A stretch of 64,000 bases of DNA from an uncultured delta proteobacterium (lineage in GTDB: Bacteria; Desulfobacterota; Syntrophia; Syntrophales; UBA2185), in NCBI GenBank assembly GCA_963729715.1, contig CAVSPA010000005.1, positions 544,001 through 608,000 of the forward strand, read 5' to 3'. Below the pieces are notes generated by a model. It did not search any database. It was not told where the DNA came from and saw only the letters and a program-made list of their open reading frames with translations. Position numbers and translations under genes: made by a program. Positions 1-64,000 of this stretch are shown piece after piece; the first letter of the stretch is position 1, and the number at the start of each line of letters is the position of its first letter.

Positions 1-512
1 GAGTGTCCCCTGTTGATAAGCCGCAGGGTCTTATCATGCATCGACTGAAGACCCAATTCGAGCCATACATGGTTTTTCGTGGCATATCCTCGAAGAAGGT
101 CGATTATGCCGTCGGACAGGCAATCCGGACGGGTACCTACGGAAAGACCGATGACGTCTTCCTCTCCCAACGCTTCGTCGTACAGTTTCTTTAGCTTATC
201 AATCGGCGCATACGTATTAGTGAATGTCTGGAAATAAGCGATGAATCTTCCCGCATTTCTGTTTTTCTTATAATATTCCTTGCCCCGGCGGATCTGCTGT
301 GCCACCGAGGGAAGCGGACCGATCTGCCTCAGTTTCGAACCCCGACCATCGCAGTATGCGCATCCCCCTTTCGATACCGTGCCATCACGGTTGGGGCAGG
401 TGAATCCCGCATCGATCTGGAGCTTGTAAACCCTGCTCCCGAACCGGTTCAGCCAGAAGCTTTTCAGATCGTAATATCTTTTTTTGTTGTTCCAGAGCGA
501 TGGCTTGGGCAA
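1..512 (-). CDS. TIGR01212/YhcC-family radical SAM protein, 5' part (runs off the window start)
   Basis: Manual translation from TTG at 512 (GAGG RBS upstream): MPKPSLWNNKKRYYDLKSFWLNRFGSRVYKLQIDAGFTCPNRDGTVSKGGCAYCDGRG, with the family motif DAGFTCPNRDG..GGCxYC. Not in the ORF track. Confidence 0.85.
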   Translation of the reverse strand, partial: MPKPSLWNNKKRYYDLKSFWLNRFGSRVYKLQIDAGFTCPNRDGTVSKGGCAYCDGRGSKLRQIGPLPSVAQQIRRGKEYYKKNRNAGRFIAYFQTFTNTYAPIDKLKKLYDEALGEEDVIGLSVGTRPDCLSDGIIDLLRGYATKNHVWLELGLQSMHDKTLRLINRGH

Positions 513-646
513 GAAGGCCTCTTTTTCGTTGTAATTTTTAAATTGACATTATTAAATTATATGCAAAACTGCAACATTTCAATTGCGACTCCAAACCATT
601 GAACCGATCATCGGCGGGTTTCGAGTCACTCAAAATGGTGTTTCGG

Positions 647-2557
647 ATGGAAGATAGATCAAGAAGTTACGACGTGATAATCGTCGGCGCAGGTCATGCC
701 GGCTGTGAAGCAGCGTTGGCGTCCGCCAGGATGGGCTGCTCCACGATCATGTTCAATATCAATCTGGATTCTATCGCCCTCATGTCCTGTAACCCAGCCA
801 TCGGAGGTCTTGCCAAAGGCCAGTTGGTCAAGGAGGTTGATGCCCTGGGCGGAGAGATGGGAAAGATCGCCGATAAGACGGCAGTACATTTCCGCCTGCT
901 CAACGCCTCGAAAGGGCCCGCGGTTCAATCCTCCCGGTTCCAATGCGATAAACAGCTCTACAGGCTCGCCATGAAAGCGACAGTGGAGAAGGAAAAAAAT
1001 CTTCATCTCAGACAGACTCTCATTGACCGCATTGTCGTCGAAGACGGCAGGGCTATAGGTGTGGAAGACCACCTCGGCGTCTTTTATCGCGGCAAGGCCA
1101 TTGTCGTGACGACAGGGACATTTCTCAACGGCTTGATACATATTGGAACGGTGCACTATGAGGCGGGTAGGGCAGGAGAGATGTCCTCCATTCATCTCGC
1201 AGAATCCCTCAGGTCTCTCGGTTTCGAAACGGGACGTATGAAGACAGGCACTCCGCCGAGGTTGCGTGCGTCAACTATCGATTTTTTGACGCTGGAAAGA
1301 CAGGATAGCGACCCAGAACCGGAGCCATTTTCCTTCACCACGGAGAAGCTCCGCGAAGAACGTCTTCCTTCGTATTTCTCATACACGACGAGAGAAACAC
1401 ACAGCCTCATCAGGGAAAACATCACGTCTTCTCCGCTCTATTCAGGCACCATAAAGGGGATCAGCGCGCGTTACTGCCCCTCTCTTGAAGACAAAGTGAT
1501 GCGTTTCTCCGATAAGGAAAGGCATCCTGTCGTTTTAGAATTCGAAGGTCTGGAGACGGAAGAGATTTACGCCAAAGGCCTCGGAAACAGCATGCCTCAG
1601 GATCTTCAGGAGCTGATCATCCACAGCGTCCCCGGCCTTGAGGACGCAGAAGTCATGCGCCCCGCATACGCCATTGAGTATGACTTCGTGCAACCGACGC
1701 AACTTCGGCAGACCCTGGAAACGAAGCCAATTGCGGGATTATATCTGGCTGGCCAAATCAACGGCACATCTGGCTACGAAGAAGCGGCAGCGCAAGGGTT
1801 ATGGGCCGGCATAAATGCGGCCCTTGCCGTGCAGGGAAGAGCTCCTTTCATCCTTGATCGCTCGGAGGCCTATATGGGGGTTATGATCGATGACCTTGTC
1901 ACAAGGGGCGTTGACGAGCCATACAGGATGTTTACGTCTCGGGCAGAATACCGCCTGATCCTCCGCGAGGATAATGCGGCAATTCGTCTCATGGCGAAGG
2001 GATACGACCTGGGCCTCATCCCGCGCAATTACTATGATCACCTGCAAGAAAAGGTGCATGAAATAACCGATAGAACACACCGGCTCTCTGCCCTAAAGAT
2101 TTTTCCCAATGAAAAGGTCAATAAGATCCTTCAGACAATGGGAACTCCTCCGATCAAGAATCCTGTCACGCTCTATCAGCTTCTGAAGAGAAGCGAAATT
2201 TCCTACGATGATCTGAAGGTCTTTGAGGGCTGGGAGCCTATAGCGGACAGATTTGTTAAAAAGCAAATCTGTATAGAGTCCAGATATGAAGGATACATTA
2301 AACGTCAGCAGGAGGCCGTGGAAAGGATGAAACAGGTTGAAGAGAAGAAAATCCCCAAAGGCATGAATTACGACTGCATACCTGGACTTTCCACTGAATT
2401 GAAAATGAAGTTGATGAAGATTGAACCTTCAACCATCGGGCAAGCGGAAAGGATACCGGGAATGACACAAGCAGCGATCACGGCCATTTTGATCATGATG
2501 AAAAAGATGGAGTTTGAAGCAGTCGCGCAACAAGAAAAAAAATCGCCGCCACCCTGA
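647..2557 (+). CDS. mnmG: tRNA uridine-5-carboxymethylaminomethyl modification enzyme MnmG/GidA
   Basis: GAGHAGCEAA, MSCNPAIGG, RMKTGTPPRL, RYCPSLEDK, GQINGTSGYEEAAAQG, EPYRMFTSRAEYRL; start could be 635 or 647. Confidence 0.97.
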   Translation: MEDRSRSYDVIIVGAGHAGCEAALASARMGCSTIMFNINLDSIALMSCNPAIGGLAKGQLVKEVDALGGEMGKIADKTAVHFRLLNASKGPAVQSSRFQCDKQLYRLAMKATVEKEKNLHLRQTLIDRIVVEDGRAIGVEDHLGVFYRGKAIVVTTGTFLNGLIHIGTVHYEAGRAGEMSSIHLAESLRSLGFETGRMKTGTPPRLRASTIDFLTLERQDSDPEPEPFSFTTEKLREERLPSYFSYTTRETHSLIRENITSSPLYSGTIKGISARYCPSLEDKVMRFSDKERHPVVLEFEGLETEEIYAKGLGNSMPQDLQELIIHSVPGLEDAEVMRPAYAIEYDFVQPTQLRQTLETKPIAGLYLAGQINGTSGYEEAAAQGLWAGINAALAVQGRAPFILDRSEAYMGVMIDDLVTRGVDEPYRMFTSRAEYRLILREDNAAIRLMAKGYDLGLIPRNYYDHLQEKVHEITDRTHRLSALKIFPNEKVNKILQTMGTPPIKNPVTLYQLLKRSEISYDDLKVFEGWEPIADRFVKKQICIESRYEGYIKRQQEAVERMKQVEEKKIPKGMNYDCIPGLSTELKMKLMKIEPSTIGQAERIPGMTQAAITAILIMMKKMEFEAVAQQEKKSPPP

Positions 2558-3068
2558 TTATGAGCGCAGCTCATGGGCATTGCTTTTTTTAATATCTTTC
2601 TTGCCGGTAAATTTACAGCCCTATGCCCTTTCTTTTCTTTGCAAACATCAGAATTGTGGATAGATTCAAGCGTGGTAGGCTGTATTTTTCAGGCACGGCA
2701 AATACATTTCTGCATCTGTCATCCGCATTCCATACAGTCGACTCATAACCATTAATCCCGTGTAACACAAATAGTGCGACATTTCTCCGATCTTAGTTCA
2801 TGTCATCGATACTCCGAAGACTGATCTCTACAAATGTGAGACATAGTGACATGCGAGAGGCGCAAATTCTCTTGGATCTGTGAAGAAACAAACAAGACCA
2901 GTGAAATTTGACTTAATCTTGCTGACAAATGTATCCACAAAGTGACAAAAACGATGACATTCAAAGATACCGGTTGATCGAGGCAAGCTTTATTGGATTC
3001 TTCATGCTGTACGGATCAAATTATAAGAAACTGATCGTCCATGCATACATTAAAGTATCATATAACCT

Positions 3069-4453
3069 CATATCCGTCCAAAATAAATTTTTGGAATTGA
3101 AAAGGGTGCACACAATCAGGTAGAAGTTTCTTTGCGGAAAGAAAACGAAACCTGAAAGGGGACACCCTGATGAACAGATTTAACAGTATTTTTGGTCAAA
3201 TTCTACACCTATTTTCGAAGCGCGAGTTTTTTGAAGCAGTATATGATACCCAGGCTGAGCGAGGTGCCAAGGGTTTCAGTTGTTGGGATCAGTTTGTGGC
3301 CATGTTGTTTTGCCAGCTTGGGCAGGCCCATTCGTTAAGAGAGATCTGCGGGGGCCTGGCCAGTTGTTTCGGTAAAGCGAAGCATCTGGGGCTCCGAGCG
3401 GCCCCTAAGCGATCGACGCTATCTTATGCCAATGAACATCGGCCGTGGCAGTTATACGAGAAGGTCTTTTATCACCTTCTGGGCAAATGCCGGCAACTGG
3501 ACTTCGGCAAGCGCCGGTTTCGATTTAAGAGCAAGCTCTTTTCTCTGGATGCCACGGTCATTGAGCTTTGCGCCAGCCTCTTTGACTGGGCGAAGTTCCG
3601 ACAAACCAAAGGGGCGGTGAAGCTTCATTTGCTTTTGGACCATGACGGATATCTGCCGGTCTTTGCACACCTCACTGACGGGAAGGTCCACGAGGTGAAG
3701 GTTGCCCAGACCATGCTCTTTCCTTCCGGATCGATTGTGGCGATCGATAAAGGGTATATCGATTACGATCTGTTTTGGACCTGGACCCAAGGCGGTGTTT
3801 ACTTTGTAACCCGGCAGAAAGATAATGCCCGCTTCCGGATTCTGGAGGAAAGACCCGTTCCCAAGAACAGAAACATCTTGAGCGACCAGATGATTGAACT
3901 CGAAGGATTCTACTCTCATCAGAAGTATCCCGGCGCCTTGAGACGACTGGAAGTCTGGGACGAAGAAAATGAAAAGGTCATTGTCCTTTTAACCAATCAC
4001 ATGACCTTCGGGGCAACGACGGTTGCCGCCATATACAAAGACCGATGGCAGATAGAGATTTTCTTCAAGACCCTCAAACAGAATCTGAGGATCAAGACCT
4101 TTGTGGGGACCTCCCCAAACGCTCTTTTGATCCAGATTTGGACAGCATTGATCAGCGTCCTGATTCTGAAGTACCTGAAGTTCAGATCGAGCTTTCTATG
4201 GTCTCTGTCCAACCTTGTGGCGATGCTACGATATAACCTGTTCACTTACAGGGATTTATGGACGTGGATTGATCAGCCGTTTGAGCCGCCGCCCATGATT
4301 ATCATGCAGGAGCAACTATCTCTGAATTGGACAGCATAGTAACCAAGGAAGAAAAAAAGAGGTAACCTGATTTTCAAAGAGCTAAAAAAACCGTCCAAAT
4401 ACCTGATTCCATGGGGCCGTCATACCCATTTCAGGTTATTTTGGACAGCACTG
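3069..4453 (+). mobile_element. Complete IS4-family insertion sequence (1385 bp)
   Basis: Left IR CATATCCGTCCAAAATAA (3069-3086); right IR TTATTTTGGACAGCACTG (4436-4453), 14/18 match. Flanking 9-bp direct repeat ATATAACCT at 3060-3068 and 4454-4462. Confidence 0.93.
3170..4339 (+). CDS. IS4-family DDE transposase (DUF4372-type N-terminus)
   Basis: LDATVI, KLHL, DKGY and YKDRWQIEIFFK (YREK-like) motifs; 389 aa, uninterrupted. Confidence 0.95.
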   Translation: MNRFNSIFGQILHLFSKREFFEAVYDTQAERGAKGFSCWDQFVAMLFCQLGQAHSLREICGGLASCFGKAKHLGLRAAPKRSTLSYANEHRPWQLYEKVFYHLLGKCRQLDFGKRRFRFKSKLFSLDATVIELCASLFDWAKFRQTKGAVKLHLLLDHDGYLPVFAHLTDGKVHEVKVAQTMLFPSGSIVAIDKGYIDYDLFWTWTQGGVYFVTRQKDNARFRILEERPVPKNRNILSDQMIELEGFYSHQKYPGALRRLEVWDEENEKVIVLLTNHMTFGATTVAAIYKDRWQIEIFFKTLKQNLRIKTFVGTSPNALLIQIWTALISVLILKYLKFRSSFLWSLSNLVAMLRYNLFTYRDLWTWIDQPFEPPPMIIMQEQLSLNWTA

Positions 4454-4827
4454 ATATAACCTAATAATCCACATAAAGAACAATTGTGTCATATGTGAAT
4501 TATCGTAAATTACTTATTTCTTGTTTCTTAATGCACATTGTCGTCCCAAAATAAAAATAAAAGTTGCGATTTTGTATTAAATGAGCTATAAATAGTCTGC
4601 CGAGTAGAGAAGAGAGAATAGTCTTTTTGTTTGCAAGCGGATTGAAAGAAACAATTTCGCTATAGGTGTTCTCGCAAAGCGACAATTCTTGGCACTTTCT
4701 ATTTTTTAACGCTGATTATATTCAAGACGACCAGTACGTAATAATCTGTTTCTCTATGGAATAAGGAAAATGTACCAAGTAGTTGGAAATTCTGTGGAAG
4801 GGAAGAGGAAGGAGTCTTGTAACTTCT

Positions 4828-6447
4828 ATGACCAAGCAAATATGGAGTCCGTCACAGATTGGCAGGGCAGGCGCTAAGGACTTAAGCGTTCATAATTACG
4901 AAGAACTTGCTGCTCTTCACGCTATTGCCAAGATACTGGCACAATCTCAAGAATTGCGCGATCACCTGGAGCAGGTCTTAAAAGAGATGAGCCTGCGACT
5001 GGGAATGGAGCGTGGTATGATATCGCTTCTCGATCGCGAGACAGGGGAAGCATGGCTCGACGTGGCGCACGATGTCAACATTCAGGGGCTTGAGGTCATG
5101 TATAAACCTGGTGAGGGAATTACCGGGAGAGTGGCACAGACCGGACGTCCCATGGCAGTAGCCAATCTCGGGAAGGAGGCTCACTTTCTGGACCGCACGG
5201 GTGCAAGACGTTCGTTGAACAGGTCCGAACTATCTTTCCTCTGCGTGCCAATCATATATGACGCCAGGGTCGTTGGCGTGATATCTGCAGATAAAGTGGC
5301 GCGTATTGTCGAGAATCTCGATCGTGAGCTTGCCATGCTTTCAGCGGTTGCTGAGCTCATTGCCAGAGCAGTCCACACCCGTGCCCTCGAAGAGGAAAAC
5401 CGCCGTCTGAGAATGATCGTCGGCCGTTCTAAAGCGCCATCGGTGGATATCATCGGCAGTTCCAGGGCCATGCAGGAAATTTACGGACTTATCGCGCAGG
5501 TAGCGGGTACAAACACGACGGTATTGATTAGCGGAGAAACAGGAACCGGTAAGGAATTGGTTGCGGAGGCAATCCATCTGAACAGCTTGCGAAAAGATAG
5601 TCCTTTAATTTATGTGAATTGCGCTGCCATGCCGGACACACTGATAGAAAGCGAACTTTTCGGACATGAAAAGGGTGCATTCACAGGAGCGGTACACAAT
5701 AGGAAGGGTAGATTTGAAGAAGCGCACGCTGGAACAGTCGTTCTTGATGAAGTGGGTGAATTGTCAGCAGCGGCTCAGGCAAAGCTATTGCGAGTCCTAC
5801 AGGATAAACAAATACAACCCTTAGGTTCGTCGAAGGTGGTGAATGTCAATGTGCGCGTGATTGCGGCTACCAATCGAGACCTTGAACAGGATATTGTGGT
5901 AGGACGGTTTCGCAGTGATCTATACTATCGCCTTAATGTGTTCCCGATCTACCTCCCCCCCCTACGAGAGCGAGGCAGCGACATAATAATGCTGGCAGAC
6001 CATTTCGTACTGAAATATGCGAAAGAGCTTAGCAAGCCGGTGAACAGGATTTCTACTCCAGTACTGGAAACATTCTTGGCATATCAATGGCCGGGTAATG
6101 TAAGAGAACTGGAAAACTGCATGGAAAGAGCTGTCCTAGTGGCAACGGGAGATACCATTGAAAGCCTTCATCTCCCCCCTTCTCTTCAGCTTAAAATTAG
6201 AGATAACGAGAAAAAAGAGCAGGGAAAATTGAAAAATGTAGTTGAAAGTCAAGAGAGATCCTTAATTATCGATGCCCTGAAGGAAACGCGGGGAAATCAG
6301 AGCAAGGCAGCAAAATTGCTCGGTACCACGAAACGAATCACCCAGTATAAGATTCAGAAATTTGGTATTGACCCCTGGCAGTTTCGTCCTAAAAGGGACC
6401 GCTCCATGACAAATTCAGCAGAAGAGGAAATGGAAAGTAGTTCATAG
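4828..6447 (+). CDS. NifA-like sigma54-dependent activator (GAF-AAA+-HTH)
   Basis: GEGITG GAF domain, Walker [35 protein letters not shown]-terminal [16 protein letters not shown] 4828 follows AGGAG. Confidence 0.92.
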
Positions 6448-6795
6448 AAATTTATCGACGATGATCCCAAAAGTACATTTTTGTTTTTTATTTAACCTTT
6501 CATATATGTTGTGTTAGCGGATGTGACATGCGATCTTATTTCTGATATCTTCTCGTGTCTCTGCTCCCAAAACATAGAAGTTGTTACTTTAAATGATATT
6601 AAACGCTTATGATGAAGCGACAATGGTCATCAGGCATATGGTTCATTTTTGTCTACTGTATATTTGACTTTTATGAAAAATATGTGTAGTTGAGGCTTTA
6701 TTTTTTTTCAGATAATAGAAAGAGGTTTTTACAATCTTAAATAGTCCGTATTCATTTAAAAACCCTGCGGAGTAAATAAAAAGTGAGGAACATGT

Positions 6796-7926
6796 ATGTG
6801 TCGTCTATTTGCTGTTACCAGTTCAGACCCGCTTTCCCCGATGGTAGCGTTACGCGCCATTGACGTTATGAAGGAAGGACATGACGGGTCGGGTACGGGA
6901 ATGTTCATGACTGATCTGGCTGGTGATTTTGAAAAACTCAAGACAGAGCCGATCCTGTCCGGAACTTTTACCAATGAGGGCGTCAAATCACTGGACCGTC
7001 TTATGACAGAATGCGACTTTGGGGTAAAGCACGAGCTATCCATTCGCCCCAATAAACAGCCTCCCCCAGGTACGCCCAGGCGAGACTATTATCTGATTCG
7101 CGTATACGACTATCCGCCAGCATGGAAGGATCTCAGCGCAGCGGAGATTCAATTTCGCATGATGATGATCCGTCTGCAGTTGCGGCGGATGGGCGAGGAA
7201 GATGGGTCCATGATGATTTTCAGCTTCTGGCCTGACGTCATTATGATTAAAGAAGTTGGCGATCCCATGGCAATCGCGGATTATCTTGGACTTGATCGAA
7301 AAGAACTGCAGGCACGAACAATGCTCGTCCAGGGACGGCAAAATACAAACTATGCGATAAATATCTATGCGTGCCATCCCTTTTTCATTCAGGGCATGGC
7401 GACTATGACCAACGGGGAGAATACGGCCTTCGTCCCCATCAGGGAGTTTCTCACGTCGCGAGGTTTCCCTGGCTACATCGGCTACCAGTCAGACTCGGAA
7501 GTGTTTACACATATACTACATTACACGGTCAATCATCTGGCCCTTGGACTTCCGATGTACAAGCATGTGATTACGCCATTAATGGACGGGGAACTGGCAA
7601 AGCATCCGGATGGTCAATGGCTGCGCAGTCTAAAACAAGCCTGTCGTCCGTTGATCATTGACGGCCCCAATTGCGTTATGGGCTGTCTGCCGGACAAGAC
7701 CCTCTTTATGGTTCAGGACAGCAAGAAATTGCGCCCGGGAGTCGTCGGGGGCCATCCGGGAATGTATGCGTTTTCTTCTGAAATGTGTGGGCTGGATGCT
7801 ACGATACCAGCCCGTGATAAGAACCGCGATTTTCAACCAATGAAATATGACACAGTAATCGTCGGCCCGGAACGACGGGAGGTAGAGATATGGAACCAGT
7901 GGGATGCCTTACACCATTCACACTAA
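6796..7926 (+). CDS. Glutamate synthase amidotransferase subunit (class II GATase, GltB1-type)
   Basis: N-terminal Cys (MCRLF), GRQNTN, HPF, SDSEV, DGP, KKLRP; directly upstream of the FMN-domain subunit. Confidence 0.85.
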   Translation: MCRLFAVTSSDPLSPMVALRAIDVMKEGHDGSGTGMFMTDLAGDFEKLKTEPILSGTFTNEGVKSLDRLMTECDFGVKHELSIRPNKQPPPGTPRRDYYLIRVYDYPPAWKDLSAAEIQFRMMMIRLQLRRMGEEDGSMMIFSFWPDVIMIKEVGDPMAIADYLGLDRKELQARTMLVQGRQNTNYAINIYACHPFFIQGMATMTNGENTAFVPIREFLTSRGFPGYIGYQSDSEVFTHILHYTVNHLALGLPMYKHVITPLMDGELAKHPDGQWLRSLKQACRPLIIDGPNCVMGCLPDKTLFMVQDSKKLRPGVVGGHPGMYAFSSEMCGLDATIPARDKNRDFQPMKYDTVIVGPERREVEIWNQWDALHHSH

Positions 7927-9524
7927 GCATAAAAGATCTTCCTTGGATTATCCTGTGGGATAAAGAAAAGTGCACTCTCTGCGGCAGATGTACGGCCGTT
8001 TGCCCTGTTCGCGCCATCGAACTGGGCGTCCACAGGAAGCGGGCCATCAACGTCTCCGTGGGGCTCGAGGAAAAACCCGGCAACCTGTTTAGTGTTTATC
8101 ACGGTATCGACCAGCGTACTGACCCGGTCCATGCCTGCGTGGGCTGTGGAATGTGCAATCTTGTATGCCCCAACAATTGCATTATACCCGCCCACAATGA
8201 GGAAATTGACAAGTTGCGCTTTCACAATAATGTGGGAGGTGTTCCCAGACGCCGTGGCGGGCGCCGCAACGTTCCCGGTGTCATTTTAGATCAAATAAAG
8301 TTTATACGCATATCCATGCTGACCGATCCGGCACTGGACGCAGGTCGCCACGAATTTGAATTGAGGACTCTTCTTGGGCGGATTCTGCCGCCCGAAGAGA
8401 TGGTCCGAGTGACGCAGGAAAACGGCTGGACGCCTCCGGTTCGAGAGATTTACCCGCTCCTCATCGGAAGCATGTCATTCGGCGCCCTGTCCCCCAATAT
8501 GTGGGAAGGGCTGCAAATGGGTGTGGCCTATTTGAATGAAGAATTGGGGATGCCTGTGAGGATGTGTACGGGCGAAGGCGGATGTCCCCCGCGGCTTCTC
8601 AGGTCTCGATTCCTAAAGTATGTTATTCTCCAGATAGCCAGCGGCTATTTTGGCTGGGACGAGATTATTCATGCCCTGCCTGAGATGAAGGAAGATCCTT
8701 GCGCCATAGAGATCAAGTACGGTCAGGGAGCTAAACCGGGTGATGGCGGCCTCCTCATGTGGTATAAGGTTAACAAACTAATCGCTGCAATCCGCGGCGT
8801 GCCGCCCGGCGTGAGTCTCCCCAGTCCGCCCACACACCAGACAAAATATTCCATCGAGGAATCAGTCGCCAAAATGATCCAGTCCATGTACATGGGGTGG
8901 GGTTTCCGCGTACCGGTATATCCGAAAATTTCCGGAACAAGCACGGCGCTCGCGGTCCTCAATAACCTGACGAGAAATCCATTCGCAGGGGGTCTGGCTA
9001 TTGACGGTGAGGATGGCGGCACCGGCGCGGCCTATAATATATCGATGAATCATATGGGGCATCCCATCGCGAGCAACATCCGGGATGCATACCTCAACCT
9101 CGTCAAACTGGGCAAACAGAACGAGATCCCTCTTTTTGCCGGAGGCGGCATCGGCAAGAGCGGCAATCTTGCAGCCAATGCAGCCGCCCTGATTATGCTA
9201 GGAGCAAGCGGCGTTCAGTCAGGAAAGTACATGATGCAGGCAGCAGCCGGCTGCCTCGGCTCTGAAAGCGATCGTTGCAACATCTGCAACATTGGCATCT
9301 GCCCTAAGGGCATAACCTCCCAGGACCCCAGAGTGGATAGACGCCTCGATCCCGAAAAGGTCGCCGAACGGGTCGTGGAGGTATTCTTAAGCTTTGACAC
9401 GGAATTGAAAAAAATAGTCGCTCCTCTGGGCCGCTCCACTTCACTTCCCATTGGTATGTCCGATGCTATTGGCATCGCAGATCATCATGCCGCCGAGCGG
9501 CTCAGTATCAGATATGTAGTGTAG
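7890..9524 (+). CDS. Glutamate synthase FMN-binding subunit with N-terminal 2x[4Fe-4S] domain (GltB2-type)
   Basis: Two CxxCxxCxxxCP motifs, MSFGALS, TGEGG, EIKYGQGAKPG, DGEDGGTGA, CPKGITSQDP. Confidence 0.92.
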   Translation: MEPVGCLTPFTLSIKDLPWIILWDKEKCTLCGRCTAVCPVRAIELGVHRKRAINVSVGLEEKPGNLFSVYHGIDQRTDPVHACVGCGMCNLVCPNNCIIPAHNEEIDKLRFHNNVGGVPRRRGGRRNVPGVILDQIKFIRISMLTDPALDAGRHEFELRTLLGRILPPEEMVRVTQENGWTPPVREIYPLLIGSMSFGALSPNMWEGLQMGVAYLNEELGMPVRMCTGEGGCPPRLLRSRFLKYVILQIASGYFGWDEIIHALPEMKEDPCAIEIKYGQGAKPGDGGLLMWYKVNKLIAAIRGVPPGVSLPSPPTHQTKYSIEESVAKMIQSMYMGWGFRVPVYPKISGTSTALAVLNNLTRNPFAGGLAIDGEDGGTGAAYNISMNHMGHPIASNIRDAYLNLVKLGKQNEIPLFAGGGIGKSGNLAANAAALIMLGASGVQSGKYMMQAAAGCLGSESDRCNICNIGICPKGITSQDPRVDRRLDPEKVAERVVEVFLSFDTELKKIVAPLGRSTSLPIGMSDAIGIADHHAAERLSIRYVV

Positions 9525-9539
9525 GGATAAGGAGAGTTC

Positions 9540-11873
9540 ATGACAAAAAAGGTGAAAATCGTTCTTGCCGGCATGGAAAAGGGTGTTCGGGTGGATTCGA
9601 GGATCCTGGAGGAACGCATCCAGAAAGCCGTCGCTGACGGATATCGGTCCATAGACATCATCGCGCATGGCCAGCATGGTATTGGCGGTCGCCTGTGGAA
9701 GGCAGGTGAAAAAGCCGTCCTTATCAAGGTATTGGGAACAGCCGGGCAAAGAATTGGCTCAATGGGATTCCCGAACACATTCATTGATGTGATCGGACCG
9801 GCGTCTGACGATGTGGGATGGCTCAACGCCGGAGCGCACATAGTCGTTCGCGGTAATGCAACCAATGGTGTGGGAAATGCCATGGCTCAGGGCAAGATTT
9901 ATGTTACCGGAGATACCGGGGCACGTGGCATGACCATGACAAAACACAATCCTCGCTTCGCTCCTCCGGAGCTGTGGGTATTAGGGAGCGTGGGCGATTC
10001 CTTTGCCGAGTTTATGGCGGGCGGCATTGCCGTTATCTGCGGGCATGAGACGCTGCGCGCTGATAATGTCATGGGCTATCGCCCGTGCGTCGGTATGGTG
10101 GGCGGAAAAATATTTTTTCGGGGACCCCATAGGGGCTACAGCTCACAGGACGCCAGGTTGACCCTGCCTGACGATGAAGAGTGGAAGTGGCTGACGTTTA
10201 ATGTGAAGGTATTTCTCGACACGATCGGCAGATCAGAGTTGTACACGCTATTGACCAGCGACCGCAGCGCGTGGCAGCTCCTCGTGGCGCTCAAGCCTCA
10301 TGAAAAGCATAGCGGCCCATCAAAAAGTATGGGGCAATTCCGCAAAGAAGTATGGGATCGGGAATTGGGCGCCGGTGGACTGATTGGTGATCTGTCCGAT
10401 CTGGACAGAAGCCCTATCGATGTTATCACAACAGGCATACTGCGCAGATTTGTTCCCGTATGGGAAAATGACAAATACCTGCCGCCCTGCCAAGCGGGAT
10501 GTCCAACTGGAATCCCTGTGCAAAAACGTTGGGCGTTGATACGCGAAGGATTGATGGAGAAGGCCGTGGATCTGGCTCTGTCATATACTCCATTTCCGGC
10601 AACTGTTTGCGGATATCTATGTCCGAATCTTTGTATGGAGCACTGCACGCGGCAAAAGGAAAAGCTTCCCGCAGTAGATATCACCCTGCTCGGCAAGGCC
10701 AGTTTAAACGCCAAGCCGCCGGAGCCTGCCCCCAAGACAGGCAAGAAGATCGCCATCATCGGTGGTGGGGCATCAGGGTTATCCGTTGCCTGGCAGCTTT
10801 GGATGAAGGGACATGAACCTGTCATTTACGAAATGCGCGCGCGCCTCGGTGGGAAGATTACAGATATGATTCCCGGGAGCAGAATCCCTGACGAGGTAGT
10901 GGAACATGAATTGAGCCGTGTAAGTAAACAGGTTACACACATCAATCTGAAGCACCCTTTGACAAAGAAGGATTTTTCGGAAGTTAAAGAACGGCACGAT
11001 TTCACGGTAATTGCGGTAGGTGCACAAAAACCGCGGATGATTCCTGTCCCGGGCAACGAAAGGGCCATCCCGGCGCTCGAGTTCCTCAGGCAAAGCAAGA
11101 CGGGCAAAGCCGTGGTGGGTGAAAAAGTGGTTGTCATCGGAGCGGGCAATGTCGGCTGTGATGCTGCAGCAGAAGCCGCGCGCCTGGGGGCCAAAGAGGT
11201 GACCCTAATCGACATCCAGGAACCGGCATCGTATGGGAAGGAAAGGAAAGCCGCCGAAGCTGCGGGGGCAAAATTCCTGTGGCCGCGCTTTACAAAAGCC
11301 ATTACGGAAAAGGCCGTAGAGCTGACGGATGGGGAGATACTGCCGGCAGACACAGTCATTGTGTCCATAGGCGATCAGCCTGATCTCTCTTTCTTGCCGG
11401 AAGATATTGCGACGCAAAGAGGATTTATCGTTGTGGACGATCACTTCCAGACCAGCGATCCCCAGGTCTTCGCGATCGGTGATGCCGTGAGACTTGGACT
11501 CTTGACGGATGCCATCGGTGCGGGACGGCTTGCTGCAACGGCCATCGACAATGTGCTGAAAGGCTGGTACGAAACATTTGATAAGCTGCCTCCCATCGAT
11601 CCGGGGCGTGTTAAGCTCGAATATTACGACCCCCGCATTCTCGCTTTTGATGATCCCGCGTATTGCGCATCACAGTGCGCCTCATGCGGCGCATGCCGCG
11701 ATTGCGGACTCTGCGAGACGATCTGTCCCGTAAATGCGATATCGCGTAATCAGGGTGAAGATGGGCAATTTGAATACAGTGTCAATGGCGACAAATGCAT
11801 CGGCTGTGGCTTCTGTGCAGGGGCTTGTCCCACAGGAATCTGGCTGCTCGTGGAAAACGAACCGCTGGAATAA
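9540..11873 (+). CDS. Glutamate synthase GXGXG (GltB3) domain fused to a GltD-like FAD/NAD(P) oxidoreductase and ferredoxin domain
   Basis: AEFMAGG/GMVGG repeats, PPCQAGCP, CGYLCPNLC, two Rossmann motifs, C-terminal CxxCxxCxxxCP pairs. Confidence 0.88.
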   Translation: MTKKVKIVLAGMEKGVRVDSRILEERIQKAVADGYRSIDIIAHGQHGIGGRLWKAGEKAVLIKVLGTAGQRIGSMGFPNTFIDVIGPASDDVGWLNAGAHIVVRGNATNGVGNAMAQGKIYVTGDTGARGMTMTKHNPRFAPPELWVLGSVGDSFAEFMAGGIAVICGHETLRADNVMGYRPCVGMVGGKIFFRGPHRGYSSQDARLTLPDDEEWKWLTFNVKVFLDTIGRSELYTLLTSDRSAWQLLVALKPHEKHSGPSKSMGQFRKEVWDRELGAGGLIGDLSDLDRSPIDVITTGILRRFVPVWENDKYLPPCQAGCPTGIPVQKRWALIREGLMEKAVDLALSYTPFPATVCGYLCPNLCMEHCTRQKEKLPAVDITLLGKASLNAKPPEPAPKTGKKIAIIGGGASGLSVAWQLWMKGHEPVIYEMRARLGGKITDMIPGSRIPDEVVEHELSRVSKQVTHINLKHPLTKKDFSEVKERHDFTVIAVGAQKPRMIPVPGNERAIPALEFLRQSKTGKAVVGEKVVVIGAGNVGCDAAAEAARLGAKEVTLIDIQEPASYGKERKAAEAAGAKFLWPRFTKAITEKAVELTDGEILPADTVIVSIGDQPDLSFLPEDIATQRGFIVVDDHFQTSDPQVFAIGDAVRLGLLTDAIGAGRLAATAIDNVLKGWYETFDKLPPIDPGRVKLEYYDPRILAFDDPAYCASQCASCGACRDCGLCETICPVNAISRNQGEDGQFEYSVNGDKCIGCGFCAGACPTGIWLLVENEPLE

Positions 11874-11951
11874 CTGGAAAAAAGAAAGACAGAAACGCTT
11901 TTTTGAGTGTGGTTATTTCAAATCAAAAAATTCTGAAGAAAGGGGTGTGTT

Positions 11952-13283
11952 ATGTTTTCATGTAAGACGAAGAAAGATGTTCTGAAAGCGGTTAAGGACC
12001 ACAATGTAAGTTTCATCCAGTTCTGGTTTACCGATGTGCTCGGGATGCAGAAGATTTTCAGCATCACACCTTCCGAACTCGAAGAAGGCTTGGAAGAAGG
12101 GATGGGTTTTGACGGGTCTTCGATTCAGGGATTCGCAAGGATCGAGGAAAGCGACATGATCGCGATGGCAGATCCGACTACATTTCAGTTGATACCCTGG
12201 CGTCCTTCCGATAGGCCCGTGGCGAGGCTAATCTGCGACATCCTGAACCCCGACGGCACGCCTTATGAGGGCGATCCCCGTTACGTTCTCAAGCGAGCCC
12301 TCAAGAAAATTGCCGATCAGGGCTACACCATGTATGTCGGTCCGGAGTTAGAATATTTCTATTTCGCCAATGACAAGACAACGGACATCCTCGATCAGGG
12401 CGGCTACTTCGACGGTCTTCCCGTAGACAGGGCCACAGACCTCCGGCGTCAGACCATTTTTGCCTTGCAGGATCTGGGGATCAGGGTTGAATACTCCCAT
12501 CATGAAGTTGCGCCGAGCCAGCATGAGATTGACCTCCGCTATGACGATGCCCTGGTAATGGCCGATAAGGTCATGACTTATCGAACAGCGGTAAAAGAGA
12601 TTGCCCGACAGAATGGTGTCTATGCCACCTTTATGCCCAAGCCCATCTTCGGCCAGAACGGCAGCGGCATGCACACGCACCAGTCCCTATTCAAGGGCAG
12701 CAAGAATACCTTCTTTGACGGGAAAGACAAGTATAATTTGTCTGCGCTGGCCAAGAGCTATATAGCCGGTCTCATGACGCACGCACCGGAGATCACCGCT
12801 ATCTGCAACCAGTGGGTAAATTCCTACAAGCGCCTGGTGCCGGGTTATGAGGCACCAGTCTATGTCTCCTGGGCACGGCGCAATCGTTCCGCCATGATTC
12901 GCGTTCCCATGTATAAACCTGGGAAGGAAAAGGCAACGCGCATCGAATACCGGTCACCCGATCCGGCGTGCAACCCCTATCTCGCATTCGCAGTGATGTT
13001 AGCGGCAGGCATGAAAGGTGTTGCGAAAAAATACGTCCTCCCTGAACCTGTTGAAGAAGATATCTTTGAAATGGATGAGAAGGCCAGGGAAAAGGCGGGA
13101 ATAACTTCTCTGCCCGGAAGTCTGTATGAAGCGCTTACACTGGTATCAAAGAGCAAACTCGTTCAGGAAACGCTCGGCGACCATATCTTCCAGAAGTTCA
13201 TGGAGAACAAGAAGCTGGAATGGGATCGTTTCCGGATACATGTAAGTCAATACGAATTAGACAGATATCTGCCCATGATTTAA
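11952..13283 (+). CDS. glnA: Glutamine synthetase type I
   Basis: FDGSSI, ESDM, HHEVAPSQHEID, TFMPKP, NGSGMHTH, NSYKRLVPGYEAP, RIEYRSPDP. Confidence 0.97.
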   Translation: MFSCKTKKDVLKAVKDHNVSFIQFWFTDVLGMQKIFSITPSELEEGLEEGMGFDGSSIQGFARIEESDMIAMADPTTFQLIPWRPSDRPVARLICDILNPDGTPYEGDPRYVLKRALKKIADQGYTMYVGPELEYFYFANDKTTDILDQGGYFDGLPVDRATDLRRQTIFALQDLGIRVEYSHHEVAPSQHEIDLRYDDALVMADKVMTYRTAVKEIARQNGVYATFMPKPIFGQNGSGMHTHQSLFKGSKNTFFDGKDKYNLSALAKSYIAGLMTHAPEITAICNQWVNSYKRLVPGYEAPVYVSWARRNRSAMIRVPMYKPGKEKATRIEYRSPDPACNPYLAFAVMLAAGMKGVAKKYVLPEPVEEDIFEMDEKAREKAGITSLPGSLYEALTLVSKSKLVQETLGDHIFQKFMENKKLEWDRFRIHVSQYELDRYLPMI

Positions 13284-13320
13284 AGATCGGACGCCACAAA
13301 AAGTTCCTGTCTTCGATACA

Positions 13321-13465
13321 CGTGTGCACAAGGGTTTTTATGATTCAATATCCATTTTGGAGTCTTGCCATTATTTGAAGAATCGTGTAAGAACCTTACA
13401 TTCTATAGTCATTACTGATGAACAAGAGAGCTGTTATTTACAACTCGAAAACCCTTGTGCACATG
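13321..13465. mobile_element. Putative MITE (145 bp) with terminal inverted repeats
   Basis: Perfect 16-bp IR TGTGCACAAGGGTTTT (13323-13338) / AAAACCCTTGTGCACA (13448-13463), 17/18 when extended; short AT-rich interior; no clear target duplication. Confidence 0.6.
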
Positions 13466-13551
13466 ATTCAAATTTCTCATATTGGCATTTCCCATTATCA
13501 GAAATTCATGAACATTAAGACGTCGAGGATTTTTATTTCCTGAGGTCAATT

Positions 13552-14724
13552 ATGTCGTTGTTGCCAAAGAAAGCACCGGCCATACTGGTTCTTGAGGACG
13601 GTAGTGTGTACCATGGATATGCCTTCGCCTCTTTCGGCGAGACCCTCGGAGAAGTTGTCTTCAATACGGGGATGACCGGATATCAAGAGATAATTACGGA
13701 TCCGTCCTACAAAGGACAGATTGTAACCATGACATATCCCCTCATTGGCAATTACGGTATAAACCCGGAAGATATGGAATCCGCTGCTATCCACCTGGAA
13801 GGATTTATTGTCAGGGAGTATCAGCCGCATCCGAGCAACTGGCGTAGCCGCATGACGCTGAAGGACTTTCTTGAATCACACGGCAAGCTGGGCGTCGAGG
13901 GCATTGACACCAGGGCGCTGACGCGCCGCATTCGCCTCGAAGGCGCCATGCGTGGGATTATGTCGACAGAGACAGCGGATATCGATCTCCTTCTCTCGCG
14001 GGTACGGGCCTATCCGGGCCTCGTAGGCAGGGATCTGATAAAAGAGGTTACCTGCAAGCAACCGTATCGATGGAAGGACGGCAAACCCCAATCGCTTTCA
14101 TCTTCCGGCTCAGCGGAGCCCTGCGGAAGCGAACGGCAGTTGCGGGTTGTCGTTGTTGACTGCGGTGTCAAATACAACATTCTCCGCAATCTCGAGAATT
14201 TGGGATGTGAAGTATTGGTGCTGCCAGCAACGGCAACAGGGAAAGAGATGTTATCCTACGGCCCGGACGGTATCCTACTCTCCAACGGCCCTGGAGACCC
14301 GGCGGCACTGCCCTACATAGTAAAAGCAACTGAACAGATTCTGGGCAAGGTCCCCATCTTCGGTATCTGCCTCGGCCATCAGATATTAGGACAGGCATTG
14401 GGCGGGAGGACGGAAAAGCTGAAATTCGGCCATCATGGGGTAAACCAGCCGGTGAAGAATATGCAAAGCGGTCGGATTGAAATTACATCGCAGAACCATG
14501 GCTTCGTCGTAGTGCCGCAATCCTTGCCTGATAATATTGAAAAAACGTATGACAACCTCAATGACCGTACCTCAGAAGGCATGTCCTCCGAGTCTGAGCT
14601 GGCGTTCAGCGTGCAATACCATCCGGAAGCAGCACCGGGGCCCCATGATGTCAATTATCTCTTTAAGACATTTGTATCTTTTATGGAGACGAAAAGGAAA
14701 AGGTCTGATGATTCTGATCATTGA
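13552..14724 (+). CDS. carA: Carbamoyl-phosphate synthase small subunit
   Basis: [42 protein letters not shown]. Confidence 0.97.
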
Positions 14725-16237
14725 TTTCGGCTCTCAATACAACCAGCTGATTGCCAGGCGTGTCCGGGAACACCATGTCTACTGCCAGATTGAGCCCCCG
14801 GATATTGACAGCCCAAGAATCCAGGCCCTGCAACCGGAGGGCATCATCCTGTCCGGAGGCCCCGCGAGCATTTACGAGAAGGGAAGTCCGAGGGCAGATA
14901 AAAAAATCTTTGACCTCGGTATTCCCGTGTTAGGCATATGTTATGGAATGCAATTCATGGTCGATGCCCTCGGTGGAAAAGTAATCGGTGCCGAGAAACG
15001 GGAATACGGGTTTGCCGAACTCAATATCAAAATTTCCTCAGGGATTTTCCCCGGCATAAACAGGGAGACGCGATGCTGGATGAGCCATGGAGACACCATC
15101 GGCGTTTTGCCAAGAGGGTTCAAGACGACTGCATCAACCCCCAATACAAAGATAGCCGCTGCTGAAAATGCATCCAGGAGATTATACGGGTTACAGTTTC
15201 ATCCGGAGGTTGTTCATACACCAGAAGGGAAAAAGATGATCGAGAACTTTCTCTTCGGAATCTGCAACTGCAAGAAAAGCTGGACCATGAAATCCTTTGC
15301 ACGGGATGCTGTGGCAGAGATCCGCTCCCAGGTCGGCGGCAGCAAGGTGATACTGGGTTTGAGCGGCGGCGTGGATTCGTCCGTGGCGGCCGTCCTCCTC
15401 CATCAGGCCATCGGCCGTCAGCTGCACTGCGTTTTTGTTGATAACGGCGTGCTTCGGGAAGGTGAAGCGCAGAAGGTTCAGGATGTTTTCCGAAAGCATT
15501 TCCAGATCAACCTGCGATTTGTCCGGGCAAAGAACCTTTTTCTCCGCAGACTGAAAGGTATAGAGGACCCTGAAAAGAAAAGAAAAATTATTGGTCGCAC
15601 CTTCATCGAGGTCTTCGAAAAGGAAGCCGGACGGATCAAAAACGTAAAGTTCTTAGCCCAAGGGACCCTCTATCCCGATGTCATCGAATCCCGCTCCGCC
15701 TTTGGCGGCCCTAGCGCTGTAATAAAATCACACCACAATGTGGGCGGTCTTCCTAAGAAGATGCGTCTGTCCCTGGTGGAGCCCCTCAAACACCTCTTCA
15801 AGGACGAAGTCCGGCTGCTGGGCAAGGAACTCGGTATGTCCGATGAGCAGGTCTGGCGACAGCCCTTCCCCGGCCCGGGCCTGGCCATCCGCATCATCGG
15901 CGAGGTCACGGAAAAACGCCTCGCTATCCTGCGCAAGGCAGACGTAATTCTCATGGATGAGATCCGGGCGGCGAATCTCTACCGTAAGCTATGGCAGTCT
16001 TTTGCCGTTCTTCTACCTATCAAGAGCGTGGGGATTATGGGGGATCAGCGAACCTACGAGAACATCCTTTCCATTCGTGCGGTAACCAGTGAAGATGCCA
16101 TGACGGCCGACTGGGCGAAGCTCCCCCATGCCCTCTTGGGAAAGATTTCCAACCGCATCATCAATGAAGTCAGGGGCGTGAATCGCGTGGTCTATGACAT
16201 CAGCTCGAAGCCGCCAAGCACGATTGAGTGGGAGTAG
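14708..16237 (+). CDS. guaA: GMP synthase (glutamine-hydrolysing)
   Basis: Start [11 protein letters not shown] at 14708; [38 protein letters not shown]. Confidence 0.97.
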
Positions 16238-16291
16238 GGGAGATACAGACTCGCCTTCGCAGCGTAGTTCAAGAAATTAATTGGAAAAAAT

Positions 16292-19200
16292 ATGCCTAAA
16301 AGAAATGACTTGAAAAAAATTCTTATCATCGGTTCCGGGCCGATCATCATCAGCCAGGCGTGCGAATTCGACTACTCCGGAACGCAGGCATGCAAGGCAT
16401 TGAAGGAAGAAGGGTATCAGGTCATTCTGATCAATAGCAATCCCGCGACAATAATGACTGATCCTGAAATGGCGGACAGGACTTACGTGGAGCCGATTAC
16501 GCCGGAGGCTGTAGCGAAAATCATCGCCAAGGAACGGCCCGATGCACTCCTCCCTACCATTGGGGGGCAGACGGGACTGAACACTGCTGTAGTCGTTGCG
16601 GAAAGCGGTGTGCTTGAACGCTACGGTGTGGAAATGATCGGTGCATCTCTCGAAGTGATCCAGAAGGCGGAGGATAGAGAGAAATTCCGCGACGCGATGG
16701 AGCGAATAGGACTCCGTGTACCAAAGAGCGGGTTCGCAAGAACGATGGATGAGGTATTTGCCGTAGCGGCAATCATCGGATTCCCTCTCATCATTCGCCC
16801 CTCTTTTACCTTGGGGGGTACGGGCAGCGGTGTCGTCTACAACAGGGAGGAACTGGCGGAACTCGCCAAGGTCGGACTGGACGCCAGTATGATTCATGAA
16901 ATCATGTTGGAAGAATCCGTTCTCGGTTGGAAAGAATTCGAACTGGAGGTGATGCGGGACAGGGCGGATAATGTCGTGATCATCTGTTCCATAGAAAATT
17001 TTGATCCCATGGGAATTCACACCGGGGAATCTATTACAGTCGCGCCCGCCCAGACCCTGACCGATGTGGAATATCAGCGGATGCGGGATGCGGCCATTGC
17101 CATAATGCGGGAAATAGGCGTGGAGACCGGTGGATCGAACGTGCAGTTCGCGATAAATCCCGGAAACGGCGAAATGGTTGTCATCGAGATGAACCCGCGT
17201 GTGTCACGGTCCTCTGCCCTCGCATCCAAGGCAACGGGTTTCCCCATTGCCAAGATCGCAGCGAAGCTTGCCGTCGGTTATACCCTCGACGAGATTCCCA
17301 ATGACATCACCAAGGAAACGATGGCTTCCTTCGAGCCGACCATTGACTACTGTGTTGTGAAAATTCCCCGCTGGACTTTTGAAAAATTTCCCGAGACGGA
17401 AGATGTATTGACGACGTCTATGAAATCCGTGGGAGAGACCATGTCCATCGGCCGTACATTTAAGGAGGCCCTCCAGAAGGCGATTCGCTCGCTCGAAATA
17501 GGCCGATACAGCATGAAAATTTCCTTGCCCGCCGATATGGGCAATGCAGAGGAATTCCTGTCTTCTAAATTAAGGACGCCAAACTCCCTGCGGCTTTTCT
17601 ACATCGCTGCCGCCCTTCATCAAGGGATGACCATAGAAGAAATTGCCCGTCTGACATGGATCGATCCCTGGTTCCTGCACCAGATAGAGGCCATCGTTGA
17701 AGCGGAAAAGATTCTTGAGACAACGGCGCCTTCAGTCGCGGTATTGCGGGAAGCCAAACGAATGGGTTTTTCCGACAGATATCTCGGCGAACTCTGGGGA
17801 AAACCGGAAGCGAAAATCCGCGAAGAGCGGTTTCGTGAAAATATCCTGCCTGTCTTCAAACTCGTCGATACCTGCGCGGCTGAATTTGAGGCCTATACCC
17901 CTTACTATTACTCCACCTACGAGATCGAAGACGAATCACGGTCATCATCGAAACCCAAGGTCGTCATCCTGGGTGGAGGCCCGAACCGCATCGGGCAGGG
18001 TATTGAATTCGATTACTGCTGCGTCCATGCATCCTTTGCCCTGCGCGAAGAAGGTTATGAGAGTATCATGGTGAATTCCAACCCGGAAACAGTGAGTACC
18101 GATTACGACACATCGGACAAACTGTTCTTCGAGCCGGTGACGCTCGAAGATGTGCTTCATATACTCAAGACGGAAGATCCTCTCGGAGTAATAGTCCAGT
18201 TTGGAGGACAGACTCCTCTCAATCTTGCCAAGGGACTGGAGGCTGCAGGGGCGCGGATCCTGGGCACATCTCCCGACGCGATAGACCGCGCAGAAGACAG
18301 GAAGCGTTTCCAGGACATTGTTAATCGCCTGGACCTCAGGCAACCAGACAACGATACTGCAACGGACATCAAGGGCGCGCTGAAGGCAGCCCGGAGGATC
18401 GGATTCCCCGTTCTGGTCAGACCTTCCTATGTCCTGGGGGGACGATCCATGGAGATTGTATACGATGAGGAAACTTTGAGCCAGTTCATGGAAAGGGCCA
18501 TTGCTGCTTCCCCGGATCACCCCATACTGATTGACAAATTCCTCCAGGATGCGATTGAAGTAGATGTGGATGCAATAAGCGACGGCACGGATACCGTTAT
18601 CGGCGGCATCATGGAACATATTGAAGAAGCCGGCATCCATTCGGGAGACAGCGCCTGCGTGCTTCCGCCCATCACGTTCTCTCAGGAACTTCTGGAGTCA
18701 ATTGAAAAGCAGACAAAACTTATCGCCCGGGAACTGGGGGTGGTAGGCCTCATGAACATTCAGTATGCCGTAAAAGACGGCGTCCTTTACGTTCTGGAGG
18801 TCAATCCGCGGGCATCCCGGACTGTTCCATTTGTCAGCAAGGCTATCGGCGTGCCTCTCGCCAAGCTGGCGACGAAGATTATGCTGGGGCGATCATTAAA
18901 AGATTTGGGATTTTCGAAAACCATATGGCCGGAGCATATCTCTGTAAAAGAGGCCGTATTCCCTTTCAACAGGTTTCCGAATGTGGATGTCCTCCTTGGT
19001 CCGGAAATGAAGTCTACCGGTGAAGTGATGGGGATTGACCATTCTTTTGGCATGGCCTTTGCCAAATCACAGATGGCCGCAGGGTTTCACTTGCCCCTCG
19101 AAGGAGGAGTATTTATCAGTGTAAATGACGTTCACAAGGATAAAATCGTGTCCGTCGCCCGTTCATTTCAAAATATGGGATTCCATATAATGGCCACTCG

Positions 19201-19531
19201 CGGCACTGCGGCCCATCTCGAAAGACACGGCATAAAGACAGAAACCATTTTCAAGGTCAGCGAAGGCCGTCCTCATATTGTGGATCGCATCAAGAATGGC
19301 GATATTCAGGTGGTCATCAATACAAGCGTGGGGCGAAGGTCAAGCCTTGACGCCTATCACATACGCCGCGGTGCGCTCACTTATAATGTTCTCTACACAA
19401 CGACGATTGCCGGGTCCAAGGCTTTGAGCGAGGCTGTTATGGCATTGAAGAAAGAAAACTGGGAGGTTTCTCCTCTTCAAGATTATCACAGTAATGCGAT
19501 GCTGTCGCGAAAGAGAAAAGTGGAAAATTAA
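16292..19531 (+). CDS. carB: Carbamoyl-phosphate synthase large subunit
   Basis: MPKR..., ACEFDYSG, duplicated ATP-grasp halves ([10 protein letters not shown] / EVNPRASRT), MKSTGEVM. Confidence 0.98.
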
Positions 19532-19698
19532 GTGGCGGCTATAGAATTTTTTAAAGAGTTCTTGTAGACAGGTGCACAGGTACCCGCATGCAGATGCGTA
19601 TGACCACTTATTGCATAGCTTGCAAAAAGAGAATAATGGTGTTAGATAGTCCCTTCAAATTTTTACGAAGTATCACGGGTAAGTCGGGGTCACTTTAG

Positions 19699-21111
19699 AT
19701 GTCTCAATATCTTATACCGGAAAGCAAACCGAAGGAAGAATGCGGCGTCTTTGCCGTCTACGGAAATGAAGAGGCGGCGCGCGTTACATTCTTCGGGCTC
19801 TTTGCCCTCCAGCATCGGGGGCAGGAGAGTGCGGGCATCAATACAGCGGATGGCTGTCACGTCTATGGGCACAAGGGCATGGGACTGGCGTCTGAGGTGT
19901 TTCACGAGGATATCTTCTCTAAGTTGCCGGGTTATTTAGCCATTGGGCACGTCCGTTATTCGACAACGGGCTCTTCCATTATATCCAATGCCCAGCCATT
20001 CCTTGTTCATCACGCGGGCGAGCATTATGCCCTCGGCCACAATGGCAACCTTATCAATGCCCACGCATTAAGGGCCGAACTTGAAGAGAAGGGCTCTATC
20101 TTTCAGTCCACAATGGATAGTGAAGTAATCTTCCACCTGATGGCCCATTATTTGAAAGACGGATTCGAAGATGCCCTTACGAGAGCCCTCGCACATGTTG
20201 AGGGTTCCTACAGCATCGTTATGCTGACGAAAGACAAGGTAGTTGCTGCGCGTGACCCTCGTGGTTTTCGCCCTCTTTCTCTGGGACAGCTCAATGGCGG
20301 GTGGGTGGTCGCTTCCGAGACCTGCGCCTTTGACCTGTTGAGCGCCGTATATGTACGTGATGTAGAACCCGGCGAGATACTGATTATCGATCACACGGGA
20401 CTAAAGAGCCTGAAACCATTTCCAAAGGTGAGGCCTGCGCATTGCATCTTCGAACTCATCTATTTCGCACGGCCCGACAGCCAGATATTCGGCCAAAATG
20501 TGTACACGTGCCGGAAGCGACTCGGACATAGCTTGGCAAAGGAGTACAGGCCGGAAGTGGATATTGTGATGCCGTTTCCCGATTCCGGCACCTATGCCGC
20601 TCTGGGCTATGCGGAAGAGAGCCGCATCCCCTTTGAGATGGGCATGATCCGCAACCATTATGTAGGACGCACCTTCATACAGCCGAGTCAGCCGATGAGA
20701 GACTTTGGTGTGCGTGTGAAGCTGAACCCTGTACGCCCCTTGCTTGCCGGTAAACGGGTCCTGATTGTCGAGGATTCCATAATCAGGGGAACGACCAGCC
20801 GCAACCGCGTCCGCAACCTGCGCGAGAGCGGTGTGAAGGAAATCTATATGGCCGTCAGTTGTCCGCCGACGAGATATCCGTGTCCATACGGGATTGATTT
20901 TTCTTCCAAGGGTGAACTAATTGCCGCGCAGAAGGAATACGTTCAGGCTGTTGCCGAGTTCATAGGATTGGATGGCCTGCACTATCTATCTTTAGAAGGC
21001 ATGGTAGAAGCGACCGGCATGGATACCGACAGCTTCTGTCTTGCGTGCTACACAGGCAAATACCCCCTCCCTCCTCCCACGGGTTTTGGAAAGTTCTGCT
21101 TGGAGAATTGA
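19699..21111 (+). CDS. purF: Amidophosphoribosyltransferase
   Basis: EECGVF, LQHRGQES, GHVRYST, HNGNL, YFARPDS, EDSIIRGTT, CLAC Fe-S ligands. Confidence 0.97.
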   Translation: MSQYLIPESKPKEECGVFAVYGNEEAARVTFFGLFALQHRGQESAGINTADGCHVYGHKGMGLASEVFHEDIFSKLPGYLAIGHVRYSTTGSSIISNAQPFLVHHAGEHYALGHNGNLINAHALRAELEEKGSIFQSTMDSEVIFHLMAHYLKDGFEDALTRALAHVEGSYSIVMLTKDKVVAARDPRGFRPLSLGQLNGGWVVASETCAFDLLSAVYVRDVEPGEILIIDHTGLKSLKPFPKVRPAHCIFELIYFARPDSQIFGQNVYTCRKRLGHSLAKEYRPEVDIVMPFPDSGTYAALGYAEESRIPFEMGMIRNHYVGRTFIQPSQPMRDFGVRVKLNPVRPLLAGKRVLIVEDSIIRGTTSRNRVRNLRESGVKEIYMAVSCPPTRYPCPYGIDFSSKGELIAAQKEYVQAVAEFIGLDGLHYLSLEGMVEATGMDTDSFCLACYTGKYPLPPPTGFGKFCLEN

Positions 21112-21389
21112 GAAGGCAACCACACCGAAACTGCCATTTTCCCATTTCATGTAGCTATCACTAGGCAAATATCCAGTACATGATCTAATTCGGTTGTCTC
21201 ACCAGAAATCCTCACATCACCGAGAATTGCGCTCATCCGACGTCAGGAGAGACGGCGGCAAGGAATAGTAGGATGAGCCTACAATTTTACGTATAGTCAA
21301 CCATTATTGTTGTATACGTCGCTATTCTGCATTATTAATTTGCTTATGCTGTTGTTCTTAAGCAAGCACACGATATGGACGGAGAGATT

Positions 21390-22493
21390 ATGAAACTGAA
21401 GATCGCTGTTTTAACAGGCGGCGGCGATTGTCCCGGCTTGAACGGCGCCATCAAGTGGGTAACAAAGACCGCTCTCGACCCGAGACTTGCCGCGAAACGT
21501 CCCGTGTCCTTTGAGGTTGTCGGCGTTGTCGAAGGCTGGAAGGGATTGGTAGAGGTTAATCCGGACGATCCGAGAAGTCGTGACCGCTACCTCCGTCACC
21601 TGGATGAAGAGGTCGTGCGAACATGGGACCGCCACGGCGGGACATACTTGGGAACGTCGCGGACGAACCCGTTTAATCCGAAGAATGATCGTTCTGAAAA
21701 ATTAATAGCTAACATTAAGAAGCTCGGGATCGATGTTCTCGTCGTACTCGGTGGAGAAGATACCTTGGGCGTTGCCTATAAATTACATACGTTGGGCATC
21801 AAGACCGTCGGCATCCCGAAGACTATTGACAATGACCTCACTGGCACCGAATATTCGCTCGGGTTTGATACGGCTATTAACGTGATCACGGAGGAAATTG
21901 ATCGGTTGAGGACTACCGCCGGTTCTCATCGCCGGAACTTTGTTGTCGAAACGATGGGACGTCATGCGGGATGGCTTGCACTTCACGGCGGCGAATGCAG
22001 CGGCGCCTATATAATTTTGATACCTGAATACCCCTTCGATATGGACGTGGTGTGTGATCTTCTGCGTGAACGGGAAGGACGGGAAATAAACTATTCAATT
22101 ATTGTGGTCTCTGAGGGGGCCAAGCCGGCAGGGAAGCAGGAATTCGTGAGAGACACTAAAGTCGATGAATTCGGGCATCCTACGCTCGGTGGGATAGCGA
22201 ACTCTGTCGCACTTGAAATTGAGAAGAGGACGGGCTTCGAAACTCGATCTCTCATTTTGAGCCACTTGCAGCGGGGAGGGACACCATCAGCTCGTGATCG
22301 GTTGATGGCCAGGTGGTTTGGAATAGCTGCAGTTGACATGATTATCAATGAAGATTATGGGCGCATGGTGAGCCTGATCAGAGGTGAGATTAGAAGCATT
22401 CCTCTCAAGGAAATAATCAGCAAATTAAAACTCGTCGATGTGGAAAAATATTACGATACCGAGCGGTACAACGGTCGGAGGTCAATATTGTGA
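21390..22493 (+). CDS. pfkA: 6-phosphofructokinase, PPi-type/mixed-substrate group
   Basis: GGGDCPGLN, GTSR, GGEDT, PKTIDND, MGRHAG, QRGG; Asp and Lys at the two donor-discriminating positions. Confidence 0.9.
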   Translation: MKLKIAVLTGGGDCPGLNGAIKWVTKTALDPRLAAKRPVSFEVVGVVEGWKGLVEVNPDDPRSRDRYLRHLDEEVVRTWDRHGGTYLGTSRTNPFNPKNDRSEKLIANIKKLGIDVLVVLGGEDTLGVAYKLHTLGIKTVGIPKTIDNDLTGTEYSLGFDTAINVITEEIDRLRTTAGSHRRNFVVETMGRHAGWLALHGGECSGAYIILIPEYPFDMDVVCDLLREREGREINYSIIVVSEGAKPAGKQEFVRDTKVDEFGHPTLGGIANSVALEIEKRTGFETRSLILSHLQRGGTPSARDRLMARWFGIAAVDMIINEDYGRMVSLIRGEIRSIPLKEIISKLKLVDVEKYYDTERYNGRRSIL

Positions 22494-22867
22494 GACTGCT
22501 TAATTTGCGATGTAACCTTCTTTTGATGATCTTGAGTGTTGTCGTGGTAGGTATATTATTTATTTTCACTGGAGCATCTGCTAAGGAGGGAAATACACAA
22601 CAGAAAAAGTATGCAGAAGAGTTGACGCCGCAAGGAACCTTGCAAGAGCTTCCATCTCCACCACAGCAAACCCAGAAGTCTCCCTCGGCATCCGTGCCGA
22701 CGTCTTCCGCACCGGAAAATCAAGGTGCCATAAATCCAAGAACGGGTGAATATTATCCACCTTCAGGCAAGGGGGCCATCAATCCCAAAACCGGGGAATA
22801 TTATCCACCCAGCAGTAACGGAGTCATTAACCCGAGGACAGGCGCATATTATCCGCATGTTCCCTGA
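22490..22867 (+). CDS. Exported/anchored hypothetical protein with three GxINPxTGxYYP repeats
   Basis: Hydrophobic N-terminus, Pro/Gln/Ser linker, three 16-aa repeats; start overlaps the pfk stop (GTGA). Confidence 0.7.
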   Translation: MRLLNLRCNLLLMILSVVVVGILFIFTGASAKEGNTQQKKYAEELTPQGTLQELPSPPQQTQKSPSASVPTSSAPENQGAINPRTGEYYPPSGKGAINPKTGEYYPPSSNGVINPRTGAYYPHVP

Positions 22868-22896
22868 TGTCATGATAGAGATGGCAGGAATTAATT

Positions 22897-24105
22897 TTAT
22901 CCGCTTATAATACACTCCTTCCTTAACTGATCAATTTCGATCTGCGAATAATTTAGGATGTCTCTTAAGATTTCTTCTGTGTGCTGCCCCAGGAGCGGGG
23001 CAGGCGCGTATACTTCTCCCGGTGTCTCTGACAGATGCATCGGCGAGCCCGTAATAGTCATCCTTCCCACTTCAGGCTGATCTATATCCACCAGCATATT
23101 CCTGTATCCGATATGCGGATCCGCGCAGATATCCTTGATGCTGTTGACGGGCGAATAAGGCAGATCAGCCTTATCAAAGAGTTCCGACCACTCTTTCGTA
23201 GTTTTCTGGGAGATCTCTCCTGAAATAATGGAGATGAGCTCCTTTACATGCTTGGTCCTGAGAGGATTCGTTTTAAACATCGGATCTCCCGTTAGGTCTT
23301 CCCGGCCAATCACTTTACAGAATCTCGCCCAGAGGATATCGTTTCCTATGGCCGCGATTATCCACGAGTCTTTTGTCTTAAAGCTCTGAAAAGGGGTGAT
23401 GGAGGGGTGCCTGCTTCCGAGAGGACCTGGTATTTCCCCGCTTATTGTATGGCGGACGACGGCGTTTTCCAAGACGGCAAACAGGCCGTCGACCATGGCG
23501 CCGTCGTAATGCTGCCCTCTTCCGGATTTTTCCCTGTAGATTAAAGCGGCCAGGATTCCAATCGCGGCCTGGTGTCCGGAAAATATGTCACCCACCGAGG
23601 AGCCGGCCCTACAGGGTTGTCCTCCTTCCGGCCCCGTTATGCTCATGAGGCCGCTGTAGCCTTGGGCCACCATGTCGTAGGACGGTCTGTTGTCATATCC
23701 GGGAAGAGAATGTTGGCCGAAGCCGGAGATAGAGGCATAAACGATGCGGGGGTTGATCTTTTGGATCTCTTCCCAACTGAATCCGAGTTTCCTCATTGTG
23801 GTGGGTCTGTAGTTTTCTATGAGAACGTCGGATACCTCCATCAATTGCCTGAGTATCTTTTTCCCCGCTTCCTTTCTCAAATCGAGAACCATGCTTTTCT
23901 TGTTGCGATTGAGACTGATGAAATAACCGCTCCGGTTCTTGCCGGCATCGCCGGCAAAAGGCCCAAACTCTCTTGCATCGTCTCCGTGCGGCGGTTCCAC
24001 ATGAATGACCTCAGCCCCAAGGTCCGCCAAGAACATTGTCGTTATCGGCGCTGCGAGGACGTGGCTGAGATCAACAACCCTGATACCTTCTAATGCACGA
24101 CTCAT
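22897..24105 (-). CDS. Family III CoA-transferase (CaiB/BaiF)
   Basis: LEGIRVVDLS, LADLGAEVIHVE, NRNKKS, ENYRP, YDMVAQ, APLLGQHT. Confidence 0.93.
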   Translation of the reverse strand: MSRALEGIRVVDLSHVLAAPITTMFLADLGAEVIHVEPPHGDDAREFGPFAGDAGKNRSGYFISLNRNKKSMVLDLRKEAGKKILRQLMEVSDVLIENYRPTTMRKLGFSWEEIQKINPRIVYASISGFGQHSLPGYDNRPSYDMVAQGYSGLMSITGPEGGQPCRAGSSVGDIFSGHQAAIGILAALIYREKSGRGQHYDGAMVDGLFAVLENAVVRHTISGEIPGPLGSRHPSITPFQSFKTKDSWIIAAIGNDILWARFCKVIGREDLTGDPMFKTNPLRTKHVKELISIISGEISQKTTKEWSELFDKADLPYSPVNSIKDICADPHIGYRNMLVDIDQPEVGRMTITGSPMHLSETPGEVYAPAPLLGQHTEEILRDILNYSQIEIDQLRKECIISG

Positions 24106-24166
24106 CTTCTTAACTCTCCATATCGATTCGTTCGAGCAAAGACCGGCTGTCTATTGCTTCCAATTA

Positions 24167-25321
24167 TTACAATATGAACACGGAAATTATGGCGCCTGCA
24201 AGCACTATGTAGAGGATGTCCACCTTGCGGATTAAAGCGGCCAATGCCGCAAGCCCCAGGAGGATCCTCGCAATATCCCAGGGAACAGTTGCCGCAAACT
24301 TAAAGCAGACAAATAGAAGGAGTCCGACGAAAGAGGCAAGAACACCGTCTATGGCCCGCAGAAAATGCACCGAGTTCTTCAGCCGATCAAAAAATGGTGC
24401 GACAATAACGCGCATGAAGAAGGAAGGCGTAAATATCGCGATGGTAGCGACAACAGCGCCGGAGATGCCGTACACCAGATATCCGACAAACGTTGCCGTG
24501 ATCACAATGGGGCCGGGGGTCACCTGACCCAAGGCTATACCATCCATGAATGTCTTGCTATCCAGCCAGCCTCTGCCTATGACCACCTCATGAAGCATGA
24601 GCGGGAGAGATGCAAAGCCTCCACCAAAAGCAAAGAGATCTATCTTAAGCATGACCGCTCCCAGGGCAAAGAGTCTATTATTCAGAAAATAAAGAGCACC
24701 AAGGCAAGAGAGGAAGAAGATAAGGATCACGGTCATCTGTTTTACAGTTGATGTTCTCCTCACATCGAAATCAGCCGCTGCCTTTGAAGCGGACATTCGA
24801 GAAAAAGCCGTCCCCGCAATGCCGGCGCCGACAACGGCAATAAAGGGGTTTATGCCTTCCCAAAATGTGAGGGCGGAGAGGGAGGCAATGATAAGGCTTC
24901 TGTAATTGTTTGCGATGTTCCTGCCAAAGGAATAGACGGAAGAAATAATGATGGCAACTACTATTACCTGCAGTCCGCTGAAAAGAGAAATGAATCTGGG
25001 AAGATCGTTGAAACGCGCATAGATAGCGGAGAGAATCAACATCAGGAGAAAGGCAGGCAATCCAAAACCCAGGTAAGCGGCAAACGCCCCGGGAATACCA
25101 CGAACCCTGAGACCCACATACGCGGCAGTCTGCATGGCGGTTGCGCCTGGTATGGATTGGCAGAGCGCCAGACCGTTCTTGAAATCCGTCTCATCGAGCC
25201 ATTGATAGCGGCGGGTGGAAAGTTCTCTGAGATGCGCCACCATCGCCGGGCCGCCAAAGGCCGTCAGTCCCATCCTGAGAAAAGATAAGAAGAGATTCTT
25301 GGTTGTAGGTCTATTATTCAC
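24167..25321 (-). CDS. chrA: Chromate ion transporter, long-chain ChrA family
   Basis: Two homologous halves: AFGGP...QSIPG and AFGGG...QVTPGP. Confidence 0.88.
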   Translation of the reverse strand: MNNRPTTKNLFLSFLRMGLTAFGGPAMVAHLRELSTRRYQWLDETDFKNGLALCQSIPGATAMQTAAYVGLRVRGIPGAFAAYLGFGLPAFLLMLILSAIYARFNDLPRFISLFSGLQVIVVAIIISSVYSFGRNIANNYRSLIIASLSALTFWEGINPFIAVVGAGIAGTAFSRMSASKAAADFDVRRTSTVKQMTVILIFFLSCLGALYFLNNRLFALGAVMLKIDLFAFGGGFASLPLMLHEVVIGRGWLDSKTFMDGIALGQVTPGPIVITATFVGYLVYGISGAVVATIAIFTPSFFMRVIVAPFFDRLKNSVHFLRAIDGVLASFVGLLLFVCFKFAATVPWDIARILLGLAALAALIRKVDILYIVLAGAIISVFIL

Positions 25322-25410
25322 GAGGCACCTGCATTTCGTCTATATGCTGTTATCAGTAGAGATAGTTTAAAAAAATAATATTTTCAATTTGAAAAATCAT
25401 GCATATTTAT

Positions 25411-25548
25411 TATCCACCTGGATACCACAACTGGATATTTGGTATCCAACCATATTGGGATCATAAAGGCAGAAAATAGAGGTAATTTTATAATTATCAA
25501 GTCTTACAATGACTTGTAGCAGGCAAGCTATAATGGTACATTACTTGT
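25411..25548 (+). promoter_or_regulatory. Possible sigma54-type promoter with upstream palindromic operator sites
   Basis: TATCCA-cc-TGGATA (25411-25424), TGGATA-tttgg-TATCCA (25432-25448); TGGTAC-ATTAC-TTGT (25534-25548; GT instead of GC at -12). Confidence 0.4.
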
Positions 25549-25634
25549 AATGTTGATAAGAGATTAAGTATTGGTTTGAACATATGTTCTAATACATGAC
25601 GCACTATTGAAAGTATGATTAGGAGGTAAATGAG

Positions 25635-26915
25635 ATGTTTTTGAAGAATCTAAAAGAAAAGATAACGAAGGTAACAGCATTTGCCAGCATCATCGTGTTT
25701 GTCATCGTGGCCTTTGAAATCATGATCATGATAAGCCCGTTCGCTTTTTTCTTCTATTCTGTATTCAATCCGATATTCGATTGGCTTGGACAGTTTCCCG
25801 TAACAAGATGGCTTACCGCCTTCTTTCTGCCACACATGATCTTGCCTCCTACGCTTTTTCTCAAGACTATTCGTATTGCCGGTTCGGCATTTTTTATAAT
25901 AGGCGCTGTTGCATTTATAGTATGTGCCTTACAGGTTTATCTGGGAAAACTATTCAAGTGGGGCATAGCAGATAACGGGCTCTACAGATATATCCGACAT
26001 CCTCAGTATCTTGCACTCGGCATATGGGGCATTGGCATGGCGGTCCTCTGGCCTCGATTTATCGTACTCGCAAGCCTTTCAATTATGTTTGTTCTTTATT
26101 ATTTTTTGGCAAAAGACGAAGAGAAAAGGATGTTAAACCTTTATGGAGAGTCTTATGAAAAGTATATGAGAAATATAGGGATGTTTCTCCCTAAAGCGGT
26201 TGAGAGATACTTCTCTTTTATGAATCATGTTATTCCCAAAACTTCGCTCAGGTTCGCCGTTGTCTCCATGATGATTGTCATAATAGTTATTGGCTCAGGC
26301 TTTATCTTAAGGACAATAACCTTACATTCTCTTCCCTTTGCATCAAATGCAAACATCACCATTGTATCTCTTTTGCCGGAAGATATTGGCAGGAATGCGA
26401 ATGCAGTTCAAACCATTGTTAATGGAGAGAGAGATGGCAAGATAGTATTATCCGCTGACAAGGACTATCTTGCGTATTTAATGCCTGCGGACTACATCAT
26501 GCAGGGTATGATTGCAAATACCGGAGGGGAATTTCATCTTTACAAGCAGCATAATACCGTTGCCATGATTGTTGATTGGGTATTGCATCCCTTTGAGCAT
26601 CTAAGGGCTTCACCTGCTCTTCACATGGCGAAGATTCGTAATGTGGATCCGAATATTGCGAGAAGACATCACTGCCCCCTTAAAATAAATGATCCGGCTA
26701 TGGATTGCGATACTTGCTCGTACCGGCGGGTTATTATCGATGAAGTCCAAAATGAAAGCGGGAATCATCTGTCAGGCAGGGCATTGTTTTCATTTGGGAC
26801 GATAAGGACGCCGCGCTATGCCATAGATCTAAATACCGATACTGGTGCGATTGTCAACATTGTAGCCGTTGAGAAGGCGACCGCCTGGGCAAATGTGCCC
26901 ACGCCGAGCATCTAA
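25635..26915 (+). CDS. ICMT/PEMT-family membrane methyltransferase-like protein with a soluble C-terminal extension
   Basis: GLYRYIRHPQY and EEKRML..YGESY motifs; several TM segments; C-terminal part has HHC and CxxC; AGGAGG RBS. Confidence 0.75.
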   Translation: MFLKNLKEKITKVTAFASIIVFVIVAFEIMIMISPFAFFFYSVFNPIFDWLGQFPVTRWLTAFFLPHMILPPTLFLKTIRIAGSAFFIIGAVAFIVCALQVYLGKLFKWGIADNGLYRYIRHPQYLALGIWGIGMAVLWPRFIVLASLSIMFVLYYFLAKDEEKRMLNLYGESYEKYMRNIGMFLPKAVERYFSFMNHVIPKTSLRFAVVSMMIVIIVIGSGFILRTITLHSLPFASNANITIVSLLPEDIGRNANAVQTIVNGERDGKIVLSADKDYLAYLMPADYIMQGMIANTGGEFHLYKQHNTVAMIVDWVLHPFEHLRASPALHMAKIRNVDPNIARRHHCPLKINDPAMDCDTCSYRRVIIDEVQNESGNHLSGRALFSFGTIRTPRYAIDLNTDTGAIVNIVAVEKATAWANVPTPSI

Positions 26916-26970
26916 TGGATCAAGCGGTACAAGGCCGCCCTGTCTCTGGGCAATACCGCTTTGTCTGCCA

Positions 26971-28278
26971 TTAGAATATTACATAATACAAGCTTGACAG
27001 GATAATCGAAGTGATAAGAATGATGATTACCGGCCACGTAATGTAGCGGTAAGCTCCGAATACGGTCACACCGAAGTATTCAGCGGTAACCACGAAGCAG
27101 GCATGCATGGGGGAAAGCAACATACCCATATATCCGAATGAGTAGGCAAACACAGTAGTGGCAGCCAAGAGACCGGTTGATGGCTCCGTTCCGATGAGGG
27201 CAAACACAATCGGAAAACTCGCGCCGACAAAACCGAATGCAACTCCTGTCACCATGCCGGAGATGAAGGGAATCAGCATGATGACCGTGATGAGCGGGAT
27301 GCCTGTTCTGATAAATTCGTCCCGCATCCCGGTGATCAATGTCGCCCCGGTTGCATCAACAGGACACACGAGGGCCGCTGAGAAGGCCTGAATTCCTATG
27401 ACAAGCGCTATCATAAACCAGGTGTCTATGCGCATAAGCATGCGGAGCGACGGACGGAATGCCGCAGCATGGCCAGAGAAAATAGCGCAAAGCGCAACGA
27501 TGAGGCCAACCAGCATGGATATTAAATTTGCCAGCGTGCCCTCAATGCCCATGAGGGGAAGAATCGCCGATCCCACAAGCGATATGATGACAAGCAGTCC
27601 GATAGGCCCCATTGCCGAAAGGACTTCGCCGGTGTCCATCTTTCCATAACGAACGCCTTTATCGTCTTCTTTCTTAATCCTCCGCAGAATAAATATATAC
27701 CCGCTGATCGCCGCGACGATGGTAAAGGGCATCTGTATGAGAAAAAACCAGATTGCCGGAAGCCTGGAATACTGCATCGCCAGGATGACGCCGGGATAGA
27801 GGGGCCACCAGTATTCCCAGAGATGCCGGAACCAGTAATTGATTGCCACCTTGTGAGACAATTCGAGTTCCCCGCTCTCATCGACTGCGGCCACAAAAGG
27901 CGCGGAGAATAGTGCGCCCGCGGGCATGGGTAGGAGTCCCACCAACGCGGGTAGTCCCGCTAGGATGATATGCTTGCGCTTCAGCCATTCTTTGAGGGCC
28001 GCGATCGTGCGATCCATCCGCCCCGTTTTGCTCAAAGACTCGGTGAAGAACAAAAGAAGGAGAATGATGACAGGCAGTATATAATTCTGCGGCTCGCCAA
28101 AGCTTGCTACCTGGTAATAAATGCCGCCCATGCCGGTGCCGGCCCACAAGGGCAGCAGGATGGAAAAAAGAAGGATAGCGAGACCCAACGGCACACCGGA
28201 TGAGTTAAGGAGCAGTATCCCCAGGAAGGACACGCCCACCTTACTGTAGGCGGGAAGATGTAATAACCAGTCAACCAT
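26971..28278 (-). CDS. DUF401-family integral membrane protein
   Basis: PALVGLLPMPAGALFSAP, NYWFRH.WEY.WPLYPG, LSPMHAC. Confidence 0.8.
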   Translation of the reverse strand: MVDWLLHLPAYSKVGVSFLGILLLNSSGVPLGLAILLFSILLPLWAGTGMGGIYYQVASFGEPQNYILPVIILLLLFFTESLSKTGRMDRTIAALKEWLKRKHIILAGLPALVGLLPMPAGALFSAPFVAAVDESGELELSHKVAINYWFRHLWEYWWPLYPGVILAMQYSRLPAIWFFLIQMPFTIVAAISGYIFILRRIKKEDDKGVRYGKMDTGEVLSAMGPIGLLVIISLVGSAILPLMGIEGTLANLISMLVGLIVALCAIFSGHAAAFRPSLRMLMRIDTWFMIALVIGIQAFSAALVCPVDATGATLITGMRDEFIRTGIPLITVIMLIPFISGMVTGVAFGFVGASFPIVFALIGTEPSTGLLAATTVFAYSFGYMGMLLSPMHACFVVTAEYFGVTVFGAYRYITWPVIIILITSIILSSLYYVIF

Positions 28279-28484
28279 TCTTTGCTCTCATACATTCCTC
28301 AAGGTATTTGTCCATGGAAACATGTTCGTTACACAAGCCTGTGCCCCGGCCAGGATGCTTTTACACTTTTTTCTTTCCGTATGCGAAGAATATTATGCGG
28401 CGGGTCAAAGGATTGTTGGGAGGCACGCGAATTTAAATTTTTTTATCGAAGGACTGCACGGGCAGAAGAAGAATTTGTAAAGTC

Positions 28485-28589
28485 TTATCGAATACAGACG
28501 CTCAAGACTTCGATGAAGTCAGTCTCTCCCTTTAGCACTTTCATAATGCCATTCTGAAGGATGGTGTGCATTCCCGCTAAGATCAGGTC
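28485..28589 (-). pseudogene. Remnant C-terminus of a GspE/PilB-type secretion ATPase
   Basis: Manual translation DLILAGMHTILQNGIMKVLKGETDFIEVLSVCIR*, resembling the GMxTLxQDGxxKVxxGxTxxxEV terminal motif; no upstream gene body. Confidence 0.5.
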
Positions 28590-28596
28590 CAAAAAA

Positions 28597-28633
28597 TCAA
28601 AAGGGGCTCATGATTTCTCATGGCCCCTTTTGA
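28597..28633 (-). terminator. Intrinsic terminator (probably bidirectional)
   Basis: TCAAAAGGGGC-TCATGA..TCATG-GCCCCTTTTGA hairpin with A/T tracts on both sides, just downstream of the 28666 stop. Confidence 0.75.
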
Positions 28634-28665
28634 ACAATTTTTTGCGAAAAAAAGATTGAAGCAAG

Positions 28666-28896
28666 TTATTTCTTGGGCTCGTCCATCTTCTTCTCTTCCG
28701 CCTTCTTCTCTTCCTTCTTTTCCTTCTTGGCCTTCTTGGCCTTCTTTACCTTCTTCTTCTCTGCCTTCTTCTCTGCCTTCTTCTCTTCCATCTTCTTTTC
28801 TGGTGCCGGTGCGGGAGCCGGAGCCTGGGCGAAGCAGAGGCCGGTCATAGAAAGTGCAAACAGGATAGCGATAAATACTGTCGTGAGTTTCTTCAT
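28666..28896 (-). CDS. Small secreted Lys/Glu/Ala-rich low-complexity protein
   Basis: AGGAGGTG RBS, signal peptide MKKLTTVFIAILFALSMTGLCFA, then (AP)n and EKKA/EEKK repeats; flanked by a promoter and a terminator. Confidence 0.85.
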   Translation of the reverse strand: MKKLTTVFIAILFALSMTGLCFAQAPAPAPAPEKKMEEKKAEKKAEKKKVKKAKKAKKEKKEEKKAEEKKMDEPKK

Positions 28897-28933
28897 TCGA
28901 TTCACCTCCTTTCTTTCAGTTTTCCATTAATTT

Positions 28934-29062
28934 AGCAAGGACTATACCACAATAAAAATAAATAAAAATAGCAAGTGATAATAATTGGTTATCAAAATGC
29001 CACGATGGCATATTCCTCCTTTATTGAGGAAGTATTCCCCTTCCTTTGGGGAATAATTCCCT
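28934..29062 (-). promoter_or_regulatory. Sigma54 (-24/-12) promoter plus upstream activator sites
   Basis: Minus strand TGGTAT-AGTCC-TTGCT (28949-28934; GG-N10-GC). Quasi-palindromes GAGGAAGTATTCCCC (29026-29040) and GGGGAATAATTCCCT (29048-29062), 22 bp apart. Confidence 0.72.
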
Positions 29063-29153
29063 AAGTGGACAAATAAGTTATCGTATCTGGAATCTGTTGC
29101 GCCGGGCTATGGCAATTCCGTGTAAGGAATAAAGAAAACCACACGGGAAGTCA

Positions 29154-29663
29154 TCACCAGCTATTGACATGAATCCTTGCGGTGTTAAATCGATTCGCCG
29201 GAGGTTTGTGCTCGTCGGGATACCCGATAGGAATAACTGCGAGCGGTATCACATGCTCGGGCAGCTTCAGGAGCTTCTGCATGCCTTTAACGCGTTCAGT
29301 TATCGGATGGACGCCAAGCCATACCGCGCCTAATCCTTTTGCCTGAACCGCAATCAGCATATTTTCTGCTGCTGCCGAACAATCCTGCGCCCAGAAATCC
29401 TTATACACTTCCAATTTCAGGTCCCCGCAAATTACAATAGCCACGGAGGCCGTCTTTACGGATTGAGCATATGGATGGACCTTGGGAATTTCATCGAGGA
29501 TCTTTCGGTCATTGACAATAACGAAATGCCAGGGCTGTTCATTGCCTGCAGACGGGGCGCTCATAGCGGCTGCCAATATCTCTTGCACCGCGCTCTCCGA
29601 CACCGGCTCCTTTGTGTATTTGCGAATGCTTCTTCTCGAAAGAATCGCTTCCATTGCATTCAT
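29154..29663 (-). CDS. Nitroreductase family protein
   Basis: RRSIRKY, APSAGNEQPWHF, QDCSAAAENML, GLGAVW, IGYP; ATG 29663 after GGAGG. Confidence 0.93.
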   Translation of the reverse strand: MNAMEAILSRRSIRKYTKEPVSESAVQEILAAAMSAPSAGNEQPWHFVIVNDRKILDEIPKVHPYAQSVKTASVAIVICGDLKLEVYKDFWAQDCSAAAENMLIAVQAKGLGAVWLGVHPITERVKGMQKLLKLPEHVIPLAVIPIGYPDEHKPPANRFNTARIHVNSW

Positions 29664-29695
29664 AATGGTCACCTCCGTTATCTCTCTACTGCAGC

Positions 29696-30270
29696 CTACC
29701 GGCCTTTGCAATCCGACTTGCCCTTGCCATAGCTCCCTGTCTCTTCGTTCTTGAGGATGGACCCTTCGAAGGTAAGAACGTAAGTAAACTACCACCGACC
29801 TTGTCGGTGGCCTTCAAAATGCGGCAAGCCTACGGACAATGTCCTTCGCCTTGCCTGATAAGGATTGAAACGGCTATTCTAAAATATTGTTCACCAACAT
29901 TGTTGGTTCACTTAAGGTGTGGGGCCTCCGCCCCCACACCCCACCACTGACAATGTCAGTGGTTTTGACAGATAAATAAAATCGTTTCCCCTGCAGTTAT
30001 AAAACCACTTTTCCATAGGTTTCTTTTTCTCTTTCAGGTAGGTGCGTTTGGTCTTATCGCTCTTGTCTCCCTCCCTTTCATCCGTTCGGTAGTGGCGGCC
30101 CTTCTTAGAACGTATCTTTTCTTTCGACGTCGGCTTGCCGCATTCGAGGAGCGCTTTCGTCTTGGAGTCTCCGACACTTACCCTTCGCCGCATCTGAAGG
30201 CGCCGCTCTCAATACTTCCGGATAATATGAAGCATGCCGCGACTAATACTGAAATAATTATTTTTGTCAT
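29696..30270 (-). pseudogene. DUF2845-like secreted protein, frameshifted near 30180 and interrupted by a 192-bp insertion
   Basis: MTKIIISVLVAACFILSGSIESGAFRCGEG / VSVGDSKTKALLECGKP...KWFYNCRGNDFIY / VLTFEGSILKNEETGSYGKGKSDCKGR*. Deleting 29781-29972 restores DFIYVLTF in frame. Confidence 0.8.
29781..29972 (+). mobile_element. Non-autonomous IS200/IS605-type palindromic element (PATE/MITE)
   Basis: Sub-terminal hairpins CCACCGAC-ctt-GTCGGTGG and ACCACTGAC-aat-GTCAGTGGT plus two internal hairpins; precise removal restores the host gene; 3-bp TAA boundary ambiguity. Confidence 0.78.
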
Positions 30271-30402
30271 GACGATCTCCTTTCCAGATCTATGATTACA
30301 TGGCCATTTACGAATGGCGTCATATTTCACGAAAGGGGCCGGATGGTCATCAGAGCATACGCTTGCCCTTGCTTTGGCTTTAGCGAGTGGGTTAAGAATG
30401 CG

Positions 30403-30567
30403 TCAACTTTTTCTGCTGGTCTTGGCCGTGAATGTGGAGATTTGCTGTTTTACCTTTTTGCTTTTGCATTTCGGACATGCAGCTTTGGCTTTTTCGTATT
30501 CTCTGAAACTCTGTATCACGGAAAATTTTTTCCTGCAGGCTTCGCAGAGATATTCATACGTCGGCAT
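30403..30567 (-). CDS. FmdB-family zinc-ribbon protein
   Basis: Manual translation MPTYEYLCEACRKKF...CPKCKSKKVKQQISTFTAKTSRKS*; GGAGG RBS; below the ORF-track size cutoff. Confidence 0.85.
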   Translation of the reverse strand: MPTYEYLCEACRKKFSVIQSFREYEKAKAACPKCKSKKVKQQISTFTAKTSRKS

Positions 30568-30672
30568 ATGCTTTCCTCCATATCAGGATTATCTATTGCT
30601 ATTTTCTTCTCCGTATTTTAATAAAATGCCATATATTGTCAAGCAGAGTAATAAAGGAGCTTCGGAAATACC

Positions 30673-31128
30673 ATGTCGAAGATATTAATAATATATCAGT
30701 CGCAGACAGGAAACACGGAAAAGATGGCTCAGGCCGTCGCGGATGGAGCCCGAATCATTGAAAATACGGAAGTGGTTCTAAAGAGGGCGGGGGATGCTAC
30801 CCTCGATGACCTCTTGGGATCGGCCGGATTGGCGATCGGCACGCCGGAAAACTTCGGTTATATGTCAGGCATGGTCAAGGATTTTTTTGATCGGACTTAT
30901 TACCCAGCCGGAGACAAGGTCTTCCGGAAACCCTATGTGGTATTCATCAGCGCCGGCAATGACGGGACGGGCGCCTTAAGAGCCATCGAACTCATAGCCT
31001 TAGGCTACAAGTTTAAAATGGTCTACGACCCAGTGATCTCCAAGGGCAAGCTAACTGACGACGACCTGGCAAAGTGTCGTGAATTGGGCAGCACCCTTGC
31101 AGCGGGCTGCCAGGCCGGCATATATTAG
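30673..31128 (+). CDS. Flavodoxin/WrbA-like protein
   Basis: YQSQTGNTEKMA FMN loop, GTPENFG. Confidence 0.88.
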   Translation: MSKILIIYQSQTGNTEKMAQAVADGARIIENTEVVLKRAGDATLDDLLGSAGLAIGTPENFGYMSGMVKDFFDRTYYPAGDKVFRKPYVVFISAGNDGTGALRAIELIALGYKFKMVYDPVISKGKLTDDDLAKCRELGSTLAAGCQAGIY

Positions 31129-31143
31129 AGGGCATCCTCAAAT

Positions 31144-32169
31144 TTATCTTTGCGGTTCAATTATCACCTTGAGTGATTCCCCTCCATCAGCAACAAGCCG
31201 GAAACCGTCACCGGTCTTATCGAGAGGCAATCTTTGTGTGATCATCTTCCCCACGGGCACACGTCCCGACCTGATGAGCTCTATCGCCACGGTCGCATCG
31301 AGGGGGCTGTTGCCGTATGACGGCATCAACTTAATCTCGTTGCGCCAGAATTCATTGAGGGGGACGGATAGCTCCACATCCGGTTCCGTTGTGGCAAAGC
31401 ACAGGATCGTCCCGCCGCGGTCCACGGCCTTCAGGGCCTGGCGGAAGGCAACCGGCGCCCCCGCACAGACGATAACAAGATCGGCAAGCCTGCCCTTATT
31501 AATTCGCCGGACACTCTCAGGTGTATCTTCTGCGGCGTGAAGAACTGCGTCTGCCCCGAATGTCTTCGCTGTCTGCAGCCGGTATTCGCTGACGTCCGTC
31601 GCCATAATGCGTCCGGCCCCGAGGGTTCTCGCCAAAAGAAGATGGAGAAGGCCGGAGATGCCGCTTCCCAGAATCAGTACGGACTGGCCTGCCTGAAGAT
31701 TTGCCACACGCTGCCCGCGGACGACACAGGCCAGCGGTTCGATGAAGACTCCGTCTTCAAACGAGAGCTCCTCCGGCAGGAGAAACACGCCTCGATCCAC
31801 ATTGAGTTTGGGTACTCTGATATATTCGGCAAAACCGCCGGGGTCATAGTTCGTAGTATGCAATGTCTCACAGGCGGTGTGATAACCCATAAGGCAATAA
31901 TGGCAGGTATTGCATGGAATATGGTGGGAGACAAAGACCCTGTCGCCGATTTTGTAGCGCCCTACCCCTTCCCCTATTTCGACGACCTCTCCCGCGATCT
32001 CGTGGCCCAGGACCAGCGGCGCCTTGCGAATACGATACCATTCCATGACATCGCTGCCGCATATGCCGCTCGCTATGACCCTTACCAGAATCTCGCCGGG
32101 GCCGATTTTCGGCTTCGGCAACTCTTGCAGCCTCACGTCCCTGTTATTGTAGTACATTGCCACGCGCAT
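31144..32169 (-). CDS. Zinc-dependent (polyol/threonine-type) dehydrogenase
   Basis: GICGSD, GHE, CxxCxxC..C, EPLAC, GSGISG. Confidence 0.9.
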   Translation of the reverse strand: MRVAMYYNNRDVRLQELPKPKIGPGEILVRVIASGICGSDVMEWYRIRKAPLVLGHEIAGEVVEIGEGVGRYKIGDRVFVSHHIPCNTCHYCLMGYHTACETLHTTNYDPGGFAEYIRVPKLNVDRGVFLLPEELSFEDGVFIEPLACVVRGQRVANLQAGQSVLILGSGISGLLHLLLARTLGAGRIMATDVSEYRLQTAKTFGADAVLHAAEDTPESVRRINKGRLADLVIVCAGAPVAFRQALKAVDRGGTILCFATTEPDVELSVPLNEFWRNEIKLMPSYGNSPLDATVAIELIRSGRVPVGKMITQRLPLDKTGDGFRLVADGGESLKVIIEPQR

Positions 32170-32206
32170 AGATTTGCAACCCGATCAGGTTATTGCCGTT
32201 CGTTAC

Positions 32207-32992
32207 TTATTCTTTTAAACTGTTGAAAAGATCCCATGCTTCCTTGGCCGTGTATTTCTCATGAATGATGGACCGCAATGCCCTTATCATGGCTACCGGG
32301 CAGGGATTCTGCCACACGTTTCTTCCGAGGTTGATGCCGATGGCGCCGTTCTGCATGCCGTCATATACAAACTCCATGACTTCGAGTTCCGTTTCACATT
32401 TCGGACCGCCCGCCATAACTACCGGGACGGGGCAGCCGCATACGACCCTGTCGAAGTCTTTGCACCAGTAGGTTTTCACCACCCGCGCCCCGAGCTCCGC
32501 GGCGATGCGGGAGCTGAGTCCCAGATACCTGGCGTCGCGCTTTTCCAATTCCTTGCCTACGGCCGTGACGGCCATTACAGGGATACCGAAATTCTCGCAT
32601 TCGTTGACAAGCCCTGAGAGGTTAGTCAGAGACTCGCGTTCGTAGTCACTCCCTACGAAGATGGAAATTCCCACAGCAGCCGCATTTAGGCGGATAATCT
32701 CCTCTATGGATGTGGTAATGCTTTCATTTGCGAGGTCCTTGCCAACGACGCTGGTGCCTCCGGATACCCTGAGGATAACGGGTTTGCTCCCTACGGGATC
32801 TACTGCCGCCCGCAATACACCCCTCGTTACAAAGATGGCGTCGCAATAGGGAAGGAGCGGTGCTATGGTTTCTCCGGGCTTTTCCAGGCATGACGTCGGA
32901 CCCTGAAAATAACCGTGGTCTATGGGAAGAAAAAAACAATGGCCATCAGCCTGGATGAGCTGTGACATACGGTTCTGCATTCCCCAATCCAT
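32207..32992 (-). CDS. lsrF: LsrF-like class I aldolase/thiolase
   Basis: MDWGMQNR, DHGYFQGP, AAELGARVVKTY, PVVMAGGPK, GRNVWQ. Confidence 0.85.
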   Translation of the reverse strand: MDWGMQNRMSQLIQADGHCFFLPIDHGYFQGPTSCLEKPGETIAPLLPYCDAIFVTRGVLRAAVDPVGSKPVILRVSGGTSVVGKDLANESITTSIEEIIRLNAAAVGISIFVGSDYERESLTNLSGLVNECENFGIPVMAVTAVGKELEKRDARYLGLSSRIAAELGARVVKTYWCKDFDRVVCGCPVPVVMAGGPKCETELEVMEFVYDGMQNGAIGINLGRNVWQNPCPVAMIRALRSIIHEKYTAKEAWDLFNSLKE

Positions 32993-33280
32993 TTTCAATT
33001 CCTCCAAAAAGTGAAGTTGTATTCTCTTCTAATAAGACATTGTTCTTGACAAATATATTTTAATTATTGATTATTTTCAATATAAAGCTGCTTAAATGAA
33101 GCCCCGTCTGCTATTGGTTGATTTGCCAATAGCAAGCGCTAACAATCCTCCGACCTCGGCAGTAACGATGCCTGCACCAGCTAAAGTTCATGCCGGGAGA
33201 GAGCCGCCTTTCGCCGGGCCGACTCGCGGCAATATTAGAAAGAGAAGACGGTAAATCGTGTTTTATCTGTCGAGATATCA

Positions 33281-34435
33281 ATGAGCCTTTTCCTACTTAC
33301 CTTTTTCCTCATCTACGGCGGCGTACATCTTTATCTTTTTGCGAAGATCAAAGGGGCATTTCATTTAGGCGCCGCAGGTAATGTAATCCTCGTCATTATC
33401 CTTATTTTCATGATCCTCGCCCCCATCCTCGTGCGGATGTCCGAGCGGTATGGCTACGAGACCCTCGCTTCCATCATGGCGCACACGGGATATATATGGA
33501 TGGGCGTGTTGTTCCTGTTCTTCATCTCTTCCCTTCTTCTCGACATATACCATCTCCTCGTCCGTGCAGGCGCCCTCGTTTCGCACAGGGATTTATCGCA
33601 TCTCGTCCTTTCACCGGTATATGCATTTCTCTTGCCCCTTATAGTTTCATTGGCCGTCAATGTGTACGGCTATTTTGAGGCGAAGGATATCCGGACGGAA
33701 ATGCTGACCATAGCGTCTCCCAAAATCCCTGAAGCGGCAGGAAGGATACGGATCGTACAGATATCCGACGTCCATATAGGGATCATCGTGAAGGGGGAAC
33801 GCCTGAAGTACATCGTCGAAGAGGTGAAGAAAGCACAGCCGGACATCCTCGTATCGACAGGGGACCTCGTGGATGGACAGATAGACACTCTCACGGAGAA
33901 CGCGGCACTTCTGCGCGACATACAGCCCCGGTACGGCAAATTCGCCATCACGGGCAATCATGAATTCTACGCGGGTCTCGACGAGGCCCTCGATTTCACG
34001 CGGGCCGCAGGATTTGCGGTTCTCCGGGAAGAAGGCGTTGACGCAGCCGGAGTTATTAATATCGCCGGTGTCGATGATCCCACGGTAGACTCTCTCGGCC
34101 TTCCCCAAGAGATTTCGGAGGTGAAATTGCTGTCAGGACTTTCCCGCGAGCGCTTCACGGTGCTTCTCAAACACAGGCCGGTAATAGAAAAAGACAGTAT
34201 CGGGAGATTTGATCTCCAGCTTTCCGGGCACACCCACAACGGCCAGATCTTCCCGTTCAACTTTGTTGTGAGGCGCTTTTATCCACTCATTACGGGATAC
34301 TTCAACCTGCCGAATGATGCGCATCTGTACGTAAACAGGGGAACGGGCACATGGGGGCCGCCGATCCGGTTTCTATCACCCCCGGAAATCACTGTGATCG
34401 ACCTGATACACGGAAGAACCGACAAAACGAAATGA
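33281..34435 (+). CDS. Membrane-anchored metallophosphoesterase
   Basis: N-terminal TM helices; SDVH, GDLVD, GNHE, SGHTH motifs. Confidence 0.9.
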   Translation: MSLFLLTFFLIYGGVHLYLFAKIKGAFHLGAAGNVILVIILIFMILAPILVRMSERYGYETLASIMAHTGYIWMGVLFLFFISSLLLDIYHLLVRAGALVSHRDLSHLVLSPVYAFLLPLIVSLAVNVYGYFEAKDIRTEMLTIASPKIPEAAGRIRIVQISDVHIGIIVKGERLKYIVEEVKKAQPDILVSTGDLVDGQIDTLTENAALLRDIQPRYGKFAITGNHEFYAGLDEALDFTRAAGFAVLREEGVDAAGVINIAGVDDPTVDSLGLPQEISEVKLLSGLSRERFTVLLKHRPVIEKDSIGRFDLQLSGHTHNGQIFPFNFVVRRFYPLITGYFNLPNDAHLYVNRGTGTWGPPIRFLSPPEITVIDLIHGRTDKTK

Positions 34436-34644
34436 TCAATAAAAAGAAAATATTGTTGAACACTTTATGGTTCCTGATAGGCATGGCCGTTGCCGTCTTC
34501 CCTGTGCTGCTGTTCGAGAAGTGCTCGGAAGTAAGGAAACCGGAGACCAGGGAGACCCCTGGCCGGAAACAAGGTGCCGTCGATCATCCCGGCAACAAGC
34601 AAACCATATGCGGGAATCCGATGATCGCCCGTCATGCAGTGTAA
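34432..34644 (+). CDS. Small hypothetical membrane-anchored protein
   Basis: ATGA overlap with the upstream stop; one hydrophobic segment. Confidence 0.35.
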   Translation: MINKKKILLNTLWFLIGMAVAVFPVLLFEKCSEVRKPETRETPGRKQGAVDHPGNKQTICGNPMIARHAV

Positions 34645-34683
34645 GATCAGTTTTAATTCCCGAAAGAAAGGGGGAAACAGACA

Positions 34684-35259
34684 ATGAAAAAGTTTTTCAT
34701 CTTTCTATCCATATTGATCATTTCCTTCAGCATGTCAAAAGGAGCATCGGCAGATCTCATCGATATGGGCGACGGCACGGTTTATGACACGGATACCGAC
34801 ATCACCTGGTATAAGCATCCGAACAATTATCCCATGACCTGGGATGAGGCGATGAAATGGGCCGCGATCCTCAATGTCGCAGGCTTTCGCGATTGGCGGC
34901 TCCCCGTAACTCCGGGGACGGAATACGACTACACAAATGAAGGCGAGATGGGACGGCTTTATTACGATACGTTGGATAATGATGAGGACGGCCCATTGAC
35001 AAATAAGGGGCCGCTTTCAGAACTCCAGCCCTACGATTACTGGTCCGGCACGGAGTTTCAGGACAATACCGCCGACTACGCGTGGGCCTTCGATTTCAGA
35101 ACCGGCAGACAGCGCTCGATGGCAAAGGACAGCACTGCCTACGCAATAGCCGTGCACTCCGGCGGCGGCAGTCCGCCGAGGGTCCCCCCTCGTGAAAAGA
35201 ACTATAAACCTTCGCCGGAGCATTCGCCGGAAGAAGGCGGCGGCAAGTCTTCATACTGA
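34684..35259 (+). CDS. Secreted DUF1566 (Lcl-like) domain protein
   Basis: Signal peptide, DGTVYD.DT..TW, W..A..WA, DWRLP, YWSGTE, AW.F.F. Confidence 0.8.
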   Translation: MKKFFIFLSILIISFSMSKGASADLIDMGDGTVYDTDTDITWYKHPNNYPMTWDEAMKWAAILNVAGFRDWRLPVTPGTEYDYTNEGEMGRLYYDTLDNDEDGPLTNKGPLSELQPYDYWSGTEFQDNTADYAWAFDFRTGRQRSMAKDSTAYAIAVHSGGGSPPRVPPREKNYKPSPEHSPEEGGGKSSY

Positions 35260-35316
35260 CTGTTCTAACATGATATGCGGAATCGATACCGCGAAAAAGA
35301 ATCCGCGTATCCCCTG

Positions 35317-35784
35317 CTACTTGCCACTCTCCGGGAGCTGCACCATTACTACTTCGCCTTTCGCGCGAATCTCGCCCTCTGCAGATAGAGTGACGCTCAC
35401 AGTGACCTTCCTGCCCTCGATCTCCTTAACCCTGCCCCTGATTTCCAGGACCGGTCCCATCGGCGTTGGTTTTAGAAAATCAACTTTTATAGATGCTGAA
35501 ACAAAGCGGGAAATCGGCCGGTTATCGAGAGAAAATCCTTCCGCACGCAATTTGGCCGCCGATGCAGTAGCGGCGCCGTGACAATCCATCAATGAAGCGA
35601 TAAACCCGCCATAGACGTATCCGGGAAACCCGCCCGTGTAGAAAGTCTTGGGCGTATAATGACAGACGCTTTCTTCACCGTCCCAGTAACTCTTGATTTG
35701 CAGACCGTCTTTATTGAGCCTGCCGCAGCCGAAGCAATGAGCAAACTCATCAGGATAATAATCTTGAAATGCCCCATGCGTCAT
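35317..35784 (-). CDS. PaaI/hotdog-fold thioesterase
   Basis: HCFGCG..N..GL, YGG.IASL.DCH, VDFLKPTP. Confidence 0.85.
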   Translation of the reverse strand: MTHGAFQDYYPDEFAHCFGCGRLNKDGLQIKSYWDGEESVCHYTPKTFYTGGFPGYVYGGFIASLMDCHGAATASAAKLRAEGFSLDNRPISRFVSASIKVDFLKPTPMGPVLEIRGRVKEIEGRKVTVSVTLSAEGEIRAKGEVVMVQLPESGK

Positions 35785-35793
35785 AATCTACTC

Positions 35794-36147
35794 CTATGGA
35801 TGGACTTCTTCTTCCTTTACGATCTCTTTTTTAATGATAGACAGAAGTTCCTGAAGAACGGGCATCACATCTGTTCTGAATCTTCCCGCAACGAGAACAT
35901 ACATAATGTCATCTCCTACGTTCAATATACCTTGATTGATCCACACCCTGATGTCTTCAATTCCATCCCGTCTCTTGAATTCGTTTACGCAAGAATCCAG
36001 CTTCTGTTTATCGAAGGACAACATCATGCCTCTTACGGGCTTCCCTCCCTTTGACGACGCCCTCACTATGCCATTATGGACAAGTATCATGCCCAATTGT
36101 TCAGGATCGATTCTTGCTTTTATTTCTCTGATCCAGTCATCTACCAT
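35794..36147 (-). CDS. moaE: MoaE-like molybdopterin synthase large-subunit protein
   Basis: GMILVHNGIVR, G.LNVGDDIMYVLVAGRFR. Confidence 0.78.
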   Translation of the reverse strand: MVDDWIREIKARIDPEQLGMILVHNGIVRASSKGGKPVRGMMLSFDKQKLDSCVNEFKRRDGIEDIRVWINQGILNVGDDIMYVLVAGRFRTDVMPVLQELLSIIKKEIVKEEEVHP

Positions 36148-36231
36148 CTTATCGCCTTCCTCCGGTTGTAAGGAAAACGGTGAACTCCCGTACGGTTCCA
36201 TCGGATAAGTTCTTCACAGCTCTCGCCGACG

Positions 36232-36651
36232 TCATTCCCTCACACAGTCGATCTCAGCAGAGTAGGGCTTGATGTCGAGCACCGGCGTTCCGTCAAAGGC
36301 ATCAAGGCCTCTCACGATGAGCCTGGCGCCGTCACCGCCGAGAAGATCTACTACTGCAAGTCCAACCGGATTCGGGCGGTCGGGCGAGCGCGTGGCAAAT
36401 ACTCCATGTTCTTTTTTTGAATGGGGCGGTGTGGCGCTGAGCGTGCCGCGGTCCGCCTTGTCAAGCCAGTACAGTATGATCAAATGCGGCCGCTCTGCGA
36501 TATCCTTCAGTCCCTCGGCAAATTCCGGAAAGATTTCAATCTCGCTTATTGTGGGAGAAAGCCTGCCCTGGTGCGGCGCATCGCCCTTCACCCGGTAAGG
36601 CGAGTGTATCACGCCAATGGGAACTAGTTCCAACACTCTTGTGGTATTCAT
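36232..36651 (-). CDS. tsaA: tRNA m6t6A37 methyltransferase TrmO/TsaA family
   Basis: PIGVIHSPY, GVFATRSPDRPNP, LDAFDGTPVLDIKPY. Confidence 0.9.
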   Translation of the reverse strand: MNTTRVLELVPIGVIHSPYRVKGDAPHQGRLSPTISEIEIFPEFAEGLKDIAERPHLIILYWLDKADRGTLSATPPHSKKEHGVFATRSPDRPNPVGLAVVDLLGGDGARLIVRGLDAFDGTPVLDIKPYSAEIDCVRE

Positions 36652-36690
36652 CTTGAAATCCTTCGCACCGTTCTTGTTGCAATATTTTCT

Positions 36691-37254
36691 TCACATGCCC
36701 CGCTTTTGCAGAGCACGGCAAAACATGACTATGGCTGTGCAGATGATGAAAATCAATATCCAGTGATAGGGGTAACCCCATCCAAGAGCATCGGGAATCG
36801 TGATCTTGCCCCAGTCGCCCCATTGCAGAAGATTATTCCTTAGGTAACTGTATGCTTCGGCGTAAATAGCTGCACCGACAAGCATCCCGGGTATGGCGCC
36901 CAGAAGGGCATCATACCGGCCTTCGGCGATGGACCCTATGCCGGTTGTGGGACAGTATCCTGCCAGCGCAAAACCGACGCCGAATATCAGGCCGCCGATG
37001 ATATTGGCCCCTACTATCGCCGATTTGGGACTCAATTTCACTATCCCTATATCTTTGAAAAAGTAAATGCCGACCATACCCACGACAATTGCCGAGAGCA
37101 TGACCTTCAACATAGTAAAATCGCGCAGGCGAAGCAGTCCGACAATCGTCTCGTAACGCGTCATCCTGCTCTTGTGGATAGTAAAGCCGAAAACAACACC
37201 AAGCGATAACCCCATCAAGAGCTTCCCGGTTGCCGATGCAATAAAGGGCGCCAT
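36691..37254 (-). CDS. YeeE/YedE-family sulfur-compound transporter subunit
   Basis: GGLIFGVGFALAGYCPTTG; G-rich TM helices; AGGAGG RBS inside the upstream gene end. Confidence 0.88.
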   Translation of the reverse strand: MAPFIASATGKLLMGLSLGVVFGFTIHKSRMTRYETIVGLLRLRDFTMLKVMLSAIVVGMVGIYFFKDIGIVKLSPKSAIVGANIIGGLIFGVGFALAGYCPTTGIGSIAEGRYDALLGAIPGMLVGAAIYAEAYSYLRNNLLQWGDWGKITIPDALGWGYPYHWILIFIICTAIVMFCRALQKRGM

Positions 37255-37259
37255 TGGTC

Positions 37260-37772
37260 TTATGTCCTCCTATAAAGGATGAGGGCGGTTATAATGCCGG
37301 AGAGAAACATAAAGGGAACGGTGATCCAACTGCTGACTGCGAGCTGCAGGGTCCCACTGACCCCATGACCCAGCGGTCAGCCGTCCGCCATGCGGGCGCC
37401 AAACATGAGAATCACTCCGCCCACGAAGGCAACTGCCCAGCGCTTCCATGGCCTGCCGCCAAATCTCTCTTTCCACATCACGGGCACAAACCTTCTGTAC
37501 AATGTACCGGAGAGCCATGCCGATATGAAAGCTCCGATGAGGACGCCTGCGACGAACATCCATTGCCAGTCGATCATCGGGACTTCCTTCAGATAATATA
37601 GAAGGCTCTTGACATGCTCGGATGCGAAAAGTTTTTCTATCATTCCGGATGTCCTCACATAGGACGTCGAGGCCCCGAGCGGAGCCACCATCAGAAAGGC
37701 GATCCAGCTCAGGACGCCAATTATGGCCCCGCCAATATATGGTGACCAGCTCTCTCGTTTCAACCAGTCCAT
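37260..37772 (-). CDS. YeeE/YedE-family transporter subunit with in-frame UGA (probable selenoprotein, 170 aa)
   Basis: WSPY..GA, ...FGARMADG-TGA(37379-37377)-PLGHGVSGTLQLAVSSWITVPFMFLSGIITALILYRRT*. The UGA occupies the Cys position of the GARxAxGCxxGHG motif. Confidence 0.82.
37349..37371 (-). promoter_or_regulatory. Putative bacterial SECIS hairpin
   Basis: mRNA GGGUC-AUG[GGGU]CAGUGG-GACCC just 3' of the UGA, with a G-containing apical loop; folded by eye. Confidence 0.5.
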
Positions 37773-37785
37773 AAGGTTTGCCTCC

Positions 37786-38412
37786 TTATTGTTTCCGTCC
37801 GATTATCAGGAAGACCGTGAATTCCCGCGACCGTCCATCTGCCGTCTCTCTTACAACGCTTGCCGCCGTCACATCCCACACGTCCTGAAACCCGCCCGCA
37901 ATGAGAAGCCGACGCATCTCCGCTCTGTCAAAACCAAAATGGACTACACCTGTCTTGTCTCTGTGAAATTCACCTTCGTCGGAATCCAGGTCGGCAATAC
38001 ATAATTGTCCTCCCGGCAAGAGGCAATTATAGAATTCATGGAAGATGTAGCCGAGATCCTCGACATGATGTAGGGTCATGCTGCAGACAACGAGGTGATA
38101 TTTATTTTTCAGCTCTATGCTCTTTTCCGGATCGATGAATTCGGTTTTGACATTGGCGAGCTTCCGCTCCGCGATCTTGGATTTAAGGACATCGAGCATG
38201 CCGTGAGACGAGTCGGCGCCTGTAATGGTTCTTACAAAAGGTTGAAGCTGCAGCGTAACCAGGCCCGTTCCGCACCCGAAATCAAGGACGTCCATGTCGC
38301 CGTTAGGCTTGATCCCGCTCATTATAGCTTTTGCCACGTCCTGCGCGAGCTTTACCCGCCCGGGCTTCAGATCATAGGATGCAGCGTCCTTGTCGAAATC
38401 CCTCTTTTCCAT
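37786..38412 (-). CDS. Class I SAM-dependent methyltransferase
   Basis: VLDFGCGTG, MTLHH, L.PGG.L.IADL. Confidence 0.9.
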   Translation of the reverse strand: MEKRDFDKDAASYDLKPGRVKLAQDVAKAIMSGIKPNGDMDVLDFGCGTGLVTLQLQPFVRTITGADSSHGMLDVLKSKIAERKLANVKTEFIDPEKSIELKNKYHLVVCSMTLHHVEDLGYIFHEFYNCLLPGGQLCIADLDSDEGEFHRDKTGVVHFGFDRAEMRRLLIAGGFQDVWDVTAASVVRETADGRSREFTVFLIIGRKQ

Positions 38413-38468
38413 ATCCTTTGATAAATAATATTGATTACTTTTTCAAGGATGGATTTTCTGTCGCGCGA

Positions 38469-40160
38469 CTATTTTAACACTTTTACCTCAAACGGCCATC
38501 CCACGATGCCGCCTTCGATGAACTGCACCCTGTCAAATCCGGCGGCATTCAGAATCCGCTGCGCCTCATAGCCGCGCAGACTGATCTTGCAGAAAGCCAT
38601 GATGTCTTTATCTTTGGGCAGTTCCGCGGCCTTGCCTCTCAGCGCTCCCAGCGGGATGTGGAGAACGTCGTAAGGCAACTGATTGATTTCGAATTCGGCG
38701 GGAGTGCGCACATCGAGCAGAAGGACATCTCCCTTATCGATCCTCTTCTTGGCTTCGAATGCAGAAATGCCCTTGGCAAAACCGTCAAGCTTGTTGGTCA
38801 ACATGTGCGCGCATGCGGCCAGAGGATCAAGCGCCGTGCTGTACGGCGGCGCATAACCGAAGTCCACATCGGCAAGCTGATCCAGTGTGCCTCCCATCAA
38901 TATCATGCCAGCGGCCACGTCCAGACGCTTTGCGCCGTTGCCGGGGCCTGCCACCTGGACACCGATGAGCTTTCTATCCCTTCTCGATGCGATCATCTTT
39001 ATCACCAGAGGTTTATGCTCCCGCATATAGTGAGGCAAATCCGGGCCCGCAAGTGTGAATGTCTCTATGTCCATATTTAATTCCCGGGCCTGTTTTTCCG
39101 TGAGACCGGTTCTTCCAATGGTAAAATCAAAAGCCCGCACGATGGATGTGCACGTGATGCCCTTGAAGGGCGTGGGAACGCCCGCAATATGGTTGGCGAT
39201 GACCCTGCCGTGCTTGTTTGCCGTCGATCCGAGGGGCACGTAAAGAAAAGCGCCAACGCTGCCGTTAACGTAGCTGTTTACCGCGCAATCGCCACCCGCG
39301 TAGATATCTTTATTGCTCGTCTGGCAATACTCGTTGATGACGACTCCACCCTGCTTCGTACACAGAATCCCGGCCTCCCTCGCCAGTTTATCATTGGGCC
39401 GTGTCCCGACGGCAACGATCACGACGTCCGCCGGGATGCTCTGCTTGTCGGTCTTGACGGCAGTTGCCTTCTCCTTGCCTTCAATGCCGTTCACGCATTC
39501 ACCCAAAACAAGCTTTACGCCTTTCTGACGCAGGTGTTTGGCGGCAAACGTGGCGACGTCCTTATCGAGAACGCCCGGCATGATCTGATCTATCATTTCG
39601 ACAACCGTCACATCGAGTCCCTGTTGAACCAGCGCCTCCGCCATCTCGACGCCGATAAATCCGGCCCCCACGAGGACCGCCTTCTTCAGGCCCTGCTCTG
39701 CAATCTCCTTCTTCAGGCTGACGACGTGATCCGGGTGCGAAATAAACCACACATTCTTAAGATCGAGGCCGGGAACGTTCGGACGGCACGGAGACCCGCC
39801 TGTCGCCAAGACCAGTTTGTCGTAGGCCATGTCTTCTTCAGCGCCTGTTTCCAGGTTTTTTACGCGCACGGACTTTTTCGCCGGATCGATTTTCAGCACC
39901 TCCATTTGTATCAGCACCCGCACGCCTTTCGCCTTCTCGAAAAAGGCGGGGGTTCTCAGAACGCCGACCGGCGTCTTGTTCAGTTCACTGACGTCCGAGA
40001 ATAAACCCTCCACATAATAAGGGAGGCCGCAGGCACCGTAAGAAATGATTTTGCCCTTTTCAATTATGGTAATTTCCGCGTCAGGACGGAGACGCTTCAG
40101 CCTTGATGCAGCCTTTGGCCCGCAGGCCACCCCACCGATAACAAGTATTTTAAACGACAT
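38469..40160 (-). CDS. CoA-disulfide/persulfide reductase with C-terminal rhodanese domain (CoADR-RHD/Npsr type)
   Basis: GGVACG, SYGACGLPY redox Cys, GAGFIG.E, GYAPPYS, rhodanese LLDVRT..EF and FCKISLRG. Confidence 0.9.
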   Translation of the reverse strand: MSFKILVIGGVACGPKAASRLKRLRPDAEITIIEKGKIISYGACGLPYYVEGLFSDVSELNKTPVGVLRTPAFFEKAKGVRVLIQMEVLKIDPAKKSVRVKNLETGAEEDMAYDKLVLATGGSPCRPNVPGLDLKNVWFISHPDHVVSLKKEIAEQGLKKAVLVGAGFIGVEMAEALVQQGLDVTVVEMIDQIMPGVLDKDVATFAAKHLRQKGVKLVLGECVNGIEGKEKATAVKTDKQSIPADVVIVAVGTRPNDKLAREAGILCTKQGGVVINEYCQTSNKDIYAGGDCAVNSYVNGSVGAFLYVPLGSTANKHGRVIANHIAGVPTPFKGITCTSIVRAFDFTIGRTGLTEKQARELNMDIETFTLAGPDLPHYMREHKPLVIKMIASRRDRKLIGVQVAGPGNGAKRLDVAAGMILMGGTLDQLADVDFGYAPPYSTALDPLAACAHMLTNKLDGFAKGISAFEAKKRIDKGDVLLLDVRTPAEFEINQLPYDVLHIPLGALRGKAAELPKDKDIMAFCKISLRGYEAQRILNAAGFDRVQFIEGGIVGWPFEVKVLK

Positions 40161-40260
40161 AATTTTTCTCCTTTATTTTGCAGTTTTCTCAAGCAGCCGC
40201 ATCAACGATAAGCACAATAACTCCTTACGGCCTCGCGGCATGGCTTTGGTTCTTTCGGTA

Positions 40261-40698
40261 TCATGGCTGCCCTCTTCTTCTTCCAACAGCGAAGTCCCTC
40301 AATGCTCTATGCAGTGTCGTGGCGGCGAGAAGGGCACAATGCCTGGCTTCTTCCGGCATCCCTCCCAGATGCTCCAGGATGGCATTCTGGTTGATCCTGA
40401 TGCAGTCCTTCGGGGCTTTCCCCTTAGCCATCACTGTGGCAGCCGAGACAGCGGCATGGGATGCCATGCAACCATCTGTGGTATATCGGACGTCTTCAAT
40501 TCTGCCGCTTTTCACCCGTAGAAATATTTCTACCGTATCCCCGCATGGTCCGGTTATCTTTGCATAGCCGTCCGGCTTTTTTATTGTACCGCAATTTCTC
40601 GGGTTAGTCCCGTAATCAATGACTCTTCCGGAAAAAAGATTCTTGGTTTTTTCCAAGAGCAAATCCATCATTTCTTTTTTGATCTCGTCTTCTTCCAC
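40261..40698 (-). CDS. IscU/NifU-N-like scaffold protein
   Basis: NPRN.G, GPCGD, DGC, HCA (three Cys). Confidence 0.85.
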   Translation of the reverse strand: MEEDEIKKEMMDLLLEKTKNLFSGRVIDYGTNPRNCGTIKKPDGYAKITGPCGDTVEIFLRVKSGRIEDVRYTTDGCMASHAAVSAATVMAKGKAPKDCIRINQNAILEHLGGMPEEARHCALLAATTLHRALRDFAVGRRRGQP

Positions 40699-40734
40699 TT
40701 CCTTAATCCTGCCTGCGATTCCTCTGCGGGGCGC

Positions 40735-40983
40735 TTATTTGTGACATGCCGCCCCCTGCGCACACGGCGCCGTGTCGCACCGCTCCTCTCTGCCGCAGCA
40801 GGTCCTGCCTCCTCGAGAACCCATTATCTGACCTATTCTCGATGTGACCCCCTTCGACAGGATTCTCTTTAAGTCTTCATTTCCGCAGACACGGCACCTC
40901 CTCGCGGTTTGCTCCTCCGTCATACCTTCAAGCAACTCGGAGATTCCGCCGCATGCGGTGCATTCATACTCATAAATCGGCAT
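40735..40983 (-). CDS. FmdB-family zinc-ribbon protein with Cys-rich tail
   Basis: MPIYEYECTACG...CRVCG; C-terminal TCCG..RC...C....C. Confidence 0.85.
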   Translation of the reverse strand: MPIYEYECTACGGISELLEGMTEEQTARRCRVCGNEDLKRILSKGVTSRIGQIMGSRGGRTCCGREERCDTAPCAQGAACHK

Positions 40984-40999
40984 AGTGCAAAAGACCTCT

Positions 41000-41878
41000 C
41001 TATTTCTTTGTCATTCCTAAAATCGGTTTGACGGCTTTGACAAAGGCCTTGGCCGCAGAGGTTTTCCCGTAATGATAGATAAATGGTTTCCCGTTGTCCG
41101 AAGCCTCCACGATCAGCGGTTCTATGGGAATGCGCCCGAGAAAGGGAACTCCCATTTCGCCTGCCATTTTTTCGCCACCTCCACGCTTAAAGACATCGAC
41201 GCCTTTCCCGCAGTGCGGGCAGACGAGACCGCTCATGTTTTCAATCACCCCCAGGACGGGAACTTTCAACTGTTTACAGAAATCTATGGATTTTCGCACG
41301 TCGATGAGAGACAAATCCTGGGGCGTGGTCACAATAACGGCGCCGTCTGCGTCAGGAATCATTTGAGCCACGGAAAGGGGTTCATCTCCCGTGCCCGGAG
41401 GAAAGTCAATAACGAGGTAATCGAGATGACCCCAATTCACCTCCGTCAAAAGCTGTTTTATGACATTGACCTTCATGGGGCCTCTCCAGATCACGGCCCT
41501 GTTCTGTTCAGGCATAAAGAATCCTATGGACATTACTTTTATTCCTTCCACAAAATCCACAGGGTTAATGCCTTCATCGCCGGTTTTCACCGACTTCCCA
41601 TTGAGATGGAGCAGAGTGGGGATACTGGGACCATGCAAGTCTACATCCAGAATTCCCACCTGTTTTCCTTGCATGGCCAGGGCAACGGCGATATTAACCG
41701 CCACAGTGCTCTTGCCGACGCCGCCCTTCCCGGACAGCACCATGATCTTATGATCGATCTGCGCCATACGATTTGCCAGTGTTACATCTTCGGTACTGTC
41801 ATTTAATCTATTATCAGGTTCCTTGTATTTGCCTTGACAACCCTGGTCTTCACCGGAATTGTTTTTCTTACACTCCAT
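41000..41878 (-). CDS. Mrp/NBP35 Fe-S carrier ATPase
   Basis: SGKGGVGKST, D.DLHGPS, IWRGPM, DFPPGTGD, ENMS..CPHC; ATG 41878 after AGGAG. Confidence 0.93.
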   Translation of the reverse strand: MECKKNNSGEDQGCQGKYKEPDNRLNDSTEDVTLANRMAQIDHKIMVLSGKGGVGKSTVAVNIAVALAMQGKQVGILDVDLHGPSIPTLLHLNGKSVKTGDEGINPVDFVEGIKVMSIGFFMPEQNRAVIWRGPMKVNVIKQLLTEVNWGHLDYLVIDFPPGTGDEPLSVAQMIPDADGAVIVTTPQDLSLIDVRKSIDFCKQLKVPVLGVIENMSGLVCPHCGKGVDVFKRGGGEKMAGEMGVPFLGRIPIEPLIVEASDNGKPFIYHYGKTSAAKAFVKAVKPILGMTKK

Positions 41879-41987
41879 TATCATTCTCCTCAGTAATTTT
41901 GTCGCTTTGCTTATTAAACCGCACATCATGATCGCATCCGAGTGGCGCCTGCTGCCATATAGTCTGCGGCCCTCGCACGAAGCAGAA

Positions 41988-42365
41988 TCAGTGGGAGCAC
42001 CCGCCGCCCGCATGGCCTGCACAGGTATTTTCTTTCGAAAATTGCGGCAATTTGCCGTCTCGAATGAGATCGATATTCTGTTGGACAGTGCCTTCAGCAC
42101 CACGGTAAACCTGGATCCCCTGGGCTTGCAGCTTCATCAGGGCGCCCATGCCGATGCCTGCAACAACCACGGCATCAACCTTTAATCCTCCCAGAGCCTT
42201 GACAGGCTGGCACATGCCGTGGGCATGATGCAGATCGCTGTTGTTGATTTCTTCCACGCTCATCTCTCCCGTATCCACAATGACAAAGCCGGGCGCAGAC
42301 CCGAAATGTCCGTAAACTCTGCTGTCCAGTCCCTGCAATGTTTCTGTTGGAAAACAAACCTTCAT
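41988..42365 (-). CDS. NifB/NifX-family FeMo-cofactor-binding-like protein
   Basis: GHFGSAP.F, HAHGMC, GIG.GA, His/Cys tail. Confidence 0.88.
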   Translation of the reverse strand: MKVCFPTETLQGLDSRVYGHFGSAPGFVIVDTGEMSVEEINNSDLHHAHGMCQPVKALGGLKVDAVVVAGIGMGALMKLQAQGIQVYRGAEGTVQQNIDLIRDGKLPQFSKENTCAGHAGGGCSH

Positions 42366-42396
42366 TTTAAAATCTCCTTTTTATTTCTTATTGATG

Positions 42397-42430
42397 TCCC
42401 CCTTTAACGAAGGGGAGGTTAGGGGGATTT
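42397..42430. repeat. Short REP-like intergenic hairpin
   Basis: TCCCCCTTT-aacg-AAGGGGAGG-tt-AGGGGGATTT between two co-oriented genes. Confidence 0.4.
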
Positions 42431-42452
42431 CTCCCAATAATCAGTATCCTGC

Positions 42453-42911
42453 TTAAGACCTGCCGCGCGGGCATGCCTCACCGGGTTTCCTCCGTCCTCT
42501 CCGCCCATCGGCCCTGCATATAGCCGCATCATTGCAAGCCGGGCATTTTACGGGTCTGCCGGTACCAAAAGGCACATCCCACGCATGCCGGCATTTCATG
42601 CACGTAAAAATTCGCCTCTCTGCCATTTGTATTTCACCTCCCTCAATGCGGAGGGCGAGACCCTTTACCAGCGCCTCAGCCACCTTGTGCCTTGCCGCTC
42701 CAATAATCCTGCCGAAGGTCTGACGTGAGACTTTCATCCGTTCCGCCGCCTTGTCGTGGTAAAGCCCTTCAAGGTCGGCCAACCGGATTGCCTCGAACTC
42801 ATCCATGGATAGAACCACATGGTCAAGCGCTGATGCAGGCACACCGGCCGGCTTGAAAATCTGGCACGGCGGTTCTCCTGCCACTCTTCGACAGCATTTT
42901 GGCCTCGCCAT
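42453..42911 (-). CDS. DUF134 (UPF0251) HTH DNA-binding protein with C-terminal zinc ribbon
   Basis: MARPKCCR, FKPAG, EFEAIRLADLEG, AA..M.VSRQTFGRI, CxxC...CPxC. Confidence 0.9.
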   Translation of the reverse strand: MARPKCCRRVAGEPPCQIFKPAGVPASALDHVVLSMDEFEAIRLADLEGLYHDKAAERMKVSRQTFGRIIGAARHKVAEALVKGLALRIEGGEIQMAERRIFTCMKCRHAWDVPFGTGRPVKCPACNDAAICRADGRRGRRKPGEACPRGRS

Positions 42912-42932
42912 TCTTCTTTCTCCTTTTTCTAT

Positions 42933-42961
42933 ATTATAAGCATATGCTCATAACCTGTCAA
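42933..42961 (-). promoter_or_regulatory. Consensus sigma70 promoter overlapped by a palindromic operator
   Basis: Minus strand TTGACA (42961-42956)-17 bp-TATAAT (42938-42933); palindrome TTATAAGCATATGCTCATAA (42934-42953). Confidence 0.85.
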
Positions 42962-43107
42962 GCAAAATTTCCCCGTATCCGGGTGAATGCGCCCTGGGAT
43001 GCGTTTCAGAATAAACCTTCGTTGGTCCTAATGTTTGATATCCGAACTGCGGGCAGGGTTAATCCATGTTATCCATAAAGAAGAATTGAAGCCTTCCTCG
43101 TCTGTCG

Positions 43108-43389
43108 TCAATAACAGCGCCAGCCATCAATTACTAATTTCTTGAACCCCAGGAAGGAGGCCATTCCGATAACCAATTCTTCTTCCGGCAGTCTATAAGG
43201 TATAAAGACGGTCAAGCCGTCTATGGTTTCCTGTCTGTATTGATCCTGCTTGCGGGGCTTGCCGATCCTGACGGCTGGTTCCGGCTGATAGGGTATGCAG
43301 CAGCCGCCCGTTACGGTAACGAGTTCCAGGAACAACGAGCCGCCCTTATCGAGTGCATACTCCTTTGCTTCGGGTGTAATGGTCAACAT
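43108..43389 (-). CDS. HesB-like CC/Se-motif family protein (Cys-Cys form)
   Basis: MLTITPEAKEY...GGCC..P.V..GKP...IDG..V...L.I.G pattern. Confidence 0.7.
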   Translation of the reverse strand: MLTITPEAKEYALDKGGSLFLELVTVTGGCCIPYQPEPAVRIGKPRKQDQYRQETIDGLTVFIPYRLPEEELVIGMASFLGFKKLVIDGWRCY

Positions 43390-43679
43390 GTATTTAGCCT
43401 CAAACATAGTATAGCGATCCTGCCCTGAAAAATCAAGGGCAGGGAATCGAACGAGCACTCACGAAGTCCTTCTCTCCATAGCAAAGAAGTGAATGCGATA
43501 TTACAAATCATAATTAGCAACAGCCCTGTGTTCATTTTTTCTTGACATGAAGGTGCATTTTTCTTTAAAGTGAAATTACCGAAAAGATTTTATCAAACGC
43601 TGTCTCTTAATATTCTATGGCAGCACACCGAGGTGATGCGCGGAAAGCACCTTCGGCATCTTCAAGTCACGGAGAGAGA

Positions 43680-44639
43680 ATGGCGCGTAGATATTGCATA
43701 GCGATCCTGGTCATCCTTCTGAGTGTGGGGATGCTGTCGGTCCAGGTCGCCGCAGGAGCCTCAAAATCCTCGAAGTCGTCGAAATCCTCGAAATCCAAAG
43801 TTGTCCAAAAGAAGAAAAAAAAGAAAGCGCGCGTCAAAGCCGTCAGTGCCCCCGGGAAGCTCGTCATCCGTTCAGCCTGCGCATGGGTGGAGGACCAGCA
43901 GACAGGTGAGCTCTTCGTTCAGAAACGGGCGACTGCGGTATTGCCCATCGCTTCCATCACCAAGGTCATGACGGCCATGGTGACGCTCGACGCCCAATTG
44001 GGCCTCCATGAATTGATCACCATTGAACCCGAAGACGTGGATACCATGCGCCACAGCCGCTCGCGCCTGAGGGTGGGAACGCCCATCACGCGCGGAGATG
44101 CGCTGCTGCTCGCCTTGATGGCCTCCGAGAACCGCTGTGCTCACGCGCTCGGGCGTACGTACCCCGGCGGTATCGACGCCTTCATCGCCGCCATGAACAC
44201 CAAGGCCCTATCACTCGGACTCACCGATACGCACTTCCAGGACCCCGTCGGGCTTTCGAGCGGCAACGTGTCCACCGCCCAGGAGCTGGCGAGGATGGTG
44301 GATGCGGCATACCAATATCCCCTTATCCGGGAATTCACTACGCGCGAGGATGCCGCAGTCCAATTAGGCTACCGCACCATGACGTTCCGCAACAGCAATC
44401 GTCTGGTCCGGAGCCCTCGCTGGCAGATCGGCCTTTCCAAGACGGGCTTCATCGATGAGGCAGGGCGATGCCTGGTGATGCAGGCCCAAGTGGCACAGCG
44501 CCCCGTGCTGATTGTGCTCCTCGATGCTCAAGGCAAGCTGACCCGCTTCGCAGACGCCGACCGCATCAAGCGGTGGATGGAAGTAACCACGACAAAAACG
44601 CAGAGGGTGACCCAGTCCAATACCACGCATCCCATCTAA
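43680..44639 (+). CDS. pbpG: D-alanyl-D-alanine endopeptidase (PBP7-like, peptidase S11)
   Basis: Signal peptide, Lys/Ser-rich linker, PIASITK (SxxK), SEN, SKTGFIDEAGRC. Confidence 0.88.
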   Translation: MARRYCIAILVILLSVGMLSVQVAAGASKSSKSSKSSKSKVVQKKKKKKARVKAVSAPGKLVIRSACAWVEDQQTGELFVQKRATAVLPIASITKVMTAMVTLDAQLGLHELITIEPEDVDTMRHSRSRLRVGTPITRGDALLLALMASENRCAHALGRTYPGGIDAFIAAMNTKALSLGLTDTHFQDPVGLSSGNVSTAQELARMVDAAYQYPLIREFTTREDAAVQLGYRTMTFRNSNRLVRSPRWQIGLSKTGFIDEAGRCLVMQAQVAQRPVLIVLLDAQGKLTRFADADRIKRWMEVTTTKTQRVTQSNTTHPI

Positions 44640-44855
44640 CACTGTCTCCTCTTCATCTCAGCCTGAACTTCACTTCCTGTTGCATGGCGTTTGTCAACTT
44701 TGCAGATGGCATTTCTTGCAGATTGAAACAGAACGTTGACAACTCTAAATCATTATGCGACATTGCCTTTGACAATCACTGCTAAATAGGAATCTGAACG
44801 TGAGGAAGGAAGATACACGCTTCAAGGCCCGACCCGATTTTCCCTACCGCGACCT

Positions 44856-45686
44856 TTGGATAAACTAAGAAATATATATGGAGTAGCCCGAATTTATATA
44901 AGGTACTCTAAAGTTCATAATAAGAATCAATCTTTTTACGGATTAAGAAAAGAGGATTTGAAACAATTAGAAGGATTTAATTCTGTTATATGTTTGTTAT
45001 GGAATACACAAACGGAACCTGCATTTATTCCTTATCCAGATTTCGAAGATATTTTCAATTCTTTAACACCTGCTTCTGATGGTCAATATAAGGCACAGAT
45101 TTATCATGATGATGAGAATGAATTGTATATTGCTAATGCTGGACGTTTTAACATAGAAGGCTTTATTGGCTGGCACAACCTCGATGATTTAATCGATAGA
45201 AATAAATTAGTTGATTCACCTGAACTTGGCCATTCTCAAATTCAAACTTTAATTGGATCGATTGGCTATCTGAAGGGATATGATCTATGGATACCATCAA
45301 ATGATAGAAACAAACTTGATTGGGATTTAGCCGACAAGTTTCATTGTAGGAATGAGTTGCCCACGAGATATGGAAAAATTTCTAACGTTATTAAAGAAAT
45401 AGATGTGGTATGGTTACAGAAAGGCTCAAGCGAACTGAAAGCCATGTTTGAAGTAGAGCATTCCACGCCGATTTATTCAGGCCTATTGAGGTTCAATGAT
45501 TTGTATTTGGCAGAACCAATTTTAAAGCCAAAATTTAGCATCGTTTCTAATGATATAAGGCGTTCACTTTTTCTTTCACAAATTAATCGGCCTACGTTTA
45601 GGATGAGCGGATTATCTGACATTTGTAACTTCTTAGAGTATAAAGACGTTTATAGCTGGTTTAAGAGGGTGAGAGGACATGGGTAA
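44856..45686 (+). CDS. PD-(D/E)xK-like restriction-endonuclease-type protein, possibly 5'-truncated
   Basis: C-terminal HSQIQ..., IDVVW, FEVEHSTPIYSGLLRFNDL; strongly AT-rich; weak TTG start without an RBS. Confidence 0.6.
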   Translation: MDKLRNIYGVARIYIRYSKVHNKNQSFYGLRKEDLKQLEGFNSVICLLWNTQTEPAFIPYPDFEDIFNSLTPASDGQYKAQIYHDDENELYIANAGRFNIEGFIGWHNLDDLIDRNKLVDSPELGHSQIQTLIGSIGYLKGYDLWIPSNDRNKLDWDLADKFHCRNELPTRYGKISNVIKEIDVVWLQKGSSELKAMFEVEHSTPIYSGLLRFNDLYLAEPILKPKFSIVSNDIRRSLFLSQINRPTFRMSGLSDICNFLEYKDVYSWFKRVRGHG

Positions 45687-45867
45687 AATGAAAAAAATCT
45701 GGATTTTAACGCTTGTTAAAAGAGGATTCATTCAAGAACCTGAAGTCTTTTTTGAAAAAAGCAAAGCTCAAAATAGAAGAAGAGTATTAAGATCCGCTAT
45801 CAATCCTGACTACGACGAAATTGCTATTTTTGAAAAGGAACTCGCTTCGGATAATCCTTTCTTGTAG
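45679..45867 (+). CDS. Small hypothetical protein
   Basis: GAGG RBS, overlaps the nuclease-like gene end, same AT-rich composition. Confidence 0.5.
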   Translation: MGKMKKIWILTLVKRGFIQEPEVFFEKSKAQNRRRVLRSAINPDYDEIAIFEKELASDNPFL

Positions 45868-46010
45868 TCTACGATCTCTTTGTAAAACACCTTGCTTTTT
45901 ACATTGGGAATCACATTGACGTCGGCTTAGAAATCCTTTCATGAGAATTGTTGGAAGACAGACACTAAAAGCACGTCAAAATTAGAAAGGGACAAGGAGC
46001 CCTTCTGCCT

Positions 46011-46757
46011 TTGCCAATTTCCCCTCCCTCTTTACCGCACTGGCTGACCTCCTGGATGAAAGCTCAGAAAATTCCTCTCTGGGGTGTAGCTGACCTTCGC
46101 GGGTTCTCGACACCCGCTGACGCAACGGAGCAGGGGTATCCGTTCGCCATTTCATTTGCCATTCCCATGAACCCCATGATAATGGACGGTATCCAAGACG
46201 GCCCAAATCAGGCTTATGCTGATGAGTACGCCAGAGTGAACGACCACATCAATGATCTTGCGAAAAGGCTGGCGGCCGAGATTAAAGCCCTGGGTTTTCG
46301 GGCACAGCCCTTGGCTGCTTCAAAGCGTACCGATATGGTAAATATCAAGGGAGACTTCCCTCACAAGACCGCGGCCACTCGTGCAGGATTAGGCTGGATT
46401 GGCCGCCACTGCCAGCTTGTTACCCGTAAGTTTGGTCTATGGATTCGCCTCGGGACAGTTTTTACGGACATGACCATTCCCTGCGGGCAGCCGGTGGAGC
46501 GCGACTCCTGCGGCCGCTGCACTCGCTGCGTCGATGCATGCCCTGCCGGCGCACTAACGGGAAATGCCTGGTATCCGGGATTGCCGCGCGAGGATATATT
46601 GGATACCCGCGCCTGCGATAGCTGGAAAATAGAACACTACTTTAAGTACCTCAAGGGGCACACCTGCGGTATCTGCTCCGCAGTGTGTCCTCATGGATTG
46701 AAGGTGTTAAAAAAATCCGATCAGTCCCGGAACTATAAAGCTGAGGACAGCCGCTAA
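46011..46757 (+). CDS. Epoxyqueuosine-reductase-like 4Fe-4S protein
   Basis: HKTAATRAGLGWIG, G.WIRL.TV.T, CGRCTRCVDACP, CGICSAVCP; start uncertain. Confidence 0.8.
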   Translation: MPISPPSLPHWLTSWMKAQKIPLWGVADLRGFSTPADATEQGYPFAISFAIPMNPMIMDGIQDGPNQAYADEYARVNDHINDLAKRLAAEIKALGFRAQPLAASKRTDMVNIKGDFPHKTAATRAGLGWIGRHCQLVTRKFGLWIRLGTVFTDMTIPCGQPVERDSCGRCTRCVDACPAGALTGNAWYPGLPREDILDTRACDSWKIEHYFKYLKGHTCGICSAVCPHGLKVLKKSDQSRNYKAEDSR

Positions 46758-46784
46758 TTATTGTTGAAGGACAAAGGAAGAGAT

Positions 46785-47048
46785 ATGCAGGCGTACAGAA
46801 TTCACAAGATGGTCATCGCCGCAGATATTGAGGAAGAGGCCTGTGCTTTCTATCGCGAGGAAACAGGCGGTACCCCGCCCGATGTGATTGAAGAATTACC
46901 ATATCTGATGGACGTGTGCTGTGACGACGGAACCGTAAAGACGGTCAAAGAGCGCATCAACGAGGAAATGGATGCCCGCAATTGCTGGCTGATAATGGGA
47001 ATCCCCTGCGAACTTCACCGGCCCTTTCTCATCGGCATACTGCCCTGA
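46785..47048 (+). CDS. Hypothetical protein
   Basis: AGGA RBS before the ATG; co-oriented between two genes. Confidence 0.5.
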   Translation: MQAYRIHKMVIAADIEEEACAFYREETGGTPPDVIEELPYLMDVCCDDGTVKTVKERINEEMDARNCWLIMGIPCELHRPFLIGILP

Positions 47049-47124
47049 CGAGCCCTCGTGGATTCTCACATTAGTAGATGGATGGTAACGTCAAAGACAG
47101 AATAAAGGAAGACGTAGATATTTA

Positions 47125-47763
47125 ATGAGAGATTACTGGGAAGAACGATTCACTGCCGAAGGCAAAATCTGGGGTGATGCGCCAAGCAAAACCGCTCTCC
47201 ACGCCAAGGATTTATTCAAAAATCATCAAGTCCGAAACATCCTTGTTCCAGGCGCCGGTTATGGCCGTAATGCCGGATACCTTGAAGCTGAAGGTTTTGA
47301 GGTCAGCGGAATCGAAATATCTGAAACAGCATTAAGAACTGCAAGGCAAAGCAATCAAAAAATTATCTATTATCAAGGTTCAGTATTGGAAATGCCGTTT
47401 GCTGAGCTTTCTTATGACGCCATCTATTGTTTTAATGTACTGCATCTGTTTAGAGAACGCGAGCGACGGATTTTTGTTGAAAAATGCCTTAATCAGATTA
47501 AAGAGAACGGGGTCGTTTTTTTCACCGTTTTTTCTGAGCAAGAATCGAGTTTCGGAAAGGGCAATTGTGTCGAAGTCAATACTTATGAAAGTAAACCCGG
47601 CCGGCCTGTACATTATTTCACCGAATCCGATTTAAAAGAGCACTTCAAGGAATTTGAAGTTATTGAAACCGGCTTGATGGAAGACCCGGAAAACCATGGT
47701 TCCGAAGGCCCGCATACCCATTTGGTCCGTTACATTTTTGCGCAAAAGAAAGCCGCCTCTTAA
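47125..47763 (+). CDS. Class I SAM-dependent methyltransferase
   Basis: LVPGAGYGRN, GIEIS, YDAIYCFNVLH. Confidence 0.85.
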   Translation: MRDYWEERFTAEGKIWGDAPSKTALHAKDLFKNHQVRNILVPGAGYGRNAGYLEAEGFEVSGIEISETALRTARQSNQKIIYYQGSVLEMPFAELSYDAIYCFNVLHLFRERERRIFVEKCLNQIKENGVVFFTVFSEQESSFGKGNCVEVNTYESKPGRPVHYFTESDLKEHFKEFEVIETGLMEDPENHGSEGPHTHLVRYIFAQKKAAS

Positions 47764-47855
47764 TTTGACGGTAATAAATATAACTGCCGCAAACGATCAT
47801 TTCATCGGACGTGATCTACGAGGAATATTTGCCTGGCGGATCAATCGGAGAATAA

Positions 47856-49019
47856 TCATCCCTTCTTGTAGAGCGGCGACATATTTCTCAAGAAGTCCAC
47901 GCTTTTCCTGAGGGACGCGAATGCCTTGTCGATATCTTCCACCGAAATGTCAATGCCATAGGAAAAGACAAGGGTACCCTGCGCTGTAGCATGATCGGTA
48001 CCGGTTGCGATTAAGACATGGGATGTCCTGAGAGAGCCCGAAGCACATGCGGAACGGGTGGAGATGCTTACTCCTTCCTCGTCAAGCATCATCATCATAG
48101 ACTCACCTTCGATGTACTCCACGGAGAAAGACACGAGACCCGGCATGCTCTTTTCAGGATGCCCGTTGAGAACTATCTTATCAATGGTACCCAAACGGTC
48201 CATGATTGCCTTCTTCAATTTCAACAGGTGTAGAGTCCGCTGGGGCATTTCAACGCGGGCAAGTTCCGCCGCTTTGCCCATCCCGACGACACCAAGCATA
48301 TTGGGGGTTCCTGCCCTGCGGTTACTCTCCTGTATCCCGCCATCGATAAGTGGCAGTATCCTTGTTTTATCTCTTATATAGATGGCTCCGATACCCGCTG
48401 GTCCGTAGAACTGGTTTGCAGCGATGCTCATCAGGTCAACACCCATCTCGTTCACATCTATGGGTATGTTGCCGCAGGACACTACTGCATCCGTATGAAA
48501 GGGCACTTTCTTTGCCTTCGCGATCCTCCCTATTTCGGCGATAGGCTCAATCGTACCGATCTCGTTGTTGGCGTGCATGATTGAAATGAGGATCGTGTCC
48601 TCTCTGATCGCCTCCTCCACATCTGCGGGGTTGACCATGCCATACTTGTCTACTGAGACGGAAGTCACGTTGTAACCCATTTGGGAGAGCATCCGGAGAG
48701 GTCTTGCAACTGACTGATGTTCAATATTCGACGTAATGATGTGCTTCCCTTTTTTGGCCTTTGCAAAGGCCACACCTTTTATGGCGTGGTTATTTGCTTC
48801 TGTTCCGCATGAAGTGAATACGATCTCCTGCGGATCCGCATTGATGAGCTGGGCAACCTTGGCGCGTGCGTCTTCCATGGTCTCCATGGCCGCATCTCCG
48901 ATGCTGTGCTGACTCACGGGATTCCCAAAACCGTCCTTCTGTATATAATCGATGATAGCCTCTTTAACCTGAGGATGGAGCGGATTACCGGAAATATGGT
49001 CCAAATAGATAACCTTCAT
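47856..49019 (-). CDS. IscS/NifS-family protein lacking the PLP-binding lysine
   Basis: FGNP.S.H, FTSCGTEANN, IEH, HANNEIG, RAGT.N, SAC loop; AANQFYGP in place of SxHKxYGP. Confidence 0.88.
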   Translation of the reverse strand: MKVIYLDHISGNPLHPQVKEAIIDYIQKDGFGNPVSQHSIGDAAMETMEDARAKVAQLINADPQEIVFTSCGTEANNHAIKGVAFAKAKKGKHIITSNIEHQSVARPLRMLSQMGYNVTSVSVDKYGMVNPADVEEAIREDTILISIMHANNEIGTIEPIAEIGRIAKAKKVPFHTDAVVSCGNIPIDVNEMGVDLMSIAANQFYGPAGIGAIYIRDKTRILPLIDGGIQESNRRAGTPNMLGVVGMGKAAELARVEMPQRTLHLLKLKKAIMDRLGTIDKIVLNGHPEKSMPGLVSFSVEYIEGESMMMMLDEEGVSISTRSACASGSLRTSHVLIATGTDHATAQGTLVFSYGIDISVEDIDKAFASLRKSVDFLRNMSPLYKKG

Positions 49020-49564
49020 TCTTTCTTTGCTCCTTTCATGACGGTGAAATCAGAATGCAGCGTGGGCTTCCCACATTTCGTGCAGAGTGGAGCAGGCTCC
49101 GGCAATCCCATATCGCAGTAAGGGCAGTAACATTTTCCTTCCCTTTCACCGATGTGCTCCACTTTTTGGCCTTCTTTTGTCTCCCTGGCTTTGCCCTCTT
49201 TGTGCTCATAGTAATCCATAATGGCTTTATGCAAAGCGTCCGCCCCCAGGTTTGAACAGTGGAGTTTGTTCTTCGGGAGGCCGCCAAGGCTTTTTGCTAC
49301 AGACTCTTTGGTAATCGCCATGGCTTCTTCCAAAGTCTTTCCTTTTGCCATTTCAGTCACCATGCTTGAGACGGCAATAGCCGCCCCACAGCCGAACGTG
49401 TTGAACTTTATGTCATCGATGCGGTCATCCTTGACTTTAATGGTAATCGTCATCATATCACCGCATATCGGGTTCCCTACTTCACCCGTGCCATCAGGGT
49501 TTTCAATCTTGCCGACATTCCGGGGCTTCTTGAAATGGTCCATCACTACATCCGAATATTGCAT
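49016..49564 (-). CDS. IscU/NifU Fe-S scaffold with C-terminal CxxC-CxxC extension
   Basis: YSDVVMDHF..PRNVG, GNPICGD, FGCGAAIA, KLHCSNL; ATGA overlap with the IscS-like gene. Confidence 0.92.
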   Translation of the reverse strand: MQYSDVVMDHFKKPRNVGKIENPDGTGEVGNPICGDMMTITIKVKDDRIDDIKFNTFGCGAAIAVSSMVTEMAKGKTLEEAMAITKESVAKSLGGLPKNKLHCSNLGADALHKAIMDYYEHKEGKARETKEGQKVEHIGEREGKCYCPYCDMGLPEPAPLCTKCGKPTLHSDFTVMKGAKKE

Positions 49565-49736
49565 GACTACCTCCTTTGACTCAGCTTTCTGTATATTAAT
49601 ATAACGTATTTTGTAGGTTTTACAAATAATTTAAATCCCGATACCGTATAAAGCCTATCCGCATCCCGCTCCCCCGCCGCAACCGCATATGCAAAGGTGC
49701 CATACGGCCGACCCGCAACGAGAGTCCTGACAATGT

Positions 49737-51689
49737 TTATGCTGTGATACTCATCGCTGCCCGGTATTCCGGAACGGACAGTGATCGCCACTTCTCCTGC
49801 CCCTGCAGCTCCAGCACACGGTTATGATACTCGAGGATGCTGGTGCGATGCCCGACACTGATATAATGGATATCCAGTTCATTTAATTTCCGGTAGAGGT
49901 TAGACTCATTTTCCAGGTCGAGGGCGCTCGTCGCTTCGTCCATGACGGCATACCTGGGCTGGTTCATCAGGAGCCGGGCAAAGGCCAGTCTCTGCTGTTC
50001 GCCGAGAGAAAGAACATCGGCCCAATCCAATTCCACTTCGAATCCGCCTACCCGCTGCGGCAGATCCTCAAGCCTGACCGTCTCCAGAACGCGTTGCAAA
50101 TCCTCTTCAGAGACCTGCCTTTCCAAGCGCGGGTAAAGCAGCTGATCCCGCAGTGATCCAAGCAGCATGTAAGGTTTTTGCGGGAGAAAAAAGATATCAG
50201 ACAAAGGCGGCCGATCGATCTCGCCTGCACCCTGTGTCCACAATCCTGCAATCGCCCTGAGAAGGGAACTCTTGCCTACGCCGCTCTGACCGACAACGAC
50301 CATGTTGTCACCGCTCTTCAAATCCACGGTCAAGTCATCGATGAGCTTGCGATTAGCATTCGGCGTAAGGAGTGTCAGATTATTCAGGGCAAACCGGTCG
50401 GCTTCGTGAGACTTGATACCGGGGGGCGGCGCCAGGGCGGGCGTGGTTACATCGGCAAAGGCTGACAGACGCTGCACACCTGCGGCAAAATTCGTTATCT
50501 GTTCAATCTGAGAGACGATCAGCGAGAGCGACGCGTACACCTGGGTGAATGCGAAATTGGCCTGAACCATGTCGCCGTATTCGATTTCGCCGCTGAAGTA
50601 CTGGGGAAACAGCACGAGAAACGGCAGGACCACAGGCAGGTAGCTGTACGCCGTAGTGAAAAACGACAGGTTCCGCTGCCAGCCGATGAGAAGACTGAAA
50701 TTTCCCAAGACGTTGCGAAAACGCTCTCCGATATGGGTGATCTCCGGTTTCTCGCCCTGATAAAAGGCAATCGACTCGGCGTTGTCCCGCACATGGACAA
50801 GAGAGTAACGGAAATCCGCCTCGTACCTGAGCTGATTGAAGTTCAAGCGGACAAGACGCCGTCCTATCAAGACAGTGAGGACACTCCCCACTAAAGAGTA
50901 GCCCAAGACCACGGCGACAAGGAGACCCGATTTCGACCAGAGAATCCCGGTAAAAGAAACGAGATCCATCAGAGAGCCCAGCAAAATCAAGAGAAAGACG
51001 AGAGAAGTCCGGGTAAACGAACGAATGTCTTCCATGATACGCTGATCAGGGTTGTCTATCTTCGAGCTTATCTCTATCTCATAATAGTTGCGGTTCTTAA
51101 AATAGTTATTGAGGAACTCTCCGGTCATCCATTCCCGCCACCGCATTCCCAGATAATTCTGCACGTAGCTGTATAACGCCACGATAGGAATTCCTACAAG
51201 GAACCCGCAGAAATACACGGCGACAAACAGATACGCCATGTCCTGATTTTTCTTGACCAGAGCGTTGGTGAAGTAGTTGCCGATATAGCTGAAGGCAACG
51301 TTGATACCCGTCACGGAAAAAGAAAGGAGAAGAACAACGGCAAGGAGAGTCCACGCCCGCTTGCGGGCGCGCAATTGTGGCGCAAAGAGCATGAAACATG
51401 CAGCAGGAATGATCAGGGCACCGGCGATAATCATCCAGGCATTGCTGTGAAAGACTTCCTTAAGCAGGGATAACAGTCCGGATGCTACTTTGGCGGTCAC
51501 GGAAGGTGCGAAGATGCTTCCCGCCATGGTAAGGCCTGCAACAACCATAAATAGAACGCCGAAAAGGAAAACAAGCAGCATCAATAAGAGCAGGAGCATG
51601 TACCAACTTCCGCCTCGAACAGTGGGGAAAAAATAAGGCTGGGCAATAGTGACAAATCGATTCCACAGGGAACGTTTAATCTCGTTCAT
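49737..51689 (-). CDS. ABC transporter permease/ATPase fusion (YddA/BacA/ABCD type)
   Basis: IDNPDQRI.ED, EADFR, NAESIAFY, GQSGVGKSS, LSLGEQQR, DEATSALD. Confidence 0.9.
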   Translation of the reverse strand: MNEIKRSLWNRFVTIAQPYFFPTVRGGSWYMLLLLLMLLVFLFGVLFMVVAGLTMAGSIFAPSVTAKVASGLLSLLKEVFHSNAWMIIAGALIIPAACFMLFAPQLRARKRAWTLLAVVLLLSFSVTGINVAFSYIGNYFTNALVKKNQDMAYLFVAVYFCGFLVGIPIVALYSYVQNYLGMRWREWMTGEFLNNYFKNRNYYEIEISSKIDNPDQRIMEDIRSFTRTSLVFLLILLGSLMDLVSFTGILWSKSGLLVAVVLGYSLVGSVLTVLIGRRLVRLNFNQLRYEADFRYSLVHVRDNAESIAFYQGEKPEITHIGERFRNVLGNFSLLIGWQRNLSFFTTAYSYLPVVLPFLVLFPQYFSGEIEYGDMVQANFAFTQVYASLSLIVSQIEQITNFAAGVQRLSAFADVTTPALAPPPGIKSHEADRFALNNLTLLTPNANRKLIDDLTVDLKSGDNMVVVGQSGVGKSSLLRAIAGLWTQGAGEIDRPPLSDIFFLPQKPYMLLGSLRDQLLYPRLERQVSEEDLQRVLETVRLEDLPQRVGGFEVELDWADVLSLGEQQRLAFARLLMNQPRYAVMDEATSALDLENESNLYRKLNELDIHYISVGHRTSILEYHNRVLELQGQEKWRSLSVPEYRAAMSITA

Positions 51690-51989
51690 CGATGGACATT
51701 CCTTTCCGATCAGATTTTTCCTGCATGAAACCAGGTTCCGCTTCTCATCTCCCTAAGAGACGATCACCGGGGGAGAGGCTCTCACGAAGTTATTCGTATT
51801 TTGTCAGCAAGATAACCTCGCGTTATGGTCAGCTATAATATAACCAAATTCATGGTGGAATGGAATCGCAGATTGACGTGGACAACCAATCCTGACCCTT
51901 CCTTTCCTGTAAACCGATAAATTTTATTGTCAATTTGTTCATTCATGTATAAAATTATCATACTATTCCGAAAATGAATTAGAAAAGAT

Positions 51990-52220
51990 ATGAGCAAGGA
52001 ACTTCCTTCCGGAACAGGACAGCAGACTCAAGGGACGGAATTAAACTGTTTTTCCTGTTGCCATTTCTACATCACCTATGAGACGCAATTTCCCTATGGG
52101 TGTCGAAAGGCGGGCTTTAAGTCGCGGCTGATGCCTTCAAAGGTGATGTACGCATACTCCGGAATGGAGTGCCAGTTGTTTCTGGAAAAAGAGAACCCGC
52201 AAAAGACTAAACCCGTTTGA
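51990..52220 (+). CDS. Small conserved Cys-rich protein of unknown function
   Basis: NCFSC.HFYIT.....PYGC...GFKS..MPS..V...SG..C pattern. Confidence 0.65.
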   Translation: MSKELPSGTGQQTQGTELNCFSCCHFYITYETQFPYGCRKAGFKSRLMPSKVMYAYSGMECQLFLEKENPQKTKPV

Positions 52221-52293
52221 TAGATGGAATTTGCAACCGCGAAAACAAACCTGATGTGATTGCGGAACCGGCCGGCTTAACGATTTAACTATC

Positions 52294-54462
52294 ATGAGAA
52301 ATATGCTTTCAGATAAGCTTGCAAAAGTTCATATCTCTTTCCGCCTGGCAATATCGACAATCCTTACGGTACTGCTTGTCGGCACCGTAGCCGTAACGGG
52401 CATTCTCTCCTACGTGAACCTCACGAGGGATACCAAAGATCTCTCCGCGCAGATTCTCGATCAGACGTCCCAGCGCATCAGTCAGTGGGTGGGGAATCTT
52501 CTTTTCAAAGCCCACGATCAGAGCGAAATAAACAGCTCACTGCTGGGCACAATCAAACTGAATCAGGAAAGTTTCACAAAGCTCGCCCATTACTGGCAGA
52601 AAGTGATGGAGGCACAGCCGTTCTTTACCTTTCTTTCCGTAGACCTTGAGTCTGACGTGCTGCTCTCCATAGAGCGCATGCAGGATAGAAAGCTCACGAT
52701 CCGTGAGGCTCACGTCAATAGAAAAATTCACACTGCCGAATTTTTTGATTTCTGGCCTGCGGATTATCAGAAGCGAAAATTTTATGCCCGCAAAAAGATT
52801 GAGATGGCTTCAACGTCGGGACGGCCACCCTGGTATATTAAGGCCAAAGAAGCGGGCCACCACGTATGGACAGATGCCCGCACAATTCGCCTCGGTGCAG
52901 AAGTGTTTCCGGGCATCACCTATGCCGCACCCATTTATGACAAGGACGGGAAGCTGCGCGGGGTCACGACAATCGATTTTAACATCACTACCATATCGGA
53001 ATTTCTTGCCAAAAACAGGGTTGGTCAGGCGGGGTTTGCATTCATCATTGAGAAACCAGTCGACGGGGAGCCGCACGTGATCGCCTTCCCGAAGCCGGAA
53101 ATCCTGACCCATGCCGTAACTGACAGCCGGGGACGCACTCAATACGAATTCGTTCCAACAAGAAATCTCAGCGATGACAGGGTCGTCAGCTTCATGGAAA
53201 AGTTCTCTCAGAATAGTCTCAAGCATCCCGGCGCCACTCTGCGGACATTCGATTTCACCTCCGACGGCACCGACTATTTTGGAAGTTACCGGCTAATGAC
53301 GGGCAAGGAACTTCCGGGATGGACCGTCGCCCTGGTCATCCCCCGCGATGAGATAATGGGGCCGGTCAAACGCAATAACAGGCAGACGCTCGGAATAGGG
53401 TTGGCGAGCTTTTTCGTGATCTTGATTGTGAGTGTGTGGATTTCCATGCGCATCTCAAAGCCTCTCGGAGAAATCGCGCGTGAAACGGAGGCTATCGGCC
53501 AATTCAAACTGGAAGCGCAGCCCCTCGGGCACTCGATGTTCAAGGAAGTGGATCAGTTGATGGTGGCCACCCAAAATATGAAGACAAGCCTGCGCTCTTT
53601 TCAGAAGTACGTGCCGGCGGATCTTGTGCGTGAGGTCCTGGCTTCCGGCCAGGAAGCGGAGCTCGGCGGCCGCAGGGATACTCTAACAATCTTCTTTTCC
53701 GATATCAAAGGTTTTACGTCCATCTCGGAAGTTCTTTCGCCGGAATCACTCGTAGAGCAAATGGCCGAATATCTGGAGGCGATGAGCAACGAGATCCGGG
53801 AAAATCCGCCGGGCACAGTCGATAAGTTTATCGGGGACAGCATCATGGCCTTCTGGGGTGCTCCCACACCCAACCCGGACCACGCACCGTCAGCGTGCCG
53901 TGCGGCGCTCCTCTGCCAGGAGAGATTGGGACAATTGAGGGAAAAGTGGAAACAGGAAGGGAAACCTCTTTTCTTCCAGCGCATCGGCATATACACAGGA
54001 GAGGTGATTGTAGGCAACATAGGCAGTGAGTCCCGGATGAACTACACGGTTATAGGCGACACCGTGAATATAGCGAGCCGTCTTGAAGGCCTCAACAAGT
54101 ATTACGGCACGCCGATCGTCATCGGGCACAGCACGTGCGAGCTGGTGAAAGAAGATTTCATTGTCCGTCCCCTCGACCTCGTATCGGTCGTGGGCAGCAC
54201 AAAGGGCATCAAGATATATGAACTGTTCGGGGAGAAAAAAAACACGGATGAACAAAAAATCCGGGTTGCGGAACTTTGTGCAACGGCATTGGAACTGTAT
54301 CTGGGCAGGCGCTGGAATGAAGCAATGGACAACTATAAAAAGGTGCTCGAATTAAGTCCTGAAGATCAACCCGCCATTATCATGCTGGAGCGCTGCAGGC
54401 TGTATCTGGAAAATCCGCCGTCCGATGATTGGACAGGCATCCACCGCATTGAAAACAAATAA
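52294..54462 (+). CDS. Membrane class III adenylate cyclase (Cache-HAMP-cyclase-TPR-like)
   Basis: Two TMs flanking a sensor domain; FSDIKGFT, DKFIGD, YTVIGDTVNIASRLE. Confidence 0.92.
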   Translation: MRNMLSDKLAKVHISFRLAISTILTVLLVGTVAVTGILSYVNLTRDTKDLSAQILDQTSQRISQWVGNLLFKAHDQSEINSSLLGTIKLNQESFTKLAHYWQKVMEAQPFFTFLSVDLESDVLLSIERMQDRKLTIREAHVNRKIHTAEFFDFWPADYQKRKFYARKKIEMASTSGRPPWYIKAKEAGHHVWTDARTIRLGAEVFPGITYAAPIYDKDGKLRGVTTIDFNITTISEFLAKNRVGQAGFAFIIEKPVDGEPHVIAFPKPEILTHAVTDSRGRTQYEFVPTRNLSDDRVVSFMEKFSQNSLKHPGATLRTFDFTSDGTDYFGSYRLMTGKELPGWTVALVIPRDEIMGPVKRNNRQTLGIGLASFFVILIVSVWISMRISKPLGEIARETEAIGQFKLEAQPLGHSMFKEVDQLMVATQNMKTSLRSFQKYVPADLVREVLASGQEAELGGRRDTLTIFFSDIKGFTSISEVLSPESLVEQMAEYLEAMSNEIRENPPGTVDKFIGDSIMAFWGAPTPNPDHAPSACRAALLCQERLGQLREKWKQEGKPLFFQRIGIYTGEVIVGNIGSESRMNYTVIGDTVNIASRLEGLNKYYGTPIVIGHSTCELVKEDFIVRPLDLVSVVGSTKGIKIYELFGEKKNTDEQKIRVAELCATALELYLGRRWNEAMDNYKKVLELSPEDQPAIIMLERCRLYLENPPSDDWTGIHRIENK

Positions 54463-54541
54463 TCAAAACATCATAAATCAACTATTGACGTTTAGACGTT
54501 ATGCTCTTACAGTATTCCCATTACAATCAGGCAGTGATGTT

Positions 54542-54810
54542 ATGGCGACGTTAACGAAGCGAGCCGCCATATACTTTGACACCACCCTGCACAAAGCTCT
54601 GCAGCTTAAATCTGTGGAGACTTCTCGATCTTTTTCCAGGCTTGTAAACGATGCCGTTAAATAAGCCCTTGCTGAGGATGCCGAGAATCTCAAAGTATTT
54701 GAAGAAAAGCTCACGAACCTCTGATCGGCTATGAGAAGATAGTCAAGAGGCTTAAGAAAGATGGCAGGATACAGAGTCTCAAGCGTTCGGTTTGGAAAGA
54801 CTTCAGAGGA
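54542..54810 (+). pseudogene. Degenerate CopG-type antitoxin plus 5' stub of a RelE/ParE toxin
   Basis: MATLTKRAAIYFD..LHKALQLKS.ETSRS.S.LVNDAVK*ALAEDAE... (stop 54662-54664, frameshift near 54705) ...YEKIVKRLKKDGRI; overlapping MAGYRV..KRSVWKDF breaks off. Confidence 0.7.
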
Positions 54811-54887
54811 AGCGTAATAAAATTAGATTAGACAAATATAATACATTAAAGCAGAAAAAGTCTGAAGCTGTAAGGGGGGGCCACGGA

Positions 54888-56569
54888 ATGAAACAGAAGA
54901 CTGATGACCAGAAGGCTGCTGCAAGGCTCAAGAAAGATTTCAAGACGTGGCACACTGATATCTACGGCTCTCAGAAAGAGCGCAAGCCCCATTTTAAGAC
55001 CCTCTCCTGAATTCCCATACAACCGCTTTACACACCTCTCGATACGGCAAATATTGACTATCTCAAAGATCTGGGATTCCCCAGCTGCGAACCGTATATC
55101 CGCGGCGTTCACCCAACCATGTATAGGGGAAGAGTGTGGACGCATCGACAACTCGCGGGTTTTGGTCCGCCTGAAGAGACGAATAACCGCTATAAGTTTC
55201 TTCTTCAACAGGGGGCAACGGGGATCAACGGCGTCTTTGATTACCCGACCCTGCGGGGCTACGACAGCGATGATCGGGAGGTATACGCCGACGTAGGCCG
55301 CGGCGGCGTTGCCATCGACACAATCGAGGACATGCGAATCTTATTTGACGGAATTGCGATCGACAAGGTCAGCGTATCACTGGTCACATGTCAACCTATC
55401 TGTAATATCTCGATTCAGTCGATGTATTTTGCCAATGCAGAGCGGAAAGGATTGTCCCTGAACGTATTATCGGGAACGAGCCAGAACGACTTCCTGATGG
55501 AGACAGCCATTACAACCGCCCCGAGCGTCCTGCCGCCAAAGGTTTCCTTCAAGTTGAGCTGTGATGCCATCGAATTTTGCACACAACATGTACCGCGATG
55601 GAATCCCATCAGCTTTGCCGGATACAATTACCGGGAAGCCGGATGCACGGCGCCCCAGGAAGTTGCTTTTGTCATTTCCTGTGCCATTGCCTGCTGCGAG
55701 GAACTGATCCGGCGCGGCCTCGACATTGATAGCTTCGCTCCTAGGCTCAGCTATTTTCTTTCCGCGCACAATGATCTCTTTGAGGAAATCGCAAAGTACC
55801 GGGCTGCGCGAAGAGTCTATCACAGAATCATGAAGGCGCGGTTCGGCGCAACTGATCCTCGTTCCCTGATGTTCCGGCTCCACGTGCAAACAGCCGGTGT
55901 AGCTCTCACCGCCCAGCAACCTTTGAACAACATTGCCAGGGCTGCCTACCACGCCCTTTCTGCCGTACTGGGTGGAGCCCAGTCTGTACATGTTGATGCT
56001 TACGATGAGGCGCTGTGCACACCCACGGAGCTTTCGTCATTGACGGCGCTGCGCACGCAGCAAATCCTGCAGATGGAAACAGGCGTCACAAATACGGTGG
56101 ATCCATTAGGCGGATCATTCTTTGTGGAATCTCTGACCAATAAAATGGAGGCCGAGGTCGAAAGAATTATCTCGGAGATTGACGGCATGGGCGGTATTGT
56201 CAAGGCGGTCGAAAAGGGATGGATGCATACTGAGATAGCATCGGCTGCTTATCAGTATCAGGTTGACATTGAATCCGGCGAGATGCCCATCGTCGGGGTA
56301 AATTGCTTTAAGATCGAAGATGAAGTTCTTCCCATAGAGCTTTTCAAGGGCCCGGAAACGCTGCTTATCCAGAAAGAGAAACTCAAGAGGAACAGAAAAG
56401 ACCGAAATCCCAGGGAAGCTGCGAAGGCCCTCGATGCTATTACGAGCTGTTGCGAGCGGGACGGAAACCTTATGGAGGTCATTGTAGACGCCGTCAAGAC
56501 GCACGTTACGGAGGGAGAAATATCAAAGACTCTGAAGACATTTTTATGGGATATGGCACCCACCCCTCT
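54888..56569 (+). pseudogene. B12-dependent acyl-CoA mutase large subunit, disrupted
   Basis: RGVHPTMYRGR, FDYPT..GYDSD, QND, EEIAKYRAARR, DPLGGS. In-frame TGA at 55008-55010, probable +1 T at 56541-56545, IS110 in the last codon (native stop 58286-58288). Confidence 0.85.
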
Positions 56570-56600
56570 CCTGAGAAACTTCACGTCCAATAAGGGTTTC

Positions 56601-58001
56601 CTAAGAACGTACATTGCTAGCGAGAGGTTCCAAAGTAATGGCATAACCTAATTGTTTGGCTTTAGTTTTAATATTTTTAATTACTCGTTCTTTGTATTTT
56701 TGTTCATAATAGTCTACTCCGGGGTCCAGATAGGCTTCTCCGTTTTTCCAAAGACGATAGAATATGCGGGCAAGCTTATGGGCTGTCGCGGTAATCGCTT
56801 TGGGTGCCCCAAGCCTCGCACGCATACGGCGGTAATATGCGCCTAAGGCACTTGCGCTGCTGTGCAAAGATTCAGCGGCCATACGAAAGGCTTCAGCGGC
56901 TCGATTTACCACTTTACGGGTTTTACTGGATTTTACTTTTCCGCCGGTAATGCGATTATCCGGGCATAATCCCAGCCAGGATGCAAAATGCTTCTCCGTA
57001 GGGAAAGATCCAGGATTAAGGCCAACCTCGCTAATGACCGTCTGGACAGTCATTACATCCAACCCGTCAATCCGGGTTAAATCGGCGCCGGTTATCCGGT
57101 ATAAGTGAGTATGCAAATCGATTTTAGGCTCGTTGCGTCTTCGCTTTCTGTTTGCCTTTTTTGAAGGAGGCACCGGGTTAGTGTTTATGTCTAATTTGGA
57201 GTCGAATTGGGCCAAACAATTCTCTATCTGCCGGTCGCAGGCTTCAATCTTCTGGTGATAAAAATCATAAAGTTCAACGGCCTGCTTTAAAGCAAACATA
57301 TGTTCTTCACGATAGTCCCCTTCCAGAGATTTGACGATGTCCTGGACACTGCACATAATACGGCGATCTCTCATGTCGGCCAAAACAAGGGGGTCACGTT
57401 CACCGGCAATGATGGCACGAACAATACGCATGCCGGTAACACCGGTAATGTCCGAGATGACTTTGTGCAACTGGATATTCATCTCCGTAAGCGCCTTCTG
57501 CATATGCAGGATATGAGAGGATGCATAACGAAGAAGATTGTCACGATGGCGCCAATAACTCCTCATAACACAAATCTGGTCTTCCGGTCGAAACGAACCG
57601 CTTAAAAGACCGTAGGCATGGAGATTTTGCAGCCATTGGCAATCCTGAACATCCGATTTACGGCCGGGAACATTCTTCACATGCCGGGCATTAACCAGTT
57701 TGACCTCAAACCCGTAAGTCTCAAGAATTTGAAACACCGGGATCCAATAAACACCCGTTGACTCCATGGCAACACTATCGATTCGGCACTCTTTCAGCCA
57801 CTGGGCCATCGCATGAAGATCGGATGTAAAACAACGGAAGGGACGCACGGGACGCTTATCACGATCTTCGGGGACGGCGACATAATGCTCCTCTGCACCG
57901 ATATCTATGCCGGCGGCATTTAAATTAAGCTTGGATAGCATACCGGAATCCTTAGATTGGACGGATAACTTCTTTTGTTGCCTTTTAAGACTGTTCCCCA
58001 T
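56601..58001 (-). CDS. IS110-family DEDD recombinase/transposase
   Basis: GIDIG, AMESTGVYW, KSDVQD (DEDD), C-terminal SWLGLCP..RITGGK, ATAHKLAR; ATG 58001 after a GGGGG RBS. Confidence 0.95.
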   Translation of the reverse strand: MGNSLKRQQKKLSVQSKDSGMLSKLNLNAAGIDIGAEEHYVAVPEDRDKRPVRPFRCFTSDLHAMAQWLKECRIDSVAMESTGVYWIPVFQILETYGFEVKLVNARHVKNVPGRKSDVQDCQWLQNLHAYGLLSGSFRPEDQICVMRSYWRHRDNLLRYASSHILHMQKALTEMNIQLHKVISDITGVTGMRIVRAIIAGERDPLVLADMRDRRIMCSVQDIVKSLEGDYREEHMFALKQAVELYDFYHQKIEACDRQIENCLAQFDSKLDINTNPVPPSKKANRKRRRNEPKIDLHTHLYRITGADLTRIDGLDVMTVQTVISEVGLNPGSFPTEKHFASWLGLCPDNRITGGKVKSSKTRKVVNRAAEAFRMAAESLHSSASALGAYYRRMRARLGAPKAITATAHKLARIFYRLWKNGEAYLDPGVDYYEQKYKERVIKNIKTKAKQLGYAITLEPLASNVRS

Positions 58002-58026
58002 AAACTTGCCCCCTGATTGGTTTTTG

Positions 58027-58200
58027 GGGCATGCCCCGGCCCGAGTCGGTAAAAAACGGTTAATCTCCTGAACGGGATCTGACATGCCGAAAAGACATGA
58101 TTTGTCACCAATGTAATAACCAAAGAAAACTCGGTACCATGCTTCTAGACGGGTATGAAAACACCAGTGAGGAGTCGATATTGACTGCCGGGGCGCACCC
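58027..58200 (-). ncRNA. Putative IS110 bridge RNA (about 174 nt)
   Basis: Closing stem 58187-58200/58027-58040; two internal loops carry segments matching the target (ACTCCTC, TAGAAG) and the donor (ATTG, TCAGGAG). Confidence 0.75.
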
Positions 58201-58319
58201 GCTGCCTACTTTATAAAATTGTATTTAATAAAGCCAGTTTCTTCCATGAATAACACCGTTGCGTAGCACCGGGGTCAATTGCTTCTAAGTAGTCAGGAAA
58301 CTTTCCAGGAGAACAGACA

Positions 58320-58706
58320 ATGAGCAAAAGAAAAAGGATTCTTGTAGCCCGCCTAGGCATGGATGCCCACTGGAGAGGTAGCGTCGTGGTGGCAAGGGCT
58401 TTGAGGGATGCGGGGATGGAGGTGATTTATATAGGCAATCAGATGCCTGAGGGAATCGTAAAAGCCGCCATTCAGGAGAGCGTGGATATTATCGGATTAA
58501 GTTCTCTCTCAGGCAACCACATGATTCTGGCCCCGGAGGTCGTCCAAATTCTCAAAAGGGCGGGCGCAGACGATATAAAAGTAATCTTCGGAGGAACTGT
58601 ACCGCCCGAAGATATTCCCCTGCTGAAGGAAGCTGGGATCTAGGAAGTGTTCGGCCCAGGGACCTCCGTTAAAAAAATCATCGATTTCGTTAACTCCCTA
58701 GATTGA
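58320..58706 (+). pseudogene. Cobalamin-binding small subunit of the mutase, with in-frame TAG
   Basis: DAHWRG (DxHxxG), ALRDAGMEVIY, GLSSLSG, GGTVP; TAG at 58641-58643 is followed in frame by EVFGPGTSVKKIIDFV. Confidence 0.85.
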
Positions 58707-58885
58707 TTGATTTGGACAGCTTTTCTTAAAAAATTTATCCTAGCAGATTTCACCAAATTTTAGTTAGCATTCTGCCATCGATTGTCCCCCGGTACAGACC
58801 TGTACTTTTTATCGCGAGTAAATAGGCGGCACCCTGGTATAAGGTTTTTATGAGTTTCAGAGAATTAAGGTGCTCCATACTCTCT

Positions 58886-60403
58886 TCAGTGTATGGCACC
58901 GGTTTCGCTATTGAGATTCGGGATGTGTTTCTTGCCATGGTCCGAGGCAATCTTATTATCCGCCTCCATGACCCAGCCGCCGCCCAAGGCTTTGTAGAGA
59001 GCTATGAGATCTGTGGCGATACTACGCTCGCTCTGTACCAACGCGTCTTCGGAGGCGTAAAGAGAACGCTGGGCATTGAGCACGTTGAGAAAATCGATCT
59101 GGCCCTCAGTGTAAAGCTGCAATGACAAATCCACAGCCTTGCGGTTGGCGACAACGGCATCATTAAGTGCCTTGCGGTGCTCTTGTTCCTTGGCAAAAGC
59201 AATCAACGCATTCTCGACATCCTGAAACGCTGCCAGGACCGTTTTCTGGTACGTGATGAACGCCTGGTCACGTAGCGCCTCCTGCAAATGTACGTTCGAC
59301 ACAATCGCACCGCCCTGGAAAATCGGCCATGTCACCGCCGGGCCGAAGGAGTATGAACGACTGGCGTCGGTCCACCACGTGCGCAACAAATTGCTGTTCC
59401 AGTTCATCGTACCGGTTAATGAAAACGACGGAAAGAAGTCGGCAATAGCGACACCGATTTGTGCGGTGGAGGCGTGCAACTGAGCCTCAGATGCGCGTAT
59501 GTCTGGCCGGCGGCGCAGCATGTCTGAGGGCAAACCGGCGGGCACTTGCGCCGGCACTCCGGGCAGGTTACACATTGGCGACAACTGCTTCAACAATTCC
59601 GCCGGCAGCCGGGCCAACAGCACACTCAACGCATAGATGGATTGCTGTGCAGCGGTTTCAAAGACCGGGATTTGAGACTCGGTTGTGGCAACGTTAGAGT
59701 CGGCGTTGGCGACGTCAAGCGCACTGGCGAAGCCGACATTCAATAGCCTATGAGTAATCTCGGCGGTGTGCTTCTGGGCTTTCAGATTGTTTTGCGCGAT
59801 CACAATCTCCCGCTGGTAACCGCGGAGCTGGATGTAATTGAGCGCCACTTCAGCGATGACGCTGACCTGCACGTCGCGGATACTTTCAATTGCGGCTTGG
59901 ATATTGGCATCGGCCGATTCCACGTTGCGGCGCTGCCCACCGAAGAGGTCGAGTTCCCACACGGCGTCTAAACCGGCCTGATAAAGATCCTGTTGGTTTA
60001 CGTTATCCGGCGTGATGCCCGCCAAGTGTACTCTCTGGTAACCGCCGGAGGCTGTAACCCCAGGCCATAATCCAGCGACGGCCACGCCCCGTGCGGCGCG
60101 GGCCTGGCGCAAGCGGGCCTCGGCTATTTGGAGATCGAGGTTCATCCTTATCGCTTCCTCGACGAGCGAGCTCAATATCGAATCGTTGAACTGCCGCCAC
60201 CACTGCGTAAGGTCAGCCGCCTGCGCAGTAGCTACTGACTGTTGCGCACTCGGCGTCATCGCCACGCCAACCCACTCGCCGGGAACTGCCAACTGCGGCG
60301 TACGATAATCCGGACCGACCATGCACCCGCTTACCATCAACATGGTTAAACTGACCGCTACAGCCAAGACCGAAACGCAGTGCCATTGATCGTCCATATG
60401 CAT
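58886..60403 (-). CDS. NodT/TolC-type outer-membrane efflux lipoprotein
   Basis: Lipobox VSGC-MVGPDY, WELDLFG, RRPDI, LYKALGGGW. Confidence 0.92.
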   Translation of the reverse strand: MHMDDQWHCVSVLAVAVSLTMLMVSGCMVGPDYRTPQLAVPGEWVGVAMTPSAQQSVATAQAADLTQWWRQFNDSILSSLVEEAIRMNLDLQIAEARLRQARAARGVAVAGLWPGVTASGGYQRVHLAGITPDNVNQQDLYQAGLDAVWELDLFGGQRRNVESADANIQAAIESIRDVQVSVIAEVALNYIQLRGYQREIVIAQNNLKAQKHTAEITHRLLNVGFASALDVANADSNVATTESQIPVFETAAQQSIYALSVLLARLPAELLKQLSPMCNLPGVPAQVPAGLPSDMLRRRPDIRASEAQLHASTAQIGVAIADFFPSFSLTGTMNWNSNLLRTWWTDASRSYSFGPAVTWPIFQGGAIVSNVHLQEALRDQAFITYQKTVLAAFQDVENALIAFAKEQEHRKALNDAVVANRKAVDLSLQLYTEGQIDFLNVLNAQRSLYASEDALVQSERSIATDLIALYKALGGGWVMEADNKIASDHGKKHIPNLNSETGAIH

Positions 60404-60413
60404 CAATTCCACT

Positions 60414-61783
<1,370 letters not shown>

Positions 61784-61787
<4 letters not shown>

Positions 61788-62494
61788 GCGGCATCTCCGG
61801 CTTTGGGTCGACCCGTTCCGTTTTCGATCAGGCCATCCTTGATGTGAATGACCCGCTGGGCGTGTTTTGCCACGCCGGGATCGTGGGTGACGAGGATGAT
61901 CGTGATGCCGTCGGCGCTGTTTATCTGCTGGAACATCTGGAGGAGTTCCTCGCTGGTGCGTGAATCGAGGTTTCCGGTCGGCTCATCCGCGAGGAGCACC
62001 CGCGGTTGATTGACCAGCGATCGGGCGACAGCCACGCGCTGCTGTTCGCCGCCGGAGAGTTGAGAGGGCTGGTGATCAATGCGATCCGCCAAACCAACTT
62101 TCCGGAGCAATTCGGCGGCGCGCTGTTTCATTTGCTGCTCGCTGAGGTCCTCTCTAGTGTAGGTCAGCGGCATCAGGACGTTCTCCAATGCCGTGGTACG
62201 CGGCAGCAGGTTGAAGCTTTGGAAAACAAACCCGATTATCCGATTTCGCAGCCGGGCCCTTTCCCCGGCGGCGAGCCGGGAAACCTCCCGGCCATCCAGC
62301 CAGTACTCTCCTGAAGTCGGGTGATCCAAACAACCGAGGATGTTCATCAGCGTACTCTTGCCTGAGCCACTGACACCCATCAACGCCACTAGCTCGCCGC
62401 GGGCGACGTTCAGTGACACGCCCTTGAGCACCGGCAGGTCAACCTCACCGAGATAGTAGGTCTTATGTATGTCCCGCAGTTCGATCAATCCCAT
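61784..62494 (-). CDS. MacB/LolD-type ABC ATP-binding protein
   Basis: GVSGSGKST, LSGGEQQR, ADEPTGNLD, VTHD. Confidence 0.95.
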
Positions 62495-62518
62495 AAATCT
62501 GCTACTCTCCCGCTAACT

Positions 62519-63895
62519 TCACCGTTCACCGCCGGGACCGCCCGAGCCCGTCTGGCCTTGGCGCTGGCCCCGCCCCACTTGGGGCGTGAACGGACTGCGT
62601 TCAGCACTCGGACCATCTGCTGTTTCCTTTGTTGCTTCGCCGATGACCACGCGCAGGCCCTCAGTCAGATCGTCGCCTTCAACCTCTGTCAATGTGCCGT
62701 CCGTCAACCCTATTTTCACACGGGCAGGCCGGACGAACTTTCCTTGCTCGACCCATATGGTTCCGCGTGCCTGTGGCGTCGCAACGGTGTCAGAACCGCC
62801 GCTGCTGTCCTGGCCATGTGAGCCGGCGTGTGCATGTGGCGCTTGGCGGGATTCCGGTGCGATCTGTTTGGGCCGCGGCGACCAACGCAGTGCTGCATTC
62901 GGGACCAGCAGCACGCCTTGCCGACGGCCGATAACGAACTGCGCGTTGGCTGTCAGATAAGGAAGCAGCTTGCCGTCGTCGTTGTTCGTGTTGACTTCGA
63001 CGGTGTAAGTGACGACATTCTGCGTCATCGTCGCATTGAGACGAATTTTACCGACTTGCCCTTGAAATACCTGGTTGGGAAGTGCGTCCACGGTGAACGT
63101 CACGGGCTGGTCTTTGGAAATATTGCCTATGTCGGCTTCGTTAACCGACACCCAAACCTGGATGCGCTTGAGGTCTTTCGCAATAAGAAAGAGGCTCGGA
63201 GCACTCAGGCTGGAAACAACCGTCTGCCCGATGTTAACCCGCCGGTCAACAATCACACCCTTGACCGGCGACTTGATGGTACAGTAACTGAGATTGATAC
63301 GCGCGCTCGTGAGACTGGCCTTGGCTTGTGCCACCGCTGCCTTCGTTTGCTCGACGGCGGCCTCTGCCGCCGCCAAGTTGGCCTTGGCTACTTCGTAGTT
63401 GGCTTTGTATTGGTCGTAGACGCTCTGTGCCAGCGCATCGGACGGGCCCAGCTTCTGCGCCCGATCCCAGTCCTGCCGTGCCTGCAGCAATTTCGCTTTC
63501 ATCTGGAGCACGTTGGCGTCGGCGCTGATCTTGTTAGCCTCAGCCTGTTGATATTGGGCCTTGGCAGTATCCACGGCGGCGGCGTAAAGCGAATCTTCAA
63601 TTTTGGCCAGTACCGTGCCCGCATCCACGGCCGAGCCGTAGTCAATGAACTTCCCGTGTTTGTCCTTGCCGAAGGTGCTAATCAACCCCGCAACCTGAGC
63701 ACCAACGTCCACTACTTCCTCCGGTTCGACTGTGCCCGTTGCGCTGATCGTTGCCACCAGATCGCCCCGTTTCACCGCTGCCGTGCGGAACGTAGGCGCT
63801 TTGTTCCCTTTGTACCAGAATGACCACACAGCAAAGCCACTGATCACGGCAAGACCGATAACTACCATGATCGTGATTACAACTTTTCGTCGCAT
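62519..63895 (-). CDS. MacA-like periplasmic adaptor (membrane fusion protein)
   Basis: N-terminal TM, ATGTVEP...VGAQV.G, coiled coil, I.SPV.G, EADIG, VVTYTV. Confidence 0.92.
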   Translation of the reverse strand: MRRKVVITIMVVIGLAVISGFAVWSFWYKGNKAPTFRTAAVKRGDLVATISATGTVEPEEVVDVGAQVAGLISTFGKDKHGKFIDYGSAVDAGTVLAKIEDSLYAAAVDTAKAQYQQAEANKISADANVLQMKAKLLQARQDWDRAQKLGPSDALAQSVYDQYKANYEVAKANLAAAEAAVEQTKAAVAQAKASLTSARINLSYCTIKSPVKGVIVDRRVNIGQTVVSSLSAPSLFLIAKDLKRIQVWVSVNEADIGNISKDQPVTFTVDALPNQVFQGQVGKIRLNATMTQNVVTYTVEVNTNNDDGKLLPYLTANAQFVIGRRQGVLLVPNAALRWSPRPKQIAPESRQAPHAHAGSHGQDSSGGSDTVATPQARGTIWVEQGKFVRPARVKIGLTDGTLTEVEGDDLTEGLRVVIGEATKETADGPSAERSPFTPQVGRGQRQGQTGSGGPGGER

Positions 63896-64000
63896 AATTA
63901 TCTCTACAGATTATCAAACAGAAAGGATATCACGCTATATCACAAATTTTGGGGCCGGGGGACCATTTCTTTGGTCTTTCTCAATGACCTTGCCACTTCG

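Follow-up and report, generated by a model that had tools for sequence, protein, structure and literature searches.

Results

An IS110-family element with a preserved insertion site

The window, a 64,000-nucleotide stretch of DNA from an uncultured delta proteobacterium, carries an insertion sequence made up of a non-coding left end of about 280-340 nt, a recombinase gene and a right end of about 31 nt (Table 1). Seven copies of the element, 100% identical, are present in the genome. Nine loci of the same genus were fetched, and eight of them (L090-L097) hold an uninterrupted site without the element, reading ...CACCC(A/G)CC(C/A)CT-CT-TCTAA(G/T)...; the ninth (L098) had no match to the anchor pattern and is left out of the empty-site count. 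Since these related genomes carry the site with a single CT, the ends of the element are placed as in Table 1, with one CT on each side. The empty target ACCCCT-CT-TCTAAG, which an earlier note on this DNA had reconstructed, is borne out by the eight genomes; the element ends map to the CT pair, as that note required, and with these boundaries the predicted circle junction CAATTG-CT-CCTGA is as it had claimed. The element thus shows the site-specific insertion expected of the IS110 family, with a 2-nt core on both sides and no long terminal inverted repeats.

The insertion point is the 3' end of a methylmalonyl-CoA-mutase-like gene, and the insertion truncated this gene and uncoupled it from its B12-binding partner. 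An exact CTAGAAG left flank is found at six of the seven genomic copies, the window copy having TTAGAAG, and AGGRRG stands on the right in four of the six full-length copies with a readable right flank. A search of the same genome for an unoccupied CTCTAGAAG-AGGAAG site found none. Tandem IS-spacer-IS forms occur among RNA-library contigs (as contigs only, from four runs); the exact circle junction was not seen in these contigs, which leave parts without cover and gave neither the ends nor the strand of the RNA. The element is an intact, recently expanded or active insertion sequence, ordinary for its host genome.

Table 1. Features of the element in the window (positions are those of the window; helices and RNA segments are given on the recombinase strand).
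Feature	Position	Strand	Basis
Insertion sequence of the IS110 family (1712 bp, duplicated core excluded)	56570..58281	-	Seven identical copies and empty sites
Right-end junction copy of the core CT, which reads AG on the recombinase strand	56568..56569	+	Single in empty sites, flanks the element on both sides
Left-end junction copy of the core CT, which reads AG on the recombinase strand	58282..58283	+	Empty-site comparison
Right-end copy AGTTTCT of inverted repeat, separated from the element end by 4 nt	56574..56580	-	Homolog comparison
Recombinase gene (466 aa with ATG 58001 as start)	56601..58001	-	Pfam, NCBIfam, homolog lengths
Bridge RNA body: outer stem (58200-58187 with 58040-58027) enclosing the target- and donor-binding stem-loops	58027..58200	-	Covariance model
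Donor-loop 3' guide UCAGG-AG-AU	58063..58071	-	Own 7-mer at the right end
Donor-loop apical helix, 3' strand GAUCCCG, pairing with UGGUGAC	58073..58079	-	Covariation
Donor-loop 5' side, UUAUUACAU and UGGUGAC	58104..58119	-	Largely conserved
Target-loop basal stem, UAUCG with UGGUA	58180-58176 with 58139-58135	-	98-100% of cells paired; compensatory changes
Target-loop 3' guide CUAGA-AG-CA	58140..58148	-	Own 7-mer at the left junction; genomic copies
Target-loop apical hairpin UGGUGU...AUACCCG	58150..58166	-	98-100% of cells paired; compensatory changes
Target-loop 5' guide ACUCCUCAC	58167..58175	-	Position-matched against the right flank
Left-end copy AGAAACU of covarying inverted repeat	58236..58242	-	Homolog comparison
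Putative sigma-70-like promoter TTGACC-17-TGTTAT	58250..58278	-	By eye; RNA start would be about 58243

The recombinase

The recombinase, which would have 446 aa if translation began at the alternative ATG at 57941, contains an N-terminal DEDD RuvC-like domain (Pfam PF01548, 5e-18, 65.8 bits) and a C-terminal Tnp domain (PF02371, 2e-10, 41.3 bits), both above cut-off, and matches NCBIfam NF033542 with 280.8 bits against a cut-off of 140. By its domains it belongs to the IS110 family in the broad sense, that of the DEDD transposases. The nucleophile position is occupied by a threonine within GLCPDNRITGG, which aligns with the serine of the IS621 ESG motif (S241 in IS621), so that the catalytic serine itself is absent. 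A motif search found this threonine in 104 of 120 close homologs among the matches listed; the lengths of the 120 listed lie mostly between 459 and 469 aa. At least 8000 database proteins match the recombinase at E <= 1e-20, and relatives about 50% identical are found on Citrobacter and Enterobacter plasmids.

A conserved two-loop RNA upstream of the recombinase

The covariance model matches the window at 58052-58193 with 100.5 bits; among 78 homologous loci it finds the structure upstream of the recombinase in 73, and its matches are confined to the recombinase-sense strand. The earlier note had proposed such a check, and the structure is kept in homologs. In the alignment 99.3% of paired cells are filled by pairs, compensatory changes occur at 7 of 16 pairs, and none of 500 shuffles reached the observed value. 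Because the G-U pairs are invariant in the RNA alignment, the strand of the RNA is fixed. Both loops are built on a common skeleton, in which a basal stem is followed by a 9-nt 5' guide, a UGGUGR...YCCCG hairpin, a U, and then 5 nt, AG and 2 nt. The apical and basal helices of the target loop together show four pairs with compensatory changes; the apical helix of the donor loop shows an A-U/G-C switch in 17 of 53 rows and a change from C-G to A-U, G-C or G-U in nine of 53 (A-U in six).

The outer stem pairs in the window at 13 of its 14 positions, two of them G-U, exactly as claimed before. Its conservation in homologs is only suggestive, the two comparisons made being weak tests (a longest helix of 9.0, where shuffles gave 7.5; presence in 30 of 46 MFE folds, and in 20 of 46 when the tail was shuffled), and for this stem and the donor basal stem conservation in the homologs is not demonstrable statistically. 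Two details of the earlier fold fared less well. The first loop is there, but it is closed by its own 5-bp stem and not by the outer stem or CCGAGU; its hairpin is there too, but covariation places it in the register UGG-U-GU/AUACCCG, with a bulged U, rather than GGUGU/AUACC. Since each loop has its own stem-loop, the earlier fold needs correcting.

Single-sequence MFE z-scores were unremarkable (-1.39 and -2.01) and the MFE folds miss the conserved stem-loops; a first MAFFT/RNAalifold pass recovered the core helices only, with the 3' part misaligned. BLASTN of the ends against the homolog loci returned four short matches for the left end and none for the right, so few that the ends cannot be aligned by sequence alone. 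An Rfam scan of 56000-59000 gave three chance-level matches, all outside the RNA body (E 0.44-6.2), and a promoter and terminator scan of the left end listed no site. On the other IS110-family elements of the genome, own copies excepted, the covariance model scored at most 17 bits, and with such weak matches the comparison has no internal control in canonical guide order. One RNA-library contig is 94% identical to the window over 57997-58255, with changes inside both target guides.

Guides that co-vary with the flanks

The short motifs named in the earlier note lie where it had put them on the minus strand: ACUCCUC at 58175-58169, UAGAAG at 58147-58142, AUUG at 58112-58109 and UCAGGAG at 58071-58065. 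Inside the window these matches are weak evidence when taken alone: a blind scan of the left end gave eight matches of 6-7 nt to target or donor, several of them outside the guides. The window copy has one left-flank mismatch to its own guide (TTAGAAG against CUAGAAG), and its right side needs a G-U pair. The case rests on the homologs, for which a set of about 46 distinct elements was used.

The 3' guide of the target loop consists of the left flank, the core and the first 2 nt of the element, a handshake-like arrangement. Of 43 elements, 25 carry their own 7-mer from this guide at the left junction, and the 7-mers of other elements, used as controls, occur there at 1.1% (21 of 1894); the own 7-mer was not found upstream in the remaining 18, mostly of planctomycete families, in which the left ends were not mapped. 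In 22 of 27 elements (controls, 16%) the final dinucleotide of this guide is the one with which the left end begins; for the donor loop the corresponding dinucleotide matches poorly, as judged by eye. On the 5' side of the target loop, ACUCCU pairs with the right flank on the recombinase strand (AGGGGT/AGGAAG) and CA faces the core. The 5' guide matches the right flank at 2.84 of 6 positions, against 1.52 in controls (62 pairs), and none of 5000 permutations was as high; the mean nevertheless stays below 3 of 6, and the register shifts in some families.

In the donor loop the 3' guide equals the right-end terminus TCAGG plus the core: 39 of 41 elements have their own 7-mer at the right end, where the 7-mers of other elements occur at 2.6% (42 of 1645), and the four variable nucleotides of the guide co-vary with the right end (CAGG, GGAG, TAGA and others). 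On the 5' side of this loop no more than about 3-4 nt (AUUG) are able to pair with the start of the left end, CAAT. Position 9 pairs with the third left-end base in 16 of 27 elements (controls, 35%), and further positions are near chance. The proposal that AUUG is the donor-left guide thus holds for a short, weak guide, while most of AUUG belongs to a conserved CAUUGGUG motif. The donor-loop 5' nonamer was also considered as a 6-nt left-end guide in the register of the target loop; by eye this was unsupported, with a signal of 1-2 nt only.

AG occupies the core position in the 3' guides of nearly all 53 distinct homolog rows, and guide polarity is the same in all families examined. The 7-mer counts and permutations show that the guides co-vary with the flanks across homologs, and the segments that match are loop sequences set between covarying stems; the earlier note had named failure on either point as grounds for giving up its claim. 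Its central statement, that an IS110-family recombinase is accompanied by a bispecific guide RNA with matches to the element's own target and donor and that the insertion site is preserved, is supported by the boundaries, the loops and the covariation.

A covarying inverted repeat

A further pair of segments varies together in the homologs. About 20 of 27 elements carry a repeat of 6-9 bp at both of the places listed in Table 1, with matching changes on the two sides; the left copy lies 30-40 nt inside the element. The subterminal repeats typical of IS1111 elements have 7-17 bp and lie near both ends. This repeat ties the right-end terminus to the interior of the left end, and subterminal inverted repeats are described in IS1111-type relatives (PMC11187229), which could suggest that the repeated segments are DNA-level sites for the recombinase, or a regulatory structure of the 5' UTR, with target choice encoded by the protein; the RNA-side evidence, moreover, consists of contigs in RNA libraries only. 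We regard this explanation as highly improbable, given that the variable segments belong to the loops of a structure whose helices are maintained by compensatory changes and by G-U pairs invariant on one strand, and that they track host flanks differing between elements whose recombinases are 41-71% identical to that of the window. Of the two guides, furthermore, one reads like its flank and the other like the complement of its flank, as expected of an RNA that pairs with both DNA strands in the manner published for IS621 and the seekRNAs.

Discussion

We interpret the locus as an intact IS110-family element with a two-loop bridge RNA whose guide order is reversed relative to IS621 and ISEc21, a reading to which we assign a probability of about 0.88. 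Homology with the IS621 and seekRNA systems is the ground for assuming that the RNA is transcribed and bound by the recombinase, that the element passes through a circle and that the chemistry is the one known there. On this view a two-stem-loop bridge RNA would be made from the left end on the recombinase strand. Its target loop would use the 5' guide to contact the recombinase strand on the right of the insertion point. Since the 3' guide of this loop repeats the left flank and the AG core, it would pair with the opposite strand, and its last 2 nt reach into the element as the handshake guides of IS621 do. The right-end terminus and core are spelled by the 3' guide of the donor loop, whose 5' side would make only a short contact with the start of the left end. 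The circularised element and a YCTAGA-AG-AGGRRG target would then exchange strands at the 2-nt core, through the action of the DEDD/Tnp recombinase, which carries threonine as its putative nucleophile.

Much of this layout is shared with IS621 and ISCro4. According to the published descriptions (PMC11208160, PMC11208158), these too have a DEDD and Tnp recombinase and, upstream of its gene, a left end that encodes the RNA. Target and donor are bound by separate stem-loops, with two guides per loop that address opposite DNA strands and overlap a 2-nt core, a 2-nt handshake after the 3' guide and one donor arm with a short guide. The window element likewise has a structured RNA in its left end with guides that co-vary with target and donor. 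Against IS621 itself, however, local identity is only about 25% (E 1e-5), the recombinase has 446-466 aa and not 326 aa, threonine replaces serine at the nucleophile position, and the two stem-loops are enclosed by an outer stem. The core on the recombinase strand is AG and not the CT of IS621, and, as IS621 is described, the guide order within each loop is reversed; a 5' guide equal to the left half plus core, with a 3' guide complementary to the core plus right half, was found in none of the families examined. Of the earlier comparison with IS621-type recombinases and their CT core, the bispecific two-loop RNA stands. The earlier note, however, had taken the target from the + strand, and the RNA is encoded on the - strand; because, seen from recombinase and RNA, the core is AG and the guides come in the order opposite to that of IS621 and ISEc21, the element is not IS621-type in layout.

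The strand convention for IS621 and ISEc21 is taken here from the published descriptions (PMC11208160, PMC11208158, PMC11187229), and it could be objected that the reversal is a mere choice of the top strand, so that the RNA is an ordinary IS621-type bridge RNA and nothing in the layout is new. Read on the CT strand, all the rules published for IS621 do hold: the 5' guide equals the left half plus C, and the 3' guide is the reverse complement of the core plus right half, with two handshake nucleotides after it. By the published definition, nevertheless, the left target is whichever flank adjoins the left end, on the side upstream of the recombinase where the RNA is made, and in IS621 the guide pairing with its bottom strand is on the 5' side of the loop (PMC11208160, PMC11208158), whereas in the window element the guide that spells this flank lies 3' in the loop. 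The order of guides is moreover counted as genuinely distinguishing IS110-type elements from those of the IS1111 type (PMC11187229). We therefore consider a mere change of convention unlikely.

ISEc21, an IS110-type seekRNA element, shares the upstream non-coding region that makes the guide RNA, but its top-strand match is described as lying 3' of the bottom-strand match, whereas in the window element it lies 5' (PMC11187229). In the IS1111 seekRNA elements ISEc11, ISPa11, ISKpn4 and ISPst6, as in the window element, the top-strand-complementary segment precedes the bottom-strand match, and the GL-P----S/TG motif and a habit of inserting into the termini of other mobile elements are common to both; the covarying repeat of the window element may correspond to their subterminal inverted repeats (PMC11187229). 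Their long non-coding region is downstream of the transposase and that of the window element upstream, their transposases have 330-350 aa and their repeats lie near both ends (PMC11187229). The layout of the window element is the guide order of IS1111 seekRNA elements together with the IS110-type position of the RNA upstream of the recombinase.

These likenesses raise the question of whether the element is an IS1111-family element in which the non-coding region has moved upstream, so that it belongs with the seekRNA elements and not with the IS110 group. The top-strand complement coming first in guide order, the GL-P----TG motif with threonine, the covarying subterminal repeat and the upstream non-coding region described for rare IS1111 relatives such as ISMtsp17 (PMC11187229) all speak for such an origin. 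A recombinase of 446-466 aa, set against the 330-350 aa given for IS1111-type transposases and the 395-455 aa of the IS110-proper subgroup (PMC11187229), and a left repeat copy 30-40 nt inside the element speak against it, and on balance we find it rather unlikely.

The mechanism is already known, and what is new in this IS110-family element is the layout, a variant among bridge-RNA elements. Mining for bridge RNAs on a large scale exists: a 2026 preprint reports 86 bridge-RNA models over 32,190 loci and may include the clade of the window element, which may thus have been catalogued without description. Tentatively, and with the odds rather against us, we propose a large uncharacterised clade of bridge recombinases that combines the IS110-type RNA position, IS1111-type polarity, a threonine nucleophile and a third recognition element. 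If this is true, the third element would be the 5'-proximal AGAAAC of the RNA or left end paired with GTTTCT at the right-end terminus, and it would extend donor recognition 6-9 nt beyond the two loops.

Bridge recombinases are under development as programmable DNA insertion tools. Natural variation of guides and flanks suggests that the window element would be programmable as well, and natural orthologs with another geometry would widen the design space. The clade is abundant, its natural guide-flank matching is clean, and a preserved empty site is at hand. Guide order and RNA position can evidently be combined otherwise than in the two published types, and the layout bears on the relationship between IS110 and IS1111 elements and on which strand is exchanged first.

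Boundaries, copies and relatives of the element

To define the element, we used a query spanning it and looked for genomes of the same genus in which its flanks match contiguously. The empty site, read in eight of the nine fetched loci (the ninth was not read), is ...ATGGCACCC(A/G)CC(C/A)CTCTTCTAA(G/T)..., and these eight loci set the limits of the element (see table). The empty target and circle junction proposed in an earlier note, made from the sequence alone, were thereby reproduced. The recombinase is an NCBIfam "IS110 family RNA-guided transposase" (281 bits).

Features of the insertion sequence and its surroundings
Feature	Window position	Strand	Basis
IS110-family element, 1712 bp	56570-58281	minus	empty sites; CT once in the empty site, on both sides here
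Recombinase gene, 466 aa, two IS110 domains	56601-58001	minus	PF01548 5e-18, PF02371 2e-10
Bridge RNA	58052-58193	minus	extent of the covariance-model match, the only one in the window; 100.5 bits
Inverted repeat copy, left end	58236-58242
Inverted repeat copy, right end	56574-56580
Methylmalonyl-CoA-mutase-like large-subunit gene	55119-56651		PF01642, 1e-165
B12-binding subunit gene	58320-58643

The same genome carries seven full copies at 100% identity, which suggests an active element, and one 590-bp fragment; two weak (72%) matches belong to another element. At least 8000 related proteins were found at E <= 1e-20, tblastn located relatives in 468 plasmid records, some of them from Citrobacter and Enterobacter plasmids with copies of about 50% identity, and the element itself occurs at 100% identity in DNA contigs of two coded sequencing runs. 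The IS110 DEDD domain is matched 23 times over the 3.76 Mb of the genome, by at least seven different lineages.

The insertion lies in the mutase large-subunit gene, where it replaced approximately the last 11 codons; the original tail was reconstructed visually from both flanks together with the empty sites. In the native arrangement, the mutase stop codon and the start codon of the B12-binding subunit gene overlap (ATGA, likewise by eye); the insertion has set the two genes 1.7 kb apart.

A conserved RNA upstream of the recombinase gene

The left ends (upstream of the gene) of 78 fetched homolog loci, from relatives 41-71% identical, gave no alignment by sequence; they share a skeleton that is present twice, G(G/A)CCG-N9-UGGYG...CCCGU-N5-AG-N2. 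Fifteen of these loci served to build a covariance model, which matches 73 of the 78, every time on the recombinase strand and upstream of the gene. Among 53 distinct rows, 99.3% of paired cells are maintained, compared with 29-49% in slid controls, with compensatory changes in 7 of 16 pairs. None of 500 shuffles reached the observed values on four of five measures; on the fifth, further standard pair types, 16 of 500 did. The RNA strand is fixed by invariant U-G pairs. Target and donor loops each form a separate stem-loop, which replaces the loop arrangement drawn earlier. The outer stem of that fold does pair in the window (13 of 14 positions); in the homologs, no statistical support was found for its conservation. 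In one other IS110 lineage of the genome (C5:103559 and C7:315076, contig and position), the left-end RNA scores 17 bits with the model, a weak relationship.

A 6-9 bp inverted repeat has one arm, GTTTCT, at the right-end terminus, 2-5 nt before the element stops, and the other, AGAAAC, in the interior of the left end, at a depth of 30-40 nt. The two arms covary across families (GTTCCT/AGGAAC, GTTACT/AGTAAC, GTTAGT/ACTAAC, GTTCAT/ATGAAC, GTTATT/AATAAC) and may act as a subterminal repeat of the DNA or as an additional RNA-DNA contact.

Guides covary with flanks and element ends

Guides were taken by alignment column, giving 46 distinct sets. The donor-loop 3' 7-mer recurs at the right-end terminus, at most 300 nt after the gene, in 39 of 41 elements, against 42/1645 when the 7-mers of other elements are used. 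Its target-loop counterpart recurs at the left junction, 66-104 nt upstream of the RNA, in 25 of 43 (control 21/1894), and the dinucleotide that follows this guide is identical to the one that opens the element in 22/27 (control 16%). In this the extension resembles the handshake guides of IS621. In the 5' nonamer of the target loop, the first 6 nt show 2.84 complementary matches of 6 to the right flank (control 1.52), a score equalled or exceeded in 0 of 5000 family-level permutations; the match is partial and in some families needs a shifted register. On the donor-loop 5' side, position 9 pairs with the third left-end base in 16/27 (control 35%); this side is mostly conserved among homologs, and therefore the AUUG put forward as a donor-left-arm guide is at best a very short one. 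These results show guide/flank covariation, and this natural variation suggests that the system may be programmable.

An RNA-library contig (run X16; 257 nt, 94% identical) covers 57997-58255 and is uninformative on strand, ends and transcription. Relative to the window guides (58142-58175), its target 5' guide differs at three bases (ACGCACC) and its 3' guide at one (UUAGAAG), changes that would represent natural reprogramming.

Insertion sites

On the recombinase strand, TAGAAG lies left of the left end in all seven copies of the genome (CTAGAAG in six), and the right flank is AGGRRG in four of the six full-length copies where it is readable. For five of the seven, a second DEDD element has its right terminus 9 bp away, at ...CTCTTCTCTAGAAG|AGGAAGGTA. 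That element (C3:320503-322125, with a C4 copy adjoining 692021) is about 1.63 kb long and has the IS1111 layout, a 427-aa gene with a downstream non-coding region of about 240 nt. In nature, the element appears to prefer the end of another insertion sequence as its target. The mutase-gene site of the window is an off-consensus look-alike.

At C3:322120-328094, copies stand in tandem with a 126-bp (or about 92-bp) spacer. Their right junctions are irregular: CAGGAG|GTAAGT occurs, as does CAGGAG|GAAGAGG, and a further one runs into another copy at its position 1194. Contigs of runs X1 and X2 have the same form (58287 joined to 56568, 87 letters between). The array suggests that recombination at the right end was unequal or half-matched, or else that the form stems from the assembly.

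Comparison with known IS110-family layouts

In IS621, according to the parts of two reports considered here (Durrant 2024, PMC11208160; Hiraizumi 2024, PMC11208158), the left target denotes the flank that adjoins the RNA-producing left end. The guide pairing with its bottom strand lies on the loop's 5' side, and that strand is the one on which the core is given as CT. In the window element, the guides bearing left-flank and right-end-terminus sequence are on the 3' sides, and the RNA strand carries AG as the core. The guide sides are thus swapped and the earlier label "IS621-type" does not hold as given. All IS621 rules in those parts apply when the opposite strand is read.

As far as the consulted text of Siddiquee 2024 (PMC11187229) goes, IS1111-type seekRNAs place the top-strand complement first, an order also tabulated in a 2026 review, with the non-coding region downstream, whereas ISEc21 (IS110-type) has the complement second and the region upstream. 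Measured against that text, the clade of the window element joins the upstream RNA of ISEc21 to the guide order of IS1111. This combination was not found described in the passages and sections of literature text that were covered; a 2026 preprint on large-scale mining has 86 bridge-RNA models, which may include this clade. A Thr, found in 104 of 120 close homologs, aligns with the catalytic Ser of IS621 and is compatible with the GL-P----S/TG motif that the same text gives for IS1111 transposases; in recombinase length, as described there, the element resembles the IS110-proper subgroup and not IS1111.

Once the fold and the label are corrected, the original observation is confirmed and its reading supported: the element is a genuine insertion sequence with a bridge RNA, its target is preserved, and its layout is a variation on a mechanism already known.
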